DNA of 64,000 nucleotides from an uncultured Candidatus Saccharibacteria bacterium (lineage in GTDB: Bacteria; Patescibacteriota; Saccharimonadia; Saccharimonadales; CAZWFS01): NCBI GenBank assembly GCA_964633325.1, contig CAZWFS010000004.1, positions 19,423 through 83,422 of the forward strand, in the 5' to 3' direction. The position numbers were made by a program, and so were the translations under genes. The notes beneath the pieces are model-generated. The model did not search any database. It was not told where the DNA came from and saw only the letters and a list, made by a program, of their open reading frames with translations. Below are positions 1-64,000 of the stretch, one piece after another; positions within the stretch are counted from its first letter, which is position 1; each line of letters begins with the position of its first letter.

Positions 1-408
1 TGCCACTTCTTTCTGCACCAATAGCGCCATCTGCGCCGGCGGATTCGGGGATTGACTTAAAACACGCAACAAATTGCTTGTCAGGTAATATGGGATGTTA
101 GCCACAACTTTGTAATTGGCGGGTAGGCTTGTCAGATCAAAAGTCAGGATATCCCCTTCTGTCAGATAAAATTTGCTATCACGAAATTTACCAACTAAAT
201 CTTTGAGCAGCCGCTCGTCTTTTTCTATGGCGAAAACATCCGCACCTCTTTCAAGCAGTTGCTCCGTAAGACTACCTGTTCCCGATCCGATTTCAAGTAC
301 CGTATCACCTCTACCCACTCCTCCAGCATCGCACATGGCTTCAAGCACCCAAAGGTCATGCAGCCAATGCTGTCCTAACGATTTCTTAGGTGTAATATTC
401 ATTGTCAT
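1..408 (-). CDS. rsmA: 16S rRNA (adenine-N6,N6)-dimethyltransferase RsmA/KsgA, N-terminal ~136 codons; 3' end runs off the window
   Basis: Not in the ORF track because there is no stop in the window. My own minus-strand translation from the ATG at 408 gives MTMNITPKKSLGQHWLHD...VLEIGSGTGSLTEQLLERGADVFAIEKDERL...VANIPYYLTS. This shows the KsgA N-terminal motif, a GxGxG SAM site and the NIPY motif. The gene lies directly downstream of the rpfB-like gene. Confidence 0.85.
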   Translation of the reverse strand, partial: MTMNITPKKSLGQHWLHDLWVLEAMCDAGGVGRGDTVLEIGSGTGSLTEQLLERGADVFAIEKDERLLKDLVGKFRDSKFYLTEGDILTFDLTSLPANYKVVANIPYYLTSNLLRVLSQSPNPPAQMALLVQKEVA

Positions 409-476
409 TTAATAGCTAGCATACGGCGCCTAATCCTTTTTTGAAAAGACTCTCTCAACCTATACGAACTTTATAA

Positions 477-1676
477 TTAGCGATATACGTCTTGCAAGCC
501 CATCTTAATCTTACAAGACGGCCATGGTTGCCATCCTCGTCTTTGATAGGTTTCCCAAGCTTTTTGATCCTGCACCATGGGAGGAGCTGCAGCTGCATTG
601 GGATAACCTCCAAAGTTACCCCAAGTTTGCACATCAAACTGATATGCGCCGTAGTAACCATTTCCTGTATTACTAGTATAACTACCCTCGCAGCTCCTAA
701 GACGAGCCAATGCCGCCTCGAAGCTACCACTGAAACCGGGGGCTTTTTTAGTACCAACCACTATCACTTTTTTCTTAGGCGGCTGCGCGATCACACTCTG
801 GATCTCACGCCGACTAGCTTCTTTGCCGTTTTGTAGCTCTACCTCGAATGTAACAATTTTTTTACCCGGGGCGCCAGGGTCCTTGACCACAATCTTAGCA
901 AGATCCGCACCGGGATCTTCTTGCCTCTCCACCGGTGGCTCGATTACCTGTTCGCTGTTGATAATCTGTTTGCCAAATCGGATAACGAAAATCTGGGTCT
1001 GTTTGTCAATTTTGGTATCCGGCTTAGGGGACACTGTGTCCCCTTCAAGAGTCTTTATACCTTTTTCTGCTAGGACATCACCAACTGTTTCTGCGTGGCT
1101 GCGCAATACTACAGGACTGCCGTACAAGTTAAGATTGACTGGGGTAGCTCTGTCAATGACGATTTTTTGCCCTATAATGCCATCACGTAAAAATTCCGTG
1201 CTAATGTCAACATCCATCTTATCCTCCGGATAAACGTCCAAGCCAGCTTTTCTAACTGCTTCTTGTGGCTTATCTTCCGCTACTAGAGCTGTAATTTTCT
1301 TTCCTTCATCTATTATCGTTACAGGTTTGGCGTGTGTCACCTTGACGTTTACGTTATCCTCAAGGATTTCAGTACCCAGGGATGGTTCGATCTTATCCTG
1401 TTCCCGTACCTCTATATTCAACCGCTCAAGAAGATCCCCGACAGTAGCAGCCCTAGTAGGGATTGTTTGGATAGAGCCGTCCACCGACAGGTGCACTACG
1501 CGCGAATCGCTGGCACCGATAGTCTGTGCGCCCATATTCACGAATCCGATAGCGGCAATGCTAAATAGCAGCAAAAAACCAGCTACTGGCAGTACGTAAG
1601 GGTGGTTTGCCCTTGCGCGCATGAGCCTTCGCCGTAAAATCCTATAACGCTTATGGCCGATTTGTTGATATTTCAT
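477..1676 (-). CDS. RpfB-like resuscitation-promoting factor (N-terminal TM, DUF348-like repeats, G5 domain, C-terminal Rpf transglycosylase-like domain)
   Basis: 399-aa ORF. TM segment PVAGFLLLFSIAAIGFV. G5-like segment ending VIVVGTKK. C-terminus CEGSYTSNTGNGYYGAYQFDVQTWGNFGG...WQPWPSC matches the Rpf-domain signature. Confidence 0.8.
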   Translation of the reverse strand: MKYQQIGHKRYRILRRRLMRARANHPYVLPVAGFLLLFSIAAIGFVNMGAQTIGASDSRVVHLSVDGSIQTIPTRAATVGDLLERLNIEVREQDKIEPSLGTEILEDNVNVKVTHAKPVTIIDEGKKITALVAEDKPQEAVRKAGLDVYPEDKMDVDISTEFLRDGIIGQKIVIDRATPVNLNLYGSPVVLRSHAETVGDVLAEKGIKTLEGDTVSPKPDTKIDKQTQIFVIRFGKQIINSEQVIEPPVERQEDPGADLAKIVVKDPGAPGKKIVTFEVELQNGKEASRREIQSVIAQPPKKKVIVVGTKKAPGFSGSFEAALARLRSCEGSYTSNTGNGYYGAYQFDVQTWGNFGGYPNAAAAPPMVQDQKAWETYQRRGWQPWPSCKIKMGLQDVYR

Positions 1677-1762
1677 GTGGGGTTGGTTTATTATTTAGGG
1701 TTGCAATAAATCTTTATCAAAAACGGATCTTTATGAGCACTTCCTAAACAGACCAAATTGTA

Positions 1763-2251
1763 TTATAGCAAATTCTCAAGGGGTGAGTACCATTTTTTTA
1801 TTGCTTCCACTACATCCGGACCGGCGTTTCGCGATGATAGCCGATCCTTTTTGACCCAAGCAGCATCGAGCAGTTCAAATATTTGGGGCTTTAGAACTAA
1901 CATTTCCGAAAGCTCCACCACAAAACATTGGTAACCAAACCTCAGTCCATTTTGCTGATATATATCTGTTAGAAGCGGCTTTAATCCTGCCGGATTTATT
2001 GCTAAGCCGGTCTCTTCCTGGAGTTCACGCATAACTCCTTCCGCTGAGTTCTCGTGGCGGTGCAATCCGCCGCCCGGCAAAGCCCACTTACCGGTACCCA
2101 ACCAGCCTTTTACCACCACCATGTAGTCACCGCATACTACCAGCACCCTAGTACGCTTACTTAGCCGCAAGTATACATGTAAGAGGGGCCAGCTTGCCCA
2201 AAAAACCAGTATGCCCGTTCTTTCCCAAATTTTTCCAAAATTATTGTGCAT
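1763..2251 (-). CDS. NUDIX hydrolase
   Basis: 162 aa with Nudix box GGGLHRHENSAEGVMRELQEETGL. Confidence 0.8.
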   Translation of the reverse strand: MHNNFGKIWERTGILVFWASWPLLHVYLRLSKRTRVLVVCGDYMVVVKGWLGTGKWALPGGGLHRHENSAEGVMRELQEETGLAINPAGLKPLLTDIYQQNGLRFGYQCFVVELSEMLVLKPQIFELLDAAWVKKDRLSSRNAGPDVVEAIKKWYSPLENLL

Positions 2252-2252
2252 C

Positions 2253-4388
2253 TTATAGTTTTTCCAGCGGAGCGAATGCGATGTTTAGCTTCTTGGCACC
2301 TTTGCCCCTGAAATAAATCACGGCCGTGTCGCCATCCACTTCCATCACCGTGCCTGAGCCGAACACCTGATGCCTTACCCCATCTCCTTCCGCCAGCTCC
2401 GGAATATAACTAGGCTCTTGGTTATGCTCATCGGATGGCCTAGGATAACTGCCGCCATCGTATGCTAGCTCCTGTGTATCTCCCTCAATTTCAGATAGGA
2501 AACGGCTGGGAGGATTATACTGCAAGCCTCCATACAGTAGACGGCTGGTTGCGTGGACCATATAGAGCTCTTCCCGGGCGCGGGTCATACCGACGTAGCA
2601 CAATCGCCTTTCTTCTTCCATCTCATGCTGGTCATACAGGGCGCGGGAATGTGGAAAGATCGTTTCTTCCATGCCAGTCATAAATACTACCGGGAACTCT
2701 AAGCCTTTAGCGGCATGCAACGTCATCAGAGTTACCGCATTATTTCCAAAATTAGCGGTGTCAATATCGCTAACAAGCGCCACCTCCTCCAAAAACCCTT
2801 CCATGCCTAGTTCGTCATTAGCTTTCGCAACACTTATTAGTTCACGAACGTTATCTTGGCGTGATTCGCCTTGCAGGGTACCATCGTCCAGATAGTTATA
2901 GTAATCCAGCCTTCTGATGAGAGAATCGATGACGCCGGAGACAGTGGCTCCATCCATTACTTCCTTTAGTGACGTAATGGTGTCGCCTAGCTCGCTTAAC
3001 GCTTTGCGGGCCTTAGGTGTCAAAGCGCCGCATGTCGCAGCCTGGTTGAGAGCATCCAGCAGCGACCTTTCCGTAATCGCCCGCCAAGCCATGAAAGTTT
3101 CAACTGATTTCGTGCCTATTCCGCGCGTGGGGACATTCACAATCCGACTGAAACTTACCAGGTCATCCGGTTGATACATAAAACGTAAGTAGGCCATTAT
3201 GTCTTTTATTTCCTTGCGGTCATAGAACCGCACGCCGCCGACTATCCGGTAGGGTACGCCGTATCGCACTAAGGTCTCTTCTAAGGAGCGGCTTTGGGCG
3301 TTCGTCCTGTACAGCACAGCGAAATGATTATGACGCCTCAGGCCCCCGTCCACGGCGCTCTGGACGCGACGCACGATAACTTCGGCCTCCGCTCGCTCGT
3401 TCTGAACTTGCAACAATTGTACGGGCAATCCCATGCCAGCTGCTGTCCATAGCTCTTTGTCGGAACGCTGCAGATTCTTGGTTATGACGGCATGCGCAGC
3501 GTCCAGGATGTGTTTGGTGCTACGATAATTCTGCTCTAGCTTGATAATCGTGCAGTTAGGATAGTCCCGTTCAAAATTAAGGATATTTCGGAAATCCGCT
3601 CCCCTCCAGCTATAGATGCTTTGCCAGTCATCCCCGACTACGGCGATGTTCTTGTCCTGGTTGGTCAGTAATTTGACCAGGTTATATTGGGCGGTATTGG
3701 TGTCCTGGTATTCGTCGATCATCACGTACCTGAACAAGGTAAGCCACTTCTTCCTGATTGGCGCTTGGGTCTGCAGCATCTTTACGGTGCGAGCGATCAG
3801 GTCGTCGAAGTCTAAGGCTCCGGCTTCCTTGAGCGTCTTTTCGTAAATCGGAAAAACCTTGGCGGCAGCAGATTGGGCAGGACTGCTCGACAGATTCGTA
3901 TACTCCGCCGGACCGATCAGTTCGTTCTTGGCACCGCTGATAAGGTTGCTGAGGAGCGATGGCGGGAAGCTTTTTTCGTCTATACCCTGCTGTTTGCTGG
4001 CATGCTTCATAGCCGTCTGGCGATCTGATTCATCGAATATTACGAAGTTACGAGGTATGCCTACATGCTCGCCGTCTTGCCGCAGAATCCTTACGCAGAC
4101 TGAGTGGAATGTGCCCATGTATGGCATGAAGCTGCGGTTATCCGGATTCTCGCCAAGCAGCTTGGCGACCCGCTCACGCATCTCCCTGGCAGCTTTGTTC
4201 GTGAACGTAACCGCCAGGATGTTATACGGCGTAGCCTTCTTAGTAGCTATCAAGTAAGCGATCCTATGCGTCAGTGTCTTAGTCTTGCCGCTCCCCGCCC
4301 CAGCCAGAATAAGCAAAGGCCCTTCCACCGTCTCCACCGCCCGTTTTTGCTCCGGATTCAACCCAACGATTAAGTCATCTAGCATCAA
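2253..4388 (-). CDS. pcrA: ATP-dependent DNA helicase PcrA/UvrD family
   Basis: 711 aa. Walker A AGAGSGKTKTLTHR, DEYQDT (motif II), QNYRST, and typical SF1 helicase motifs through the C-terminus. Confidence 0.9.
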   Translation of the reverse strand: MMLDDLIVGLNPEQKRAVETVEGPLLILAGAGSGKTKTLTHRIAYLIATKKATPYNILAVTFTNKAAREMRERVAKLLGENPDNRSFMPYMGTFHSVCVRILRQDGEHVGIPRNFVIFDESDRQTAMKHASKQQGIDEKSFPPSLLSNLISGAKNELIGPAEYTNLSSSPAQSAAAKVFPIYEKTLKEAGALDFDDLIARTVKMLQTQAPIRKKWLTLFRYVMIDEYQDTNTAQYNLVKLLTNQDKNIAVVGDDWQSIYSWRGADFRNILNFERDYPNCTIIKLEQNYRSTKHILDAAHAVITKNLQRSDKELWTAAGMGLPVQLLQVQNERAEAEVIVRRVQSAVDGGLRRHNHFAVLYRTNAQSRSLEETLVRYGVPYRIVGGVRFYDRKEIKDIMAYLRFMYQPDDLVSFSRIVNVPTRGIGTKSVETFMAWRAITERSLLDALNQAATCGALTPKARKALSELGDTITSLKEVMDGATVSGVIDSLIRRLDYYNYLDDGTLQGESRQDNVRELISVAKANDELGMEGFLEEVALVSDIDTANFGNNAVTLMTLHAAKGLEFPVVFMTGMEETIFPHSRALYDQHEMEEERRLCYVGMTRAREELYMVHATSRLLYGGLQYNPPSRFLSEIEGDTQELAYDGGSYPRPSDEHNQEPSYIPELAEGDGVRHQVFGSGTVMEVDGDTAVIYFRGKGAKKLNIAFAPLEKL

Positions 4389-4440
4389 TCAATTGTAGCA
4401 AACACCTGTACATGAGCTCGGAAGATAGGACAGGGCTGAA

Positions 4441-5103
4441 TTAGTTTTTAATGAGATCTATAACGGGTTTGATCTCGGTTTTTATGAGGCCGGCGTCGAT
4501 GGCCAAGTCCGCGGCGACAAGTCCTATCAGGAAAATGACAAGCATTACGAACAGGATCCGCTCCAAGGCATGGATATGTTTGGCTTCGTCTATTGGTAAG
4601 AAATATTTTTTATTTTCTATAAGTTTTTCCAGGGCTTCTCGCTTTGAGGCTTCTTCCGGTGTTTCTTTGTGCTTTTTATTGAGGTTGGCTTGTTCTGCAA
4701 TGGCATCAACAGCAGCCGAGTCCGAGGCGCCAGATAATTCTGAAGTATCAGATTCTTCGGTTAATACTACTGAATCGCTGTCTGCTTCTAGCCCTTGCTT
4801 ATCACCCGACGGCGCTTCGGGTTCCTTATCCGTATCATTATGTGACGGCGGTGTGATAGTAACTCGATCTACTGATGATAACGTGGCAGTACTGGCGGCC
4901 GTCGATTCCGGGCTTTTATCTTCTTCATCCTCGTGTCCGCCGACAGCTATGGAAGTGGTTTTGATTTTTGGAGCGCTGGAAGTTTTAGCAAACATGGGAT
5001 CTTGTACTTCCGGGGAATGATTGACGATGATTGGGCGGCTAGTGGGAGCTGGCTGGCTTTTACCTGGCTTAGCTACATCAAAGACTTTTTTACTAGCTGC
5101 CAT
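4441..5103 (-). CDS. hypothetical acidic protein with a single C-terminal TM segment
   Basis: 220-aa ORF with a low-complexity S/T/E/D-rich N-terminal part and a C-terminal hydrophobic helix FVMLVIFLIGLVAADLAI. No recognisable domain. Confidence 0.5.
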   Translation of the reverse strand: MAASKKVFDVAKPGKSQPAPTSRPIIVNHSPEVQDPMFAKTSSAPKIKTTSIAVGGHEDEEDKSPESTAASTATLSSVDRVTITPPSHNDTDKEPEAPSGDKQGLEADSDSVVLTEESDTSELSGASDSAAVDAIAEQANLNKKHKETPEEASKREALEKLIENKKYFLPIDEAKHIHALERILFVMLVIFLIGLVAADLAIDAGLIKTEIKPVIDLIKN

Positions 5104-5169
5104 TTAAGCTCCTCGCGCCAGGGAACACCGTGAAGCCTAGAATTGTGGTTTCTTTCACAAGTATCGCCA

Positions 5170-5970
5170 CTAGTCTTCGGCTCCAGCTTTGTGCGCTAGA
5201 CGATAGGCGGCATCGATCATGCCGGAAAACTCATGATAATTAAGACTGGCGCCCCCTGCGAGCAAACCATTAATGCCCGGAACACTTAGATACGCATGAG
5301 TATTTTCAGCGTTGCTACTTCCACCGTACAATATTCGTACTCTGTCGGCGGCTTTTTTACCATAAAGTTCAGCAATATTATTTCGGATGTTTTTGACTAC
5401 TTTCTCGACTTGGTCCGGCTTGGCGATCTCGTGGTGAACATAGTTGCTGCCGCTACTTATAGCCCAGACGGGTTCATAAGCGACAACCATTTCCTCTACC
5501 TCTTCGGCCGTAAGGTTACTCAAAGCAGTCACTATCTGGTCGTGAATGACTTGGCCGGTCATCCCCTCTAGTTTTTCATGTTTAGTCTCGCCAACACAGA
5601 GTATAGGTGTGATGCCGTTGCGCATGCAGGCTGCCACTTTATCCCGCACCATATCTAAATTTTCACCGAAGACGTGTCGCCGCTCTGAATGCCCAATGAT
5701 TACATAATGCACTAAATCTCTGAGCATGGTGAATGAAATCTCGCCAGTATATGCCCCTTCGTCTTGGTGATAGGCGTTTTGGGCGGCAAGCCTGAATTTG
5801 CGCCGGTCGATCTGCATAGAAACAGGCTGCATTAGCAGGCTGCTGGGCGCCAGTACGATTTCTATATCTCGGTGTATCCTAATCCGCTCATGCAAGCGAT
5901 GCACCAAAAGACTACCCTGACTAGCGTTTAGGTGCATTTTCCAATTTCCGACGATTAATATTTTAGCCAT
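5170..5970 (-). CDS. tpiA: triosephosphate isomerase
   Basis: 266 aa with VGNWKMHLN, IGHSERR and AYEPVWAI motifs. Confidence 0.9.
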   Translation of the reverse strand: MAKILIVGNWKMHLNASQGSLLVHRLHERIRIHRDIEIVLAPSSLLMQPVSMQIDRRKFRLAAQNAYHQDEGAYTGEISFTMLRDLVHYVIIGHSERRHVFGENLDMVRDKVAACMRNGITPILCVGETKHEKLEGMTGQVIHDQIVTALSNLTAEEVEEMVVAYEPVWAISSGSNYVHHEIAKPDQVEKVVKNIRNNIAELYGKKAADRVRILYGGSSNAENTHAYLSVPGINGLLAGGASLNYHEFSGMIDAAYRLAHKAGAED

Positions 5971-6063
5971 GGCCCACTTATATACTTCTTATGCTCCAGT
6001 TTAGCACAATTCTGTTATCCATTTACCCTGCATTATCCGTAATCTATTCATAGCAATTGGTGG

Positions 6064-7353
6064 TCAAATATCCTTGTTTTGGAGGGCTTCTACTCCGGGT
6101 AACTTTTTCCCGCTCATTAGTTCTAAACTGGCGCCGCCGCCAGTTGATACGTGGTTGAACAGCTTGGTCATCTTACGCTCCTCTATGTACCCAACCGTAT
6201 CGCCGCCCCCGACTACACTAAAAGGCCGATGCCCAAATTGGCCCAGCATAGAATCAACCATCAGTTCAGTACCGTGAGCGAATGGACCTATGGGACCGTT
6301 TAGGCTATCTGTCTCTGTAACACCCATAGCCCCATTCCATACTACTGTGTTAGCTAGTTGCATCCCGCCAGAAATGAAAGCACCGGAAAACGGGCCTATA
6401 TCCAGTATCATCTCGTCTTCGGTGATGCGGGTCGCTCGACGTGGAGGTTTCTTGGGATAATTTTCGACGTCTGCTATGTGATGCGCATCCCAGTCGACTA
6501 TCCGTGTAGCAGCAGATTTGTCGATCTTATGGGCTACAATACCGTCCTGAGGCAAATAAAATATGAAGTGCTTATTTTTAGCTCTTACATGGGCCTTTTC
6601 TATAATCTCCTTGGCCAGTGGAACGTCATCCGGATCGGTAAGGCTCTTGCCTGTCTCTATACCTCTAGCAAGCAAAAATGTATTAGCCATGGCACCTCCG
6701 ACCGCTACAAAATCAGCAATATCGATGAAGCGTCGCAAGATCTCTATTTTATCGGATATCTTTGCACCACCAATAATAGTCATAAGGGGTCGATGGGGAT
6801 TTTCCATAACTTCAGTTATTACATCTACCTCTTTTTCTAACAATAGTCCTGCAACACTAGGCAGGTGTCGTGTAATTGCTTCTGTGGAGGCATGTGCCCT
6901 ATGTACTACCCCAAAACCATCTTGAACGAAAACCTCCGCAAGCTTAGCCAAACTCCGACCAAAATGATCGTCGTTTTTTTCTTCTTCCGGATGATAACGC
7001 AAGTTTTCAAGCAACAACAGCTTGCCGCCATCCAAACTGGCCGCAGCTGATTCTGCTTCAGCCCCTATACAATCTTTTACCCAAGCCACATCTAGGCCTA
7101 ATAATTTTTCCAGTCGCTTAGCAACCGGCGACAAGCTGCATTTTTTATCAAATGGCCCCTCCGGCCTTCCTAAATGCGCACAAATTATCACGCTGCATTT
7201 TTGTTCAAGTAAGTAGCGGATCGTAGGCACGGACTGTTCAATACGATAATTATCCGTGATAACTCCGTCCTCAACCGGGACATTATAATCCGCTCTAAGC
7301 AATACTCGTTTGCCCCGCAAGTCTATGTCTCTTACTGTCTTTTTCTTAAACAT
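6064..7353 (-). CDS. pgk: phosphoglycerate kinase
   Basis: 429 aa with RADYNVP, CAHLGRP and VVGGGDTV motifs. Confidence 0.9.
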   Translation of the reverse strand: MFKKKTVRDIDLRGKRVLLRADYNVPVEDGVITDNYRIEQSVPTIRYLLEQKCSVIICAHLGRPEGPFDKKCSLSPVAKRLEKLLGLDVAWVKDCIGAEAESAAASLDGGKLLLLENLRYHPEEEKNDDHFGRSLAKLAEVFVQDGFGVVHRAHASTEAITRHLPSVAGLLLEKEVDVITEVMENPHRPLMTIIGGAKISDKIEILRRFIDIADFVAVGGAMANTFLLARGIETGKSLTDPDDVPLAKEIIEKAHVRAKNKHFIFYLPQDGIVAHKIDKSAATRIVDWDAHHIADVENYPKKPPRRATRITEDEMILDIGPFSGAFISGGMQLANTVVWNGAMGVTETDSLNGPIGPFAHGTELMVDSMLGQFGHRPFSVVGGGDTVGYIEERKMTKLFNHVSTGGGASLELMSGKKLPGVEALQNKDI

Positions 7354-7369
7354 ACCCCACCCCTCTAAT

Positions 7370-8803
7370 TTAACCCAGTACGCGCACCTTTATCGTATCG
7401 GTAGTGCCAACCACGCCCGGGTACTGTCCGCTGGCTGTGACGACTATATCCCACTTCTTTAATACCTTATGTTGGTATAACCAGTCGGTCAGTTTCATGG
7501 TGGCTAATCGCGCCTCTGGCCGTAGGTAACTTTTTGTTCCATATACTAAACAGAGTTGTTGGGCTGTCCTTAGCTCGCTAGTCACAGCGATTATCGGGAT
7601 GTCGGGGCGATGTGCGGCAATCTGCAGAGCGGTGGCGCCAGTCTTTGTGGCAGCTACAATTGCCTGGGCACGGACTTTTTTAGCCAAGGTGATAACAGAC
7701 CAGCTAATGGCACCCTGTAGGCTGTTGTCTTCTGCCGTATCAAATACTGCTCGAAGTGGGGAATTCGCCTGGGTATAATTTATAACTCGTTTCATTACCT
7801 TTACTGCCTCTATGGGATACTGGCCACTGGCAGTCTCATCGCTAAGCATGACGCAGTCGGCGCCGACTATGACCGCCGTGGCGATATCTGACACTTCGGC
7901 GCGGGTTGGTTCCGGAACCTCATTCATACTCGCCAGCATCTGTGTCGCAACAATAGTAGGGGTGGCGTGCCGTAACCCGAGCCCGATTATCTGACGCTGC
8001 ACTATTGGAACGGATTCGGCTAGTGTCTCGGTTGCTAAATCGCCGCGGGCAATCATAACCGCGTCGGCTTCTTGCACTATTTCCTCAATGTTTTCTACGG
8101 CTGCTTTAGTCTCTACCTTGGCGATAATTTTGGCTCTACTACCTAGGTTTTTAAGTAATACCCGTAGCCGATGGATATCATGCCCCGTCTGGACAAAGCT
8201 CTGTGCCACGTAATCTATGTCATGGGTCGATCCGAAAGCCATGTCCTCACGATCTTTGGTAGTTATTACGTCGCCGCCAAAATCAGTATCCGGCAGGTTG
8301 ATACCTTTACGCTTAATCAGTATGCCACTGTTTTCGGCCCGTACATGGACCACGCCGTCCTTGACGCTGGATATTACCGTGCGGATTTTGCCATCATACA
8401 GGTATAGCTGTTCACCGCGTTTGGCTTTTTTGCTTAAATCATACTGGGTAGGTATATGGCCGGAACGCTCATAATCAGCTTTGTATTTAAACGTCAGGCT
8501 TTGGCCTGTCTGTATAGTAATTATTCCTTCAAAATCTCCTACCCTAAGCTTAGGGCCTTGTAAGTCCTGGATGATGGCTACCGGTTTCCCGTTTGCTTTT
8601 GAAGCTTTACGTATCCATTTGATATGTTGCGCCGCACCCTCATGAGTCTCGTGGCTAAAGTTCAACCGCAATCCGTTCGCACCAGACTCTATCAGTCCCA
8701 GAATAGATTCATAAGAGTTTGTGGATGGGCCCACTGTAGCGATTATTTTAGTGCGCTTATATGCATTCAGTGGCACTTCTTTCACTTTGTTACTAGTAGT
8801 CAT
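7370..8803 (-). CDS. pyk: pyruvate kinase
   Basis: 477 aa with TKIIATVGPS, NFSHETHE, MIARGDL and MLSDETA motifs. It heads the pyk-pgk-tpiA block. Confidence 0.9.
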   Translation of the reverse strand: MTTSNKVKEVPLNAYKRTKIIATVGPSTNSYESILGLIESGANGLRLNFSHETHEGAAQHIKWIRKASKANGKPVAIIQDLQGPKLRVGDFEGIITIQTGQSLTFKYKADYERSGHIPTQYDLSKKAKRGEQLYLYDGKIRTVISSVKDGVVHVRAENSGILIKRKGINLPDTDFGGDVITTKDREDMAFGSTHDIDYVAQSFVQTGHDIHRLRVLLKNLGSRAKIIAKVETKAAVENIEEIVQEADAVMIARGDLATETLAESVPIVQRQIIGLGLRHATPTIVATQMLASMNEVPEPTRAEVSDIATAVIVGADCVMLSDETASGQYPIEAVKVMKRVINYTQANSPLRAVFDTAEDNSLQGAISWSVITLAKKVRAQAIVAATKTGATALQIAAHRPDIPIIAVTSELRTAQQLCLVYGTKSYLRPEARLATMKLTDWLYQHKVLKKWDIVVTASGQYPGVVGTTDTIKVRVLG

Positions 8804-8894
8804 GATTTACCTAATAAGTGTACTTGCTTATGCCTATAACGGACAAGAGCGGTTATGTAAGAATTTTGTCTAAAAATGGATAAGGGCGGCACCG

Positions 8895-9040
8895 TGGTGA
8901 CCTCACGGAGAATCCGTCGTCGCTTATGGCTCCTTTGGGATATTCTGCGGTCTTTCTCGGAGCGAGCTCCTGTGAGAGCCCTTGATTATCGAACTCCGAT
9001 TGCCACCGTCTTGCGGTTACGGCAATCGAAATCCGGTCCT
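8895..9040 (-). pseudogene. tRNA-Glu-derived partial copy (variable loop, T arm, 3' acceptor strand, CCA) split by a 73-nt insert; the 5' half is replaced by an unrelated GC-rich hairpin
   Basis: 8895-8914 plus 8991-9005 are identical to 9086-9120 of the intact tRNA-Glu. The insert 8915-8987 is flanked by an ATC direct repeat (8912-8914, 8988-8990). Upstream on the tRNA strand lies hairpin GATTGCC...GGCAATC (8998-9027). Confidence 0.6.
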
Positions 9041-9048
9041 CATGAGCA

Positions 9049-9085
9049 GTGAAAAAGAACCATCGCCAAGATGATTCTTTTTCAC
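9049..9085 (-). terminator. hairpin abutting the 3' end of tRNA-Glu (possible terminator or processing signal)
   Basis: GTGAAAAAGAA (9049-9059) pairs with TTCTTTTTCAC (9075-9085). The U-rich 3' arm reads on the tRNA strand immediately after CCA. Confidence 0.4.
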
Positions 9086-9160
9086 TGGTGACCTCACGGA
9101 GAATCGAACTCCGATTGCCAGGATGAAAACCTGGTGTCCTAACCGTTAGACGATGAGGCC
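9086..9160 (-). tRNA. tRNA-Glu(UUC), CCA encoded
   Basis: Manual cloverleaf: GGCCTCA/TGAGGTC acceptor, anticodon arm CCAGG-TTTTCAT-CCTGG, T arm CGGAG-TTCGATT-CTCCG. 75 nt. Confidence 0.9.
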
Positions 9161-9192
9161 TGGGATAGCCTGACTATCGTATCATAACAGGG

Positions 9193-9240
9193 GTAAAATA
9201 AGAAATCCTCCGCTTGCGGTACGGAGGATTTCATTTTTTA
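9193..9240. terminator. rho-independent-type hairpin downstream of the LPETG surface-protein gene
   Basis: GAAATCCTCCG (9202-9212) pairs with CGGAGGATTTC (9222-9232). T/A tracts lie on both sides. Confidence 0.5.
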
Positions 9241-9338
9241 TACTTTGGAATTTTTGTGTGATGAGCGGTCAGTCACTGCTCACTACCACCCATTATAGCC
9301 ACATGCCTATTAACTAGGCAAGTCTCTTATCCACAGCC

Positions 9339-10622
9339 TTAGCTGCGACCGAAGCGACGAACCCAGAACAAACGGTGGACTACTGCACCTAGGGCGGAAG
9401 TACCGGCAAAAATTCCCAGAATGCTGCCCGCACCAGTCTCTGGCAAAGTAGTAGTGGTGGGGGTAACAACAGGAGGAGTAGCCGGCTTACAGTTCTCTAT
9501 GACAACCTTAGCGTCATCCTTGACCTCTGGCACATCTTTTGCGCGACCGAAAGCTACGTTCTTGATTTCACATTCTTTGAAATCTTTGTTAATAGTGGTG
9601 CGGAACCGAATCACACCATTACTATTCGGGGTGTAACTACCAACGTTTACTCCACCGCTGCCGAGCGAACCATCGCCCAAAGCTTGTCCGTTAGGACGAA
9701 GCACATCAGAGACCGATATAGAACCAGGTACCAGGCTTAGGCCGGCGGGCAAGTTGTCACGGACAGTGACTTCATCTATACGTGCGTTACCTGTATTTCG
9801 GTAATCGATTCTCCAGCTAACGGTTTCACCAAGCTTAGCTGTCACGCTTTCACGGGCATCTGTAGGCTTAGGAGATTCTACTTTAGACACGGTTTTCTTG
9901 AAGTCAAGCTTAGGCGCAGTTACTTTCACCTTGATGATGACAACCGCGTCGTAACCGAAACAGCCAGGGAACATACCGTTCAAGGCGTCCCAACCGATCA
10001 TTGTACCGTCGCCAGTAGAACTTACTGCTCCGTCAGGCACCTGCGTGCCGTTCTTGAATGAGCCGTTGTTGTAAAGGCGGGCTGAACCAGCTACGTAGCT
10101 TAAACTGACGTTTTGGCCGCCCTTACTCTTAACTGTTGCTGTGTCATATACGCGTCGGGGAGTTGCGTTGTCGGCAGATACGTATCCAGCAACGTCGAAA
10201 CCATGGGAAGTTTCGGCCGGGACGTAGAATCGTACCTTGGTATTGCGGGCTACGCCGATACCGTCAAAGTTAGTACCGTTGGTAGACTCGTGAGCTGCAT
10301 TGTGTATGTAGGCACGGAATTCTACTTCTTGTCCTGGCTCTACTTCTGCGTTCTCGCGCCAGACAGCCTGGCCGGCAGGACTAACGGTTACGAAGTTTCG
10401 CTCGTCGCCGTAGCTAGGGGTATTTATGTACGAATTGAACACCGGGCCGGTATAGGAACCGTTCCGTACAGCTGGCACTGTGCTGCTGTAATCGTAAGTC
10501 GGACGATCCGGACCCCAGGCTGCATATACCGTAGCAGGTACTGCCAACATCAGACCGGTCATTATTACAACTGCTGTACGTTTTCGAAAAGTCTTTGTTA
10601 TTTTGTTGAGTAGTTTACGCAT
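9339..10622 (-). CDS. sortase-anchored surface protein (signal peptide, DUF11-like repeat domain, LPETG sorting signal)
   Basis: 427 aa. N-terminal signal AVVIMTGLMLAVPATVYA. C-terminus LPETGAGSILGIFAGTSALGAVVHRLFWVRRFGRS, i.e. LPXTG, a hydrophobic stretch and a basic tail. Confidence 0.8.
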   Translation of the reverse strand: MRKLLNKITKTFRKRTAVVIMTGLMLAVPATVYAAWGPDRPTYDYSSTVPAVRNGSYTGPVFNSYINTPSYGDERNFVTVSPAGQAVWRENAEVEPGQEVEFRAYIHNAAHESTNGTNFDGIGVARNTKVRFYVPAETSHGFDVAGYVSADNATPRRVYDTATVKSKGGQNVSLSYVAGSARLYNNGSFKNGTQVPDGAVSSTGDGTMIGWDALNGMFPGCFGYDAVVIIKVKVTAPKLDFKKTVSKVESPKPTDARESVTAKLGETVSWRIDYRNTGNARIDEVTVRDNLPAGLSLVPGSISVSDVLRPNGQALGDGSLGSGGVNVGSYTPNSNGVIRFRTTINKDFKECEIKNVAFGRAKDVPEVKDDAKVVIENCKPATPPVVTPTTTTLPETGAGSILGIFAGTSALGAVVHRLFWVRRFGRS

Positions 10623-10650
10623 TTCTTATATCTCCTTATATTCTCGTAAT

Positions 10651-11961
10651 TTAACCGTCGTATTCACCATCTGCTGGACCGCTGCCTGAAGCTACTGTCG
10701 TAGTTGTAGTAGCAGAAGGAACATTGGGTGTGCGCGGTGCGGTAGTCGTGGTGGTAGGGTGAGCTCCGCCAACTGGATTATCCGAGTCATCATCTGGTGT
10801 AGGCTCCTCTTCTACGGGTGGTACCGTAGTATCGGTCGAGCCTGGACCTGGTCTTTCACCTTCATCCTGTCGCAGAGTTGTGGACGTGGTTGAGGGGGGC
10901 AGTGTGGTTGAAGTTGTAGTTGACACCGGAACAGTGGTTGAAGTTGTAGTCGTGGTTGATGGAGGAAGGGTCGTGGAAGTTGTAGTTGACACTGGAACTG
11001 TGGTTGATGTTGTAGTTGACACCGGAACAGTGGTTGAAGTTGTAGTCGTGGTTGATGGAGGAAGGGTCGTGGAAGTTGTAGTTGACACTGGAACTGTGGT
11101 TGTCGTAGTATCTTCCTGTTCATCTTCCTCCTCTTCTTCTGGTTGTTCAGCAGGAGCTTGTTCGGCTCCTCGTCGAGCGACTCTGTCCAGCTCGTTTTCG
11201 CATGGGTTCTTAAGTTCTACTATTAGTGTTTCGCCATTCTGGTTGACTATAATACTGCCGGCCAAATCAACATCAGATACATTGACCTTGGTGCCGTCAT
11301 TGCGGGTAAAGACGCCGTCCTCGACTACGTACGCGAATACGTCAGTTCCGGCTTTTAGAGTCTCGACACGCCATCGAACAACTTTACCTTGCGCATCACA
11401 GTAACTATTCTGTACAGTTACGTCTTTTTCTATGCGACGTGCTTTCATATGTTCAAAATAAACCTGGTTCTGTTGCTGACCTGCAGGAAGTATTTTCTTA
11501 AGCAGGGAGCCTTCGTCCTGCTCCATATCATCAGCGATGTAAGCAGCTTGCTGTTCGTTATTCTTTGTAAAAGATGTAAGTTCAGCTTCCGTCATGGCAG
11601 GAGCTTCAGGATTCTGCTTGTAGTGTTCGGTTACCTCAGCCTGATCCATGGGACCACAGCTACCGGAGCCAGCAGGACCGGTTACGTTTTCACGTGAGCT
11701 TACAGTTAGTCGAGCACCATCAATATTGCCGCCACCTACACCAGCAACACCGGCTTCAACGCCAGCTGGACGAGATGTTACAGAGCTTACCCCTTCAGCG
11801 ACTACTGGTGCTCCTAAAAATACTATGGCGCCTGCGGCTGCAGCCTGTAACCATAATCGAGCGGGACGCTCGGATGAATGCTGTGCTTCATCTGCAAGCT
11901 GTGCTGCTAATACGAGTTCATCAAAGCTTGGTCCACTTGATACTGCTGTTGAACTATCCAT
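10651..11961 (-). CDS. membrane-anchored or secreted protein with a Thr/Ser/Pro-rich tandem-repeat stalk
   Basis: 436 aa. Hydrophobic segment LWLQAAAAGAIVFLGAPVVA near the N-terminus. Repeats of TTTSTT(L/V)P(P/V)S. No LPXTG signal. Confidence 0.65.
   Translation of the reverse strand: MDSSTAVSSGPSFDELVLAAQLADEAQHSSERPARLWLQAAAAGAIVFLGAPVVAEGVSSVTSRPAGVEAGVAGVGGGNIDGARLTVSSRENVTGPAGSGSCGPMDQAEVTEHYKQNPEAPAMTEAELTSFTKNNEQQAAYIADDMEQDEGSLLKKILPAGQQQNQVYFEHMKARRIEKDVTVQNSYCDAQGKVVRWRVETLKAGTDVFAYVVEDGVFTRNDGTKVNVSDVDLAGSIIVNQNGETLIVELKNPCENELDRVARRGAEQAPAEQPEEEEEDEQEDTTTTTVPVSTTTSTTLPPSTTTTTSTTVPVSTTTSTTVPVSTTTSTTLPPSTTTTTSTTVPVSTTTSTTLPPSTTSTTLRQDEGERPGPGSTDTTVPPVEEEPTPDDDSDNPVGGAHPTTTTTAPRTPNVPSATTTTTVASGSGPADGEYDG
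10906..11108. repeat. in-frame tandem repeat, 96-nt unit, ~2.1 copies (encodes the Thr-rich repeats)
   Basis: TGACACCGGAACAG recurs at 10921 and 11017 (period 96 nt = 32 codons). The flanking sequence is near-identical. Confidence 0.8.
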
Positions 11962-12188
11962 AATTATTTTCTCCCGTTTCCCTTTAAAGGGATTATCTTA
12001 CTCCTGTCGTGATTTATCCTAGGTGAAAGGATGAAATCACGCTATGGCATTATCGTAACACAAGCATTTAATAATGTCAATACTTTTTATAATAATAGCT
12101 TTGTAAACACAAGCGGCTTAAATAAACAGCTGACCGCTAATTTCATAAATAGAGCGGAATCAAGTGCAATATGTTGTATCGGATGGCT

Positions 12189-13367
12189 TTACCAGCCACG
12201 CATACGGCGCATGAATACGCGGTGAGCTAGGCTACCGCCTATGGTCGTGGCAGTAAAGATGCCAAATAAGTTGGCGGCTGTACCCGTTACAGGAATAATG
12301 GGCTTGGTTTCGGGGACGGGTGTAGGTGTGGTGGCTGCCAGGACTACTTGAGTAGGTGTTACTGTTTGAGGTGTGACGGCTGGCTTGCATAATACGTCTG
12401 CAGTAGCGTCATCCTGCTTTTCCGGTGTATTGCCGTGTTTGGCGAATGCGACATTTCTATAACGAGTTGTAGCGCATGTATTTGTGTCTGTGCCCTTAGG
12501 TAGCTTTACATCAAAGGTAACTTCTTTGTGCTGTCCCCTTGCGATTGTTCCAATATTAATTCCAGAGCCAAAGAACTCCGTGGCATTGCCAGAAACACTG
12601 AGTGACTGTTCAACATAATCGCTACCCGATGGTGCTACGTCCCTGAGCACAACGTTTTGCAGATCAGATTGTCCGGTGTTTCTGATAGTAATTCTAAATT
12701 GCAGGGTATCTTCCGCTTTGGCTGTTACATGTTGTACCCATGCAGTCTGACCCTTTATACGGACATCCTTGGTAATTTCAAAGTTAGATGAAGTGGGAGG
12801 CGGTGGTGGTGGCGGAGTAACTACGGGGGTTGCGCCTACAGGGTTACCACAAGAGAGAATTACAGCATATTTGAAGGTTCCGCCCTCCATTTTAACAAGA
12901 GCACGTAGGCTACCATTTGGATTTGCAAAAGACACGCTTGGAGGACGCTGCCAAAAGCCACCACCCATATCTAGACTGCTGCCCCGCTCATTGCTGATAT
13001 TCTGCCGTCCCGCCGTCATTGCATTGTTAGCCACCAGTTGGTTTCCAACGAACACTTGATTCTTGCCAGTAACAGAACCTTCTACCATTCCATTTAGCGC
13101 TGCTTCATTATTAATGCCGAAAGCACTAAAAACGGCTTGTACATTGCCCTGTTGGTTCTCACGATATTTCTGCTTTAGGTTATTAAGATCGGTAACTCCA
13201 CAGCGAATAACAGCATTGTCATCACAATCCTGTCCGGATTGCGCCAACAGATGACCGCCTAGCGAGGCTATCCCAAATGCCGCAACCATCAGTCCACTTA
13301 GCAAACCGTTACGTATAGCTAATCTATTTTTTAGCAGAACCTGTCGCATTATTTCTCCTCCTGACAC
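12189..13367 (-). CDS. sortase-anchored surface protein with DUF11-like domain and a variant IPVTG sorting signal
   Basis: 392 aa with an N-terminal signal or anchor. PPPPPP linker. C-terminus IPVTGTAANLFGIFTATTIGGSLAHRVFMRRMRGW. Confidence 0.75.
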   Translation of the reverse strand: MSGGEIMRQVLLKNRLAIRNGLLSGLMVAAFGIASLGGHLLAQSGQDCDDNAVIRCGVTDLNNLKQKYRENQQGNVQAVFSAFGINNEAALNGMVEGSVTGKNQVFVGNQLVANNAMTAGRQNISNERGSSLDMGGGFWQRPPSVSFANPNGSLRALVKMEGGTFKYAVILSCGNPVGATPVVTPPPPPPPTSSNFEITKDVRIKGQTAWVQHVTAKAEDTLQFRITIRNTGQSDLQNVVLRDVAPSGSDYVEQSLSVSGNATEFFGSGINIGTIARGQHKEVTFDVKLPKGTDTNTCATTRYRNVAFAKHGNTPEKQDDATADVLCKPAVTPQTVTPTQVVLAATTPTPVPETKPIIPVTGTAANLFGIFTATTIGGSLAHRVFMRRMRGW

Positions 13368-13476
13368 ATAAGTCTCTCAGGTAGCAAGCTCTCTCACCAG
13401 GCTGTGCTGACAAAGATATTAACTGGGTACCCCACACCTTTGCTGTGAATTATCTCTCACATAAGCAATTTGGTAC

Positions 13477-15651
13477 CTATAATTTTCCCTTTGATATTGT
13501 GAAGCCAAAGGTGCTGCCCTTACCTTCTTGGCTACTGAATATGATCGCTCCTTTTTGCGCAACAACCACCTTTTTGGCCATGAAAAGCCCCAACCCCGTC
13601 CCATCTGGACGTGCCTTACGGGCATTATCAGCTCGGTAAAATTTTGTGAACAAATGCGGCTGCTCGTATTTAGGCACCCCTAGTCCATCATCTACTACTG
13701 TAAGCTCAATACTATGCGGCAAATCAGCCAGCCTCACGGCTATATGCCCACCCGATGGTGTGTAGTAAATAGCATTATCGATGAAATTCATGATTACCTG
13801 ACGGATTTTCATCTCATCTAGAGGCAACACCGGGAATATCTCCGGCTTGTCGTAACTAAGCTCCAACCCCCGGGCTTTGGCAATATTCTGTAATTGTTGG
13901 ACCTCATCTTCCACCACTATGGCAAGATTGGTCGGTTTAGATTCTATAACGAATTTTCCAGTGCGTAGCCGCGATACGTTGAGCAGATCAGATATAAGGT
14001 ATACCATTCGCTGAGAACTAAAAAATGCCTGATTTAGCAATTTTCGCTGCATAGAAGTTATTTTTCCAGCATCACCCTCTAAAACCATGCTCACATAGCC
14101 TTTTACGCTGGTGAGCGGGGTCCGCAATTGATGCGATGCCATGCTGATAAATTCATCCTTGGCCACGTCAAGATCTTTTAGTTTTTCATTCGTCCTGCTT
14201 AGCTGCCTAGTGGCCTCATGGACTCTCTGCTGCAGGGTAATGTTAAAGTGTTCTATCTCCTCAAACCTTAATGCGTTCTGAACAGCTATAACAAGTTCGT
14301 TGACAATAATTTCCAACAACTTAATATCATTGCCGCTGAAGGGATTGCCGCTTTTCTTAGCTCCGAGCAACAGATAGCCCGTACCTTCTACTGTCATTTT
14401 AGTGCTAGATACCAACCTGGCAAGGATAGCTATATCATTACTATGCAGAGCATCCCGTAGACTATCATCTTTTCCTTCCAGATAATCCACTACTATCACT
14501 TTCTTGCGCAGATGAGGCGTCAATTTCCGAACAATCTCTATGTCGCTAGCGTCGAATGCCCTGGAGTGAGTCCCTATAACTCTCTGTTTTACAGTAGCTG
14601 TTTCCTTCATGCCAAATAGGCAAAATTCAGTTTTAAAGTTTTTCTGGATAATTTCTGAACAGCGCTTCAGCAGAGGTTCTAGCTCAACCACCCTAACTAG
14701 CGTCCGGTTTAGTTCGTCCAGAAATTCCTGCGGGTCATACGCATCTTGGTAAAAAATACGGTTAGTGATCTTGTCAAAAAATTTACGTACAGTGTCGTAG
14801 GTCAGCACAACAAATATCAACAAAACGACGTTAACGACACGTTCGCCCAGTCCACCCTCAAATTGTACGAATACATAATTAGCGACCACGTATGACAAGG
14901 CGGAGTAACCAATAACGAGGGCGGCAACTGATAATACATACGCCACAGACCTAGCAATCACCAACCGGACGTCAAACATGCGTTGCCGTATGATGCTATA
15001 AGCTATGGCGATAATAAATACATTAGTGAACAGGGGTCCTATATGTATGAGCTTGTAGTTGCCTGCCCAAGGCAATATCAGGTTAAAAAATATGGCAAAT
15101 AAAACCGAGATTAGGAAACCACCAAAGAACAATTGAGCTTGGGCAGCATATAGCCCTTTTTTGACTTTACCGGTTTGGTAAATGCTGAAAAGTGCGGCAG
15201 AAACGCAAGCTAGTATATATAACGCATAAAAGAGGTAGTGCACTTTATTGAGGATTATCTCCTTACCCCATTCGTGATACACCAAATCATGAGTAATAAA
15301 GGTGGGTATAAACATTAAAGGCAAGGCGATAAGTATTAATCCACACAGGGTTGGGAGCCACCATTTTTTCTGGATACGCTGATTACCGGGAAAAGATTTC
15401 GCAAACAGTAAAGTAGACGCCGTGATAATAAGAGGCAATAAATAATATATTTTCGCATATGCCAGAGCTGTGCCTTTAGAATGACTTAACAAGTACGCTC
15501 CGATGGCAGCTACCCAGCCACCGATAGAAATTACTAAGCAGGAAAAAAAGATATTATTAACCTTCTTAGGATCGCGCAGCAATACAGCTAAACCGACTAC
15601 AAGATTAATAAATCCAAGAGAGAACAACGCCAGGCACTTAAGCACAATCAT
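13477..15651 (-). CDS. sensor histidine kinase with a multi-TM N-terminal domain
   Basis: 724 aa with about 7 N-terminal TM helices. H-box SMASHQLRTPLTS. HATPase motifs DNAIYYTP, DDGLGV, GTGLGL. Confidence 0.85.
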   Translation of the reverse strand: MIVLKCLALFSLGFINLVVGLAVLLRDPKKVNNIFFSCLVISIGGWVAAIGAYLLSHSKGTALAYAKIYYLLPLIITASTLLFAKSFPGNQRIQKKWWLPTLCGLILIALPLMFIPTFITHDLVYHEWGKEIILNKVHYLFYALYILACVSAALFSIYQTGKVKKGLYAAQAQLFFGGFLISVLFAIFFNLILPWAGNYKLIHIGPLFTNVFIIAIAYSIIRQRMFDVRLVIARSVAYVLSVAALVIGYSALSYVVANYVFVQFEGGLGERVVNVVLLIFVVLTYDTVRKFFDKITNRIFYQDAYDPQEFLDELNRTLVRVVELEPLLKRCSEIIQKNFKTEFCLFGMKETATVKQRVIGTHSRAFDASDIEIVRKLTPHLRKKVIVVDYLEGKDDSLRDALHSNDIAILARLVSSTKMTVEGTGYLLLGAKKSGNPFSGNDIKLLEIIVNELVIAVQNALRFEEIEHFNITLQQRVHEATRQLSRTNEKLKDLDVAKDEFISMASHQLRTPLTSVKGYVSMVLEGDAGKITSMQRKLLNQAFFSSQRMVYLISDLLNVSRLRTGKFVIESKPTNLAIVVEDEVQQLQNIAKARGLELSYDKPEIFPVLPLDEMKIRQVIMNFIDNAIYYTPSGGHIAVRLADLPHSIELTVVDDGLGVPKYEQPHLFTKFYRADNARKARPDGTGLGLFMAKKVVVAQKGAIIFSSQEGKGSTFGFTISKGKL

Positions 15652-15707
15652 TATTACTATAAATGTATCAGTTATTGGGGTTAACGTATACCGGCCGGCA
15701 CATATGC

Positions 15708-16733
15708 TTAGGCTTTGATGATGCGCATGACATTATAAATGCCGTCCAGGGGCTGGTATATTGTTAGCTGCTGTGGATTGATACCAGCATGCCGGCAAAT
15801 GACAATTAGCTCTTGGGCGCTTTTTTGTATTACATGAGGCCATCCCACGCCCCGCTTGTGCAAATTGAGCTGCGGATGATCCATGCGCATATTGCAGGCT
15901 ATGATATTACCGCCAGGCTTCAACAGGTTGTAGGCCAGACTTAACAGCTGGACGGATTGTTTTTCGTCTAAGTATTCGAATATGCCCATAAGGTCGACTA
16001 TATCCGCCGTTCCCGGCACGACTGTCGCATTTAGAACATTTTTATCAAAAATATCGGCGACTAACAGCTGAGCCTGATGAGGGGGAATTCCTTCGTAAGC
16101 CGTTACATCCCTGGATACGTTAATAGCCCAGCTGTCTTGGTCGATATTGGTATATCTAATGGCTTTCATATCTATACCGGCGGCGTTAACCATCAACATT
16201 GTGGGTGCTGATGTCCCGCCCGCCAAGCTTACCCAATTTATAGGTTGCCTCGGTTTTTCGGCGGCATACTCATAAGCCAACCGCCCCGCCGCTAGTGTAC
16301 GGGTTCTTACACCAACCGTATCAAAGCTATGCCGGAAGATTCGGCTGGTCAGTGGATCCATACGACGGCCGCTTGGCAACCGTTTCTGTTTCGGGTGATG
16401 AATAGGCTCTAACGCAAGAGCTCCAGGCATCAAGGTGGCCCATTCTTTCAGTGCAGGCAGCATATACAACAACTTTCTAGCTCTATTATCCTTGTGATCG
16501 AATGGCATGTGTGGGCGTTTAGCAAGATAGGTTTCCATACATTTCGCCACAAGTCTGGTAGCGTAGCGCTCGAGTTTGTAGCGGGGCGTATGGTAACCAT
16601 CTAAAACACGAAGCTTATATATTGTTGTTTCGCCAAGATGCGAGTGGGAAACAAATTTTACTACAGACAATATTCCTTTATTACTAAGTGTTCTCTGGGT
16701 ATTAGTCAATGGGTGATGCTTAGCGTGTGTCAT
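15708..16733 (-). CDS. class I SAM-dependent methyltransferase-like protein
   Basis: The ORF track gives 15708-16787. An internal ATG at 16733 (MTHAKHH) leaves a 14-nt overlap with the upstream gene. The C-terminal half has a Rossmann-like pattern (VSLAGGTSAP ... DIVDLMGIFEYL ... LKPGGNIIACN). Confidence 0.55.
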   Translation of the reverse strand: MTHAKHHPLTNTQRTLSNKGILSVVKFVSHSHLGETTIYKLRVLDGYHTPRYKLERYATRLVAKCMETYLAKRPHMPFDHKDNRARKLLYMLPALKEWATLMPGALALEPIHHPKQKRLPSGRRMDPLTSRIFRHSFDTVGVRTRTLAAGRLAYEYAAEKPRQPINWVSLAGGTSAPTMLMVNAAGIDMKAIRYTNIDQDSWAINVSRDVTAYEGIPPHQAQLLVADIFDKNVLNATVVPGTADIVDLMGIFEYLDEKQSVQLLSLAYNLLKPGGNIIACNMRMDHPQLNLHKRGVGWPHVIQKSAQELIVICRHAGINPQQLTIYQPLDGIYNVMRIIKA

Positions 16734-17523
16734 GATGGGCCAACCTAGGTGTTTGCAGGGCGTGTATTGAACTAGCTTTAGTATCATAATAGTAAGTTGA
16801 CGAAGAGTGTTTTAGGGCTGTGAAAAACGATATCCACATCCCTGGTCGTTGAAAGACCTTAAGTATAGTCAGGCTATGCCGGTTAGCCTCGATGTATTTT
16901 GTAATAAGAGAGACTCCCCTATTATTTGCGTCATTAATCAATATTTCTGTATTAGTATAAGGGATAACCGGGTCTTGTTTGTTGGCAAATAACAGGATCT
17001 TTCTGTTCCTCATTAAGCCCAGTTTGTAGGTAGGTTCGTAATAGCCTAAAATTTTTGCAGCTTGATGAATGTTCATCTCTAACGACGCGCACCTATCTCG
17101 CATGTTTTCCAGTACGGGGTGTTCCCAAATGTGTTGGGCCATACTGCCGTATACCGTCACTAACATCACCCTTTCTATATCTGGTAATAGTTTTGCAGCA
17201 TGTAGAGCGATTGTAGCTCCTATACTGACACCAATTATCCCAAACCGGTGCTTATGGTCCTGGTCTTTCTCATCCACTATTTTCGTGGATATATCGTCTT
17301 TTATTCGTTCGCTGAACTCTAACCACTCGTGAGGATATGAAGCATTTTGCAAAGGCCTCCAATCGTAATCATAGGCATACACCTGAAATCCGCACTCCAC
17401 TAACTGTCGGACAACCATCTTGTAATGCCATATTTTCGTTCTGAAACTGGCTATGAAAAAAATTGTCCCCAAAGGCTTAGCAGGGGGTTCGTACTTAATA
17501 CATCTAAATGTTTGCGCAGGCAT
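16720..17523 (-). CDS. alpha/beta-fold hydrolase
   Basis: 267 aa with nucleophile elbow GVSIGA and a typical alpha/beta hydrolase length and pattern. Confidence 0.6.
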   Translation of the reverse strand: MPAQTFRCIKYEPPAKPLGTIFFIASFRTKIWHYKMVVRQLVECGFQVYAYDYDWRPLQNASYPHEWLEFSERIKDDISTKIVDEKDQDHKHRFGIIGVSIGATIALHAAKLLPDIERVMLVTVYGSMAQHIWEHPVLENMRDRCASLEMNIHQAAKILGYYEPTYKLGLMRNRKILLFANKQDPVIPYTNTEILINDANNRGVSLITKYIEANRHSLTILKVFQRPGMWISFFTALKHSSSTYYYDTKASSIHALQTPRLAHHDTR

Positions 17524-17570
17524 AAGGATAAGTGTTTATTTTAGAGGATTCATGCTAATAATAACTTATC

Positions 17571-17939
17571 ATGAAAAAAATTGCGATAGTCGAAGATGAC
17601 TTAGCTATTTCGCAGATGTATCGGATTAAGTTTGAGACGGAAGGCTATGATGTTGAAACCGCCGAGAATGGCAAGCTGGGACTAGCTTTGTGCGAAAAGA
17701 TGAAACCCGATATTATTTTGCTCGACCTCATGATGCCAGAGATGACCGGCGATGAAATGCTCGTCAGATTAAGGGATACTCCATGGGGCAAGCGGATAAA
17801 AGTAGTGATTCTGACCAATATGGGAGAGCAGGAAATCCCAGAGAGCATTAAAGACAATGGCGTAAGCGCCTTTATTGTCAAAGCCGATATGACCCCGCGC
17901 CAGGTGGCAGAACTAGTCAAGACCCAACTAGCCGGCTAG
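17571..17939 (+). CDS. receiver-only response regulator (CheY-like)
   Basis: 122 aa with IVEDD, a DLMMP phospho-acceptor region, and T/K motifs (LTNM, KAD). Confidence 0.85.
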   Translation: MKKIAIVEDDLAISQMYRIKFETEGYDVETAENGKLGLALCEKMKPDIILLDLMMPEMTGDEMLVRLRDTPWGKRIKVVILTNMGEQEIPESIKDNGVSAFIVKADMTPRQVAELVKTQLAG

Positions 17940-17940
17940 A

Positions 17941-19257
17941 ATGTCAACTATGCGGATTGCTATTCTGGGTTACGGAGATCAGGGTCGTGCTGCATATGAG
18001 TATTGGGGTACCAAAGACAACGAAATAACTATCTGTGATGTTAACCCCAATTTAAACATTCCTGAAGGAGTTAATAAGCACCTTGGGACGGACTATCTTG
18101 AGAACCTAACGGAATTTGATTTGTTGATTCGGACACCTATACTCCATCCGCGTGAAATCTTGGCGACAAACCCTCAGTCACCGGATATTTTAAGCCGTGT
18201 CACTACTGTAACTAACGAATTCATGCGCGTTTGCCCTACCCGCAACATAATCGGCGTTACTGGTACCAAAGGCAAAGGCACAACCTCGACTCTCATTACT
18301 AAAATGCTAGAAGCGACCGGCAAGAAAGTCCACTTAGGTGGTAATATTGGCATTCCTCCCTTGGATATGCTAAAAAACGACATACAACCCGATGATTGGG
18401 TGGTACTGGAGCTAGCTAACTTCCAGCTAATAGACTTAAAGACATCACCACATATTGCGGTCTGTTTGATGGTAGCACCGGAACACCTAGACTGGCATCC
18501 TGATTTTGAGGAATACATAAAAGCTAAGCAGCAATTATTTGCCAATCAACGGCCGGATGACATAGCCATATATTATGCCAAAAATGAGCATTCCAAGCAT
18601 ATCATTGTTATTAGTCCAGGAAAGAAAATCCCCTACTATGAGCCCCCAGGCGCATATATAGCTAACGACGCTGTCCTCATCGACGGCCAAGAAATCTGCA
18701 AAACAGATGGAATCCAGTTACTCGGCAAGCACAATTGGCAAAATGTCTGCGCTGCTATAACGACCGTCTGGCAGGTTTCGAATGATAAAAAAGCTATTCC
18801 TGCGACTTTGCGCTCCTTTACGGGTTTGCCCCATCGCCTAGAGCTAGTCCGGGAAGTAGGGGGAGTGAAATATTATGATGATTCGTTCGGAACCACACCA
18901 GAAACCGCCATAGTAGCCATAGAAGCCTTTAATCAGCCTAAAGTATTAATTTTGGGCGGATCAGACAAGGCTGGAAAGTATGATGGCCTCGCTCAGACGA
19001 TAGCTAGTAGTAACGTGCGTGCGGCTGTAGTCGTAGGTGATACAGGTCCAGCTATAGCAGCGTCGCTAAGGGGGGCAGGATTTGAAGACATTCATGAAGG
19101 GGGCACTAATATGACTGAAATCATCAATAAGGCTAGCGGACTAGCCAAGCCGGGAGATGTAATTCTGCTATCGACCGGTTGTGCTAGCTTTGGGTTATTC
19201 AAGAACTATAAGGATCGGGGTGAGCAATTCAAGGCTACCGTGCAAGCACTCGCTTGA
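17941..19257 (+). CDS. murD: UDP-N-acetylmuramoylalanine--D-glutamate ligase
   Basis: 438 aa. Mur ligase P-loop GVTGTKGKGTTSTL. C-terminal LLSTGCASFGLFKNYKDRGEQF is typical of MurD. The start is 1 nt after the response-regulator stop. Confidence 0.85.
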   Translation: MSTMRIAILGYGDQGRAAYEYWGTKDNEITICDVNPNLNIPEGVNKHLGTDYLENLTEFDLLIRTPILHPREILATNPQSPDILSRVTTVTNEFMRVCPTRNIIGVTGTKGKGTTSTLITKMLEATGKKVHLGGNIGIPPLDMLKNDIQPDDWVVLELANFQLIDLKTSPHIAVCLMVAPEHLDWHPDFEEYIKAKQQLFANQRPDDIAIYYAKNEHSKHIIVISPGKKIPYYEPPGAYIANDAVLIDGQEICKTDGIQLLGKHNWQNVCAAITTVWQVSNDKKAIPATLRSFTGLPHRLELVREVGGVKYYDDSFGTTPETAIVAIEAFNQPKVLILGGSDKAGKYDGLAQTIASSNVRAAVVVGDTGPAIAASLRGAGFEDIHEGGTNMTEIINKASGLAKPGDVILLSTGCASFGLFKNYKDRGEQFKATVQALA

Positions 19258-19888
19258 GTTGGTCTATAACAGGAGCCTCGGGCTGCAATACGATTGCCCG
19301 GCCAGCTACCGTTTCTTTAATCAATTCCTCGATCCAGTGATAGTGCGTACATCCTAATACGATAACATCCGCGCCTTCGTCCAGCGCAGCCATTATCCTT
19401 AATCGTATCTTTTGCGGATCAACTTGATCGGTCTCTATCATGGGCGTCCAGTCGGAGCAGTCTGGTTCTACTATTTTCACATCGCTCGCATATGTTTTCT
19501 TCAGCCAGTCATAACGTTTACTTGCCAGCGTAGTGGGTGTGGCACAAACTGCGATAACACCACTACTTGTCTGCTGAGCTGCCGGCTTTATCATCGGCTC
19601 CATACCAATCAGTGGGATGGATATTTTCTTTCGCAACTCCTCAATCAACGTAGTGGTGACACTGTTACAAGCTACAACAATCACATCACAACCTTGTTCC
19701 ACAATATCTTCTAGGATTGGGTGGACCAGTGCCAGCAGCTGACTTGGGGATTTAGTGCCATAAGGTACGTTCTGGAAATCATTAACAAATAAGACATCAA
19801 TCCCCGGTATAGCCTTTTCAATAGCATTGGCAACAGATAAGCCGCCGACGCCGGAATCAAATACCCCAACTGTTTTTTTAACAGACAT
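19235..19888 (-). CDS. murI: glutamate racemase
   Basis: 217 aa with VFDSGVGGLSV, VVACNSVTT and LGCTHY motifs. The 3' end overlaps the murD 3' end by 23 nt. Confidence 0.8.
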   Translation of the reverse strand: MSVKKTVGVFDSGVGGLSVANAIEKAIPGIDVLFVNDFQNVPYGTKSPSQLLALVHPILEDIVEQGCDVIVVACNSVTTTLIEELRKKISIPLIGMEPMIKPAAQQTSSGVIAVCATPTTLASKRYDWLKKTYASDVKIVEPDCSDWTPMIETDQVDPQKIRLRIMAALDEGADVIVLGCTHYHWIEELIKETVAGRAIVLQPEAPVIDQLKRVLAR

Positions 19889-20083
19889 CGCCCAATTATA
19901 TACCCTTTATAATATAAGAGACGTCAGACAGGGAGTTATAGCACCCTTAGTCAGTAACAGTATTGACATGACCATGAGCCTATAATTCTAACTGAGCCTA
20001 AAGGCTGTATAACGTATGTGAGAAATACCACTTGGCTTCGGCTACAAAGAAGTTATTATATGTCTTTATAATTGTGGATATTT

Positions 20084-22843
20084 ATGAAAACAACCGGTCT
20101 CGCTTCTAAGAAGCGTCAGTCAAAAAAAGGCGCGTTTAGTCACAGGCTGTCTGACACAAATGCCACAGGCCATCATGAAAGCTTCCGAGCCGATGATGAG
20201 TTTTTCCGTAATGTACTGGAAAGCCTAGAAGATTACGCTGTATTTACTACGGATATCAAGGGCAACATTAGCAGCTGGAATAAAGGGGCCGAAAGACTAA
20301 TGGGATATACCGAAGAGGAAATCATAGGCAAAAAGGCCGCCGTTCTCTTCGTACCAGAAGACCGGGCTAAAGACGCCCCTGCAGCTGAGCTAAGAAAAGC
20401 CGCCACTGATAAGCGAGCCATAAACGAGAGGTACCACCTGCGTAAAGATGGTTCGAGATTCTGGGGCAGCGGATTAGTTTTTCCACTGGAAGACGCTCAA
20501 AGAAAATTACGCGGTTTTACTAAAGTTATGCGGGATTTAACCGTCCAGGTTCAATCACGTAAGCAAATAGCTGAAAGTCAGGAGCAATTCGAATCTGCAT
20601 TTGAACAGGCGGCAGTAGGCATGACACACACCAGCCTAGAAGGAAAGTGGTTACGGGTAAACCAAAAATTCTGTGACATGCTTGGGTTTACGGCGGATGA
20701 ATTACTGAATAAACCATTCCAAGACCTTACCCACCCCGATGATATGGAAAATTCTCTGGATGCGGCCAATCAGCTTATACAAAACCCCAATAGACACATG
20801 TCCATAAACAAGCGCTATTTTACAAAAAAAGGGGCAATAATCTGGGTTAAGATAACTGTCTCTGTGGTACGGAATGAGGAGGGCAAGGCCCAATATTTCA
20901 GCTCTGTTTTCGAAGACATAACCGAAAAACGGACAGCTGAAGAAAAGTTAAAACAAAACGAAGAACGATTCCAGACTTTGATAGAAAAGAGCTCAGACAT
21001 TATCGCTTTATCAGATGAAGGAGGCAATTACTCTTACGTAAGTCCAGGTGTCCGCAAGGTTTTGGGTTACTCGACCAAAGAATTTATTAGAACGAACGGC
21101 TTTGAACTCATGCACCCTGATGAATTAGAATACATCGGTCGAGAATTTCAGGAATTACTCAATCATTCGGGAATTTCCAAGACTATTGAGTTCCGTGCCA
21201 GGCATAAAAACGGATCATGGCGATGGATTGAGGCAACGGCAACCAATCTGCTTAATAATCCCAAGATAAGCGCTATAGTGTCTAACTTTCGTGATGTCAC
21301 TGAGCGAAAACTAGCCGAGGAACGTTTAAGGGAAAGTGAAGAACGCTTCGCCCTGGCGCAACAGGCTGCTAACATCGGCACATTTGAATGGAATATCCTG
21401 ACAGACGAATATGTTTGTACACCTCAACTAGAGAACCTATATGGTCTACCGCCTGGAACTATGGGGGGGAAATTTGATGACTGGCTCAATAATATTCACC
21501 CGGAGGACCGTAAGCGTGTAATTGCTGAGCTCAAAAAAGTAATCAAAGGGAAATTATTAGATACGGAGCTACGGGTCGTCAAGCCGAATGGCGAAATTCG
21601 ATGGGTAGCGATGAGGGGTCGGGTCTTCTATGACGATAATGGCAAACCCGAACGCATAATTGGCACTAACCGGAACGTTACCAAGCGCAAGGAAGCAGAG
21701 AAAGACTTACTAGAAAGTGAAGAGCATTTCAGACAGTTAGCCGATTCTATGCCGCAAATTGTCTGGATGGCCCGTCCTGACGGATATATAGATTATTACA
21801 ATAAGCAGTGGTATGAGTTCACCGGTTATACTACAGACTCAGTCGGTCAAAGTTGGAGGCCGCTTTTGCATCCTGATGATGTGGAACATTCCATTCAGAC
21901 CTGGCACCACTCCATAAAGACAGGAGAACCCTATCAGATAGAGTATAGGTTCAAAGATAAGAGTAACGTTGAATCTTACCGCTGGTTTCTGGGGCGAGCC
22001 TTACCTGTTAAAGATAAAAGAGGCAAAATTGTCAGATGGTTTGGTACCTGCACCGATATCGACGACGTTAAGCGTACTCTAAATCGCAAGAAAGAGCTGG
22101 AGGAGCTGAATGCTGCCCTTACCGAGCAACGCCAGCAGCTAGTCGCCCTAAATGAGGCAAAAGACGAATTCATTTCCCTAGCCTCACACCAACTACGTAC
22201 ACCCGCTACAGGTGTAAAACAGTACGTTGGCATGACACTGGAGGGATATGTAGGAGATATAACTAAAGAGCAGAAGAGCATGCTGGAATTCGCCTACGAA
22301 AGTAATGAGCGGCAATTAAAGATAATCGACGACTTGCTAAGGGTGGCTCATGTAGATGCCGGCAAGGTAAACCCTGTGATGGCAACTTGTGATTTAGGTA
22401 AACTCGTACATAATGTCATGCTTGAACAAATATCTCGGTTCAAGGATCGCAAACAAAAATTGGTATACAAGAAGCCCTCAAAGGCCGTCAGTGCTTACGT
22501 CGACAAGAACCTGATTCGAATGGTGATGGAAAACATCATCGACAACGCCAGTAAATACACGCCGGAAGGACGATCCGTGACCGTCGATTTAAAGAAAAAA
22601 GACGGACTTGCCATTATACGGGTTAAGGATCAAGGCATTGGTATTGCCAAAGGAGACCAAAAAAAATTATTTCAAAAGTTTTCGCGTATTGATAATCCCT
22701 TATCAGCTCTTGTTGGCGGTACCGGGCTAGGGCTATATTGGGCAAAGAAGATTATTGATCTACATAGTGGTACCATCAGCCTATCGTCCAAACTCGGCAC
22801 GGGTTCCACATTTACAATCAAGATTCCGGTCAAGCTGCAATAA
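20084..22843 (+). CDS. multi-PAS sensor histidine kinase (soluble)
   Basis: The ORF track starts at TTG 20072; the first ATG is at 20084. At least four PAS/PAC-like repeats. H-box SLASHQLRTPAT. HATPase motifs DNASKYTP, DQGIGI, GTGLGL. Confidence 0.85.
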   Translation: MKTTGLASKKRQSKKGAFSHRLSDTNATGHHESFRADDEFFRNVLESLEDYAVFTTDIKGNISSWNKGAERLMGYTEEEIIGKKAAVLFVPEDRAKDAPAAELRKAATDKRAINERYHLRKDGSRFWGSGLVFPLEDAQRKLRGFTKVMRDLTVQVQSRKQIAESQEQFESAFEQAAVGMTHTSLEGKWLRVNQKFCDMLGFTADELLNKPFQDLTHPDDMENSLDAANQLIQNPNRHMSINKRYFTKKGAIIWVKITVSVVRNEEGKAQYFSSVFEDITEKRTAEEKLKQNEERFQTLIEKSSDIIALSDEGGNYSYVSPGVRKVLGYSTKEFIRTNGFELMHPDELEYIGREFQELLNHSGISKTIEFRARHKNGSWRWIEATATNLLNNPKISAIVSNFRDVTERKLAEERLRESEERFALAQQAANIGTFEWNILTDEYVCTPQLENLYGLPPGTMGGKFDDWLNNIHPEDRKRVIAELKKVIKGKLLDTELRVVKPNGEIRWVAMRGRVFYDDNGKPERIIGTNRNVTKRKEAEKDLLESEEHFRQLADSMPQIVWMARPDGYIDYYNKQWYEFTGYTTDSVGQSWRPLLHPDDVEHSIQTWHHSIKTGEPYQIEYRFKDKSNVESYRWFLGRALPVKDKRGKIVRWFGTCTDIDDVKRTLNRKKELEELNAALTEQRQQLVALNEAKDEFISLASHQLRTPATGVKQYVGMTLEGYVGDITKEQKSMLEFAYESNERQLKIIDDLLRVAHVDAGKVNPVMATCDLGKLVHNVMLEQISRFKDRKQKLVYKKPSKAVSAYVDKNLIRMVMENIIDNASKYTPEGRSVTVDLKKKDGLAIIRVKDQGIGIAKGDQKKLFQKFSRIDNPLSALVGGTGLGLYWAKKIIDLHSGTISLSSKLGTGSTFTIKIPVKLQ

Positions 22844-22874
22844 CCTTCAGTAATTAAATTGGTACAATATATTT

Positions 22875-23285
22875 ATGGGATATATATTTGTGCTTGGTTA
22901 TGTAGTGCTAGTGGGTATCGCCACATTCTTGATGAAAGTCGGAATGAAAAATCTAAGTCCGTATCAGCTGAATTTCCTGATGGGAATCGGCATGCTAATA
23001 ACAGGTGTACCAGCGCTCCTAATCGCGCACAAATCGTTTAAAATACCAATAAAAGAATTGCCCATAGGAATGCTTATCGGGATCATGATGGCCACCGGTT
23101 CTATCCTATACGTGCTGGCGTTCAATAAACTTCCTGCGGCAGTAGCTGCCGTCCTCGCCTCCGCCTACGTAGTAGTAGTTATAATCCTATCCTGGATATT
23201 CCTAAAGGAATCCATGGACGCCACCAAAATAGCCGGTCTACTACTAACCTTCACCGGTGTCCTCCTCCTCACCTACAAATCCTAG
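22875..23285 (+). CDS. small EamA-domain (DMT superfamily) membrane protein
   Basis: 136 aa with 4-5 TM helices and a single EamA-like half-transporter pattern. Confidence 0.55.
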   Translation: MGYIFVLGYVVLVGIATFLMKVGMKNLSPYQLNFLMGIGMLITGVPALLIAHKSFKIPIKELPIGMLIGIMMATGSILYVLAFNKLPAAVAAVLASAYVVVVIILSWIFLKESMDATKIAGLLLTFTGVLLLTYKS

Positions 23286-23309
23286 TCTAGGGTGTTGAAG
23301 TTTTTTGAT

Positions 23310-23711
23310 TTATTGTTCCAGAATTCTTAACTCTTTGTAGCCAGTTTGTTCGTCCATCTCGCGTGTGAATTTTGTGCCGGGTACGATACCAATCACAAGT
23401 TCGCATGTCATACGAACTATCGAACCTTGTTTTAAGTGGCCACCCCATACTTTACCTTTTATATCTGATCCAGAGATATGTAAGTGACATCCGTGTTTTG
23501 AAACAGTACCGTTCAATGAAACTATTTCCAGATCTTTAGGGTAAATATATACTAAATTACCATCTATAACGGGTACTCGAATTTTGGATTTTGCCAACCC
23601 CCCCACACCCGACAATACCACGCCAGCTTCAATATCATATTCAAGAAGTATACGATCAATTTCCTGAACTAAATCTTTGCCTTGCTGAACCCTTATAGCA
23701 ACGATTTTCAT
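23310..23711 (-). CDS. PPC/DUF296-domain protein
   Basis: 133 aa. The pattern LSGVGGL...HLHISGSD...GGHL resembles the PPC (DUF296) family. Confidence 0.55.
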   Translation of the reverse strand: MKIVAIRVQQGKDLVQEIDRILLEYDIEAGVVLSGVGGLAKSKIRVPVIDGNLVYIYPKDLEIVSLNGTVSKHGCHLHISGSDIKGKVWGGHLKQGSIVRMTCELVIGIVPGTKFTREMDEQTGYKELRILEQ

Positions 23712-23874
23712 ATTTATCTCCTGCTAATTTCGTAAGTATAACAAAAAGGGTGGATTCACTCCGGCCTTTTTGGTTCCGCTTTGGGAGATAGACAGCCAGA
23801 GAAATTTTCCTAAAATTTCCCTGAGCGATAGAAAGAGGAGTCACCTCTTTCTATAAGCAAGCGAAGGGGGGTGC

Positions 23875-24903
23875 CTAGAAGTGTATAAACACCAACCCGG
23901 CAGCCGATCGGCGACCTTCGCTATAGGCTCCATCCCAACCGGCATTGTACTGGCTTATGCTGATGGTACCATCGCCGTGGACTGCTTCCACATACATGAC
24001 GTGTCCATAGGTACCACTGTTACTAACAGCTACATCTCCCACTCTTGGGCTACTATTAACTGGTATTCCAGCTGCTCTGGCATTATCGTCCCAGCGATTG
24101 GCATTACCGCGACCACCCCAGTAGGGCATGTGACGTCCAGACGCTGCCACTTTCCAGGCGGTGTAGGATACACATTGTCGCTTGTACATCCCCCAAGGGT
24201 CTACAATCGAATTCGGAAACGGGGCGTTAGCATAAGGATAGGAACCGGTTCCGCCCCTTTTGACAGCACCTACGAAACTCCGAGCGTTTTCTGCGGCTTG
24301 CTGGCGCCGGAGCGCAGCAATCTGGGTCAAATTGGTCTTAACGCCTCGCTCATAAGCGGCTTGTTCCTGCTGGTTCAAGCTTAAGAGTCGTCCTACTTCA
24401 GCTCGTTGACTATTGAGCTCGCCTTGCATCGCCTGTTGGTCAACTAGCAATTTTTCCACGGCTGTTTTTTGGGCTTCCAGCTCTTGTTTTAGTGCGTTTA
24501 TACGGTCTAAGGTGTCTTTGATTTTCCCACTGACTTCGGTGCGGTACTGCTGCTTGTCTACGAACTCGCTGATATCGTTGCTAGAAGCTAGCATCTCCAC
24601 CGTTGTTATCTGGTCGGACAGGTACATTTCCCGAATATTGGTCTTTAAAATCCCTTTTTGCCGGGCAATTTCGGCTTCGGCTTCAGCCACCTTCCGTTTC
24701 AGCTCCTCGCTCTTTGCCTGGTTGGCCTGTATTTGCGCTTCCAACTCAGCTATTTTAGCTTGCAGGCTGGCAACGGTGGCAGCCAGGCTTTCTTCTTGCG
24801 CTTCAAGCGACCTCTGCGCCTGCGTCGACTGAGCGTTCTGTTGGTTGAGCTGGTTTATTTGTTGCTGATAACTCTGGGCATAAACCAAGGAAGGTGTAGC
24901 CAA
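23875..24903 (-). CDS. secreted CHAP-domain peptidoglycan hydrolase with N-terminal coiled coil
   Basis: 342 aa with a Q/E/A-rich coiled coil. C-terminal CHAP motif CVSYTAWKV...GHVMYVEAV. The ORF track starts at TTG 24903, but an in-frame signal peptide is encoded upstream (see finding). Confidence 0.8.
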   Translation of the reverse strand: MATPSLVYAQSYQQQINQLNQQNAQSTQAQRSLEAQEESLAATVASLQAKIAELEAQIQANQAKSEELKRKVAEAEAEIARQKGILKTNIREMYLSDQITTVEMLASSNDISEFVDKQQYRTEVSGKIKDTLDRINALKQELEAQKTAVEKLLVDQQAMQGELNSQRAEVGRLLSLNQQEQAAYERGVKTNLTQIAALRRQQAAENARSFVGAVKRGGTGSYPYANAPFPNSIVDPWGMYKRQCVSYTAWKVAASGRHMPYWGGRGNANRWDDNARAAGIPVNSSPRVGDVAVSNSGTYGHVMYVEAVHGDGTISISQYNAGWDGAYSEGRRSAAGLVFIHF

Positions 24904-25344
24904 GGAGGCGCTTAGAGTAGATGCGAGAGTGACAACTAAGGTGCTTACTCTAAACTTGATTGAATTTTCTTTTCGGATTTTTAATTTTTCTTGCTTTTGT
25001 TTAAGAAAAATTCTAATGATTTTTTCCCCACTATTTTAGATTGTGAAATGGCCTTTAGTTTTTTTGCCTGTCTCCGCTTTTCAACAATATATTTACCGTT
25101 AGCGGCCAACATGAGAAAATTTTTATTCCCGTGTTATAAATTTAAGACTGCATCTAAAAGGCTACCCCCTTGATTACTCATCTAATTTTTTTAATACTTC
25201 ATGAATTGTATTGCTTTATGGTGTTTATCTGAGGAAAGCAACGGTGTCGACTATAGCAGTAGCGGTATGCATGGTCAAGCTTATGTTAAAATTTTCACTT
25301 CAAAGGTGTGGAAGACTACGTTTTTCCCACAACAATATACTATT

Positions 25345-25508
25345 GAACCCATTGCAAAACTTTCTCTGAATTTCGAGGCTTAGCTTGGCGGATAAGCAGG
25401 TGGTTTTCTTGCGCCAAAGCGTACCTGTAGGGTACGGAACGAAGCAAAAAATCAGCTGATTGCCGCCAAACTAAGCCGCAGAACAGAGACGAGTTTTGCA
25501 ATGGGTTC
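25345..25508. repeat. long imperfect-palindrome intergenic element, copy A
   Basis: A perfect 17-bp closing stem: GAACCCATTGCAAAACT (25345-25361) pairs with AGTTTTGCAATGGGTTC (25492-25508). Inner stems are GGCTTAGCTTGGCGG/CCGCCAAACTAAGCC. The apical hairpin is CGTACC-tgtag-GGTACG (25420-25436). Confidence 0.7.
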
Positions 25509-25534
25509 AGTGGACTTATACTTTTTTTCGTATG

Positions 25535-25885
25535 CTATAAGCTGGTTCGTTGTAGTTTCATAGCAGTCTCTGGCGGTTTTAGATATTTCTCTACCACCGA
25601 GTATTGAGACTGGTTATTAATGACCCGCTCAATGGTCTTCACGTCATGGCCTTTTTTTATAACGAAACGCTTGCGGTTTATGTGAAGCTCCTGATATCTA
25701 CTGGGTGTCAACACTACCCGGTCACGACAATCTTCATTAGCGCATTCGCAGTAGAAGTGGAGACTGACTTCTTTTCCATCCTTGGAGGAATTCCTTTTTT
25801 GCATGAGCTTTTGAGCCCTCTCATTGGACTTCCTAAATACAACTTCATTTTCTATTAAACGCCGGGTAGAAATGGGTTCGCTCAT
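25535..25885 (-). CDS. small conserved hypothetical protein with a CxCx5C cluster (paralog of 30520-30906)
   Basis: 116 aa. Motifs shared with the paralog: RRxIENExxFRxxNE, HF(Y/K)CEC..E(D/N)C, YSVVEK. Confidence 0.6.
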   Translation of the reverse strand: MSEPISTRRLIENEVVFRKSNERAQKLMQKRNSSKDGKEVSLHFYCECANEDCRDRVVLTPSRYQELHINRKRFVIKKGHDVKTIERVINNQSQYSVVEKYLKPPETAMKLQRTSL

Positions 25886-26099
25886 TTAATCAATAATTTC
25901 CTTGTCCTAGATTATAGCAGTACAGTTATTTGATTACACCATTGTTATTACTGCCAAAACATTAACTTCCCTAAGAACATAGAGTTAGTTTACAGATGTA
26001 TACAAAATATGATATAGTTAGTCGCTTGAAAAGCTTTGTAGTTTTCTATGTTCAATACACTATAAGCATATGCTGTAGAAATTAAACTTATTTTTAAAT

Positions 26100-27266
26100 A
26101 TGAAGAAATTTAACTATTATCAGCCGCAGCCCAGGCCGGAGAGCATTCCCTTGCCTGTGGCCACCGAAGTTCCTGTAGTTAAACCTAAGCGACGACGGCG
26201 ATTACTGCGAGCAATATTAGTATTTATTGTAATTATGCTTTTGGCAGTTATTATTAGCACCGCTTGGGTGGGTTGGAAGTTTGGCCAAACTACAACGAAG
26301 ATGTTTGGAGGTACTCCAGCTGGTAATATGACTGCCCTATTCATACCGACCCGATTAAAAGGCGAGGACAGGGGACGAGTAAATATCCTATTGGTGGGTA
26401 ATTCTGTCGACGATCCAGGCCATCCTGCGGCTGATCTGACAGATTCAATCATGATTTTAAGCGTTAACCCGCAAAATAACACGGCCGACCTGCTGAGCAT
26501 ACCCAGAGACCTTTGGGTGCCTATACCTGGTTATGGGCATCAGAAAATTAATGCTGTTTATCCATATGGTAAAGCTGAAATTTTTAGCGAAAGCGGCTAC
26601 CCGCCCGGTGGAATCGGTTTATTGCAAAAAGTAATCGAACAGAACTTGAAGGTGACGGTTGATTATTACGCCCTTATTAATTATAGCGCCGTCCGGGAAG
26701 CCGTGAATGCCGTGGGTGGTGTGGACGTGAACGTACAGAGTCCGGATCCTCGTGGGCTGTATGACCCAAATATTCAGGAATCGGATGGTGGACCGCTTCG
26801 TTTAAGCAATGGGGTACAGCACCTGGATGGGCAGACTGCACTAAATTTTACGCGGGCGCGCGGTGACCCAACCGGTGATGGCCGAGTTGGCTATGGCTTC
26901 CCACGCAGCGACCATGACCGCACTGACCACCAGCGTCAGCTCTTTGTGGCGCTGGAAGATAAAATCAGCAGTATAAACGTGATGACCAACCCATTTAAGA
27001 TAGGCAATATATTAGATGCCGTGGGTGGTAACGTTCAAACTGATTTAAAGATAAATGAAGCTCGGGTACTTGCTAGCAAGCTTAGGAAAATTAATAGTTC
27101 CGAGATAAAATCGCATAGCTTGGCCGGTGATGGCAAGGGCGTAAGCCTGCTCCGTGGCTATACCGCGCCGAATGGCCAGGACGCCCTAATCCCAACAGCC
27201 GGCCGAGATAACTTCAGCCAAATCAGCCGGTACCTCCAAAATTTACTTACTAATTCAAATCCCTAA
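26100..27266 (+). CDS. LytR-CpsA-Psr (LCP) family cell-wall glycopolymer transferase
   Basis: 388 aa with an N-terminal TM. Motifs NILLVGNS, DSIMILSVNP, LSIPRDLWV, INAVY, FTRAR. Confidence 0.85.
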   Translation: MKKFNYYQPQPRPESIPLPVATEVPVVKPKRRRRLLRAILVFIVIMLLAVIISTAWVGWKFGQTTTKMFGGTPAGNMTALFIPTRLKGEDRGRVNILLVGNSVDDPGHPAADLTDSIMILSVNPQNNTADLLSIPRDLWVPIPGYGHQKINAVYPYGKAEIFSESGYPPGGIGLLQKVIEQNLKVTVDYYALINYSAVREAVNAVGGVDVNVQSPDPRGLYDPNIQESDGGPLRLSNGVQHLDGQTALNFTRARGDPTGDGRVGYGFPRSDHDRTDHQRQLFVALEDKISSINVMTNPFKIGNILDAVGGNVQTDLKINEARVLASKLRKINSSEIKSHSLAGDGKGVSLLRGYTAPNGQDALIPTAGRDNFSQISRYLQNLLTNSNP

Positions 27267-27309
27267 AGACACTCTGGCCACGCTGCCTAAATTAATTTAT
27301 CCTCAATCC

Positions 27310-27582
27310 ATGTACATGAGTCATATGAAAATTCATGTGAGAGGCAAGGTGCAAGATGTTGGCTATCGGGCTCATGCTAAGCGCGAGGCAGATAGCCTAG
27401 GGTTGCAAGGCTTCGTGCGTAATGAGCCTGATGGCAGCGTATTCATTGAAGTGGAAGGACTGCAAGAAAAATTGCATGATTTTTTGCGGTGGTGCCATTC
27501 TGGCTCACCTGAAGCCAAGGTTGAGTCCGTAGAGTCTATCGTCCATACTCTGATTGGCCACACCGGCTTCTACACTTATTAG
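27310..27582 (+). CDS. acyP: acylphosphatase
   Basis: 90 aa with VRGKVQDVGYRAHA...GFVRNEPDGSVFIEVEG. The true start may be the ATG at 27325. Confidence 0.8.
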   Translation: MYMSHMKIHVRGKVQDVGYRAHAKREADSLGLQGFVRNEPDGSVFIEVEGLQEKLHDFLRWCHSGSPEAKVESVESIVHTLIGHTGFYTY

Positions 27583-27686
27583 TGTGAGTCATATCTATAG
27601 GGGCCTTTTTGATATTTTCTAAACAAACTTTGCCTGGATATCGCCCTCTGTTATAATTATGCTTAAGTATTTCCCTAAAAACACAT

Positions 27687-29480
27687 ATGAAAAGAAAAAT
27701 TATCTGCTTAGGTGTTTTATCCCTGCTAGCTGGGGTAATTTTTGTCCTTACTATACAGCGACCCGCACTGCCGCCAATGCAACCCGACGTGCCGGTAACT
27801 GAAAATGCAATAATACAATCACTTGAAGGAAAGGTTGTAGCCAATGACGAGACAGCCGACTCGCCTCCGCGCATGATTACCGTCAATGAACCATTGCGCA
27901 CTACTACCCCCACTTACGCTTCAAAAACTTCTGTCACTGGTCGCGGTGAACGCACTGTAGTCATAAATAATAAAGAGTACCCGCTCAGGACTTACAAACC
28001 TCTAATGACACCTAATGATCCCACAGCTTCACAGTGGTGGGTTCCAAGTACCAAACTGGATCAGGCGTGGGACATACCGCGCGGCAACCACGAAACGGTT
28101 CTGGCTATCATCGATACCGGCTTCGGTCTTAAACATGAAGAATTTGCGGACCGCTGGTACACGAATCCGGGCGAATCCGGTACGTCGACCAGCGAGCAAC
28201 CATCTGTCCGAAATTGTTCCGACAGAAGTTTACCCATGAATGCTAGCTGCAACCTGATCGATGATGATAATGATGGAGTAGTTGATAATGAATCAGGCGG
28301 TACCACCTACCAGAATCCGTCCCGCTTGAACTGCACCGACCAATCAAGGCCCCTTACTCGTGATTGTAATAGGATAGATGACGATAGTAATGGACACATT
28401 GATGACCATCAAGGTTGGGATTTCATCAATAATGACAATTCTACACAAGCTGGCGAACTGAATCCGAGCGGCAGTGGAACGACCCATGGCACCATGGTAT
28501 CTGGGGTAGCAGCGGCATCCGGGAATAACAGCAAAGGCATTGCAGGAGTGGATTGGAACACCAAGATCCTTCCTATACAGGCTTTAGATGACGACTCTTA
28601 TGGCGACACATTAAGCGTAGGGCGGGCAATATTTTATGCGGCGTCCCAAGGGGCTGATGTCATCAGCCTATCTTTAGGCAGCGACTTGCCGGATGATTAC
28701 GTCAAAGAGGCCGTTCATGCGGCTATAATATCTGGAAGCGTTGTCGTGGCTGCCAGCGGTAACGGTGGCTGCGGATGTATGGTATATCCGGCAAATTACC
28801 CTGAAGTCGTAGCCGTAGGTGCCTTAACTAGCAATAATCTACCGGCTAGCTGTAGCTCCTGGGGGGCGAATCTGGATATCATGGCACCTGGCACCCAAAT
28901 AACAACTACTAATTGGCAGTCCAGCAATCCAACTACCGCCTATGTCAGTGGCGTAAATGGTACTTCTTTCGCCGCTCCTCTGGTTGGGGGCATGATGACC
29001 CGCTTACTCAGTCACCAGCCTAGCGCGACACCCGTGCAATTAATATCCGCATTAACAGAGAATACTAACCGCTTAACTATTCCCGTAAATACTCCTCGTG
29101 ATCTTAAACTTGGATATGGCGCACTGGACAGTTTAAAATCCACATCACGCATGATAACACCGCGTGACACATCGCAACTGTATGCTTTTAAGCCCGTAAG
29201 CACTGGTGGCCACCTAAAGCCCGCCAGTGAAATTTCCAGTCCATACGCTGTTCACAGTTGTCCGGATGGCACAGTCCCATCAACACCGATCTATGAGCTT
29301 AGCAAATCTGGGTCCCACTTCTTCAGTATAAGCGGAGCTGAGTCTAGCAAAGCCCTATCTACTGGCCATTTATCGCAGTTATTTGCGCATGCCTGCATAC
29401 AACAACCCCATGATCCTGCGCTATTCGGTCGTAATATTGATTTATTCCGTGAATTTCGCAATATCTTTAAGCCTATATAG
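27687..29480 (+). CDS. secreted subtilisin-like (S8) serine protease with a Cys-bracketed Asp-rich insert
   Basis: 597 aa with a signal or anchor. Catalytic triad contexts AIIDTGF, HGTMVSG, GTSFAAP. An insert with CNLIDDDNDGVVDN and CNRIDDDSNGHIDD lies between the Asp and His. Confidence 0.85.
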   Translation: MKRKIICLGVLSLLAGVIFVLTIQRPALPPMQPDVPVTENAIIQSLEGKVVANDETADSPPRMITVNEPLRTTTPTYASKTSVTGRGERTVVINNKEYPLRTYKPLMTPNDPTASQWWVPSTKLDQAWDIPRGNHETVLAIIDTGFGLKHEEFADRWYTNPGESGTSTSEQPSVRNCSDRSLPMNASCNLIDDDNDGVVDNESGGTTYQNPSRLNCTDQSRPLTRDCNRIDDDSNGHIDDHQGWDFINNDNSTQAGELNPSGSGTTHGTMVSGVAAASGNNSKGIAGVDWNTKILPIQALDDDSYGDTLSVGRAIFYAASQGADVISLSLGSDLPDDYVKEAVHAAIISGSVVVAASGNGGCGCMVYPANYPEVVAVGALTSNNLPASCSSWGANLDIMAPGTQITTTNWQSSNPTTAYVSGVNGTSFAAPLVGGMMTRLLSHQPSATPVQLISALTENTNRLTIPVNTPRDLKLGYGALDSLKSTSRMITPRDTSQLYAFKPVSTGGHLKPASEISSPYAVHSCPDGTVPSTPIYELSKSGSHFFSISGAESSKALSTGHLSQLFAHACIQQPHDPALFGRNIDLFREFRNIFKPI

Positions 29481-29505
29481 CTAATCCTCAGACTCCATAC
29501 AGCAA

Positions 29506-29535
29506 AAAGCTGCCACATTTTCCATGAGCAGCTTT
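29506..29535. terminator. hairpin between convergent genes (possible bidirectional terminator)
   Basis: AAAGCTGC (29506-29513) pairs with GCAGCTTT (29528-29535), with a 14-nt loop. The flanking T tracts are weak. Confidence 0.35.
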
Positions 29536-29558
29536 ATGCAATTTGAATATTTATCTTT

Positions 29559-30170
29559 TTAACTAAGCTTGTCGGCAATTCGCTTTGAGCGGGCCACTGC
29601 ACCGGCATACGCTAATGCACTTGTGCCAAGGAACATGCCTATAACGGATTCCGTACCAGTTACTGGCAACTGCGTGGGAGCGGCGGGACTGGGTGCCGCG
29701 GGCGTGGCAGTGGCGGGAGGAGTGACGACAGTTGCAGCTGCTTTAGTAACTTCTTTTTTAGTAACTTGTGGGGTCCGAACTGTAGTCTGCACCGGAGCCT
29801 TAGGCGTAACTACGACCGTGGTTGGACGATTAGGTAGGCAGGGTCCGCTACGATCGATCACTACGACGTTACCCTTATTATTGCTGATCGTACCTCCGGT
29901 ATTGCCGCAAGCGTTTCCGATACGTACGACGTTCCCGGTGTTATTCGTGATGACTGGGTTATTCACGATATCAGTGACGTTACACCGACCATGATTAGCA
30001 AGTATGATTACGTTGCCTTTGTTGTTGTTGGCTGCTGTACCCATTTCTGCGCATGAGCCTATCAGGACGACATTGCCCTGATTACCGGTGATTGTGGCTG
30101 CTTGTGCTGTGCCCACTGAAGCTCCAATCGCAACAGTAATCAGCGACATTGTAAATAAAATCTTTTTCAT
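29559..30170 (-). CDS. sortase-anchored surface protein with short Gly/Asn/Val repeats (LPVTG)
   Basis: 203 aa with signal peptide ...SVGTAQA. Repeats are GNQGNVVLIG, NNKGNVIILAN, NTGNVVRIGN and NNKGNVVVID, with interspersed Cys. C-terminus LPVTGTESVIGMFLGTSALAYAGAVARSKR. Confidence 0.75.
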   Translation of the reverse strand: MKKILFTMSLITVAIGASVGTAQAATITGNQGNVVLIGSCAEMGTAANNNKGNVIILANHGRCNVTDIVNNPVITNNTGNVVRIGNACGNTGGTISNNKGNVVVIDRSGPCLPNRPTTVVVTPKAPVQTTVRTPQVTKKEVTKAAATVVTPPATATPAAPSPAAPTQLPVTGTESVIGMFLGTSALAYAGAVARSKRIADKLS

Positions 30171-30519
30171 AAACCTTTCCTCCGCTTACTCTCTTAAGGT
30201 TTCTAAGCCTTTACATGGTATATTCTACTACATACACAGTACTAAGTCAATAGTTTTATAATAATTACGTTAATCAGCAAGTATGGTGCCAAGAATTAGC
30301 TTTAAGTTATGCTCATAAGTAGAATCATAGGCAATCATTAAAAACTTCAGAATATATAATTAATTTCCTTTGTCAGGAAAGACGGAAACGTAACATTGTA
30401 TTACCTACCCAAGGTCTTGGTTCGGATTGCTATGGTAGGTTGCATAGGTATTGGCGCGGAGATAGTCCCCGATTCTATACTAATATCTCACGTTTTTTTA
30501 CCAGGAGAATACTATTGAC

Positions 30520-30906
30520 CTATGAGTTGTCAATTGAGGTCTTATTGAAGGCCTCTCCAGGTTCTGCTGTAGTATTATTCTTTTCGACTACGCTGTAGGA
30601 CGATTCGTTAATTATTACTTTTTCTATAACTTCCACCTGATGTTTTAGCTTTATGATAAAAGCGTCCCGGTTTTCGTGTATTTTCTGGTAAACGCTTAGT
30701 TTGATCGGGATGCGTGCATCGCAGTTTTCGTCAGAACACTCACATTTGAAATGTATTAGTACCCTATCTTCTCTGATTAGATGGGGGTTATCGTCCTCAA
30801 TATGCATTTCATCTAATTTATCCAGACTGTCGCCGACCTTTTCATTGGCACGCCTGAATATCATCTCATTCTCAATCTGACGTCTCTCTGTAATAGATAT
30901 AGGCAT
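30520..30906 (-). CDS. small conserved hypothetical protein with a CxCx5C cluster (paralog of 25535-25885)
   Basis: 128 aa with RRQIENEMIFRRANE, HFKCECSDENC and YSVVEK, colinear with the 116-aa paralog. Confidence 0.6.
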   Translation of the reverse strand: MPISITERRQIENEMIFRRANEKVGDSLDKLDEMHIEDDNPHLIREDRVLIHFKCECSDENCDARIPIKLSVYQKIHENRDAFIIKLKHQVEVIEKVIINESSYSVVEKNNTTAEPGEAFNKTSIDNS

Positions 30907-31020
30907 GAGTCAATAATAGCAGCGTTTTGTTATAAAAGGCATGGTAATGCGTCTCTTGCTTACTAAATTAAGATTTCCTTGGAGGGCCATCTGTCACGCA
31001 ACTGCAACCGAAATTGTGAA

Positions 31021-31560
31021 TTACCATGGACGATTTATTGTTTCGGTTCCATTTACTATTTCTTGACTCCCATAGACAAAAGCATGCTTATTCCAGAATT
31101 CTACACTTCTATCCGTGGCATTCGGGGAATTAGGGAAAGGCTCATCATCGTCCCCAAACGTGCCAATCCATGCACTTGTAAGTACATAGGACGTGTCGGG
31201 TTGTGGTATTAACTGTAGCGCAACATATGGGCAGGGGTCGCCCATGCGAGTTTTTGTAAATGGCACCAATCCATCATCACCCCGATTTTTACGTATCCCG
31301 TAAACAATTTCGTCTGTTTCATCAACGTCAACTACATCACAAGTGCCGACAATTCTACCCATATCTACATATGTGGCAACTTCTTTACCATCTAAGTCCA
31401 TACTGTTAATGGCTTCGGCAACCAAATCCCTTAGTTGCGGTGTATCTTCAATATGCGTTGCGGCATGTGAATGAACCGGGTCATACGTTACTTTAATGCC
31501 GTTTTTAGATTGACCAATAAGTTCTTGCTGTAAATTTTCAGCACTTTCTTTAACATCCAT
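31021..31560 (-). CDS. hypothetical protein
   Basis: The ORF track starts at TTG 31566; the first ATG is at 31560 (MDVKESAENL). Acidic, with no recognisable domain. Confidence 0.5.
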   Translation of the reverse strand: MDVKESAENLQQELIGQSKNGIKVTYDPVHSHAATHIEDTPQLRDLVAEAINSMDLDGKEVATYVDMGRIVGTCDVVDVDETDEIVYGIRKNRGDDGLVPFTKTRMGDPCPYVALQLIPQPDTSYVLTSAWIGTFGDDDEPFPNSPNATDRSVEFWNKHAFVYGSQEIVNGTETINRPW

Positions 31561-31632
31561 GAGCAAATTATAACAAAAACAACCTCATTATAACTAAGTC
31601 GCAAGATATAAAAGTATATTTTATAACGGAAG

Positions 31633-31709
31633 TGGAGGGCCCACTGGGACTCGAACCCAGGACACCCTGCTTAAGAGGCAGGTGCTCTAACCAGCTGAGC
31701 TATAGGCCC
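31633..31709 (-). tRNA. tRNA-Lys(CUU), CCA encoded
   Basis: Manual cloverleaf: GGGCCTA/TGGGCCC acceptor, anticodon arm CCTGC-CTCTTAA-GCAGG, T arm CTGGG-TTCGAGT-CCCAG. 77 nt. Confidence 0.9.
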
Positions 31710-31733
31710 TTGTTACTAATTGTAATTGATGAT

Positions 31734-31910
31734 GGGGTTTGAGCCCAGGGATAAACCCTCGACCCACCGGTAATTTTCTGTAAAAAATTCCGTCGGGCCC
31801 GCCTCATCTCGGTCGCGTTCGCGAGCCAGGCTTCCGGCCTTGCGAACTGCCACCGGCAGTTCTCACCCTACTTAAGAGGCAGGTGCTCTAACCAGCTGAG
31901 CTACTGGCCC
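31734..31910 (-). pseudogene. chimeric tRNA-Lys(CUU)-derived copy with a ~99-nt GC-rich insert after the anticodon arm and a degenerate T arm and acceptor
   Basis: 31866-31910 gives an intact-looking acceptor 5' strand, D arm and anticodon arm (GGGCCAG..CCTGC-CTCTTAA-GTAGG). The insert is bounded by CACC repeats (31765-31768, 31864-31867). The remnant TGGGT-CGAG...TCCC-TGGGCTC resembles the T arm and 3' acceptor, but there is no proper 3' acceptor or CCA. Confidence 0.6.
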
Positions 31911-31969
31911 GGAAAGGCAAGGGGAGTTTAACAGTTTGTATCTGTTTATTCAATGTTAGACTGGTTACT

Positions 31970-32614
31970 ATGATACCTTATGAGCAAAAATTTCAGTTAC
32001 GAAAATCCTTGTTGAAAATACGCCAAAAAATGACACATGACGAAGTTGAGGCGGCTAGCAAGGAAATCGTGGCGAAGTGCATAGAGCTCATTCCTTGGGA
32101 AGAAATACGCAAGATACATATGTATTTGCCCATTGCCTCTCGGAACGAAGTCAGTACATGGCGGTTGATAGAATACGTCTGGCAGAATCGTCCTGATAAA
32201 GAGACCTATGTCCCTATAATTAGATACGATCAAATTTTGTCAGCCAAAGTGGGCGTGCGGACAAGGTGGCAGACGGACGGTGTCGGCATACCGCGGCCTG
32301 TGGGAGAAATGTTGCTCAATAGTAGCAATGATCAGTTTGATGTCATTATTGTACCTACGTTGGGGTTCGATAGGAAGGGCTACCGACTGGGTTATGGCAA
32401 GGGCCATTACGACCGCTTTATAGCCACACAATCCCAGGCAATGACGATTGGTGTGGCCTATTCGCTCTCGGAAGTTAAGCCCCAGTTGCCACGCGAAGGC
32501 CACGACATAAACCTAGGGTACATAATTACCGAACAAGAGATAATCAAAGCTACCTACCCTGTTTCTTCAGTATCAACGGACGAATATATTGGATTAGGAA
32601 AAATGAGCCGGTAA
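31970..32614 (+). CDS. 5-formyltetrahydrofolate cyclo-ligase
   Basis: 214 aa with LRKSLLKIRQ and VIIVPTLGFDRKGYRLGYGKGHYDRF motifs. Confidence 0.8.
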   Translation: MIPYEQKFQLRKSLLKIRQKMTHDEVEAASKEIVAKCIELIPWEEIRKIHMYLPIASRNEVSTWRLIEYVWQNRPDKETYVPIIRYDQILSAKVGVRTRWQTDGVGIPRPVGEMLLNSSNDQFDVIIVPTLGFDRKGYRLGYGKGHYDRFIATQSQAMTIGVAYSLSEVKPQLPREGHDINLGYIITEQEIIKATYPVSSVSTDEYIGLGKMSR

Positions 32615-33818
32615 TTAGCAATACCGGTTCAGGCCGTGCCAACAAGTGCGCTAAAGCTTCTCCGGGGTTATCAATAACCTCACTACTAAGCCCTAACTTG
32701 CTGCCCAACCGAGCGACCTTGGCTGGGTCAACGGATCTTCTCTTAAGGTCTTGCTCAGTTTTAAACGAAGTAATAATCAAGTGGTCCGTGATATCGACTA
32801 GTTTCCCCAGCGTCCCGATTATCCGGTAATCCATGCTTTTAATTAACCCAAATAAGCAGGCTACTTTCTGATCAGGAAACATGTCTTTGATACTTTCAGC
32901 TAAAGCTTGCATTTTCTGGGGATTATGGGCTCCATCCAGTACTAAGATCCTATCGCCCAAATGTAAAACCTCCATACGCGCCGGAATATGAGTTTTTGCA
33001 ATACCTAGAAGTTCATTTTCATTTAGCACTGGTAACCCCTTGTCGCACGCCTGCAAATGCTGATATACCCTACTAGCCAGATACCAATTTCGCTGTTGGA
33101 ACCGAGTTAGAGTATCCGGTAACACTGGTTCATCCGGTAGTTGGAGTTCGTGCAGGTTTGCGCGCTGGTGTTTAGCCGTTTCCTGAAACACCCTGCTGAT
33201 TTCAGGAGATTGTTTTAGTGTAAAGACAACATTGCCTGGCTTAATGATGCCAGCTTTTTGAGCTGCAATTTCTGGCAATGTATCCCCCAATACACTGATG
33301 TGATCGAGCCCAATATCTGTTATCACGCAGGTTTTGTCTGGCCTATTTATAACATTGGTGCAATCTAGTAATCCCCCCAACCCCACTTCTACTACAGCAT
33401 AGTCAACCTTTTTTCTGGCAAATTCCCAATAGGCAAATGCTACTAACAGCTCAAAATAAGTTACCTCTATACCAGTCTTATCTAAAATTCCCAGAAATTC
33501 ATTCAACTCCTTACAGAATTCGCCCTCCCTTAATGGCTCCAGGTTGATCTGTGCCCGCTCATTCACTTCGGTTATGTGAGGCGAGACAGTCAGACCCACT
33601 TTTTGCGCTGCCACTTTCAGGAATGCGGCCAGGTAATAACATGTGGATGTTTTACCAGAAGTCCCCGCCACATGAACCACCTTGAATGTGTCTTGCGGAT
33701 TACCAAGCCGTTCCATAAGCTCCTCTATCCGCTCCAAGGAATAATTGCTATGCATCAAATTAGCAGGCGGCACAAATCCTGCTAAAACTTTATTAACTTC
33801 CTCAAAACTACCCAACAT
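32550..33818 (-). CDS. folC: folylpolyglutamate synthase/dihydrofolate synthase (Mur ligase family)
   Basis: 422 aa with P-loop HVAGTSGKTSTCYY and FolC-like organisation. The 3' end overlaps the cyclo-ligase 3' end by 65 nt. Confidence 0.8.
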   Translation of the reverse strand: MLGSFEEVNKVLAGFVPPANLMHSNYSLERIEELMERLGNPQDTFKVVHVAGTSGKTSTCYYLAAFLKVAAQKVGLTVSPHITEVNERAQINLEPLREGEFCKELNEFLGILDKTGIEVTYFELLVAFAYWEFARKKVDYAVVEVGLGGLLDCTNVINRPDKTCVITDIGLDHISVLGDTLPEIAAQKAGIIKPGNVVFTLKQSPEISRVFQETAKHQRANLHELQLPDEPVLPDTLTRFQQRNWYLASRVYQHLQACDKGLPVLNENELLGIAKTHIPARMEVLHLGDRILVLDGAHNPQKMQALAESIKDMFPDQKVACLFGLIKSMDYRIIGTLGKLVDITDHLIITSFKTEQDLKRRSVDPAKVARLGSKLGLSSEVIDNPGEALAHLLARPEPVLLITGSFFLIQYIRPLILKKQGR

Positions 33819-33915
33819 TTGTTATTAAGTGTACTCCAAATAAAAACGACTCTCGGGAAACGTAATGATAAGGCATATATAAAGCCAGAGCCGCTTTAGC
33901 TCAATCTTGATTGTT

Positions 33916-34587
33916 CTACTTGAGCTTGAGCTCTCTGTCGCCAATTTTGGTATGTACGTAATTATAGAAAACCTCAATCTCATCATTAGGTTGCACGTAA
34001 ATCGAAACAGCTAAATCGGTGTTGTTAATATCATCTACAATCGTGTCTTGCTTTTTAGCCTGCAAAGACTCTAGAAAAGAAGCGCTTGGATCAACTTTGT
34101 GCTGAAGGATAGAAACAAGCGTTTTTCTGATATTAGCTTGTACTTTGTCTGAATAATGTTTAATTTTTTCACTGATTTTATCACTTGGCATAATTGTGAT
34201 AGCATCTGCCCAATAACCTTTATGTGTCGGTTGTCCAACTTCCGCTAGCATTGCGAAATATGGTCCACTCGTGGCAATCTGAAAATCTTTGATATCATCA
34301 GATTTATTTGTTGCTCGTCTGTTGTCTAGCACCCAAAAATCTATAACTTTTCCGTGCCAATCTTCTATGGTGCATCTGGCTCCTTCAAAATTACTTACAT
34401 GGTCAACCTCTAGCGATACAAAGTAATGATTATCGCCCTTGACACCGGTGGTACGGAAAAGAAATAAAAAGCAATCCGGAGTTAGTGCCTCGTACTTTAT
34501 AGGAGTAATATGAGGCGCCATTCCTGGCGCAAATGGCTCCAGTAATTTCTGTAAATGGCCTGGGTCAAATATGCTTAAATTACTCAT
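33916..34587 (-). CDS. hypothetical protein
   Basis: 223-aa ORF with no antisense competitor and no recognisable domain. Confidence 0.5.
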   Translation of the reverse strand: MSNLSIFDPGHLQKLLEPFAPGMAPHITPIKYEALTPDCFLFLFRTTGVKGDNHYFVSLEVDHVSNFEGARCTIEDWHGKVIDFWVLDNRRATNKSDDIKDFQIATSGPYFAMLAEVGQPTHKGYWADAITIMPSDKISEKIKHYSDKVQANIRKTLVSILQHKVDPSASFLESLQAKKQDTIVDDINNTDLAVSIYVQPNDEIEVFYNYVHTKIGDRELKLK

Positions 34588-34630
34588 TGAAAATAGTTTA
34601 ACTGAAGTGTTTTTTTATGCTGTTTAATAA

Positions 34631-34707
34631 TGGTACCCGCGGCAAGATTCGAACTTGCGACCCCTTGGTTCGAAGCCAAGTACTCTAATCCACTGAGCTA
34701 CGCGGGC
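34631..34707 (-). tRNA. tRNA-Arg(UCG), CCA encoded
   Basis: Manual cloverleaf: GCCCGCG acceptor, anticodon arm CTTGG-CTTCGAA-CCAAG, T arm with TTCGAAT loop. 77 nt. Confidence 0.9.
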
Positions 34708-34793
34708 TTAATTTACAGATTACCACAGTATGGGAGTAGAGTTCTGGAAAGCTAGAAATATAACTGCTACGTTTTGATTTATCGCTTACTCTT

Positions 34794-35096
34794 ATGGGTG
34801 TTAATTGGCGAGGAAGCAAAATGGCGGAATCTCAACTAACCGGCACTAGAAGCAGCGGAGCCAACAAATTGATAATTGCCCTAGTAGTTACGCTGCTTTT
34901 AATAGTTGGGTGGATAGCCTTTGCCCGAAAGAGCACAGATAATTCCCCTACACCAACTACAACTTACCCCAGCAGCAGCAACGAAACCACAAGCAACGAC
35001 CCGAACAAGCCTACCCAAGGAGTAAATAGTAACGGCAACGGCACCGTCCCAGGCACCAACGGTATTCCATCTGACGCTCCCACAAGAGACCAGTAA
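34794..35096 (+). CDS. small membrane-anchored low-complexity protein
   Basis: 100 aa with one TM (LIIALVVTLLLIVGWIAF) followed by a T/S/N/P-rich tail. The start may be the ATG at 34821. Confidence 0.45.
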   Translation: MGVNWRGSKMAESQLTGTRSSGANKLIIALVVTLLLIVGWIAFARKSTDNSPTPTTTYPSSSNETTSNDPNKPTQGVNSNGNGTVPGTNGIPSDAPTRDQ

Positions 35097-35103
35097 AAGA
35101 CGA

Positions 35104-35180
35104 TGGTACACCCGATAGGGTTCGAACCTACGACCTCTAGCTTCGGAAGCTAGCGCTCTATCCAGCTGAGCTACGGGTGC
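35104..35180 (-). tRNA. tRNA-Arg(CCG), CCA encoded
   Basis: Manual cloverleaf: GCACCCG acceptor, anticodon arm CTAGC-TTCCGAA-GCTAG, T arm GTAGG-TTCGAAC-CCTAT. 77 nt. Confidence 0.9.
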
Positions 35181-35203
35181 ACGCCCCCTGTCTACAGTCT
35201 ATT

Positions 35204-35785
35204 TTAGCTTTGTTTCTTGTCTTCCGGTTTTTTGGATTGCGGAGCCGGGAGGGATTTGGTAGCAGTACTGGCTTGACCTGATTGTGACAGGGTCTGCTGC
35301 AATACGTTCAGTACGCTCTCTGCATGTTCGCGGCTCATACCCACTCTGGCCACTGCCAAAGGCTGGTTACTCGGGCCTGCACCTTGCATGAAGTTCATCA
35401 CTACACCGTAATTGTTGACCATCACGTGAACCATATCTGTATAAATAATTCGGGCGTCCATTGGCATGACCATCACCATCGGTCGGACTCCGCCAAAATC
35501 ATCGTTGACCATGTTGGTGGCCGGCACCTTGCTCTGCTCATAGCCAGCCAATTCCCATAGTTTGGTTGCTTCATCTTCTTTGACACCGAAATGGCTAATA
35601 AGCAATAATAAAATGTCTTCGGTAGGGCGTGATTTGCCTTGTTCTATTTTAGCCAAGGCCTCTATGTCAATCTCAACAGCGCCAGAAACCTCCGCCAGGC
35701 TTTCCTGTCGGTTTTGGCGCATCTCCCTAAGGTTTATTCCAAGTGATTTAAGCTGTTTTTCAGAGTGATTATTCTTGTGGTTCAT
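35204..35785 (-). CDS. XRE-family helix-turn-helix protein with an uncharacterised C-terminal domain
   Basis: 193 aa with N-terminal HTH_3-like LGINLREMRQNRQESLAEVSGAVEIDIEALAKIEQGKSRP. Confidence 0.7.
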   Translation of the reverse strand: MNHKNNHSEKQLKSLGINLREMRQNRQESLAEVSGAVEIDIEALAKIEQGKSRPTEDILLLLISHFGVKEDEATKLWELAGYEQSKVPATNMVNDDFGGVRPMVMVMPMDARIIYTDMVHVMVNNYGVVMNFMQGAGPSNQPLAVARVGMSREHAESVLNVLQQTLSQSGQASTATKSLPAPQSKKPEDKKQS

Positions 35786-35892
35786 AAGCCTCCTATTGTG
35801 GGTTCTATCTTACGCCTCCGGGTGACTCCTGGCAAGACCGTCATATGGTGATATGGCTTGCCTACGGACTCTTGCCTCTATACTCTAAAGCT

Positions 35893-36933
35893 ATGTATAT
35901 TCTTGAAAATGTGCAGTTGAGCGCCTATTCCACTATGCGGCTGGGGGGCCCGGCTGCTTACCTGACTGAAGTTGCAAACCGAACTGAACTGACCAAAGCC
36001 CTAGCATTCGCCTCGAGCAAGAATGTACCCACGATCATGATTGGCGGCGGCAGTAACATTTTATGGGCAGACGCAGGTTACCCGGGGTTAGTCATGGTCA
36101 ATAAGATTATGGGTTTCGAAACATTCACCGAAGACGATAACAACCTATACGTTACTGCCGGGGCTGGCGAGGTCTGGGATAGCGTTGTAGAGCGCACGGT
36201 TGCCTTGGGTTTTAGCGGCATTGAATATATGTCTCTAATCCCAGGTTCCACCGGAGGCACACCCATCCAGAATGTCGGTGCTTACGGACATGAAATCGCT
36301 GAAGTTCTGGTAAGTGTAGAGGCATACGATACAAAAGAGCAAAAATTCTTAAACGTACCAGCGGCAGATTGTGCCTTTGCCTATCGAACTAGCCGATTTA
36401 AAACAACTGATAAAGGGCGGTTTTTTATAACGGCCGTAACTATGCATGTCATTCGTCAAAATCCGATGCCGCCGTTTTATTCTTCTTTGCAACGCTACTT
36501 CGAGGAACACAACGTCAAAGAATACACTCCAGCCCTAGTCAGGCAGGCAGTGATTGCCATTCGCTCCAGCAGGTTACCAGATCCCAAGCTAGTGGCCAAC
36601 AACGGTTCTTTTTTTGCGAATCCCATAATAGACGCCGTTACCTTTGACCGTCTGCAAATTGATCACCCGAATATTGCTCACTGGAAATTAAAAAACGGAC
36701 AGGTAAAACTTTCGGCCGCTTGGTTGATTGAGCAAGCCGGCTTCAAAGATATTCACGACCAAGAGACCGGAATGGCAACCTGGCCCCAACAAGCCTTGGT
36801 ACTCGTTAATGAACACGCCCAAACCACCGCGGATCTAATCAAATTCCGCCAAAAAATACTCGATAAAGTACACTCCACGTTCGATATAACCCTGCATCAA
36901 GAACCTGAAATACTCCCCTATGAAGCCGCATGA
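35893..36933 (+). CDS. murB: UDP-N-acetylenolpyruvoylglucosamine reductase
   Basis: The ORF track starts at 35845; the likely ATG is at 35893 (MYILENVQLSAYSTMRLGG). It has the FAD-binding pattern IGGGSNIL and C-terminal MurB motifs. Confidence 0.85.
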   Translation: MYILENVQLSAYSTMRLGGPAAYLTEVANRTELTKALAFASSKNVPTIMIGGGSNILWADAGYPGLVMVNKIMGFETFTEDDNNLYVTAGAGEVWDSVVERTVALGFSGIEYMSLIPGSTGGTPIQNVGAYGHEIAEVLVSVEAYDTKEQKFLNVPAADCAFAYRTSRFKTTDKGRFFITAVTMHVIRQNPMPPFYSSLQRYFEEHNVKEYTPALVRQAVIAIRSSRLPDPKLVANNGSFFANPIIDAVTFDRLQIDHPNIAHWKLKNGQVKLSAAWLIEQAGFKDIHDQETGMATWPQQALVLVNEHAQTTADLIKFRQKILDKVHSTFDITLHQEPEILPYEAA

Positions 36934-37005
36934 GCGGTGTGAATTTTCCCACTGACCTGCTTGCGCTTAGTGCTATAATCGTTTGCTACATGCCTGGAGG
37001 TTTGT

Positions 37006-37560
37006 ATGTCCAGTCCCCTTAATACAGAATTAGATTTAGACCTAATAAGTCCTTATGAACTGGCCAATCGTTACCGCGAAGCCTTGTTCTCTGAGGTATT
37101 CGGTTGCCTCAGAGCACCATGTGATGAGGCCGTACAAAGCGTAGATGCGACGGCAGACTGTTTATCGGAAGCTGTGCGCATGTCTTTTCTTGCCGTGGCT
37201 AATGGGGATGAGGATGTCCCCGGAAAAGCACGCATGATGACTACATTGTGGGTTGATGACCTCACCCGGCGCGCACAATACTTCAATGCATTGCGAGGGG
37301 ACGTAATATTTGTAGTTCATCCCAATGAGCAGATGGGCATTGTCGAACAAATCATAGAGAGTTCTTCATTTTATGAAGGTGACGTAGTGCGAGCAACAAC
37401 GCTGCTAACGTCAGTTTATAAATATCATCTAATCTCAGACCTTAAAATGATGGGCGTTTTGCCATCCGAGCATGAACGAGTAGGTACTATCGATTTGGCA
37501 AGAGCTGCTGGCAGACGCGCAATCAGAAAGGTGGCATCTCTAGCAAGGAATACCACGTAG
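37006..37560 (+). CDS. hypothetical protein
   Basis: 184-aa ORF preceded by GGAGG. No recognisable domain. Confidence 0.5.
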   Translation: MSSPLNTELDLDLISPYELANRYREALFSEVFGCLRAPCDEAVQSVDATADCLSEAVRMSFLAVANGDEDVPGKARMMTTLWVDDLTRRAQYFNALRGDVIFVVHPNEQMGIVEQIIESSSFYEGDVVRATTLLTSVYKYHLISDLKMMGVLPSEHERVGTIDLARAAGRRAIRKVASLARNTT

Positions 37561-37619
37561 GAAGTTCTGCAGTGGTAGTATCGTAATATGCAACTAACAA
37601 GATAAAATGTTAACAGTTT

Positions 37620-38900
37620 CTAACTACTGGTTGACGGAAGAGGAAACTGCTGACAGAACTCTTTTATTTCGTTCCTTAACGAGTTAAGCGTTTTTTCATC
37701 GTTGCGACTATTGATAGTTTGTTTCATCCAGTCAGCGATTTGAGTCATGTGTTCTGATCTTAGTCCCCGGGTGGTTATTGCCGGAGTACCGAGCCTAATA
37801 CCGCTTGGCCTAAATGGAGGTAGCGGATCATCTGGTATGACATTTTTATTAAGTGTAAGGCCTACACGGTCCAGAACATCCTCCACTTCCCCACCGTGGA
37901 TTCCAAAACTAGTTTGTACGTCGGCAACTACCATATGGTTGTCTGTGCCATTGGTAATCAGTTTGAAACCACGGCTCATCAGCTCCGAAGCCAAGGCCTG
38001 GGCGTTATCAAGTACAGCCTGGGCGTATTTTGCAAATTCTGGGCGGGCGGCTTCATGAAAAGCCACTGCCTTAGCTGCGATTACGTGCATATGGGGACCG
38101 CCTTGAATTCCAGGAAATACAGTGCGGTCTACCAGTGTGGGCAGATTATCAATAGTTTTTTCTACTTTCCTTAATGGATTACTGACCGTACCTTTAGTCA
38201 GGACAATTCCGCCCCTAGGACCTCTTAACGTTTTATGAGTCGTCGAGCTAATCATATGGAAGCCATGGTCAAACGGGTTCGCCAACTTTTTAGCTGCGAT
38301 TAATCCGGCAATATGGGCTACATCTGCCCAAAGCACGGCACCTACTTCGTTACCGATTTCGGCAAATTTAGCGTAATCAAGTTCGCGTGGATATGATGAA
38401 AAACCGACTAAAATCATCTTCGGCTTGTGCTCCAAGGCAAGCTCGCGTAGGTGATCATAGTCTATTTCACCGGTTTCAACATCTTTCATGCCATAACGTA
38501 CAAAGTTAAAGAGTTTAGCTAGGATAGTGCCTGGGCGGCCATGGGTTAAGTGCCCGCCATGACTGAGCTCCATACCCATAATTGTGTCCCCCGGCTCCAT
38601 CCAGGCGTGTTCGACCGCTTCGTTAGCCTGTGCGCCGCTTAATGGCTGCACGTTGGCGTGGTCAGCGCCAAATAAGGCTTTGATCCTGTCTATGGCTAGC
38701 TGTTCTATCAGGTCCGTATTCTCTTGGCCGCCATAGTAACGTTTGCCTACATAGCCTTCTGAATATTTATTCGTGAATACGCTTCCCATAGCGTCCAATA
38801 CTTGTCGGCTAACATAGTTTTCGCTTGGAATTAATTCTAGCCCCTCACGCTGTCGCTTTTCCTCGGCCACTATCAAATCGTCAACTGTCTTGTCTCTCAT
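37620..38900 (-). CDS. glyA: serine hydroxymethyltransferase
   Basis: 426 aa with LIPSENY, YYGG and the PLP-lysine context SSTTHKTLRGPRGG. Confidence 0.92.
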   Translation of the reverse strand: MRDKTVDDLIVAEEKRQREGLELIPSENYVSRQVLDAMGSVFTNKYSEGYVGKRYYGGQENTDLIEQLAIDRIKALFGADHANVQPLSGAQANEAVEHAWMEPGDTIMGMELSHGGHLTHGRPGTILAKLFNFVRYGMKDVETGEIDYDHLRELALEHKPKMILVGFSSYPRELDYAKFAEIGNEVGAVLWADVAHIAGLIAAKKLANPFDHGFHMISSTTHKTLRGPRGGIVLTKGTVSNPLRKVEKTIDNLPTLVDRTVFPGIQGGPHMHVIAAKAVAFHEAARPEFAKYAQAVLDNAQALASELMSRGFKLITNGTDNHMVVADVQTSFGIHGGEVEDVLDRVGLTLNKNVIPDDPLPPFRPSGIRLGTPAITTRGLRSEHMTQIADWMKQTINSRNDEKTLNSLRNEIKEFCQQFPLPSTSS

Positions 38901-39014
38901 TCTGTAAACTCCCTCAAAACAAATTATTTTCTAATTCACATGGTCAGAAGAAAATTTGATCACAACATGAAGACTATTGTAACGACTGTCCTAGCTTTTA
39001 AAAACCTTAGTCTC

Positions 39015-39273
39015 AAGAATTTTTGTAAAATAATGCGGTTTGAGATGAAACTCGACCTGTCCTTCCTGCCTGGCCTTCTTGTCAGAAAGACAAGAGGTTC
39101 GGAAAGACAGGCGGGACAACGTAAAGGAGGCGTACTTTTAAGGTACGGTGGTGTACGCAGCAGCGCAGGTAAATAGATGCTTGCATGTATTTACCGAGCA
39201 GCGAGGGAAGATGCGGAGCAGATGTGCGAAGCGCAGATTTTCGCCCGAAATGTGTTGTTTTACAAAAATTCTT
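39015..39273. repeat. long imperfect-palindrome intergenic element, copy B (colinear with the reverse complement of copy C plus two extra hairpins)
   Basis: A perfect 16-bp closing stem: AAGAATTTTTGTAAAA (39015-39030) pairs with TTTTACAAAAATTCTT (39258-39273). The apical hairpin is CGTAC...GTACG (39130-39146). Blocks TGCGGTTTGAGATGAAACTCG and TTTTCGCCCGAAATGTG match copy C at 18/21 and 16/17. Confidence 0.7.
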
Positions 39274-39311
39274 TACATAAATACCATGGGTGATATATTA
39301 GTATAACCACT

Positions 39312-40835
39312 ATGCAGAGCACCAATGAGAAAATCGGCCATCTTATATATCAGATACGTCATGAACGTGGTCTGACACAGGCCCAGTTTGCCAAAAAGCT
39401 CGGCACCAGCCAGTCAGCCGTTAACCGCATTGAGCATGGAGGGCAGAACCTCAGCCTGGAAACATTAGGCCGTATTAGTGATGTTCTGAATAAACAGATC
39501 ATCAAAATTGGTGAGGGCGGCATAAACTTAAGGGTTGAAGGTGGTCATGAATTGCACGGGGAGATATCACTTAAAACCAGCAAGAATGCCGCCGTTGCCT
39601 TACTATGCGCCAGCCTGATGAATCATGGAGTTACGCGGTTCAAGTCATTTCCTCGCATAGAGGAGGTCTACCGCATAATAGAGGTGATGGAAAGCATTGG
39701 TGTAAAAGTCAAATGGCTACCTAGCAACGACCTGGAAATCCGACGACCCACGAAATTCGATTTAAAGAACATTAACGTCGCTTCCGCCCGCAAGACTCGC
39801 AGTGTACTAATGCTTATGGGCGCGCTTATGCATGAATATTCTGAATTCAATATCCCTTATGCCGGTGGCTGTAAGCTTGGTTCCCGAACTGTTGCACCTC
39901 ATCTTTTTGCACTTGAGCAATTTGGCGTTGGCGTAGTCGCAAAAACGGGTCAGTACCAAGTAGTAGTTGATAAAAAAATCCCGGCTGACAGAGTTATTTT
40001 ATTTGAACAGGGAAATACCGTAACCAATAACGCACTTATGGCAGCGGCTGGCACTACCGAGCCGGTCATCATCCAGTCGGCAAGTGCTGATTATATGGTG
40101 CAAGATTTATGCCTTTTTCTTCAGAAATTGGGTGTCAAAATTGACGGCTTCAACTCTCCTGTTCTGCGAATTAAAGGCGTGCCATTTATTAAGAAAAATA
40201 TAACTTTTGCTCCCACGGAAGATCCCATTGAAGCAATGTTCTTTATTTCTGCAGCGGTAGCGACTAATTCACACATAACTATTCGCCGCGTGCCCTTGTA
40301 CTGGATAGGCCTTGAATTACTTAAGCTTAAGACCATGGGTTTGCCTTATAACGTGTCAGAGAAATATAAGGCTACCAACGGCGTTATTGATTTGGCCGAT
40401 ATCGAGATAAAAAAACACAATGGCGGCATGGTCGCACCAATCGATAAAATTCATCCAAATCTATGGCCAGGAATTAACCCTGATAATATACCCTATTTTG
40501 TGCCCATCACCGCCGTGGCCAAAGGCCGGACGCTTATACACGACTGGATGTTCGAAAATCGGGCTATCTATTACACAGAGATGACCAAGATCGGCATGAA
40601 CATAGAACTGGCTGATCCACACAGGGTATACATTACCGGCCCTACGCGATTCACCAAAGGAGATGTTATATGTCCGCCCGCCCTTCGTCCCGCAAGCCTG
40701 TTACTAATTGGTATGCTGGCCGCACCTGGTGTCAGCATGTTGAGGAATGTCTACACGATCAACCGTGGATATGAAGATATCGCCGAGAGGCTCAATAGCC
40801 TCGGTGCCCATATCACCATCATGCACGAACTATAA
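39312..40835 (+). CDS. murA: XRE-type HTH domain fused to UDP-N-acetylglucosamine 1-carboxyvinyltransferase (MurA)
   Basis: 507 aa. Residues ~8-62 are HTH_3 (RGLTQAQFAKKLGTSQSAVNRIEHG). The rest is colinear with MurA: SKNAA, GGCKLGSR (active-site Cys context), FENR, INRGYEDI...LGA. Confidence 0.8.
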   Translation: MQSTNEKIGHLIYQIRHERGLTQAQFAKKLGTSQSAVNRIEHGGQNLSLETLGRISDVLNKQIIKIGEGGINLRVEGGHELHGEISLKTSKNAAVALLCASLMNHGVTRFKSFPRIEEVYRIIEVMESIGVKVKWLPSNDLEIRRPTKFDLKNINVASARKTRSVLMLMGALMHEYSEFNIPYAGGCKLGSRTVAPHLFALEQFGVGVVAKTGQYQVVVDKKIPADRVILFEQGNTVTNNALMAAAGTTEPVIIQSASADYMVQDLCLFLQKLGVKIDGFNSPVLRIKGVPFIKKNITFAPTEDPIEAMFFISAAVATNSHITIRRVPLYWIGLELLKLKTMGLPYNVSEKYKATNGVIDLADIEIKKHNGGMVAPIDKIHPNLWPGINPDNIPYFVPITAVAKGRTLIHDWMFENRAIYYTEMTKIGMNIELADPHRVYITGPTRFTKGDVICPPALRPASLLLIGMLAAPGVSMLRNVYTINRGYEDIAERLNSLGAHITIMHEL

Positions 40836-41103
40836 AACATCAGTCTGAAACAAGCATTAAGTATTCAGACAAAAAGCGTAACACCGGCGCACTGTCCGCT
40901 CGTACTATCTAGACACAAATAAGTTTATTCCCGCATCGCTGTGCTCTTGAACAGTCGTATCCAAAGTCATTAATTCTAAGTGGCTACCGTTACCTTGTGC
41001 ATAAATTCTAGTCAGTAAATTTTAGTATAAGCTTTGTATAATATACGTGACTCAAACGGTATTTTATATCACTTCGTCCTTCAAGAGTGTGGCAAAAATA
41101 TTA

Positions 41104-42486
41104 TCAGGATGCCGTACCAAGCTCTATACGGCGGCCACTACGTTCAGGCGATATCCAACTACTGGGTGTTGCGTCACGTAATGTCATCTGCTTAAAGTTA
41201 AATAAGCACTTAAAGATTGCAATCACCTGAACGAGGTTCATGACATAAAACAACAAATACATAATTGGAGCATACGCGCTTAACCGCAGCTTGCTTTTCA
41301 ATCCCGTATGTTCATCTGGCCAAATATTCCATAGCAAATACAAGGTAATCGTCATATAGGCACCTATAAACATAGCTGGATTCTTCGCCTGCATTGACAG
41401 AACAAAAATATAAGCCAGCATAATCGGTTCGAACAAGAGCATAATCTCTCCCCAGAAAGCCATTGGGATACGATAAAAGGTAAGTGCACGACTATATTTT
41501 TTATTTACGTTAGCAAGCAATTGGCGATGTTTAAATAAGTTCTGTAAACTGCCCATCTTCCAGCGATAACGTTGGCGCAAAAGTGCCTTGAATGTACGCA
41601 CGCCTTCTGTCATAGCCACAACATCAGCGGCGTAAATAACCCTATTTTGTCGATTGCCTAGAGACACTATCTTGAGACTCAACCCTATGTCTTCTGTTTG
41701 CGTATCTTCATCATAGTAGCCCACCTTTTGCATGACGTCCGAACGATATGTAGATGCTACGCCGCCAATGATAAATTCACTGTTGGATAACGTGTAAAAT
41801 TTCTTGGATCTATATCCGATCATGTGTTCAAATTTTTGCAGTAATCCCAGTGGCGTAAGGCTTTCCATAATGCGCACATTAGCCGCCACACCAGCTACAG
41901 ATGGATTACTAAAATAGCTCACGGCACGCTTAATTGCGTCCGGGTGCAATACCGAATCGGCGTCAAGTGTCATGATAAGTTCGCCTTTGGCGACCCCCCG
42001 TAAAAGGGCGTAGTTTAGGGCAGCGCCTTTGCCTTGATTTTTCTGTCTCGACAACAAATGGAAATTAGTATTACTAACGGATGGCCTCATACGAATAAAG
42101 CGACGTGTAAACACACCCGTACGTCCTTGGCGTGCTAAATAGTAAGAATCCGATCTTGCTGATAAATTTCGGATGTAATTACTAACTAACATACTAGTGT
42201 TATCGCTAGAGGCATCGTCAATAACCAAGACCTCAAAATTAGAATAGTTATTTCTATAAACCGACTCAAGACAACGGATTATAGACTTTCCTTCATTATG
42301 GGCGGGGATCAGAACGCTCACTAATGGCCGGTCTGCGGACTGGGGTGGTGTTTGTTTTCTGGCACGTAAGTACTGCCAAATGTCATAAATATTAGCACCG
42401 ATTAGGAAGAACCCAAAATGCACCACATTTATCATGCCCATGACGATAAATAGGTAAAACATGAAACCGGTAAAAATGGTGTCCAT
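41104..42486 (-). CDS. processive family-2 glycosyltransferase (membrane-embedded polysaccharide synthase)
   Basis: 460 aa with N- and C-terminal TM helices. Motifs DDASSDNT, LDADS, TEDIGLS and QRYRW (QxxRW). Confidence 0.85.
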   Translation of the reverse strand: MDTIFTGFMFYLFIVMGMINVVHFGFFLIGANIYDIWQYLRARKQTPPQSADRPLVSVLIPAHNEGKSIIRCLESVYRNNYSNFEVLVIDDASSDNTSMLVSNYIRNLSARSDSYYLARQGRTGVFTRRFIRMRPSVSNTNFHLLSRQKNQGKGAALNYALLRGVAKGELIMTLDADSVLHPDAIKRAVSYFSNPSVAGVAANVRIMESLTPLGLLQKFEHMIGYRSKKFYTLSNSEFIIGGVASTYRSDVMQKVGYYDEDTQTEDIGLSLKIVSLGNRQNRVIYAADVVAMTEGVRTFKALLRQRYRWKMGSLQNLFKHRQLLANVNKKYSRALTFYRIPMAFWGEIMLLFEPIMLAYIFVLSMQAKNPAMFIGAYMTITLYLLWNIWPDEHTGLKSKLRLSAYAPIMYLLFYVMNLVQVIAIFKCLFNFKQMTLRDATPSSWISPERSGRRIELGTAS

Positions 42487-42487
42487 C

Positions 42488-43069
42488 TTATATTACCCTG
42501 GTAAATTTAAACGAAAATAATTGCCGGTTTTGATACCAAAAGCCTGAACAGGTTTGGATAGTTAAAATGGGTGCGCCCCTGTAATTAAATATAGAGCTAT
42601 CTGAAGGTGATGTCTCGTAACTGTTAACGAATTCATAAACAAACTGATGGCCGTTATCGGTTAGCAGTACAGCCTCGGTCCCAGGTTGAACCTTGTATAA
42701 GCTATTCAGCACTCCTCGACGGTTGTGTCCGTAAATGAAGGTGCTGCCTAATTCGTTATTGGGCATCGGGCTAATAATTGCATATTGGACCTTGTCGAGG
42801 CTCAGGTTCCATGACTGAGTCTTGGCATTGTAATAACCCTCATCTACAGGCAAATCTATACCTAATTTAGTAATGGTCAGTCGCACCGGCTTGCCTTCAA
42901 TCCTATTCGTGGGCGTATGTACTGGTTTTGGTGCGGTATCCGTAGAACTTGCAACCACAGCAGAACCTTTTTCTAGTTTATAAGCATACTCAATAAATTT
43001 ATCGTAGCCTGCAAGTGTGCCCGCTAGAATGAAAAATATACCGATAATAAATTTTGAGCGTATTGACAT
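42488..43069 (-). CDS. sortase (transpeptidase)
   Basis: 193 aa with an N-terminal anchor. Catalytic His context FIYGHNRRG, and Cys in LTIQTCSG (TLxTC-type). The stop lies 1 nt from the GT2 start codon. Confidence 0.8.
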   Translation of the reverse strand: MSIRSKFIIGIFFILAGTLAGYDKFIEYAYKLEKGSAVVASSTDTAPKPVHTPTNRIEGKPVRLTITKLGIDLPVDEGYYNAKTQSWNLSLDKVQYAIISPMPNNELGSTFIYGHNRRGVLNSLYKVQPGTEAVLLTDNGHQFVYEFVNSYETSPSDSSIFNYRGAPILTIQTCSGFWYQNRQLFSFKFTRVI

Positions 43070-43160
43070 AGTTTATTCATGCAAAAGGAGGGAGAGCCCG
43101 ATATCACGTTTCGGCGCCCTGCCCTCCCTTTATGTAGGCTGGAATATTATATCCAGTCGT

Positions 43161-43349
43161 CTATTTGGCCAGTCGCTTAGCGACCAAGCGTAGAGCTGTT
43201 GACAGCACAATGATAGCCCCAACAGTAATGCTGGTAATGGCAATCACTGTCAGCCAAACATTCGCGCCAGTGTTAGGCAATACCATCACACCGGCTGCAG
43301 TAGTAGTAGCGCCAAGCACTACACCACCACCTTGACCTCCTTCGTACAT
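43161..43349 (-). CDS. 62-aa minimal sortase-substrate-like protein (LPNTG, TM and basic tail, with no signal peptide)
   Basis: MYEGGQGGGVVLGATTTAAGVMV-LPNTG-ANVWLTVIAITSITVGAIIVLSTAL-RLVAKRLAK. A strong SD AGGAGG (43355-43360) sits 5 nt upstream of the ATG. Confidence 0.65.
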   Translation of the reverse strand: MYEGGQGGGVVLGATTTAAGVMVLPNTGANVWLTVIAITSITVGAIIVLSTALRLVAKRLAK

Positions 43350-43584
43350 ACATGCCTCCTTTATTTAGTAAGTAAAGAATCTGCCTAGCTTTTGCTTACC
43401 TTATCCGCATAAAGTTCTAACAGATAAGCCTCGACAGTCCAATTAGACTCTTTCACGAGTAGTATACTAAATTAGTGACAAATTGTAAAGTATATTATTA
43501 ATGTGCTTATGTTAAGCTTGGGTCTTCATATTTTAAGGAGTTCACTTTGATTTAATATTATCGGCACAATCAAGTCGAGGCAAA

Positions 43585-45393
43585 CTATATAGCAAGGCTC
43601 CACTTGACTTCGTCAAGGTAAGCTAACAGGTTAGAATTAGCTATTATAATAACCTGTAGTCGAGCCTTACGTACATTTACGGAACTCGGGTGGTAGGCAA
43701 AAGCCACATTGCCAGCGCCCAAAGTGCTTACACCTAACTTATACTGCCCTGATATCCAATTACCTTGAACATCGTATTCATCTATATAAAAGCCGACTGA
43801 ACCGCTGCTTATTTGCTTAAGGTTAAGGTAACTGCTTACATTGTAGGTCTTAGTGGAATCTGCGGTTAGCTGGGGTGAAAACAGATGGGTGTTGCTTGTA
43901 GTGCTTTGCATCTTAATAGAAGCGAGGGGGTTAGATGGGCTGCCATTGTTATTACTGTCTTTTTGGATACTGGCAGGGGCGTCAGTTGACCAGCCGTCCG
44001 CAATTCCGTTATCGAAAGTACTGTTAGGTATTAGATTTGCTGGGGGTGGAGTTGGCGGTAAAGACTGCAGAGGAAACCACTGAACGTTATCAAGGAAGGC
44101 AGTTATTCCGGAATTAGCGGTAACAAATACCTGTAACCGGGCACGCGCAACTGAACCAGACGAAGGTTTGTATGTAAAATTCATATTTTCCACAAACACC
44201 GAACGCTCTGATTTTTTATACTGGCCGGAAACCCAGTTACCAAACTCGTCATACTCATCAATATAGAAACCCACTTCACCGCTGCTTAACTTTTGTACAT
44301 TCAAGAAATTTTTTAGCATATAAGTCATATTGGAGTCCACGGAAACTTGAGGTGAAAAAAGATGCGAGGCGGTAGTACCGGCCGTTAACCTTATGGCCTT
44401 AATCGGATCCGGGTAGCTTCCATTATTGCCTGAATTCGCTGTAACGGAACCAGGCTTATCCGTAGTCCAACCAGCAGCTATGCCATTATTGAAGCTGCTG
44501 TTTGGCAGTAAGTTCGTGTCACTCGTCACTAGACCTTGATTCACATTGACAGATTTAATCAAACCGGCATTCTGCTTGCCCTTGACGTAGGCGGCTATCT
44601 TATCTAGCTGAGCTGTACCATATTCATAATCATCTTTTCGATTACTCGGACTAACCTTTATATCATGTAGCACTAAGACAAGCCATTGTTTGTTAGCAAT
44701 AGCTTGGTCAATAGCTAATCTTACGTCTGCTACAGAAACGCCCGCTTGCACCTGCTTAACTTTAAGGTAATATTCGCTGTAGGGCCATGAGTTGGTCCCG
44801 ACATCGCCAAAGCCACGTTGACTAGCGTAATGTTTCGCAATTTCAGCCAGAACCGGCATATCGTAATCACCATACGGCGAGGCAAAGTCCGTGGCATCAA
44901 ATCCGTGTGCCGCTAAGTCGTCCTTACTTTTTTTCAGTTCATTTATGACCTGGGCCGTTGAAATTGGTTGCGGCTGGTCATTGGGATCGCTAGTAGCCAG
45001 ATAGGGATGGGTTACTGTGTGCGAGGCAATTTCCCATCCATAGGTATTTTTTAACTGTGCGATCTGATTCCAGGTCATATATGTCTTATCCCTATCCGCT
45101 TGGCAGGTATTAGGAGCCTTGACCATACCAACGCAACCCGTGGTGATGTAGTTCGTGCCGCTTAACCTATACCTTGCGAGAGTCGGTGCGGCTTGCGTAA
45201 TAGCGCTTGCGTAGCCATCATCGAATGTGAATGAAATTTTAGCTGCTGGCGTTGTATTGGTTGTCGCGGCAGCAACAGGCAAGAATGTCTCGAAAGTTAA
45301 AATTAGAGACGCTACAGCAATAGTTATAACTGGTATCTTCCGCACTAGCTTCGCTGACCGCTTTGCTATTCTAAATTGCTTAATAATGTTCAC
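43585..45393 (-). CDS. polysaccharide deacetylase (NodB domain) with two tandem CBM4/9-like carbohydrate-binding modules
   Basis: 602 aa with a signal anchor. NodB motifs FTFDDGY and SHTVTHP. A ~150-aa internal duplication runs from L(L/I)PNS(S/T)F(N/D)NGIA.GW(T/S)TD to FYIDEYD..GNW(V/I)SGQYK. Confidence 0.8.
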   Translation of the reverse strand: MNIIKQFRIAKRSAKLVRKIPVITIAVASLILTFETFLPVAAATTNTTPAAKISFTFDDGYASAITQAAPTLARYRLSGTNYITTGCVGMVKAPNTCQADRDKTYMTWNQIAQLKNTYGWEIASHTVTHPYLATSDPNDQPQPISTAQVINELKKSKDDLAAHGFDATDFASPYGDYDMPVLAEIAKHYASQRGFGDVGTNSWPYSEYYLKVKQVQAGVSVADVRLAIDQAIANKQWLVLVLHDIKVSPSNRKDDYEYGTAQLDKIAAYVKGKQNAGLIKSVNVNQGLVTSDTNLLPNSSFNNGIAAGWTTDKPGSVTANSGNNGSYPDPIKAIRLTAGTTASHLFSPQVSVDSNMTYMLKNFLNVQKLSSGEVGFYIDEYDEFGNWVSGQYKKSERSVFVENMNFTYKPSSGSVARARLQVFVTANSGITAFLDNVQWFPLQSLPPTPPPANLIPNSTFDNGIADGWSTDAPASIQKDSNNNGSPSNPLASIKMQSTTSNTHLFSPQLTADSTKTYNVSSYLNLKQISSGSVGFYIDEYDVQGNWISGQYKLGVSTLGAGNVAFAYHPSSVNVRKARLQVIIIANSNLLAYLDEVKWSLAI

Positions 45394-45682
45394 AATTAAC
45401 TATCTGCTAAAACACCGATTATTACTCTAATTAAACTATAGTATACTATAGTTTGTTTATAATACAATATATTTTATTAAATATCTTTCACTGAATTGAA
45501 ATTGCGGCTAGTTTTTGGGGCTTTTCGTAAGGCAAATCATCATAATTATCTCTGACAGAGTGTGTGGTAGGTTGCCACGTGATTGGACTTTAAACATACG
45601 TATGTCTTAGTCCCAACCCAATAACCAGATATAAATGTAGTACAATTGTCTGTACGCAAATATTTTATTTACAAGATAATAT

Positions 45683-45757
45683 GCGGGATTCGTATATCGG
45701 CTAATATATCAGTTTTCCAAACTGAGGAGACCGGTTCGACTCCGGTATCCCGCACCA
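45683..45757 (+). tRNA. tRNA-Gly(UCC), CCA encoded
   Basis: Manual cloverleaf: GCGGGAT/ATCCCGC acceptor, anticodon arm TCAGT-TTTCCAA-ACTGA, T arm ACCGG-TTCGACT-CCGGT. 75 nt. Confidence 0.88.
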
Positions 45758-46042
45758 GATCCGACTGTACTTCAATTCCGTCAGACCCCTTATGCTTTTA
45801 GGTATCACGCTGTAAATTACACATATTGTCAAAAGTACTTATGCAATAGATGGGCTATAGGGGTGGGATGCCCTTGACTTATATTTTCAGGCCTGTAGGA
45901 TAGCCTTTATGTGTCTTTTTTACTCGTGAGGTGGAGAAGCACAAATTAAGGCCTACCTAGATTAAGGCTACCTGAGACGAAATAATAACTAATTCAGATC
46001 TGTGAACGAGGGTACCTTTGGTATTGGCCAGGAGGGTTTTAA

Positions 46043-46666
46043 ATGCGATTATCCGTAATTATTGCGGGACTATTGTTTGCCACCGTGTTATATGTGGTAG
46101 ACAGTCCATCAGTTCACGCTCAAGCACAAACAAATAATCCAACTGTAGAATCTAAAATTGTGCAGGTGCAGACAGGAGACACCTTGTCCAAAATCGGCAG
46201 TGCGCATCAGACCACGTATCAGCGATTGTACGATGCCAACTTGAATATAAAAGATCCTGACGTAATCTATCCAGGTGATCCGGTACGAATACCGCGTCCT
46301 GATGAAACATTAACCAGTCGGTCAGGGCAAGCGCCGGCTCCAACCCCAACAGTGAAGCCTCAACAAGCCCCAGCGTCGCCTAAAGCAAAAACAAAAGCAA
46401 CACCAGCACCTGCTGCAAACAACGTAAACGGCGGTGTGTGGGATCGTCTGGCTCAGTGTGAATCCGGCGGTAATTGGAGTATTAACACCGGAAACGGATT
46501 CTACGGCGGTCTGCAGTTCACTCTGTCCAGCTGGCGAGCAGTTGGCGGCAGCGGTTATCCGCACCAAGCCAGCAAGTCAGAACAGATAGCCAGAGCCGAA
46601 AAACTCCGAGCAATCCAAGGCTGGGGAGCATGGCCCGCCTGTTCCTCAAAGCTCGGCCTCCGCTAA
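46043..46666 (+). CDS. secreted LysM-domain Rpf-like transglycosylase
   Basis: 207 aa with a signal peptide. LysM segment VQTGDTLSKIG...YPGDPVRIP. Rpf domain WDRLAQCESGGNWSINTGNGFYGGLQFTLSSW. SD GGAGGG upstream. Confidence 0.85.
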   Translation: MRLSVIIAGLLFATVLYVVDSPSVHAQAQTNNPTVESKIVQVQTGDTLSKIGSAHQTTYQRLYDANLNIKDPDVIYPGDPVRIPRPDETLTSRSGQAPAPTPTVKPQQAPASPKAKTKATPAPAANNVNGGVWDRLAQCESGGNWSINTGNGFYGGLQFTLSSWRAVGGSGYPHQASKSEQIARAEKLRAIQGWGAWPACSSKLGLR

Positions 46667-46749
46667 GTAGAGTTAAAGCATCTAGTAAAGAGGCTGTCGA
46701 AACTCATTCTATCGAATTACTTGGGCTCATCCTTTATAATCCAGGATAT

Positions 46750-46826
46750 GCCCCGGTAGCTCAGCGGATTAGAGCAAGACGGTTCTAACGTCAAGGTCGG
46801 GGGTTCGAATCCCTCCCGGGGTACCA
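46750..46826 (+). tRNA. tRNA-Arg(UCU), CCA encoded
   Basis: Manual cloverleaf: GCCCCGG/CCGGGGT acceptor, anticodon loop GTTCTAA, T arm CGGGG-GTTCGAATC-CCCTC region. 77 nt. Confidence 0.85.
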
Positions 46827-46864
46827 AAGAAAAGTCCTCGCCTTGTGTGGGGTCTTTTCTTTGG
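46824..46864 (+). terminator. hairpin overlapping the CCA end of tRNA-Arg(UCU)
   Basis: CCAAAGAAAAG (46824-46834) pairs with CTTTTCTTTGG (46854-46864). It has the same A-rich/U-rich arm architecture as the hairpin after tRNA-Glu. Confidence 0.4.
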
Positions 46865-47047
46865 TAATTCGCGAAGCGGATTGAACTCACGACGGGGGTG
46901 CGGTGGAGCGAGGACACGCGCAGAAGCTTGCTTCGAGCATGCCGCAGCGGAAAAGGACAAAGTCCGCTATCCACTCCCAGGTTACCTTTTTATTTATGTT
47001 TAAAAATTAATCACTGGGGAGACATTAGTTCTGTTAATATTGCAGGG

Positions 47048-47557
47048 ATGGGTAAAATTTTTTGTATTGGGCTTTCATGCACCGGTAAGCATAGTCTCAT
47101 GGAAGCTTTAGGCCAATTAGGCTACACCACGATACATTACCCCGTCTCGTTCGACCAAATTGCCCTACATGATGTAAGCTGTGATGCTTTTGTAGTAGCT
47201 CACTACAAAGAGTTAGACGAGCATTATCCTGGCTCTAAGTTCATATATACTTACCGTGAGCCAGAGGCCTGGGCTAATGCTGTTATGAAACACTTGCAGG
47301 TCTACCCGGCAGCAACCAAGTCAGAGTTAAAAAGAAAGTATCGCCATATAATTTGGGGTGATGAGAATCCGTCACGCGAGCAACTATTCTTAGCAAGAGA
47401 AAAGTTAGAACAGGACATTGAAAAATATTTCACCTATAGACCTCAAGATCTTTTACGCATGAACATATCTGGAGGTGAGAGCTGGAATGAGCTATGTCAA
47501 TTTTTGGCACATCCAATTCCGAATAGTCCTTTTCCTCACATTGACACCTCAGTGTAG
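47048..47557 (+). CDS. P-loop sulfotransferase-family-like protein
   Basis: The ORF track starts at 46898, inside GC-rich noncoding sequence. The likely ATG is at 47048 (MGKIFCIGLSCTGKHSLMEALGQLGY), which resembles the PAPS-binding loop of small sulfotransferases. The assignment is tentative. Confidence 0.45.
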   Translation: MGKIFCIGLSCTGKHSLMEALGQLGYTTIHYPVSFDQIALHDVSCDAFVVAHYKELDEHYPGSKFIYTYREPEAWANAVMKHLQVYPAATKSELKRKYRHIIWGDENPSREQLFLAREKLEQDIEKYFTYRPQDLLRMNISGGESWNELCQFLAHPIPNSPFPHIDTSV

Positions 47558-47699
47558 TATTTCCAATCCTACCGCCTGGAGTAAATTATCAGAAGTGCAA
47601 TAATCCATAAGGTGTTATATTTATGGTAACTATATCCATAAAATTAATCGTTGTTAGCTCTTATGGTTTATAATCAAGATCGATATAATTAGGGGTAAA

Positions 47700-48425
47700 A
47701 TGAAAAAACTTCTTTTAGAGAAAATCAGGCTAAGCCAATACTTCGTTATACTGCTCACAGCATTCATTATTTTGGTAGCTATAGCCCCAGATTTAAAGTT
47801 TGATAGTGGCGCCTTAACACTTTTTTCGGTTAACTCGTTCTTGTACGGATTTTATATTGCTCCAATTCTTAGTGGTCAAAAAGCCCGAATTGAGGAATTG
47901 CATAGAATTGTTAGATCAGAGGCTAATTCGATCTTTGCGATGGTTATAGGCCTCAAAAAATTGCCTAAACACTTGCGCAATGATATCCAGTCAATGTTTA
48001 TTGATTATCTTAAATCCTCGATTCGTGAACGAAAACCAAGTGAAGGGGAGGCAAAGTACGAGTCACTGATTACCTATTGTTTAGAATATAAAGGCGAACA
48101 CGAAGAGGAAATCAATAACCTTCTCGATAAGCTCGTAGCGAATCAGCAGAATCGAACAAACTTTTCCATGCAGATGACAAATCGAGTATTCAGCAACGAA
48201 TGGGTCATCATGTTGGTCTTATTTAGCATTACTCTATCTTTCGTTCTTTTAATGGATGCTGGAAATGGTTTCATGTACCAGTTTCTTGCCGCATTACTTT
48301 GTACAGGACTAAGCATGCTCTTAGTTATCTTGGTCAAAATGTCTACTCTGACACACAAAAAAGCCAAACAATTATGGGATCCGTATAAGAAATTGATCGA
48401 GAGTCACTTTTATCGTATTGGCTGA
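47700..48425 (+). CDS. hypothetical membrane protein
   Basis: 241 aa with 2 N-terminal and 2 C-terminal TM helices around a soluble helical region. Confidence 0.5.
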   Translation: MKKLLLEKIRLSQYFVILLTAFIILVAIAPDLKFDSGALTLFSVNSFLYGFYIAPILSGQKARIEELHRIVRSEANSIFAMVIGLKKLPKHLRNDIQSMFIDYLKSSIRERKPSEGEAKYESLITYCLEYKGEHEEEINNLLDKLVANQQNRTNFSMQMTNRVFSNEWVIMLVLFSITLSFVLLMDAGNGFMYQFLAALLCTGLSMLLVILVKMSTLTHKKAKQLWDPYKKLIESHFYRIG

Positions 48426-48481
48426 TAGGACTTATGAAAGTATGCAGCTATAAATCATTTATCACGTAGTATACCCAGTTA

Positions 48482-48922
48482 CTACAATTTTATTGGCTCT
48501 TTTGGAAACCCGTATCTTAGAGCCCTATCAATTGCGGTTTGTAGTTGTGGGGTGCGGAAATGCAATCTAGAAAAAGCCCTGGCTTCAGCCCATAATGGTT
48601 TATGCACATTGATGCTTATCGTATTCATCAAGCCTTCCTCGGATGAATCTTGGATGGCAAGCGACTCGTTTGGCAATGCCTCGCACAAATATATATACTG
48701 TTCGTTATAGGGTTCGGGATGCTGCTCTACGAACACAAGCCGAGCGGCTATTACTTCCAACCCCGTCTCCTCTTTGACCTCGCGCACCAAGGCCTGTTCA
48801 AGCGTCTCGTCATCCTTGGCCCGCCCTCCCACTAAAGTATAATATTCGCTACCCTCTTTGTTGCGATACATAACTAATATCTTATCGTTCTTTAGGATAA
48901 TTGCGCGCGCTGCTTTTCCCAT
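48482..48922 (-). CDS. NUDIX hydrolase
   Basis: 146 aa with Nudix box GGRAKDDETLEQALVREVKEETGL. Confidence 0.8.
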   Translation of the reverse strand: MGKAARAIILKNDKILVMYRNKEGSEYYTLVGGRAKDDETLEQALVREVKEETGLEVIAARLVFVEQHPEPYNEQYIYLCEALPNESLAIQDSSEEGLMNTISINVHKPLWAEARAFSRLHFRTPQLQTAIDRALRYGFPKEPIKL

Positions 48923-48961
48923 ACAATCTAGTATATAATGTTATTCCTGACAGGAGGCTAT

Positions 48962-49066
48962 ATGTCCGAGAAAGATTCGTACAACCCGGACAAAAAACAA
49001 TTCTGGAAAGGTTTAGGCTGGTTGGCGGCTCTGGTCATCGGTGCCGAAGTTCTATTGGACATATAG
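48962..49066 (+). CDS. possible 34-aa small membrane protein
   Basis: Not in the ORF track (<60 aa). ATG is preceded by AGGAGG with a 4-nt spacer. Translation: MSEKDSYNPDKKQFWKGLGWLAALVIGAEVLLDI, with one hydrophobic helix. Confidence 0.35.
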   Translation: MSEKDSYNPDKKQFWKGLGWLAALVIGAEVLLDI

Positions 49067-49128
49067 ACTATGGAGTAGCCAGCTTATTGCTAAATATAGC
49101 TTATTAAGTTACAATCACCCCTGTTTAT

Positions 49129-49203
49129 GGTGTCCGTAGTTCAATGGTAGAACGCCGCTTTGTGGAGGCGGTCACGAGGGTTCAATTCCCTTCGGACACC
49201 CCA
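49129..49203 (+). tRNA. tRNA-His(GUG) with encoded G-1 and CCA
   Basis: G-1 (49129) can pair with C73 (49200). Acceptor GTGTCCG/CGGACAC, D stem GTTC/GAAC, anticodon loop TTGTGGA. Confidence 0.88.
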
Positions 49204-49249
49204 TTCATAACATTCAATAGCAGATTCGGATAAATGGTCAGGATTACCC

Positions 49250-49453
49250 ATGCAGACTAAAAAATTATATAGAAGCAGGACTAATAAGGTTTTTACCGGT
49301 CTGGCGGGCGGGCTAGCTGACTATTTTGCCGTAGACCCAACCTTGATTCGCGTAATTCTGGTGATACTGGAATTCGCAACCGCCGGATTGCTGATAATAG
49401 CTTATTTCATATTGGCGTTAATAGTTCCAAAAGAACCCCTGCCATCCCCTTAG
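49250..49453 (+). CDS. PspC-domain membrane protein
   Basis: 67 aa with LYRSRTNKVFTGLAGGLADYFAVDPTLIRV followed by a TM helix. Confidence 0.75.
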   Translation: MQTKKLYRSRTNKVFTGLAGGLADYFAVDPTLIRVILVILEFATAGLLIIAYFILALIVPKEPLPSP

Positions 49454-49465
49454 CATTTAATAAGT

Positions 49466-49978
49466 ATGGCTAGAATTACAGTTGTTGACGAGAATGATAA
49501 CGTTACTGGGGCGGCTAATAGAGACGAGGCTAGAACCAGGGGGCTCCGTCATCGCATAGTCCGAGTGTTTTTACTTAATCATAAAGGCGAAGTGTTGCTT
49601 CAAAAGCGTAACAGACTGTTACTGGATACACCCGGTAAGTGGGATCAATCCGTTGGTGGGCATGTCGACGAAGGAGAAGACTATATAACAGCAGCAAGGC
49701 GTGAGACTTTTGAAGAGTTGGGAATCCGCCTAGATAAGTTCAAGGAGATTGGTAAATTTTATATTGAACGTGAGGGGCCTGGTGGTTTAATCAGAAGGTT
49801 CCAAACTGTTTTTATAGCCCATTGGAGCGGTCAGCTCCATCATGCTGAGTTAGAGGTGGCCGAGGTCCGTTGGTTACCAATATCGGAAATAGACAAATGG
49901 CTGCAAACTTCGCCCAACGACTTCACCACAAATTTTGCCAGAGCATTTTCGCTGCTGAAACAAGCTCTACCGGAATAG
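49466..49978 (+). CDS. NUDIX hydrolase
   Basis: 170 aa with Nudix box GGHVDEGEDYITAARRETFEELGI. Confidence 0.8.
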   Translation: MARITVVDENDNVTGAANRDEARTRGLRHRIVRVFLLNHKGEVLLQKRNRLLLDTPGKWDQSVGGHVDEGEDYITAARRETFEELGIRLDKFKEIGKFYIEREGPGGLIRRFQTVFIAHWSGQLHHAELEVAEVRWLPISEIDKWLQTSPNDFTTNFARAFSLLKQALPE

Positions 49979-50082
49979 CTTGAACCTATTTGGGATGTCT
50001 AAGATATATTATGGTAACGATAAATTACTCCTTTCCGTTAAGCCTTGCTTGATTTATAGTAACAATAGAAAGCGAGGGACGC

Positions 50083-50844
50083 ATGGCTCCGATAACTCTG
50101 TCTATCAGACAAATATATAAACTTATAATCGCAGGTGTTGTCTTTTTGCTGTTGCTGTGGCTTATATTTTCTAGCACCGTAACAATAGGGACGGGCAAAA
50201 TCGCAGTTATGACCCGGTTCGGAAAAGTGACCGGTCAAGAGTTGGGCGAGGGTTTTCACTTTAAAAGTCCGCTCGACAGAGCCAATGAATACGACATAAA
50301 GGTATTAAAAGAAGAAACTGAAGCAGCTGCAGCGTCCAAAGACTTGCAGGATGTTAAATCAACCTTGGTCATTAACTACCGGCTGGAAGCCGGCCAGGTC
50401 AGCGAAGTGCACAAGACAGTCGGCACATTTTATAAGGAAAAATTAGTGGATCCAGCCGTACAAGAGGTCTTTAAAGGGGCGACTGCAAAATATGATGCTA
50501 CGCAGCTGATCACAGATCGCGCAACCGTTAAAGCTGATGCCTTTAACGATCTTGTTAATCGACTTAAGCGTTATGGAATTATCGTCCAAGACCTTTCAAT
50601 TACCAATTTCAGTTTTAGCCCGGAGTTTACTAACGCTATCGAAGCCAAGCAGGTAGCCGCACAGGAAGCAGAGCGCGCTAAGTTCAATTTGGAAAGAGCC
50701 AACCTGGACGCACAGGCCCAAAACGCCCAAAAGACCAGCTTAAGTCCAGAGCTGCTTCAAAAGTACGCCATAGACAAATGGGATGGCAAAATGCCCCAAT
50801 ACGTAGGTGGCGGCAGCGTCTTCAATATCCCCCTTACCCGTTAA
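50083..50844 (+). CDS. SPFH/band-7 (prohibitin/HflC-like) membrane protein
   Basis: 253 aa with an N-terminal TM. The SPFH core runs from GKIAVMTRFGKV onward. C-terminal coiled coil AIEAKQVAAQEAERAKF. Confidence 0.8.
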   Translation: MAPITLSIRQIYKLIIAGVVFLLLLWLIFSSTVTIGTGKIAVMTRFGKVTGQELGEGFHFKSPLDRANEYDIKVLKEETEAAAASKDLQDVKSTLVINYRLEAGQVSEVHKTVGTFYKEKLVDPAVQEVFKGATAKYDATQLITDRATVKADAFNDLVNRLKRYGIIVQDLSITNFSFSPEFTNAIEAKQVAAQEAERAKFNLERANLDAQAQNAQKTSLSPELLQKYAIDKWDGKMPQYVGGGSVFNIPLTR

Positions 50845-50863
50845 GGCGTGTAAGGGAAGCTTC

Positions 50864-51403
50864 TTAGGTTATTATTCTTTCGAGTAGGTCGCCAAGTACG
50901 TAGGCTAGGCCGGCAGCTATAACACCTAGAATGAGCGTTTCAAAGACAGCGCGGATGATGGGGGATTTAGCCACACGGCTTTTGAGTATACCAATTCCTA
51001 TGAATGCTAACGCAGTTAAAATGCTGGAGATCAAGAATAAATTAGGCCAATCACCGCCAGATAAAAGGTTAAATGTATAGACCAGTAGGGGAACAAGCCC
51101 GATCAAAATAAACGAAAAATAAGTAGTAACACCGTTGATGACTGGTGACGCTTCGTCGTCAATCGGTTCTTTTCGTTTCGCCTTGAGTTCTATTTCTGAC
51201 TTAGATGATAGATATGAGCCTACACCCATGGAAAACCCATCGGCAATTAGGTTCGCAAAACCTAAAACCAGCAATATCTTGTTATCAAATCGGGCGCCTG
51301 TTGCCCCAGCGACTACCGCAAACGTGGTTACCGCACCGTCAATACCGCCGTAGACGAATTCGCCCAAGTAATCTTCAAAATGCTGCTTTATTTTCTCTCT
51401 CAT
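50864..51403 (-). CDS. VIT1/CCC1-family iron/manganese transporter
   Basis: 179 aa with GGIDGAVTTFAVVAG and multiple TM helices. Confidence 0.7.
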   Translation of the reverse strand: MREKIKQHFEDYLGEFVYGGIDGAVTTFAVVAGATGARFDNKILLVLGFANLIADGFSMGVGSYLSSKSEIELKAKRKEPIDDEASPVINGVTTYFSFILIGLVPLLVYTFNLLSGGDWPNLFLISSILTALAFIGIGILKSRVAKSPIIRAVFETLILGVIAAGLAYVLGDLLERIIT

Positions 51404-51427
51404 AATTGTTGGTTCAGTATAACAGGC

Positions 51428-52072
51428 TTAGCCTACTACGGAGTTAATGACTAGGGCAACCAGTAGTGGCACTAGCATATTGTCCGTACCCCTGACTGAT
51501 ATATTTTCAGCTACAGCGGCCATAAGCGGCAGGCCGACAAAAATCGGCCAGGCATTACGGTTAAAGTCGTAAGGGCTGGCAACCAAGAACCATACTATGA
51601 CCACGCTGGAAACAAGCGCGAATGTTAGGGTACCGGCTAATGATTTATAGTAACCAAAAATTTTGTAACGATTACCTTTGCCCAGCCTGCCCCCAATAAG
51701 CGCGGCAAGTCCATCGGCCAAGCTCATATGCAGGGCGGCAGCCGTAAAGATGTATTTTGAGGGGCTAATTATGGCAAGCGTTCCTAAGCTAACAGCAAAC
51801 AACACGTCACCCCAGGTCTTACGCTTGACGGCGCGGATCACGTTGAAAATATTTAGCATACGCGAGGCAATGAGCACGACAAAGAAGCCGACGCTTATAA
51901 TTAAGATCGCACGGAAGCTCATTAGAAAAGGCCAGAATGCTACGAACGAACCAATGATGATATGAACGAATTTACGTCCGCCCTCCCCGTGGATCTGCTT
52001 GGTGCGCCATAAGGCTTCGGCCAGACAGAGTACCAAAAAAACAGTAACAAGGCACAACAGCGGAACAATCAT
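51428..52072 (-). CDS. CTP-dependent lipid kinase/cytidylyltransferase family membrane protein (dolichol/phytol kinase-like)
   Basis: 214 aa, polytopic. Motif SLADGLAALIGGRLGK is typical of the CTP_transf_1 superfamily. Confidence 0.6.
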   Translation of the reverse strand: MIVPLLCLVTVFLVLCLAEALWRTKQIHGEGGRKFVHIIIGSFVAFWPFLMSFRAILIISVGFFVVLIASRMLNIFNVIRAVKRKTWGDVLFAVSLGTLAIISPSKYIFTAAALHMSLADGLAALIGGRLGKGNRYKIFGYYKSLAGTLTFALVSSVVIVWFLVASPYDFNRNAWPIFVGLPLMAAVAENISVRGTDNMLVPLLVALVINSVVG

Positions 52073-52237
52073 AAGGTGTATTAAACGCTAGACAAAGGTT
52101 AATCGCAATGCCGCAGACGAGTCCTCGATCAGTGTGATACTCAAACTCCGCCGGAGAAGACGTTCAGTCTGGCTAATAAAACTCGCTCCGGATCATTCGC
52201 CGAGCTGTCCAGCCTATGGCAGACTCTGCACGTCGAA

Positions 52238-52314
52238 TGGTCGGGGATGCGGGATTTGAACCCACGACCTCCGCGTCCCGAACGCGGCGCGCTACCAAGC
52301 TGCGCTAATCCCCG
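52238..52314 (-). tRNA. tRNA-Pro(CGG), CCA encoded
   Basis: Manual cloverleaf: CGGGGAT/ATCCCCG acceptor, anticodon arm CCGCG-TTCGGGA-CGCGG, T arm GTGGG-TTCAAAT-CCCGC. 77 nt. Confidence 0.9.
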
Positions 52315-52338
52315 GTCATGCCCCGGATTATAACAAAT

Positions 52339-54735
52339 CTACTGCCCGGTGGCCTCCAGGTCCGGGGCATCAAGTGCTATCTCCGATCCCGGTCCGGCTT
52401 GGCCGCTTAGGATTTTCTTGGCTACGATGTTTTCTACACTGCGCTGGACCATACGACGCATAGGGCGGGCCCCAAGGCGGGGATCGTTGCCTTTCTCAAC
52501 TAGCCAGGCCAGAGCCGCATCGGTTACAGTAACTCGTACTTTTTGCCGCGCTAAGGTTTGGTTGACCTCTTCTACCATCAGACGCACTACTTGCTGCAAT
52601 TCTTCCGGCTTCAATGGTCGGAATAATACGATTTCATCAAACCGGTTTAAGAATTCCGGCTGGAAGTGTTTCTCGTCAATCAACTGGTTAACGAATGGTT
52701 CCTCGAACTCTTCCAAGTCATGCCCAGCTTCAATCTGTTTGCGTATGGAGTCGGCGCCAGCATTGGAGGTGGCTATTACGATTGCATCCTTGAAGGAAGC
52801 TTCGTTCCCTGTCGCGTCACGGATAACCCCCTCATCCAGCAGCTGCAGAAGCACATTCAGCACTTCCGGGTGTGCCTTTTCGATCTCATCCAGCAGCACT
52901 ACGCTATAGGGCTGTCGGCGGATCTGGGCTAGAAAAACCGCGCTTGTTTCCAAGGTGGTAGCAGCTAACAGCCGCCCCACGTCTTTGCTCTGGCTATACT
53001 CGTTCAGGTTTACACGGATAATCTGCCCCCTACCCCCGAAATAAACATCCGCCAAGGCCTTGGCCAGTTCCGTCTTACCAACCCCTGTCGGACCCAGGAA
53101 TAGAAAAGTACCCACCGGACGGTTAGGATTATTGACACCGCTACGGGCGCGCCTGAGGGCGTTGGATACCACTCCCACGGCCCGGGTCTGATTTATCAAT
53201 CGCTTATGCAGCTCCTCTTCCAGGTTAAGCAGCTGCTTGCTTTCCGCTCCCGATGCTTGCACCACTTTTACGCCAAGCTTAGCTTCCAGACTTTTACCCA
53301 CTATGTCGGGCGTAATCAAGCCCTGGCTTGCAAATACCGCCGTTTCTTTGAGCAGCTGGATTCCCCGACCTGGAAAGACTTGTTCATGGATGTACTTTTC
53401 GGCCAGGCGATAAGCCTCTTGGACAGCTTGGTACATAAATACTACTTTGTGTTTGTGCTCTATGCTTATAAGTTGATCCTGCATTATCCTCAGCGTGTCC
53501 TCCCTAGTTGGCGGTGGCATAAACTGGTAATTCAACAGCCCCGCCAGTGCTGGATTAGCGTCTAATAACAGTTGCCACTCGCGGGGAGTCATAGCACAGA
53601 TGAGCCGTACCCTTCCCGACTGCAGGACAGGCAGAAGAACGTTTGTGAGGTCTACCGAACCGGTGCCCCCACGCATAAACAGTTGGGCTTCATCTAAAAA
53701 GATGATGACGTTTCCGGCCGTACTGGCTTCCCCGAATATACCGAGCAAAAGTTGTTCCAAGGACTGAAAATTACGTGCGTTAGCAACTAGAGTGGAAGCG
53801 TCAAGGCTGAACATCTGATGATAGCGCAAGCTGGGAACCCTTTCAGTAAGCAGTTTTTTTGCCAAAGCGTATACAGCTGTGGTCTTTCCTGCACCCAATT
53901 CACCGACTAGTGCCACGCTACTGCTACTGCTTTTGGCCAATACCTGTATAAGCTGATTAATTACCCTCTCATGGCTCTCAGTTTGCCGCGTCCAGAGACC
54001 GCCACTTTGAATATCCAGACTTAGGTTATGTGCTATCTGATTCAGCAACGGCGTATACCCAGCCGACCAGTCTCGGCCAAGACCGCCGTAGTGCTCTTTC
54101 CTTTTTGCTTGCTCCATAACGGCTTCCAAATGGCTCAGCCAGTCCAACCCTTGCTCCAGGTCTTCCCATTCCAAATGCAGCGCATTCAAGGCAGTTTGGT
54201 AATGCGTAAAGCACCTAAATAGCGCCAGCATAGTAGCACTGGGCGTAATAGAGGTCAGCCCGTGCTTCTGCGACAGTTCCAGGGCTAGTTTCCATACGTC
54301 TTCAACTTGAGCACGAGATTCTTGAAGATTGTCAAAAAAATAGTCATCCAGTCCGAACCGCGTATTGAAAAAATTCCTATGCCAATGGGGTCTGACAGCC
54401 TTCCATATAGAATCAATTGCTGGATTCTTCGGTAATACTGCCAGAAGGTCGGCGTCAAGCGCCTGCTCTAGAGCCAAATTCTCAATGTCATTGCGCGGTA
54501 ATTTGGCCGATAGGTTTTTCAGATCTCCGTCATGCCATACCAATAACAAAAGAGTACTTGTAGCTATGGCAACCAATACACCCCCCCAGCGGTTACCAGT
54601 AAGCGCCAAACCTATGCCGGTGACCACAAGAAGCACGATAAAAATTTTAAGTAAGTTAACGAGACGAGAAGTGAAGTGTCGAGCTAAGCGTGCCTTTCGC
54701 GCCCGCGACCCAGAATAGTCAAAGCTAACCTTCAT
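52339..54735 (-). CDS. membrane-anchored two-ring AAA+ ATPase of the Clp/Hsp100 family
   Basis: 798 aa with two N-terminal TM helices (IFIVLLVVTGIGLALTG, GGVLVAIATSTLLLLVW). D1 Walker A GELGAGKTT and Walker B IIFLDEAQ. D2 Walker A GPTGVGKTELAKAL and Walker B VVLLDEIEKA. PEFLNRFDE is present. I saw no ClpP-docking IGF-type loop, and the canonical GAPPGYVGY segment is replaced. Confidence 0.8.
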   Translation of the reverse strand: MKVSFDYSGSRARKARLARHFTSRLVNLLKIFIVLLVVTGIGLALTGNRWGGVLVAIATSTLLLLVWHDGDLKNLSAKLPRNDIENLALEQALDADLLAVLPKNPAIDSIWKAVRPHWHRNFFNTRFGLDDYFFDNLQESRAQVEDVWKLALELSQKHGLTSITPSATMLALFRCFTHYQTALNALHLEWEDLEQGLDWLSHLEAVMEQAKRKEHYGGLGRDWSAGYTPLLNQIAHNLSLDIQSGGLWTRQTESHERVINQLIQVLAKSSSSSVALVGELGAGKTTAVYALAKKLLTERVPSLRYHQMFSLDASTLVANARNFQSLEQLLLGIFGEASTAGNVIIFLDEAQLFMRGGTGSVDLTNVLLPVLQSGRVRLICAMTPREWQLLLDANPALAGLLNYQFMPPPTREDTLRIMQDQLISIEHKHKVVFMYQAVQEAYRLAEKYIHEQVFPGRGIQLLKETAVFASQGLITPDIVGKSLEAKLGVKVVQASGAESKQLLNLEEELHKRLINQTRAVGVVSNALRRARSGVNNPNRPVGTFLFLGPTGVGKTELAKALADVYFGGRGQIIRVNLNEYSQSKDVGRLLAATTLETSAVFLAQIRRQPYSVVLLDEIEKAHPEVLNVLLQLLDEGVIRDATGNEASFKDAIVIATSNAGADSIRKQIEAGHDLEEFEEPFVNQLIDEKHFQPEFLNRFDEIVLFRPLKPEELQQVVRLMVEEVNQTLARQKVRVTVTDAALAWLVEKGNDPRLGARPMRRMVQRSVENIVAKKILSGQAGPGSEIALDAPDLEATGQ

Positions 54736-55107
54736 TTAAAATATTCCCAAACTGTATAAGAGCATAGCAGGAACAAATAAAGGCAGGAAAGGCCAAATCA
54801 TGATCCATATAGCTCGCATAACCAACACCGCCATAAAGCTAACACCAGCGGCAAGCAGCGTAAAAAACCGTACTAAAAAACCAATGAACCGCGACACAAA
54901 CTTGTCTATGGAGTGGCGGAAGCGGTCGCCAAGGTTTTGGTTTACCCGTCCATAAGCATCGATCTGTTTCCAGGGTGCAAATAAGGTTCTCAGCAGAATA
55001 AGAATGGAAAAATCCTTGGCTACTCCTGCTAGCTGGCGCTTGGATTGCCGGACAGTACCAGCCCACCCCGCGCCATACCACCAGCTCCAAAAGGCGACGA
55101 ACAACAT
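54736..55107 (-). CDS. small polytopic membrane protein, translationally coupled to the Clp-like ATPase
   Basis: 123 aa with 3-4 hydrophobic helices. Its stop codon (54736-54738) abuts the ATPase start codon (54733-54735). Confidence 0.6.
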   Translation of the reverse strand: MLFVAFWSWWYGAGWAGTVRQSKRQLAGVAKDFSILILLRTLFAPWKQIDAYGRVNQNLGDRFRHSIDKFVSRFIGFLVRFFTLLAAGVSFMAVLVMRAIWIMIWPFLPLFVPAMLLYSLGIF

Positions 55108-55156
55108 ACCTTTTAGTGTACCACAGCCTTATCTGTTAAATGGCGTTGAAAAACCA

Positions 55157-55666
55157 TCAGCGTTTTATCAAAACAAAAACTGCAATGCTGCACGTAACAA
55201 GTTGTGTGATAATGCCTGTAAATTTAGGAAATCGACGCTGCTCTACGACACTGATGTGAATAAACCGATGGAATCGTTCTGTGGCCCGCCAGAACGGAAT
55301 ACGTCTTGTTATGCGAGACCAAAAAGGAGTGTTGTCTAAGAAGTCCGGCAAAGCCCCACCAACACCACCCCAGAACACCACCCACGCTTCGCCGGTGTAC
55401 ATAGTAAAAGCAAAAAAACGGAGTAGTAAAAGCCCGATAAACACATCCATAGCTCCCTGTACCAATATATGCCTTGGCCATTTATCATGATCCTTGGGCA
55501 GCTTATCGTTATAGTGTGGCCCGAACAGACGTTCCCAGTGAGGCACCATATCCAAAAGATAATGCGAGCCCCAACCAACAAAGAACGCTGCAACTTTGCC
55601 AACCGCTGACCCTGGCATCAAAGAGCCCAGGGCGGCTCCAGCCAAAATATGCGGGGTTACCAACAT
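55157..55666 (-). CDS. hypothetical polytopic membrane protein (His-rich, possible membrane hydrolase)
   Basis: 169 aa with MLVTPHILAGAALG...GSHYLLDMVPHWE. Function unassigned. Confidence 0.5.
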   Translation of the reverse strand: MLVTPHILAGAALGSLMPGSAVGKVAAFFVGWGSHYLLDMVPHWERLFGPHYNDKLPKDHDKWPRHILVQGAMDVFIGLLLLRFFAFTMYTGEAWVVFWGGVGGALPDFLDNTPFWSRITRRIPFWRATERFHRFIHISVVEQRRFPKFTGIITQLVTCSIAVFVLIKR

Positions 55667-55847
55667 TCGAAAAGCCTAAAGTTTTTGTTTTTCATATGTC
55701 TAACTACAGTATAGCATCAGCTTATGGAAAGAAGAGCAATCTTAGCGATTAGCGAATTGACCCTGAGATGCGTATATAAAAAGGCGTGTGGACGGAATGC
55801 TCTTTATATTAATTGCAGCTGCATTCGCGAGTTCTTAGAAGTTGCAT

Positions 55848-56120
55848 TTAGTATGGGGGATTGTTACCACGATCATTACTAGAATGCCAGTAAGCTAAGG
55901 GCGCGCCTATCATCCATAACGTTCGAGCGACACCATCAAATACTACTCGTCCTATATGCCTCCACACCGGTGTTTTTTGCTCTACGCCCTCAGGATAACC
56001 ACAAGCAACTTCTTCTAGATAATCTTCTACCTCCTGGATAAGGGTTTCGCCTTTTTTTGATAACGAACCGCAATTAAGAAATTCTGCTAAATAATATTTT
56101 CCGTTATCGTGAGTGTCCAT
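55848..56120 (-). CDS. hypothetical protein
   Basis: 90-aa ORF with no recognisable domain. Confidence 0.4.
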   Translation of the reverse strand: MDTHDNGKYYLAEFLNCGSLSKKGETLIQEVEDYLEEVACGYPEGVEQKTPVWRHIGRVVFDGVARTLWMIGAPLAYWHSSNDRGNNPPY

Positions 56121-56175
56121 ATTAATTACATAATAATACTAAGCAGACTAGAAGCAAGCATAAACAATAAATCAA

Positions 56176-56252
56176 TGGTCGGGGTGAGAGGACTCGAACC
56201 TCCGACCTCCGCGTCCCAAACGCGGCGCGCTAGCCAACTGCGCCACACCCCG
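56176..56252 (-). tRNA. tRNA-Pro(UGG), CCA encoded
   Basis: Manual cloverleaf: CGGGGTG/CACCCCG acceptor, anticodon arm CCGCG-TTTGGGA-CGCGG, T arm GGAGG-TTCGAGT-CCTCT. 77 nt. Confidence 0.9.
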
Positions 56253-56280
56253 ATATATATGTAAAATCATTGTAAAGGTT

Positions 56281-56441
56281 CGAGGATTATTTATCGAGGA
56301 CTCGGCCACCTTCGGCTCCGGAACTTCGCGATTGACAACCAGTTGTTGTCGGAAGGTTCCCTTGCGAAGTGCCACCGGCACTTCTCACCTCCGACCTCCG
56401 CGTCCCAAACGCGGGCGTTTGTCCTACTGCGCCACACCCCG
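56281..56441 (-). pseudogene. chimeric tRNA-Pro(UGG)-derived copy with a ~79-nt GC-rich insert in the T arm and no 3' acceptor strand
   Basis: 56388-56441 matches the intact gene from the acceptor 5' strand to the 5' T-stem strand GGAGG. The insert is bounded by CACC repeats (56307-56310, 56386-56389). A remnant CGAGTCCTCG lies at 56295-56304. A 30-nt block (56360-56389) is shared with the Lys chimera. Confidence 0.6.
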
Positions 56442-56539
56442 TAAATTCAACCAAGTGATAGAGGGATTATATAAAATTAACGGCTTATAAACCAGGACGA
56501 AATGTCGCTCACCGGTATTAAATATGATATAATTAGCTC

Positions 56540-56698
56540 ATGAAGTATGCCTCCATTTTCTTTACGATCCTGCTAATTTGGATCGCTGTTATTCTAATGG
56601 CCTTGACCCGTCCTGGGCCTAGCGAGATGTTTCAGCTTTATTTGGCTGTCATCGTCTGCACAATGATTTTGTTTTTGATCGGTTTTGCGAGAAAATAG
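56540..56698 (+). CDS. 52-aa two-TM small membrane protein (paralog of 58285-58473)
   Basis: Not in the ORF track (<60 aa). My own translation: MKYASIFFTILLIWIAVILMALTRPGPSEMFQLYLAVIVCTMILFLIGFARK. It aligns with the 62-aa protein through IW..LMAL...PG...IGF..K. Confidence 0.5.
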   Translation: MKYASIFFTILLIWIAVILMALTRPGPSEMFQLYLAVIVCTMILFLIGFARK

Positions 56699-56719
56699 AT
56701 ACAAAGGGAAAACTTTCTA

Positions 56720-58270
56720 ATGCGTGAATCGGTCGCCGCAATTAAACGACACCGGACTACCCGGCTAGCTAAGCTTGTCGGTAAATCATATTATTTACAC
56801 AAGCGTGGCCGTGACGTGGAAATGTCCAACCTTGTCTGCGGCGAATTCGTCAAGTTTGGCGGCGTTTATATAAAATTCTTGCAGGGCGTGCTGTTGCAAA
56901 GCGAGCTTATGCGTCGCTGGACCAATCCGGATCGGCTGAAAATTTTCGAAAACCTGGACCACGAACTACTAAACCTTGAAGCTATACTGGACAAGGAGCT
57001 ACCGGGAGACAAACGCTCGCAGATCGCCTTGGTACAGCCCCAGCCATTCGCAGCCGGAAGTTTCGGCCAGGTATATTATGGCCAACATGCCAACGGCAAG
57101 CCGATCATTATCAAGGTTTTAAGACCAATGATACGAGAACTGCTCAGATACGATTTGAAGCTACTTGCCGCCTTCAGCAAGAATTTTTTCCTAAAACTGC
57201 ATAAGAATATGGATTACCATATAGAGACCGCGATAGATGATTTCCGTTTAGCTACCCTTAGGGAGACCGACTACATAGAAGAAGCCAAGTTTGGTGCTGA
57301 ATTATACGAGATATATAAGGGCAATCCGCATTTGATAATTCCCGAAACATTCAGGGATTTGTGTACGCCCCACATCATTGTCCAGGAGTATATACCCGGC
57401 CTTAGCGTAGCCCAGCTCATTAAGCTTAAGCAGCAGGGAGTGGATCCCCAGCAATATGTCCAGGAACAACTTGGCTCGGATCTGAAAAAACAGCTGGCAG
57501 ATTTAGGCTACGAATTCATGATCAGCATATTCAACCTAACGCGCATCCAAGGAGATCCGCATCCTGGAAACGTGCGTTTAATGACAGGGAACCGAGTGGG
57601 ACTAATAGATTTTGGCATTCAGGCACGCACACCAAAAAACAAGGCAGCTTTCTTTGGCATGATTGAGGAATGGGACCGTCTATATTCCGGAACTCAGAGC
57701 ATTGCCAATATGTTCGAGCAATTCCTGCGGTTTTTTGTGAGCGACCTCTATAAGGCCTTGAAGAAACTAAGCAGCATGCAGCAACGCGAAGAAGGCGCCG
57801 AGAAATCTGATTTTACACGGGATGTCGGCCGTATCGCCCAAGAAACTTTTTCCAGTGTCATTGGTACCGACGATATTACGCCTTTGATAGAAAACGGCCG
57901 CATAATGCAGATAATCAGCCAGATCGTCAATAAAAAGAACCGCTTCGGCTTGGTCATGAAGATAGAGGCTTCAGAAATCTTGCGGGCAGCCCAGACCTAT
58001 ATGAACCTGGTCGAGAGCTTAGGTGTGCGCAGCGAAGTATTGCCGCAAGTATTCAAGCGGGTTGTAGCAAATGTGCATAGCGAGCATCAGGAGATGTTGC
58101 ATCAGAACGACGAACTCACTAGCATCAGCGACGCCCTAGAAACAGTCAGCAACTGGTTAGAGCGAGTAGCCGAGCGCGATCCGATGCTATTTAGCCAGTT
58201 GATGAGACGCATAAAGCTAGGCAAGCACCAAACCGTAGACATAGTTAAAGAAGTTCCAGATGTCTCATAA
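56720..58270 (+). CDS. ABC1/UbiB-family atypical protein kinase
   Basis: 516 aa with AAGSFGQVYYG, IIKVLRP, GDPHPGNV and IDFG motifs. Confidence 0.85.
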   Translation: MRESVAAIKRHRTTRLAKLVGKSYYLHKRGRDVEMSNLVCGEFVKFGGVYIKFLQGVLLQSELMRRWTNPDRLKIFENLDHELLNLEAILDKELPGDKRSQIALVQPQPFAAGSFGQVYYGQHANGKPIIIKVLRPMIRELLRYDLKLLAAFSKNFFLKLHKNMDYHIETAIDDFRLATLRETDYIEEAKFGAELYEIYKGNPHLIIPETFRDLCTPHIIVQEYIPGLSVAQLIKLKQQGVDPQQYVQEQLGSDLKKQLADLGYEFMISIFNLTRIQGDPHPGNVRLMTGNRVGLIDFGIQARTPKNKAAFFGMIEEWDRLYSGTQSIANMFEQFLRFFVSDLYKALKKLSSMQQREEGAEKSDFTRDVGRIAQETFSSVIGTDDITPLIENGRIMQIISQIVNKKNRFGLVMKIEASEILRAAQTYMNLVESLGVRSEVLPQVFKRVVANVHSEHQEMLHQNDELTSISDALETVSNWLERVAERDPMLFSQLMRRIKLGKHQTVDIVKEVPDVS

Positions 58271-58284
58271 GGAGGAGTTTTAAT

Positions 58285-58473
58285 ATGTATAAAGAATTCA
58301 TGCTTTTCATCAAATACCCCTACACCGCAGGGGTTATAGCCACAATCTGGCTGGGAACGGCAACCTTAATGGCCCTAAACCACGACCTCCCCGGCATCCG
58401 CATGGTTATAATCGACATGTTCGTCAGTGTAATAATAGCCAGTATCGGCTTCTCCGGCAAAAAAGAATTGTAG
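58285..58473 (+). CDS. 62-aa two-TM small membrane protein (paralog of 56540-56698)
   Basis: SD GGAGG upstream. Two hydrophobic helices, with similarity to the 52-aa ORF upstream of the kinase gene. Confidence 0.55.
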   Translation: MYKEFMLFIKYPYTAGVIATIWLGTATLMALNHDLPGIRMVIIDMFVSVIIASIGFSGKKEL

Positions 58474-58595
58474 GACTTACTCAGAACAGCACATTTCGGG
58501 CGAAATCCTGTGCTCCGATGCTCACGTACTTTTTTAAGTACGCTGCGCTTCAGTGCGCGGGTTTCATCCCAAACTGCACCAGTCTGAGTAAGTCC
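58473..58595. repeat. long imperfect-palindrome intergenic element, copy C
   Basis: A perfect 13-bp closing stem: GGACTTACTCAGA (58473-58485) pairs with TCTGAGTAAGTCC (58583-58595). The apical hairpin is CGTACTT-tttt-AAGTACG (58525-58542). A side hairpin is AGCACA...TGTGCT. The element lies between convergent genes and begins at the last base of a stop codon. Confidence 0.75.
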
Positions 58596-58637
58596 TAAGA
58601 GCCTCATGCATGAATTTATTCTCTGATGCCCTCTACT

Positions 58638-59804
58638 CTAGTTTATTAGGGTTATTTTTTGCATTTCTTCTAAGCTTTTTATTGGTTGGGCATGTTCCAT
58701 AATGGTTTTCTTCCAATAGTTTGCACGCTCCATATCTTCTGATCTAGAACTGATTAAAATCTTGGGTTCGGGACCCTGAGTGCTATCAACAAGACAGACG
58801 TATTCGTTATCCCAAATACCAAAATCATTAGCTACATCTTTCGGCAAATCGCTGGCCATCACCCCTAATACGTTCATACTCTCTAGATCTGCTTGAATTT
58901 GACTTTTTAGTTCAGCACGTGATAAATCCGCTGGGTCTTCGATGATGAAAACTCTTGAAACAGTTCTTAGACGTGCTCCCGCTTTACGTGACTCCTGCAT
59001 GTAAAGTGATTGATTATCCCACAGGTGTGTACCGCTTGGAAAAGTACAAAACCCATTCTTTTGAAGATTGCGGAATTTGAAAATACCCTCGTCAAATATG
59101 TCTTTAGGGGAAACTTCCACCACTTTTTCTGTGTGGTATTTTGCTGTATCTTCCTGGAATAGTTCAGCGCGATGATCAATATATTTTTGGTAAAGATTGA
59201 TGTCGAGACGGGATTTGCATAGCTCCAACACTAACGGAAATTCATGCATATTCACTTCGGCATTCATATGGGCAGCACCCTTGACTGGAATCAAGGAAGC
59301 GTTGAGTAGGTTGGCAAATTCTCGTCCTTTTCCTTGCGGGACGTAAGGATCATTGTCAGAATATAGTACATACGCTGTATGGATTGATTTTTGGAGTTGC
59401 TCAGGATTGAAGTCCGTCTTGTAGAAAGTATTATTTACAGTTTGGAATTGCCAAGGGGTTGTGTCATCACTTAAATCCAAGAATGGGCTGACCGCAATCA
59501 AACAGTCAACAGTAAGGTTTAGTGCCATAACTAGGTGCAGCGCGAATAACGGTCCAAGTGAATGGCCCACAATTACGATAGGACGTTTATGGTAGGGTTC
59601 AAGCGACTCAGAAGCAATCCTTAACCAATTTGTGAGATTCTGATTACTATTGGTGTTTGGTTGCAGCTGATCGTATTGATCGATAGGGAATGCCGGTAGC
59701 AAAACGATCTGGCCAATACGTTCCAATCGTTCTTTGAGCATCATAAACCAGTTACTATCTGGTGTAGCAAACGCCCCATGAAGAATTAAAAATACTGGCT
59801 CCAT
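58638..59804 (-). CDS. serine hydrolase (YdeN/RBBP9-like alpha/beta fold) fused to an uncharacterised ~190-aa C-terminal domain
   Basis: 388 aa. N-terminal FLILHGAFATPDSNWF and GHSLG nucleophile elbow. The C-terminal half has no recognisable motifs. Confidence 0.6.
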   Translation of the reverse strand: MEPVFLILHGAFATPDSNWFMMLKERLERIGQIVLLPAFPIDQYDQLQPNTNSNQNLTNWLRIASESLEPYHKRPIVIVGHSLGPLFALHLVMALNLTVDCLIAVSPFLDLSDDTTPWQFQTVNNTFYKTDFNPEQLQKSIHTAYVLYSDNDPYVPQGKGREFANLLNASLIPVKGAAHMNAEVNMHEFPLVLELCKSRLDINLYQKYIDHRAELFQEDTAKYHTEKVVEVSPKDIFDEGIFKFRNLQKNGFCTFPSGTHLWDNQSLYMQESRKAGARLRTVSRVFIIEDPADLSRAELKSQIQADLESMNVLGVMASDLPKDVANDFGIWDNEYVCLVDSTQGPEPKILISSRSEDMERANYWKKTIMEHAQPIKSLEEMQKITLIN

Positions 59805-59837
59805 ATAGTTCTATTATATATGTCGCGATATCAATAG

Positions 59838-60635
59838 CTAAACCAGCACCTGGATTTGTTGGACTGAATGAGCTGTTAGCGCTTGATTATCATTTTCTAT
59901 TAGGACGGCGTTGAACTGGAAAGGGCCGGTAGTTTCTAGGTCGTTTCTGTTCTTTACGTTGTCGCGCCAACGGGGAATTACGTTCTCTAATTTTACACCT
60001 AGGCTGCTGTGGAGGGTTCCACACATGCCTACATCGGTTATGTGGGCGGTGCCTTTTGGTAGCACCATTGAATCGGCGGTAGGTACATGCCAGTGGTCCC
60101 CTATGACCGCTGTCACCTGTCCGTCTAAGTAGTATCCAATCACCCGCTTTTCGCTTGAATAATCACCGTGGAAGTTAACTACTATGGCCGCCAGCTTTTT
60201 GCCCTTTTGCTGCTCTAAAATTTCATCAATAACTTTTAAAGGATTATCAGAGGGTTTGTCTGCGTCCTTACCTACGATATGCCCCAACAGACTTACCACC
60301 AGCACCTCACCTTCGCGGGTTTTCACATACTTCCAGCCCCGCCCTGGCGTGTCATTAGGATAATTAGCCGGCCGGATAATCGGTTTGCTCATGTCTTCTA
60401 AATAAGGGTGTATTTCGGGCCTATATGTGCTCCAGTTGCCTCCGGTAAAAAAATCAATTCCCAACTTCTGCAATTTTTCATAGTCCCCCACAGAAAGTCC
60501 CTTCCCATCAGTAACGTTCTCTGCCTGTGCAATAACCAAATCAATCTGCCGCTCATTTTTAAGGTCGGGCAAAACCCGCCCCACCGCCTCAATACCCGGC
60601 TCCCCCATAATGTCCCCAATATAAAGAATGTTCAT
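59838..60635 (-). CDS. ymdB: YmdB-family metallophosphoesterase (2',3'-cyclic-nucleotide phosphodiesterase-like)
   Basis: 265 aa with MNILYIGDIMGEPG, ENVTDGKG and FHGDYSSEK patterns typical of the YmdB family. Confidence 0.8.
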   Translation of the reverse strand: MNILYIGDIMGEPGIEAVGRVLPDLKNERQIDLVIAQAENVTDGKGLSVGDYEKLQKLGIDFFTGGNWSTYRPEIHPYLEDMSKPIIRPANYPNDTPGRGWKYVKTREGEVLVVSLLGHIVGKDADKPSDNPLKVIDEILEQQKGKKLAAIVVNFHGDYSSEKRVIGYYLDGQVTAVIGDHWHVPTADSMVLPKGTAHITDVGMCGTLHSSLGVKLENVIPRWRDNVKNRNDLETTGPFQFNAVLIENDNQALTAHSVQQIQVLV

Positions 60636-60654
60636 CCCCTCAGTGTACTACGAG

Positions 60655-61506
60655 CTATCTATTGCTTTTTGTCCTTTGTACATTTGGCTTATAGGTTCTA
60701 TCACGATCGAGTCTGTTGGTTAGACTGGCAAGTTCTTTAGCGTATGCTCTTTGTCGCTCTAAATCGCTTAGAGTTCCTCCTAGGATAAACGGAGCAGGAA
60801 GAGATGACCGATAATTATCACCCCTTTTTATAGTAAGTGCAGCTCTCCCATTATCATCGCTAACTTTCTTTTTTAGGACAGGGCCTGTATCGGGCAAATA
60901 TCTCCAGTCGCGATCATGATTATTCTTTACGCTTTCGGAGGTTTGTTTAGTGATTATACCGTCTGACATAGACATAATAAATTCAACTATTTGTACATGC
61001 GCGCTGAAATCTATTATATCGACAGTCGAATCGTTCACTATGAAATGATAGAGCCTGCCAAGTTCCGGGTGATTGACAACCCGGAAAAATACCTGACGGC
61101 TAACGCGATCCTGTACATCTTCAAACTCATCTTCGTGAAAAGAGCTTAATTCTTCTGGATCTGCTGAACCTATTTCTTCAAGCCAACTAATGTTTCCTTG
61201 TAATATCCCCAAAAAAACCTCACGTTCCTCTGCTGCGGAAATTTCGAACGCGCTCAAGTCGCACCCCAACTCTGCTCCATCAACCCCCAAAGACAAAGAT
61301 TCGCCTAGATCGTGCTGGTTATATCCTTCGGGTAATTTAGGCTGAAAGCCAGAAAGATTAAGGTAATAGAGGCCTTCGCGATAATCACAATCGGGACTGT
61401 CGGCACCCAAAGCTGCTCGGCTAACATGATCGATGTCAGTATTTTCGGTAAACTCAGTTACATCAAAATCTGGAAACTGATTTTTGTCTGTGTAATTGGG
61501 GCCCAT
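60655..61506 (-). CDS. hypothetical acidic protein
   Basis: 283-aa ORF, D/E-rich, with no recognisable domain. Confidence 0.5.
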   Translation of the reverse strand: MGPNYTDKNQFPDFDVTEFTENTDIDHVSRAALGADSPDCDYREGLYYLNLSGFQPKLPEGYNQHDLGESLSLGVDGAELGCDLSAFEISAAEEREVFLGILQGNISWLEEIGSADPEELSSFHEDEFEDVQDRVSRQVFFRVVNHPELGRLYHFIVNDSTVDIIDFSAHVQIVEFIMSMSDGIITKQTSESVKNNHDRDWRYLPDTGPVLKKKVSDDNGRAALTIKRGDNYRSSLPAPFILGGTLSDLERQRAYAKELASLTNRLDRDRTYKPNVQRTKSNR

Positions 61507-61619
61507 TGGTTATTGTAAGACCGGTTGCTTGATGAAACTTATCACTTTTAATCAAGTATATTATACCATGCAAGTCAAGAATGCGTAAATCTATACCTAC
61601 CAGGAGACGGGTTATTTTA

Positions 61620-61886
61620 TTATTCCAGTTCTTGTATTTTAGTTATAGCTATCTTCTTTTCGCGTTCTAGCTTGCGCAGGCAGTAATCTATATTTTGGCT
61701 ATGGCGGCGGAGTCGTTCTTTACTTATCGTGAAGTCCAGGTCATTCATCTTGCCTGTATCGTACTGTTGCTTGACCTCTTCTTCGAGCATTTTTAGCTCT
61801 TTTTTGGTCTGTCGTGTCTCTGTAATCAACTGGTTGATGTCTGTGATAATATCCTCCAAAATAGACATATCATCATCTGAATTCAT
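61620..61886 (-). CDS. hypothetical coiled-coil protein
   Basis: 88 aa, heptad-like and charged. Confidence 0.45.
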   Translation of the reverse strand: MNSDDDMSILEDIITDINQLITETRQTKKELKMLEEEVKQQYDTGKMNDLDFTISKERLRRHSQNIDYCLRKLEREKKIAITKIQELE

Positions 61887-61964
61887 AAGCTGAATTATAC
61901 CACTTACGTTTTAGCTATATCATAACTCAACAAACTGGCCATTATTGAGCAATAAGATCTCAGC

Positions 61965-62540
61965 TCATTGATGTGATAGTTTAACGAATTCGTTCGGATC
62001 GCAGGGGTATAACTCTTGATTTGAGTAAGGGAAGGGAATCACCTTTTTTGCTCCAACGGAGGCAATAAATTCTAATATCGTTTCAAAATCAAATGGCCCG
62101 GCTATTGGCGATGCAAAGTTATTAACCCTAACGCCGTTATTCTTAATACCATCGCCAGGATGGAAGAAATTACCATCTATTATATAGCCAGTATTCGGCG
62201 GCACTTCTACGCCGGCCTTAGCAAAGTGCGGTAAATCATGGGGCAAAATATTAAACCCTGCAACCTTAAACGGCGTACCGTAACTAACCAGAATCGCATC
62301 TTCGCCGATTAGTCTAGCAACTGCATGATTACCATACAATTTTGTACCATTGGACTTGAACCGCTCGGCTATCGATGCGTCATAATGGTCTCCGTGCTGA
62401 TGCGTATACAGCACTGCTTCCACTGTACCTAAATCACTAATATCATATTGGTCAGCGAAGAATTTTCCTGGGTCAATAACTATTCTGCGGTTATTTTTTT
62501 CCAGCAGTAAACACGACTGGGGGTACTTCGTAACTTTCAT
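61965..62540 (-). CDS. MBL-fold metallo-hydrolase
   Basis: 191 aa with the HQHGDH (HxHxDH) motif. Confidence 0.75.
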   Translation of the reverse strand: MKVTKYPQSCLLLEKNNRRIVIDPGKFFADQYDISDLGTVEAVLYTHQHGDHYDASIAERFKSNGTKLYGNHAVARLIGEDAILVSYGTPFKVAGFNILPHDLPHFAKAGVEVPPNTGYIIDGNFFHPGDGIKNNGVRVNNFASPIAGPFDFETILEFIASVGAKKVIPFPYSNQELYPCDPNEFVKLSHQ

Positions 62541-62543
62541 GAA

Positions 62544-63992
62544 TTATTTGGCAAATTCTATGGCGCGTGTTTCTCGTATAACGTTTACCTTTATGGTGCC
62601 GGGGTATTGCATTGTGCTTTCAATCTTGTTGGCTATGTCTCTGGCAAGCTTTATGGAGCCTAGATCGTCCAGGTCTATCGGTTTTACAAACACCCGGACT
62701 TCGCGGCCGGCGCTAATGGCGTAGGCCTTTTCCACCCCGCCAAAGCCGACGGCCACATTTTCCAGATCACGCATTCTTTCGCTAAAGTTCTCGGCGCTGA
62801 TGTTACGGGCGCCAGGACGGGCGGCGCTTACCGCATCAACGACTCTAATTACCAAAGCTTCGGTGGTGGTAGCCTCCACGTCATCATGGTGGGCTTCCGC
62901 GGCATGGGCTACGGGTTCGGGTGCGCCGTATTTGCGCAGCATTTCGGCGCTGATATGGTGATGTTTACCCTCCATCTTGTGCGTCAGGGCTTTACCTATG
63001 TCATGCACCAGGGCAGCGTATTTACAGGTTTTCACATCAGCCCCGATTTCCACCGCAATCATGCCGGCCATATGGGCCATCTCTGTGCTGTGTTTGAGCA
63101 CGTTCTGACCGTACGATGTACGGTATTTCAGCTCGCCCAGTATCTGCAGAATCTCCTTAGGAATACCAATGATACCGACTTCCCGCGCGGCATCCTCACC
63201 GGCCCGAACAACTTCTTTAAGAACATTCTTATGGGCTTTTTCTACTACCTCCTCTATCCGGCCCGGATGGACCCGGCCATCCTTTAGAAGCATCTCCAAC
63301 GCTTGTCGGGCAACTTCGCGGCGTACCGGATCAAAACTAGACAGGATAATCATGCCCGGTGTGTCGTCCACCATGATGTCTACGCCTGTAGCACGCTGCA
63401 AGGCCTGAATATTTCGGCCTTCCTTGCCGATTATGCGGCCTTTCATTTCCTCATCTTCGAGCTTAACGGCCGTTACGGTACGCTCGGCGGTAACATCGCT
63501 GGCCATCCGCTCCATGGCTGTCGTGATAATCACCGCCGCTTGCTCTTCCGCGGTTTCTTTCGCGTCGTTCTGAAGTTTGTTGATTAAGCCAACCAAGTCA
63601 TTTTTGATGTCCCGCTCGGTCATCTTCAGCAACTTTTCGGCGGCGTCGGCCTTGGTCAATTTGGCGATTTTCTCTAGCTTATCCTGCTGTTTGGTACGGA
63701 TTTCACGAATCTCATTTTTTAGGGTTTCTACTTCGTCCTCACCTTTGCGTAACACTTCGCTACGTTTGTCCAGGTTATCCAGTTTTTTGTCTAGAGATTC
63801 TTCGCGGTCCAATAGCCGCTGCTCTATCTCCTTGAACTCTCGGCGGCGTGTCTGATCCTCCTTACGCGCCGAATCTGCTAGCTCGGTAGCCTCTTGGCGA
63901 GCCTGGGTAACCAGCTTGTCAGCTTCTTTCTTGGCTTTTGAAAGCTCCTTTTCTGCTTGGTCCTCTATAGAGCCCTGTTTCTTTTTGCTCAT
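62544..63992 (-). CDS. rny: ribonuclease Y (KH + HD domains); the N-terminus may extend beyond the window
   Basis: 482 aa with a coiled-coil N-terminus. KH motif IIGKEGRNIQAL. HD domain HS...HDIGK. The usual N-terminal TM helix is missing, and the frame stays open to position 64000. Confidence 0.88.
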   Translation of the reverse strand: MSKKKQGSIEDQAEKELSKAKKEADKLVTQARQEATELADSARKEDQTRRREFKEIEQRLLDREESLDKKLDNLDKRSEVLRKGEDEVETLKNEIREIRTKQQDKLEKIAKLTKADAAEKLLKMTERDIKNDLVGLINKLQNDAKETAEEQAAVIITTAMERMASDVTAERTVTAVKLEDEEMKGRIIGKEGRNIQALQRATGVDIMVDDTPGMIILSSFDPVRREVARQALEMLLKDGRVHPGRIEEVVEKAHKNVLKEVVRAGEDAAREVGIIGIPKEILQILGELKYRTSYGQNVLKHSTEMAHMAGMIAVEIGADVKTCKYAALVHDIGKALTHKMEGKHHHISAEMLRKYGAPEPVAHAAEAHHDDVEATTTEALVIRVVDAVSAARPGARNISAENFSERMRDLENVAVGFGGVEKAYAISAGREVRVFVKPIDLDDLGSIKLARDIANKIESTMQYPGTIKVNVIRETRAIEFAK

Positions 63993-64000
63993 GGCCTGAT

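What the first reader, a model, noticed from the sequence alone, without database searches (positions are those of the whole stretch)
31633..31910. tRNA-Lys(CUU) preceded by a chimeric tRNA-Lys copy with a ~99-nt insert of the same family
On the minus strand, intact tRNA-Lys(CUU) lies at 31633-31709.

A second copy starts at 31910. It has its own acceptor 5' strand (GGGCCAG rather than GGGCCTA), an identical D arm and a complete CUU anticodon arm (CCTGC-CTCTTAA-GTAGG, with one G-U pair). After GTG of the variable region it is interrupted. The insert starts with the same 30-nt hairpin block as the Pro chimera (31838-31867) and is bounded by CACC repeats (31765-31768, 31864-31867).

Beyond the insert there is a decayed T arm and 3' acceptor: TGGGT-CGAG..TCCC-TGGGCTC, compared with TGGGTTCGAGTCCCAGTGGGCCC in the intact gene.

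The same element has therefore landed at comparable positions (variable loop / T arm) in two different tRNA families. The insert also contains TTTTACAGAAAATT, which nearly matches the closing stem of palindromic element B (TTTTACAAAAATT). This hints at modular relationships between the repeat families.
Basis: seen in the sequence. Interest (0 to 1): 0.65.

Follow-up and report, generated by a model that had tools for sequence, protein, structure and literature searches.

The report
Structured insertion element in tRNA fragments
The "chimeric tRNA-Lys" is a dead 5' piece of a tRNA gene that carries one copy of a previously undescribed, strongly structured ~87-105-nt insertion element. The element is found in well over 100 Saccharibacteria genomes, almost always inside tRNA-gene fragments that sit next to an intact copy of the same tRNA.

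Summary
The sequence features are real. tRNA-Lys(CUU) at 31633-31709(-) is intact. Upstream, a second copy keeps the 5' acceptor strand, the D arm and the anticodon arm (31910-31865), then runs into a 104-nt element, "E" (31866-31763). Its first 30 nt recur after a tRNA-Pro fragment (56360-56389) with two compensatory changes.

E is a family, not a one-off. An exact-motif scan found it in about 80 species-level Saccharibacteria MAGs and in 74 metagenome stretches. Its three-hairpin fold has strong covariation (96% paired; 21 of 29 pairs compensatory; G.U far more common than A.C). It always lies in the sense orientation, follows RGGT, and has no target duplication. It sits in T, D, anticodon or variable loops of truncated tRNA copies next to the intact gene.

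The same 87-nt element sits in frame at one site of three divergent IleRS genes. It is absent from the closest homologue. It also occurs in a 23S-5S spacer.

Rfam and literature searches found no match. My best reading is a selfish, site-specific, structure-dependent insertion element of unknown mobilisation chemistry. The Lys chimera cannot give a functional tRNA.

The parts
31633..31709 (-). Intact, presumably functional tRNA-Lys(CUU), with encoded CCA.
   Evidence: ARAGORN; Rfam tRNA 69.4 bits.
31865..31910 (-). Dead 5' fragment of a tRNA-Lys(CUU) gene: acceptor 5' strand GGGCCAG, D arm, complete anticodon arm and the start of the variable loop (tRNA positions 1-46). It keeps the acceptor sequence typical of other Saccharibacteria tRNA-Lys (GGGCCAG...CTGGCCC).
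   Evidence: Sequence. Alignment to the intact gene at 42/45. Not called by ARAGORN. Comparison with L033 and L004.
31763..31866 (-). Element E, type 2 variant (104 nt). It begins with GT. Hairpin 1 with its GCAAGG tail spans 31864-31838 (GAGAACUGCC-GGU-GGCAGUUCGC, then AAGG). Hairpin 2 is about 31837-31802. CGGG is 31801-31798. Hairpin 3, with a nested AT-rich hairpin, is 31797-31763.
   Evidence: Covariance model R1, 43.9 bits, E=7e-10. Type-2 alignment and consensus fold, 12/21 pairs compensatory.
31734..31762 (-). Post-element remnant. TCGAG (31762-31758) continues the T loop. GGTTTATCC is a spacer. CTGGGCTCAAACCCC (31748-31734) is an antisense-like copy of the uninterrupted T arm (the fold-back segment).
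   Evidence: The T arm is near-palindromic, so this copy alone is ambiguous. The antisense reading rests on the family pattern (for example L083, L087, L097, L086).
31719..31724 (-). TACAAT, the likely -10 box for the intact tRNA-Lys. It lies in the spacer between the fold-back and the gene.
   Evidence: Sequence only. TAnAAT boxes recur at this position in other pattern-B loci. The strict consensus scan did not report it.
31925..31953 (-). Possible promoter of the chimera transcript (TTGAAT, 17 nt, TAAACT, with TGT before the -10).
   Evidence: Inference from sequence. It scores 8/12, below the scan threshold.
56387..56441 (-). Dead 5' fragment of tRNA-Pro(UGG), tRNA positions 1-55, reaching T54 of the T loop.
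   Evidence: 46/54 identity to the intact gene at 56176-56252.
56305..56388 (-). Element E, type 1 (canonical three-hairpin form), inserted in the T loop of the tRNA-Pro fragment.
   Evidence: Covariance model R1, 84.1 bits, E=1e-20.
56269..56304 (-). Post-element remnant at the Pro locus: CGAGTCCTC (T-loop 3' part and T stem, 56304-56296), an AT spacer, antisense CCTCGAACC (56285-56277), then TACAAT (56274-56269) ahead of the intact tRNA-Pro(UGG).

Best explanation
E is a small, non-autonomous, selfish insertion element. It is 87 nt in its canonical form and 104 nt in the Lys copy. Its three-hairpin fold is maintained on the sense strand.

E inserts in one orientation, immediately after a purine-rich RGG(GT) motif, without target duplication. 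That motif is supplied by the T loop (G52-G53-T54), by the D loop (G18-G19-U20), and by some anticodon and variable loops of tRNA genes. Insertion there destroys the tRNA. The copies that persist therefore sit in redundant, truncated tRNA copies linked to an intact gene.

Two arrangements are seen:
- Pattern B (both copies in this window): 5' fragment, then E, then the intact gene.
- Pattern A: intact gene, then a 3' fragment carrying E.

Shown: family membership, structure, orientation, target motif, the loss of the 3' acceptor strand, multi-locus spread within genomes, and insertion polymorphism in IleRS.

Inferred: selfishness, lethality of insertion into a sole tRNA gene, and the transposition chemistry. 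The chemistry might involve a single-stranded DNA or an RNA intermediate recognised by an enzyme encoded elsewhere.

The antisense fold-back lies at a fixed distance from E. I take it as a footprint of the insertion or rescue event, for example template switching between an E-bearing and an E-less copy. It also restores a helix that closes E. Its origin is unexplained.

The Lys chimera is probably transcribed from the old tRNA promoter, but it cannot mature into a tRNA.
For: (1) Family. The motif GAGAA-N4-CGGTG-N4-TTCGCAAGG gave 103 stretches in 80 species-representative genomes, nearly all Saccharibacteria. It gave 74 metagenome stretches. The covariance model finds 133 copies in 100 loci and exactly two in the window.

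(2) Structure. 96.2% of cells are paired, against 27-49% when partners are slid. The covariation score is 0.537 against 0.09 or less. No shuffle of 500 reached it. 21 of 29 pairs are compensatory.

(3) Strand. G.U 84 against A.C 11, with one G.U kept in 58/67 copies. Every copy with a recognisable tRNA flank is in sense orientation.

(4) Target. The 4 nt before GAGAA are GGGT, AGGT or GAGT in 128/152 copies. G is at -2 in 150/152 and T at -1 in 146/152.

(5) Not an intron of working tRNAs. Removing E restores a complete tRNA in only 2 clear cases of 108 (L072, L069).

(6) Linkage. About 40 pattern-A and about 36 pattern-B units each lie next to an intact tRNA of the same type. The duplicated part is often 100% identical.

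(7) Mobility.
- Near-identical E copies occur in different tRNA genes of one genome (0.91 and 0.97 identity).
- E copies in the same tRNA across species show no excess similarity (0.634 against 0.633).
- Nested E-in-E occurs, and several E can sit in one dead fragment.
- E occurs in a 23S-5S spacer hairpin and in intergenic sites.

(8) IleRS.
- An exact 87-nt in-frame insertion sits at one site in three genes.
- It is absent from the 83%-identical homologue and from most others.
- The element is 87-92% identical between hosts, with third codon positions 79-86% identical. The 60 nt upstream are 73-75% identical, with third positions 30-40%.
- Pairing in hairpin 1 is kept by compensatory changes.
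- The covariance model scores these copies 26-34 bits.
Against: - No transposase, reverse transcriptase or other partner protein was identified. No autonomous copy was found.
- A crude tblastn with IS200/IS605 TnpA sequences recalled from memory found nothing in 1.26 Mb of flanking DNA.
- The hairpins at the two ends of E are unlike each other. This differs from IS200/IS605 and REP ends.
- The regular fold-back and the partial duplications are not produced by any known simple transposition pathway. Hairpin centres lie 9-15.5 nt upstream or 6.5-11.5 nt downstream of E. My explanation of them is conjecture.
- Strong purifying selection on structure, a conserved apical loop in hairpin 2, and retention in an essential gene could equally mean that E RNA does something useful.
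- No filled and empty alleles of the window's own Lys locus could be compared. The nearest relatives are about 74% identical in a neighbouring protein, and synteny is not conserved.
- The motif search was anchored on hairpin 1, so family statistics are biased towards conserved copies.
Confidence: 0.55

Rival explanations
1. E is a host-beneficial structured non-coding RNA, for example a protein-binding or processing module. It uses tRNA promoters, terminators and tRNA-derived helices as an expression and processing scaffold. The antisense segments form a closing or processing stalk (RNase III-like substrate) that releases E.
For: There is strong sense-strand covariation with a conserved G.U. 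The junction nucleotides and the hairpin-2 apical loop are invariant. A closing helix for E is always preserved, either by the T stem or by the antisense segment. The element persists across about 80 species.
Against: Copy number and location vary between genomes, and E is not tied to any one tRNA. There are nested copies and pile-ups in dead fragments. E sits in frame inside a protein-coding gene with a homing-like sporadic distribution. Copies within one genome differ by up to 50% in hairpins 2 and 3. All of this is typical of selfish repeats.
Confidence: 0.2
2. E is an intervening sequence or intron that is removed from transcripts, either by self-cleavage and ligation or with protein help. 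Host genes (tRNA, IleRS mRNA, rRNA spacer) would then stay functional. The truncated tRNA hosts would be later decay products.
For: E lies in sense orientation in transcribed genes only. Two complete tRNAs carry E in the T loop, and one of them (L072, tRNA-Gly GCC) has a good promoter and no second copy within 8 kb. E begins GUGAG and ends AG or AC. CPR bacteria are known, from published work, for insertions in rRNA genes.
Against: About 98% of tRNA-associated copies lack one exon, so splicing cannot yield a tRNA. There is no match to group I, group II or any Rfam ribozyme at E<=10. At 87 nt it is far below known self-splicing introns. In IleRS it is a stop-free multiple of three in all three hosts, so it needs no splicing. 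For the window's Lys copy this reading is excluded, because the 3' acceptor strand is absent.
Confidence: 0.1
3. E spreads at the RNA level. A reverse transcriptase copying tRNA stalls at loop or modified positions and switches template to E RNA. The chimeric cDNA then recombines beside the tRNA gene. The antisense E-less segments are cDNA of the mature tRNA.
For: Insertion points coincide with tRNA loops (T loop, D loop, positions about 25-26, 37-38 and 46). Orientation is strictly sense. In pattern A the duplicated fragment ends exactly at CCA, and the antisense copy starts with TGG, the complement of CCA. The terminators after the two copies differ, as expected if the duplication boundary is the mature 3' end.
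Against: The RGGT preference, together with insertion in IleRS, a spacer hairpin and intergenic sites, fits a sequence motif as well as tRNA structure does. Tandem arrays include upstream promoter sequence, which implies DNA-level duplication (L028 and L059). I could not derive the observed order of sense and antisense segments from a simple cDNA model. No reverse transcriptase was found.
Confidence: 0.12
4. The locus is an ordinary tandem tRNA-Lys duplication undergoing random decay, or the remnant of an integrase-mediated island at a tRNA att site. The similarity to the Pro locus would be fortuitous.
For: tRNA genes are classical integration sites that leave partial direct repeats (established knowledge).
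Against: The insert is a conserved family with significant covariation in more than 150 independent contigs. The duplicated part here is the 5' end, not the 3' end. No integrase or island lies between the copies. The element also occurs outside tRNA genes.
Confidence: 0.02

Closest known systems
Rickettsia palindromic elements (RPE; Ogata et al. 2000, from my own knowledge)
   Same: Short (about 100-150 nt), structured, multi-copy selfish repeats in a reduced-genome bacterial lineage. They insert in frame into protein-coding genes and also into stable-RNA genes, and they lack an encoded transposase.
   Different: RPEs fold as one long palindrome and occur in both orientations. E has three unlike hairpins, strict sense orientation and an RGGT target. 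It has an overwhelming association with tRNA-gene fragments, with an antisense fold-back and a linked intact gene. There is no sequence relation, and the lineage (Saccharibacteria/CPR) is different.
Transposing tRNA introns of Thermoproteales archaea (BHB introns at non-canonical positions; Fujishima et al. 2010, from my own knowledge)
   Same: Related short inserts are found at several positions (D, anticodon, variable and T regions) of many different tRNA genes in one genome.
   Different: The archaeal introns sit in complete genes and are spliced by the BHB endonuclease. E sits in truncated genes in bacteria, and no spliced product is possible in about 98% of cases.
Bacterial group I introns in tRNA anticodon loops
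   Same: Structured RNA elements that interrupt bacterial tRNA genes in the sense orientation. Their distribution is sporadic and homing-like.
   Different: They are 200 nt or longer with a catalytic core, lie only in the anticodon loop, and have intact exons. E is 87 nt and gives no Rfam Intron_gpI hit.
IS200/IS605-derived PATEs and REP/RAYT elements (single-strand HUH transposition)
   Same: Small, hairpin-rich and orientation-specific. They insert 3' of a short motif without target duplication, and their structure is read on one strand. REPs start with GTAG or GTGG next to a hairpin, which resembles GTGAG plus hairpin 1.
   Different: The end hairpins of E are dissimilar. No TnpA or RAYT was found nearby (a weak test). 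These elements are not known to sit in tRNA loops or to be accompanied by partial target duplications with antisense segments.
Genomic-island att remnants at tRNA genes (Williams 2002, from my own knowledge)
   Same: An intact tRNA with a nearby partial copy. T loops and anticodon loops are known crossover sublocations.
   Different: Those leave 3'-end direct repeats flanking kilobases of island DNA with an integrase. Here the partial copy may be the 5' or the 3' end, lies within 70-170 nt, and is interrupted by a conserved 87-nt structured element.
Intervening sequences in rRNA genes and spacers, including CPR rRNA insertions
   Same: Short structured inserts in stable-RNA operons. One E copy sits in a 23S-5S spacer hairpin.
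   Different: IVS are helix extensions removed by RNase III, and they are not a conserved cross-gene family. E has a fixed three-hairpin core and also invades tRNA and protein genes.

Membership tests
tRNA (functional gene) - for the upstream Lys copy | Complete cloverleaf: a 7-bp acceptor stem with a matching 3' strand, and a T arm with a GTTCRA loop. | tested here: not met
   ARAGORN does not call it. The Rfam hit at 34.6 bits pairs GGGCCAG with CTGGCTC, which belongs to E hairpin 2. There is no T arm and no CTGGCCC or NCCA downstream.
Group I intron | Conserved catalytic core (P3-P9), size 200 nt or more, intact exons, and for tRNA hosts an anticodon-loop position. | tested here: not met
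   No Intron_gpI match at E<=10. E is 87-104 nt. It lies mostly in the T loop. Exons are truncated.
Group II intron | Domains I-VI with catalytic domain V. Boundaries GUGYG...AY. | tested here: not met
   No group II Rfam model matched. E has only three short hairpins. The 5' GUGAG resembles GUGYG, but no domain V-like hairpin is present.
Known small self-cleaving ribozymes (hammerhead, twister, twister-sister, pistol, hatchet, HDV-like, hairpin) | A match to the family consensus structure and sequence. | tested here: not met
   Rfam 15 cmscan with permissive thresholds on both variants gave only chance-level hits. Catalysis itself is not testable here.
Archaeal-type BHB tRNA intron | A bulge-helix-bulge at the exon-intron junctions, complete exons, and a splicing endonuclease in the genome. 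| tested here: not met
   Exons are incomplete in about 98% of copies. The BHB geometry and the presence of an endonuclease were not examined.
MITE (cut-and-paste, DDE type) | Terminal inverted repeats and a target-site duplication. Both orientations occur. | tested here: not met
   The ends GTGAGAA... and ...GGTGAS are direct repeats, not inverted. Filled versus empty IleRS alleles show no duplication. Orientation is always sense.
IS200/IS605 PATE or REP-RAYT element | (a) No target duplication, and insertion 3' of a short motif in one orientation. | tested here: met
   RGGT precedes E in 128/152 copies. No TSD. Orientation is fixed.
IS200/IS605 PATE or REP-RAYT element | (b) Similar subterminal hairpins at both ends, recognised by one Y1 transposase, and a cognate TnpA or RAYT in the genome. 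| tested here: inconclusive
   Hairpin 1 and hairpin 3 are unlike each other. tblastn with TnpA sequences recalled from memory found nothing below E=0.1 in 1.26 Mb of flanks. Whole genomes were not searched.
Integrase att-site remnant at a tRNA gene | A direct repeat of the tRNA 3' part flanking an island that encodes a tyrosine or serine recombinase. | tested here: not met
   In the window the repeat is the 5' part. Only 155 nt separate the start of E from the intact gene. No ORF of that kind lies between or beside them.
RPE-like selfish palindromic repeat | A multi-copy short structured repeat, inserted in frame in protein genes and in RNA genes, with no encoded enzyme. | tested here: met
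   This is a resemblance in behaviour only. Sequence, fold, orientation rule and host lineage all differ, so E is not a member of the RPE families.

The most novel reading that the evidence does not exclude
E defines a new class of mobile structured element whose own insertion pathway creates a partial duplication of the invaded tRNA gene. The pathway also creates an antisense, E-less copy of the target at a fixed distance of about 7-15 nt. This keeps an intact tRNA beside every insertion. That would be a transposition or rescue mechanism, single-strand or RNA-templated, with no known precedent. Alternatively, the three-hairpin RNA is a new catalytic or guide RNA that homes to RGGT sites in tRNA, rRNA-spacer and mRNA genes of CPR bacteria.
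Probability: 0.3. Interest if true: 0.9.

Novelty: new variant of a known kind. Interest (0 to 1): 0.78.

Why it matters
Saccharibacteria and other CPR bacteria have tiny genomes with single-copy tRNA genes, yet they tolerate a family of elements that specifically hits tRNA loops. If the picture holds, it gives:

1. An unrecognised, widespread RNA or DNA structural family, suitable for an Rfam entry. It explains many "pseudo-tRNA" and odd tRNA-like hits in CPR MAGs and will improve tRNA annotation.
2. A natural system in which insertion into an essential RNA gene is coupled to preservation of an intact copy. The regular sense/antisense footprint makes the mechanism directly testable.
3. An example of homing-like spread of an 87-nt element into a protein gene (IleRS) without an endonuclease.
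4. Markers for strain-level evolution in a phylum where few mobile elements are known.

Tried and rejected
- **Rfam.** I ran it at gathering thresholds on the whole window and at E<=10 on both variants. Only chance-level hits appeared.
- **MFE folding.** Folding the whole chimeras was uninformative (z = -3.6 for Lys, -0.9 for Pro), so I moved to comparative analysis.
- **Orthologous-locus comparison.** I used the neighbouring 181-aa protein. The best relatives are only about 74% identical and synteny is not conserved, so no empty or filled allele of the Lys locus could be obtained.
- **Intron test.** Removing E computationally and re-running ARAGORN restored a tRNA in only 2 clear cases of 108.
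- **Viral contigs.** No copy was found.
- **Partner enzyme.** tblastn with IS200/IS605 TnpA sequences recalled from memory found nothing significant. No conserved neighbouring gene was seen around non-tRNA copies; the neighbours were uvrC, dprA/topA, jag and 5S rRNA.
- **Literature.** Four full-text searches (Saccharibacteria/tRNA/intron; Patescibacteria/T-loop/insertion; MITE/palindromic/TM7; partial duplication/intervening sequence) returned nothing that describes this element.
- **Link to element B.** Rejected.
- **Vertical inheritance.** I tested whether E copies cluster by tRNA locus. They do not.
- **Origin of the fold-back.** I tried to derive the sense/antisense architecture from simple models: hairpin-capped breaks, snap-back cDNA, integrase crossover, and TnpB-like guide logic. 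None reproduces all features, so its origin stays unexplained.
Full report
**1. What is in the window**

On the minus strand, ARAGORN and Rfam confirm an intact tRNA-Lys(CUU) at 31633-31709. A second copy starts at 31910. It has its own acceptor 5' strand (GGGCCAG), an identical D arm and a complete CUU anticodon arm. It matches tRNA positions 1-46 of the intact gene at 42/45.

After GGGTG the tRNA sequence stops and a different sequence begins. Its first 30 nt (31838-31867) recur at 56360-56389, directly after a tRNA-Pro(UGG) 5' fragment. The only two differences are a compensatory C-G to G-C swap in a hairpin. No such match is expected by chance.

The whole-window Rfam scan reports a weak tRNA hit at 31822-31910 (34.6 bits). 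Its "3' acceptor strand", CTGGCTC, is part of the insert's own second hairpin.

**2. The insert is a member of a large family**

I scanned one genome per GTDB species for GAGAA-N4-CGGTG-N4-TTCGCAAGG. This gave 103 stretches in 80 genomes, almost all Saccharibacteria MAGs, with up to 7 stretches in one genome. A metagenome scan added 74 stretches. A viral scan found none.

The canonical element is "E type 1", 87 nt including a leading GT. Sixty-seven distinct copies align almost without gaps. They fold into three hairpins joined by invariant GCAAGG and CGGG linkers.

On that alignment:
- 96.2% of cells are standard pairs, against 27-49% when the partners are slid.
- 21 of 29 pairs show double (compensatory) changes.
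- The covariation score is 0.537, against 0.09 or less in the slid controls.
- No shuffle out of 500 reaches the observed values.

G.U outnumbers A.C by 84 to 11, and one G.U pair is kept in 58 of 67 copies. The fold is therefore read on the sense strand, as RNA or as sense single-stranded DNA. It is not a symmetric DNA cruciform.

A covariance model built from the alignment finds exactly two copies in the window. The Pro copy is at 56305-56388 (84 bits). The Lys copy is at 31763-31866 (44 bits). The model finds 133 copies in the first 100 loci.

The Lys copy belongs to a "type 2" variant. It has the same hairpin 1, a different hairpin 2 (CCGGAAGC...CUGAGG) and an extra AT-rich hairpin in the loop of hairpin 3. 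Twelve such copies give 12 of 21 compensatory pairs.

Rfam 15 has no matching family for either variant, even at E<=10. Four full-text literature searches found no description.

**3. Context rules**

E is always in the same orientation as the tRNA sequence that flanks it. The four bases before GAGAA are GGGT, AGGT or GAGT in 128 of 152 non-redundant copies.

The insertion points fall at these tRNA positions:
- the T loop, after G53-T54, which is the majority;
- the D loop;
- around positions 25-26;
- the anticodon loop, after positions 37-38;
- the variable loop, as in the window's Lys copy.

Removing E restores a complete tRNA in only two clear cases out of 108. These are L072, a tRNA-Gly(GCC) with a good promoter and no second copy within 8 kb, and L069.

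Otherwise E sits in a truncated tRNA copy beside an intact gene of the same type.
- About 36 copies are "pattern B": 5' fragment, E, roughly 110-170 nt, then the intact tRNA. Both window copies are pattern B.
- About 40 copies are "pattern A": intact tRNA, terminator hairpin, then a 3' fragment with E in its T loop, ending in CCA.

The duplicated parts are often 100% identical to the intact gene.

Dead fragments can collect several E copies, and E can nest in E at its own internal CGGGT. Units can form arrays (L085).

**4. The antisense fold-back**

Next to every E-bearing fragment lies an antisense copy of the uninterrupted tRNA segment.

In pattern B the tRNA continues for about 8-11 nt after E. 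It then turns back on itself across the insertion point. For example, L083 reads GGGGT[E]TCGAATCCCTG-GATTCGAACCCC.

In pattern A the antisense copy runs from TGG (the complement of CCA) back to the variable region. It is followed by about 12 nt of sense sequence and then E.

The hairpin centres cluster 6.5-11.5 nt downstream of E in pattern B and 9-15.5 nt upstream of E in pattern A. This holds regardless of tRNA class.

This changes the reading of the window. A TACAAT box then precedes the intact gene. The T arm is nearly palindromic, so this single copy is ambiguous. The family pattern decides the reading.

**5. Evidence for mobility**

E copies in different tRNA genes of one genome can be nearly identical. 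L009 (Pro) and L082 (Leu) share 0.91 identity, and L042 and L050 share 0.97. E copies in the same tRNA and pattern in different species are no more alike than random pairs (0.634 against 0.633).

E also occurs outside tRNA genes. It is found in the apical part of a hairpin in a 23S-5S spacer. It is also found after small GGGG-T hairpins in intergenic regions next to uvrC, dprA/topA and jag.

The strongest case is IleRS. An exact 87-nt copy (GTGAG...GTAAG, 29 codons, no stop) lies at the same site, RLKG|...|ED, in three divergent IleRS genes: L096, L108 and L109. It is absent from the closest homologue of L096 (83% amino-acid identity) and from most other homologues.

The comparison of filled and empty alleles shows no target duplication, and it shows that the GT belongs to the element.

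Between the three hosts the element is 87-92% identical, with third codon positions 79-86% identical. The 60 nt upstream are 73-75% identical, with third positions 30-40%. Hairpin 1 stays paired through compensatory changes that alter the encoded amino acids. The covariance model recognises all three copies.

This is the signature of a laterally spreading, site-specific element, or of very strong nucleotide-level constraint.

**6. Interpretation**

The evidence best fits a selfish, structure-dependent, orientation- and site-specific insertion element.
- Insertion into a tRNA loop inactivates that copy, because exons are almost never complete.
- E therefore survives where an intact copy is linked.
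- The window's Lys and Pro chimeras are such dead 5' fragments.

The Lys fragment retains the acceptor sequence typical of other Saccharibacteria tRNA-Lys (GGGCCAG...CTGGCCC; compare L033 and L004). The functional copy has since changed both strands (GGGCCUA...UGGGCCC).

How E moves is not shown. Single-strand HUH-type transposition fits three features: a motif at the 5' side, no duplication and strand specificity. It does not fit the dissimilar end hairpins, and no transposase was seen (a weak test). An RNA-level route through reverse-transcriptase template switching fits the loop positions and the exact CCA/TGG boundaries, but I could not derive the observed segment order from it.

The fixed-distance antisense segment and the partial duplication are unexplained by any known pathway. 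I regard them as a footprint of the insertion or rescue event that also provides a closing helix for E.

A host-beneficial RNA function cannot be excluded. It is disfavoured by the variable copy number and location, by nesting, and by the in-frame invasion of a protein gene.

**7. Other points**

The TTTTACAGAAAATT hairpin in the Lys copy is a variable, covarying sub-hairpin. 'Element B' is a separate 19-nt inverted repeat at 39015-39033 and 39255-39273. No modular link is supported.

A third unit of the same architecture follows tRNA-Glu(UUC) in the window, but it carries a different structured insert ("F" family). This shows that the tRNA-fragment platform is used by more than one element.

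**8. Limits**

- The family was seeded with an exact hairpin-1 motif.
- All genomes are MAGs, although they include long-read and closed assemblies.
- No close relative of the window's organism exists in the searched collections.
- No expression data were available.

Noticed in passing
window 8895-9085 (minus strand), downstream of tRNA-Glu(UUC) 9086-9160: A third unit of the same architecture, with a different insert. The order is: terminator hairpin (9085-9047); an antisense-like T-arm segment (about 9046-9021); sense GGCAATCGGAGTTCGAT (9004-8988); a 74-nt structured insert of an 'F' family (8987-8914, core CACAGGAGCTCGCTCCGAG); then ATTCTCCGTGAGGTCACCA (8913-8895), which is the exact 3' end of tRNA-Glu. 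Model R1 does not match it. Related F inserts lie in the T loops of 3' fragments in L014, L020, L039, L049, L077, L098 and L101.
   Followed up: partly
L096 6360-6446; L108 179-265; L109 1501-1587; empty site in L110 near position 85: An 87-nt E copy is inserted in frame in the anticodon-binding region of IleRS in three divergent genes (encoded peptide VRKSGGLSQGVASNSDARKNGVNLNSSCK). It is absent from the closest homologue. The element is much more conserved than the host gene at synonymous sites.
   Followed up: yes
L175, minus-strand view about 470-560: A type-2-like E copy sits at the tip of an 18-bp hairpin in the spacer between the 23S rRNA 3' end and the 5S rRNA of an unidentified CPR-like organism. 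Similar copies (hairpin 1 GAAAGCGC/GCGCTTTC) lie in intergenic regions of L134, L140, L143 and L176/L181.
   Followed up: partly
L045 (minus-strand view 5685-6450); L031, L047, L051: One tRNA-Leu(TAG) locus carries E in both the anticodon loop and the T loop of an upstream dead copy, plus a downstream 3' fragment. It has nested E-in-E insertions at the internal CGGGT of hairpin 3. E therefore carries a copy of its own target.
   Followed up: partly
L069 (minus-strand view 5175-5430); L083, L066: Two sequence types of tRNA-Gln(CUG) exist in Saccharibacteria, with acceptor TGGCGAG or TGGGGAT. In some genomes E sits in one type and in other genomes in the other. This suggests that pre-existing paralogues provide the redundancy E needs. 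The E-bearing L069 copy also has a small hairpin insert in its D loop.
   Followed up: no
window 39015-39033 and 39255-39273: A 19-nt inverted repeat (95% complementary) with 221 nt between the arms. It is unrelated to E.
   Followed up: partly
window 10886-11077: Tandem repeats of 30 and 36 nt (four overlapping 96-nt copies, 60-92% identical), probably a repetitive coding segment.
   Followed up: no
window 1-64000: Cumulative GC skew falls monotonically across the whole window, so the minus strand is probably the leading strand. All three insert-bearing tRNA loci (Glu, Lys, Pro-UGG) are on the minus strand. The three plus-strand tRNAs carry none. The sample is too small to be significant.
   Followed up: no
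L070 (NZ_JBAZVP010000061.1), L094/L095 (JAHWKM01): These contigs are labelled Mucilaginibacter sp. and Candidatus Parcubacteria. They carry typical Saccharibacteria-style tRNA-Lys or tRNA-Ser units with E. This suggests mis-binning or mis-labelling, or a wider host range within CPR.
   Followed up: no
L096 3498-7118: The E-bearing IleRS ORF is 1206 aa. It appears to contain a further large insertion resembling a histidine-phosphatase/phosphoglycerate-mutase-like segment (…NTYFAMRHGQSQSN…). This was judged by eye only.
   Followed up: no

Follow-up and report, generated by a model that had tools for sequence, protein, structure and literature searches.

A three-hairpin module inserted in partial tRNA gene copies of Saccharibacteria and its possible role in recombination at tRNA genes

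The genomes of Saccharibacteria and related bacteria are tiny, with each tRNA gene present in a single copy, and few mobile elements have been recognised in them. In the window analysed here, i.e., a stretch of 64,000 nucleotides from an uncultured Candidatus Saccharibacteria bacterium (contig CAZWFS010000004.1), an intact tRNA-Pro(UGG) gene is preceded by an incomplete copy of itself that runs into a GC-rich insert, and a similar pair is found at tRNA-Lys(CUU). An earlier note on this DNA had offered three readings of the insert, namely a tiny tRNA-targeting insertion element, an unusual intervening sequence, or a tRNA-like noncoding RNA. We ask what the insert is, how a broken tRNA copy came to lie upstream of a complete one, and what such loci mean for the movement of genes in these bacteria.

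Anatomy of two split tRNA copies in the window

ARAGORN and Rfam agree on the intact tRNA-Pro(UGG) that the earlier note had described (Table 1), and its terminal pair, C1-G72, is of the bacterial type. The note's account of the half-tRNA upstream also held when the minus strand was read directly: this displaced 5' part comprises the acceptor 5' strand, the D arm, the anticodon arm with the same UGG anticodon, the variable loop and the T-stem strand GGAGG, and after the T-loop remnant CGAGTCCTCG neither an acceptor 3' strand nor a CCA follows. At aligned positions the 5' part is 94% identical to the real gene, with a diverged D-loop and one stem-disrupting change; it has retained a TATAAT upstream and carries the hairpins of the insert directly behind it. 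The insert, GC-rich and 83 nt long with the boundaries set in this analysis, is closed in the T-stem by the remnant, and then comes an AT-rich spacer in which the -10 box of a promoter-like site ends 17 nt before the real tRNA-Pro. Our scan detected no terminator between the chimera and the tRNA. A second, independent assembly (L149) agrees with the window at every position of 56187-56720, and the Pro chimera is therefore not an assembly artefact. The intact tRNA-Pro appears to be a rebuilt working gene and the chimera a dead left-over.

At the tRNA-Lys(CUU) locus the displaced 5' part carries a module variant (v2) that shares P1 and the base of P3, conserved G.U pair included, with the variant at tRNA-Pro (v1), whereas its P2 is different and its P3 extended; the helices of v2 were compared between copies by eye only, in an alignment. 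This Lys copy folds with z = -3.9, and Rfam scores the Lys chimera as a tRNA (34.6 bits). The Pro module is unremarkable when folded alone (z = -0.96), and together with the 3-nt deletion in its P3 this makes it a somewhat decayed member of the family. At both loci the partial tRNA copy adjoins the intact gene in direct orientation. As the earlier note had pointed out, the two inserts share a 30-nt block (56360-56389 and 31838-31867) in which both differences are the partners of one P1 pair, and a pattern for this hairpin gave 3 matches against 0.01 expected from shuffles.

Table 1. Features of the Pro and Lys loci in the window (positions are those of the window)
Feature	Position	Strand	Evidence
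tRNA-Pro(UGG), intact, with encoded CCA	56176..56252	-	ARAGORN; Rfam tRNA model 66.7 bits
Promoter-like site TCGATA-17-TACAAT in spacer	56269..56297	-	consensus scan, not evidence of function
Inverted (antisense) T-arm scrap CCTCGAACCT	56276..56285	-	
T-loop 3' part and T-stem 3' strand remnant CGAGTCCTCG	56295..56304	-	direct reading
Three-hairpin module (INS, variant v1), after T54	56305..56387	-	covariance model R1 84.4 bits, E 2.7e-18
P3 hairpin of Pro module, damaged by 3-nt deletion	56305-56317	-	
P2 hairpin of Pro module	56320-56360	-	
P1 hairpin of Pro module, UG/CA + GAAGUGCC-GGU-GGCACUUC	56363-56387	-	
Displaced 5' two-thirds of tRNA-Pro(UGG) gene	56388..56441	-	direct reading
tRNA-Lys(CUU), intact	31633..31709	-	ARAGORN, Rfam
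TACAAT in spacer between CCCTGGGCTCAAACCCCA and real tRNA-Lys	31719-31724	-	
Degenerate T-arm of Lys chimera CCCTGGGCTCAAACCCCA	31733..31750	-	
Module variant v2, in variable loop instead of T-loop	31761..31865	-	R1 match 45.3 bits
Displaced 5' part of tRNA-Lys(CUU), through anticodon arm into variable loop	31866..31910	-	

A module family defined by its fold

The 30-nt block is present in other genomes as well. An exact scan of species-representative genomes, in which the variable pair was left degenerate, found it at 28 loci, 25 of them labelled Saccharibacteria or Saccharimonadia and three carrying other Patescibacteria labels, and a looser pattern placed the module at at least 120 metagenome loci, which may be redundant. 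Viral contigs contained neither a match to the block nor relatives of a recombinase that lies beside one of the modules (L021, see below), and a phage origin of the module was rejected on these grounds.

An alignment of 22 copies (MAFFT/RNAalifold) resolves into three hairpins, P1-P2-P3, of which P1 has an 8-bp stem, UG/CA in addition and an NGU loop, P2 is a long stem and P3 has 7 bp. In this alignment, which is independent of the covariance model used below but supports identical helices, 21 of the 35 pairs show double changes. The covariance model built on the 22-copy alignment recovered 110 copies at E <= 1e-10, in whose alignment 97% of the cells form standard pairs and 32 of the 35 pairs show double changes, figures that favour the structure because this alignment was fitted to the model. 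None of 500 shuffles reached the observed pairing values, and slid controls pair in 28-43% of the cells. The view that the compensatory change between the two window copies reflects selection on structure is thus strongly supported.

The P1 pair that varies between the window copies occurs as CG (45), AU (28), UA (19) and GC (15) in the 110 copies, and the presence of all four Watson-Crick pairs at one position favours a hairpin over base-specific protein contacts on duplex DNA. G.U pairs are found 187 times in the alignment versus 27 for A.C and are clustered at three positions, with one position being G.U in 94 of the 110 copies; this concentration argues for a fold on the tRNA-sense strand, either as RNA or as single-stranded DNA. 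Few of the unpaired nucleotides are conserved. The modules, of which there are more than 150 copies, measure ca. 83-120 nt and contain no ORF.

Searches of Rfam 15, including permissive ones (E up to 10), returned tRNA matches only and no family for the module, the best non-tRNA match being DUF3800-VI at 17.2 bits against a cut-off of 35, so that a known intron or ncRNA family does not account for the insert there. We found no description of the element in the literature, which is weak evidence of novelty given incomplete coverage. The family is apparently undescribed so far, and the module is among the best-supported unannotated nucleic-acid structures.

The boundaries of the insert differ from what the earlier note had proposed, i.e., CACC direct repeats that read GGTG on the tRNA strand. 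The GGTG at the 3' end lies inside the 3' strand of P3, which varies between copies (CGTGAC, GGTAGG and GGTGAG elsewhere), and it is therefore not a target-site duplication. No such duplication was found at module sites, where a target of the form GG-NN-C becomes GG[module]C, and the module ends, GGTGA...TGACC, correspond over 5 bp and imperfectly.

An unusual intervening sequence is the reading that fares worst. A group I intron in a bacterial tRNA gene would be expected to span 200 nt or more, to match the catalytic core and to interrupt the anticodon loop, and archaeal tRNA introns are known in the T-loop and at 37/38. The module shares with archaeal bulge-helix-bulge introns at non-canonical positions and with group I introns, which in tRNAs of Patescibacteria interrupt the anticodon loop (PMC13011429), a location inside tRNA sequence, with the T-loop and 37/38 among its positions, and ARAGORN recognises a tRNA after in-silico removal of the insert in 3 of the 110 copies. 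However, a complete tRNA is lacking in the other 107, the window copy with its missing acceptor 3' strand and CCA being one example, and splicing cannot yield a tRNA where the host tRNA is incomplete. In addition, an intact gene of the same isoacceptor is always adjacent, Rfam gives no group I signal or core up to E 10, and the Pro insert is placed in the T-loop and, at 83 nt, is too short for a group I intron. We regard the idea of an intron removed from a functional tRNA after transcription as effectively refuted and hardly credible.

Two mirror layouts and possible traces of movement

The 5' flank of the module ends in GG in 108 of the 110 copies and a T-loop-like 3' flank follows in at least 81 of them, which places the usual site between T54 and C56. 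Among the copies found with the covariance model, the nearest tRNA is encoded on the same strand in 88 cases versus 2 on the opposite strand, and 28 anticodon types are represented. Two layouts together cover 106 of the 159 pattern matches listed, the remainder being mostly at contig ends. In Type A (48 of the 159 listed; both window loci have this layout), a same-strand tRNA starts 112-365 nt downstream, mostly 112-190 nt, and the order is tRNA 5' part, module, ca. 10 nt of T-loop/T-stem, an antisense T-arm scrap, a spacer and the intact tRNA. In Type B (58 of the 159 listed), a same-strand tRNA ends 29-397 nt upstream, mostly 53-96 nt; this intact tRNA is followed by a terminator hairpin flush with its CCA, a degenerate antisense tRNA 3' half that begins with TGG, a turn, ca. 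12 nt in sense orientation, the module, and the T-loop 3' part through to CCA. A -10-like box is present in 20 of 35 Type A spacers compared with the upstream sequence of 38 of 131 control tRNAs.

The antisense arms are real. Antisense similarity to the local tRNA reaches z>3 in 46% of the Type A spacers versus 6% for the sense control and in 63% versus 2% in Type B, and the arms are ca. 77% identical to the tRNA complement, with AT-biased decay and no wobble bias. That they are kept for pairing with the sense fragment was not supported, as their substitution spectrum is that of ordinary AT-biased decay; a count of wobble asymmetry had too few alignments to work with, and a scan for the palindrome centre was noisy. 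TTGAACC, a motif near the modules that might pass for a -35 box, was rejected as such by eye on its spacing and is a piece of the antisense T-loop.

Further asymmetry is found around the module in Type B. The 12 nt in front of the module show a variant, GTCG to GGAG, that recurs in independent genomes, and the 19 nt behind the module match the real gene without any difference in 26 of 49 loci. This suggests that the upstream side is borne by the element and that the 3' part is the shared, recombining side. A crossover at the palindrome centre (around tRNA position 41/42) was rejected since it would leave no intact tRNA, and also because of this combination of an element-type 12-nt variant with a 3' part identical to the real gene.

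These layouts bear on whether the module might be a functional ncRNA that owes its expression and stability to a captured tRNA promoter in Type A or a tRNA-like 3' end in Type B, and that may regulate the element or serve as a guide whose target is set by the sense and antisense tRNA flanks. Such an RNA would fit the strand-specific fold with its conserved G.U pairs, the orientation of the module, which is that of the tRNA in 88 of 90 cases, the order in Type A, where a tRNA 5' part with its TATAAT still upstream leads straight into the hairpins, and the lack of a detected terminator between chimera and tRNA. We nevertheless consider it unlikely: Type B modules lie behind a strong terminator, with no convincing promoter seen by eye in three of the arms (L001, L003, and L005), G.T wobble pairs are tolerated in folded single-stranded DNA sites as well, few unpaired nucleotides are conserved, and the antisense arms decay in the ordinary AT-biased manner without wobble bias. 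As to a guide, one scaffold is indeed surrounded by sense and antisense flanks specific to 28 tRNA types, but a duplication derived from the target explains these flanks too, and no IS110, TnpB, or IscB gene was noticed at the loci examined.

Several loci combine or stack these units. In L042 and L091, tandem Type A units stand upstream of one real tRNA-Gln, and L012 unites a Type A chimera, the real tRNA-Leu and a Type B module; in its chimera, the anticodon loop and the T-loop each contain the module, and the locus shows copies nested in one another and four different compensatory P1 sequences. Nested copies are also found in L044, L091, and L051. The anticodon loop is occupied in L012, L018, and L104 and the D arm in L016, L091, and L042, and each unit at L091, where the insertion is in the D arm, keeps ca. 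12 nt of downstream target after the module. The module is also found outside tRNA sequence, in hairpins that follow groEL and rplL, where complementary sequences flank it. The boundary of the duplication is apart from the insert site in L018 and L016. Compensatory stem changes between the chimera 5' part and the real gene (three in L023, two in L042) indicate that some chimera 5' parts originate from a different functional allele.

Much of this could also be explained if the insert itself were a MITE-like non-autonomous element that enters the loops of GC-rich hairpins after GG with a preference for T-arms, and that survives only in dead tRNA fragments, made independently by other integrative elements, because insertion into essential tRNA genes is lethal. 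The nesting, the occupation of the anticodon loop, the D arm and (in the Lys copy of the window) the variable loop, the copies after groEL and rplL, the nearly invariant GG, the separate duplication boundaries in L018 and L016 and the resemblance of the module ends to weak 5-bp inverted repeats all favour it, and like MITEs and palindromic elements derived from IS200/IS605 the module is small, gene-less, multi-copy and rich in hairpins, with no long target duplication. We still think this reading, the main rival to the one that we prefer (see below), possible rather than probable. Neither a target-site duplication nor convincing terminal inverted repeats are present, no associated or matching transposase was seen and, unlike MITEs, the module is coupled to the partial duplication and rebuilding of its target tRNA, with a consistent geometry of ca. 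12 nt of target on the truncated side followed by the inverted copy. The conserved element-type variant of the 12 nt upstream in Type B also speaks against it. Moreover, all eight Type B-like modules that we met without selecting for this insert carry a structured T-loop insert, and these inserts come from other sequence families; none is empty, which argues for coupling and not for later colonisation. The Glu and Arg(UCU) modules of the window belong to such other insert families.

Recombinases, cassettes and a proposed junction

The earlier note had found no integrase nearby, which is right for the window, where neither locus has a recombinase, integrase or cargo (tblastn with the recombinases of related loci gave no window match), and wrong for the family. 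In relatives the module lies at the ends of islands of ca. 4 kb with large serine recombinases (L006, L021, L124, L126, L148, and L114), i.e., at 6 of ca. 150 loci. At L006, the real tRNA-Gln and a module with the Gln 3' end are 4.2 kb apart, and the interval contains a large serine recombinase (Pfam Resolvase, Recombinase, Zn_ribbon_recom) and other genes. L021 and L027 are one contig with a 4.1-kb unit in tandem, composed of the module, two further ORFs and a convergent recombinase gene whose frame crosses the module on the other strand, and the last tandem copy adjoins host sequence. The recombinase gene converges on the 3' end of the real tRNA in L006, L124, and L148; in L126, L114, and L021 (there in two copies), gene and module overlap on opposite strands. 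Another four loci (L127, L115, L100, and L030) are arrays of single-gene cassettes with conserved ends, in which the final 9 nt of tRNA-Lys, GGCCCTCCA, flank each cassette and the genes encode a GNAT acetyltransferase, a 2'-5' RNA ligase, a ROK kinase, a racemase, a hydrolase and a cupredoxin; some of their junctions contain the module and others join cassette to cassette directly.

The arrays invite comparison with integrons, in which single-gene cassettes are likewise separated by structured elements: like attC sites, the module conserves its structure through compensatory variation and folds in a strand-specific manner. Unlike in integrons, three hairpins lie within tRNA fragments, the shared core is the tRNA 3' end GGCCCTCCA, and serine recombinases are found nearby; no IntI-type tyrosine recombinase was detected among the part of the ORFs that was scanned. 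Neither R/L boxes nor a GTTRRRY core were seen by eye in the sequences read. A tRNA-anchored, integron-like gene-capture system of Saccharibacteria, with serine recombinases replacing the integron integrase and with the module and its sense and antisense tRNA copies forming a structured, re-targetable site of single-stranded DNA or RNA, is a speculation to which we give a small chance; if true, one scaffold would serve at least 28 tRNA genes, and the tRNA would be rebuilt from either side.

The reading that we prefer, and to which we would give an even chance, is that the module marks a mobile junction and that its hairpins are the cis-acting part, folded as a single strand, of a recombination site. 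Small mobile modules, found almost only in Saccharibacteria, would enter tRNA genes, with T54 and C56 of the T-loop as the usual borders of the site and with the three-hairpin element P1-P2-P3 as their leading end. The mobile unit seems larger than the insert and would further include the T-arm remnant, the inverted T-arm scrap, the promoter-like spacer and a replacement tRNA part. The tiny tRNA-targeting insertion element of the earlier note thus survives as a gene-less, multi-copy unit that is found at 28 tRNA types, in arrays and nested, though probably not with the extent that the note had given it.

Under this mobile-junction model, a gene-less insertion of ca. 190 bp would have entered an earlier tRNA-Pro(UGG) gene, with the chimera as its left junction. 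In Type A, a fresh 5' two-thirds would join the old 3' third to give the working tRNA at the Pro locus, and the old 5' two-thirds, running into the hairpins, would be left as the dead chimera; in the mirror form, Type B, a 3' third and a terminator would be brought in, and an antisense arm, the hairpins and the former 3' third would remain behind the working gene. In the window, a terminator hairpin directly after the CCA occurs only at the two tRNAs with Type B-like modules. The replacement tRNA part would be supplied by the element, and the joining may be the work of the serine recombinase, to which its adjacency points, or of short-homology recombination. Since the same module ends recombinase islands and separates the tRNA-Lys cassettes, the window copies are most likely cargo-less relatives that were moved in trans.

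The mobile-junction model draws its support from the constrained fold of the family, the position and mirror layouts beside tRNA genes, the repeated insertions, the chimera 5' parts of foreign origin, the element-type variant in Type B, the antisense arms, the promoter-like spacer and the neighbouring recombinase genes. Several points count against it. Movement in trans is an assumption, with window loci that carry neither recombinase nor cargo, and the data do not explain how a single enzyme would give both mirror layouts. The large serine recombinases known so far act on double-stranded sites of ca. 40-50 bp and are not known to need hairpins. The copies at other tRNA positions, within one another and in non-tRNA hairpins fit a self-mobile insert at least equally well, and the structured T-loop inserts in all eight unselected Type B-like modules are left unexplained. 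Regarding forms of a moving element, we found no terminal overlaps on any contig that would indicate circular or free molecules and no empty-site forms, and there was no presence/absence polymorphism at the window locus, for which the sole other assembly recovered (L149) is identical.

Parts of the proposed mechanism have precedents. Tycheposons of Prochlorococcus have tRNA genes as their targets, and the partial tRNA copies that remain after integration are their attachment sites. With each new integration the elements already present come to lie farther from the tRNA, degenerate remnants pile up, and some of the elements have large serine recombinases (bioRxiv 10.1101/2020.12.28.424599). The module family shares with them integration at tRNA genes, partial tRNA copies and, in some cases, large serine recombinases. 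It differs in the conserved three-hairpin structure at the junction, mostly in the T-loop, in the two mirror forms, of which one replaces the tRNA 5' part and the other the 3' part, in the inverted tRNA copy that accompanies the module and in the fact that most copies are gene-less. The inverted target copies could also, by analogy with the folded single-stranded attP of CTX phage and of related elements that make use of host Xer recombinases, mimic a double-stranded target with an unpaired centre; yet the module has no link to a filamentous phage, a dif site or Xer, and a simple strand exchange of the CTX kind reproduces the observed order of segments only in part. Integration at tRNA genes that leaves partial copies and moves older remnants outward is thus known in general, e.g., from tycheposons, and what is new here is that a conserved folded module lies at the junction, that the design is two-sided, that inverted scraps of the tRNA are present and that gene-less copies predominate.

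For practical work with these genomes, the chimeras can confuse tRNA annotation, as with the Lys chimera that is scored as a tRNA, and they may break assemblies; the L149 contig ends within the T-arm. The module is also a handle on the question of whether folded single strands or RNA can be required for site-specific recombination in systems other than integrons. A highly structured module without genes splits tRNA genes repeatedly in Saccharibacteria, with a working copy still left, and marks the ends of recombinase islands and cassette arrays. This points to a route, not recognised so far, by which genes flow and genomes stay plastic in these bacteria.

Single-gene cassettes at tRNA-Lys and a probable one behind tRNA-Lys(CUU) in the window

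Integron-like arrays of single-gene cassettes were found on four related contigs (see table), where a 9-nt core, GGCCCTCCA, bounds every cassette and the conserved cassette ends read TTGTTGCRATAGCRTCTACGGT 5' of the core and ATACGCTTATGCTTAAAACA 3' of it. Some of the junctions in these arrays carry the three-hairpin module, while others run directly from cassette to cassette. In the window, just one ORF lies behind tRNA-Lys(CUU); it has no match in Pfam and terminates in CGGTTGCAGTTGCGTGACAGA-TGGCCCTCCA, where the tRNA 3' end recurs in direct orientation. This repeat is preceded by the 3'-end motif common to the gene cassettes of the metagenomic tRNA-Lys arrays L127 and L115. The region behind tRNA-Lys(CUU) looks like one integrated cassette.

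Features in the window and on related contigs
Feature	Location	Strand	Neighboring gene
Type B-like module	window 8895-9050	-	3' of tRNA-Glu(UUC), 9086-9160
ORF of 181 aa	window 31021-31566, within 30980-31632	-	follows tRNA-Lys(CUU)
Terminator, antisense arm, insert and degenerate Arg 3' end	window 46827-46989	+	downstream of tRNA-Arg(UCU), 46750-46826
Integron-like single-gene cassette arrays	L127 1-3800; L115 11100-12800; L100 1-1100; L030 10500-13200		
Module copy outside any tRNA	L058 4434-4520	-	just beyond groEL 3' end, opposite strand
Module copy outside any tRNA	L087 3710-3795	+	just beyond rplL 3' end, opposite strand

Other inserts and module copies outside tRNAs

The module at tRNA-Glu(UUC) starts with a terminator flush with the CCA. 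The 3' half of the tRNA is then repeated in antisense orientation, and a turn leads into sense sequence that reaches the T-loop (GGAGTTCGAT). Next comes a 73-nt insert of a sequence unrelated to the Pro/Lys insert, and then GATTCTCCGTGAGGTCACCA, an exact match to the real tRNA-Glu 3' end. At tRNA-Arg(UCU), the antisense arm behind the terminator (TGGTAATTCGCGAAGCGGATTGAAC...) precedes GAGGACACGCGCAGAAGCTTGCTTCGAGCATGCCGCAGCGGAAAAGGAC, a third insert family that is also contained in a tRNA-Val module in L026; the degenerate Arg 3' end lies behind this insert.

The copies beyond groEL and rplL, at which Rfam gave no match, are each enclosed in a stem by complementary flanks and share a conserved upstream motif of ~40 nt (CAGTCCGAG-hairpin-CCCGGCACG).

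Surroundings of tRNA-Pro(UGG) and annotation of chimeras

Immediately 3' of tRNA-Pro(UGG) lies TTGATTTATTGTTTATGCTTGC (window 56120-56175, minus strand), which is similar to the cassette 5'-end motif CGTTTATGCTTAAA. Downstream of this tRNA, the only repeat found to match its 3' end is tRNA-Pro(CGG) at 52238. The independent Logan contig L149 ends within the tRNA-Pro T-arm (window 56176-56190); short-read assemblies may break there through the repeated T-arm and module sequence.

The Rfam tRNA model gives the Lys chimera, a displaced tRNA-Lys(CUU) 5' part running into the module (window 31822-31910, minus strand), 34.6 bits, which exceeds the gathering score; in this match the 5' acceptor strand of the chimera is paired with CTGGCTC within the insert. 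Chimeras of this kind can be mis-annotated as tRNA genes.
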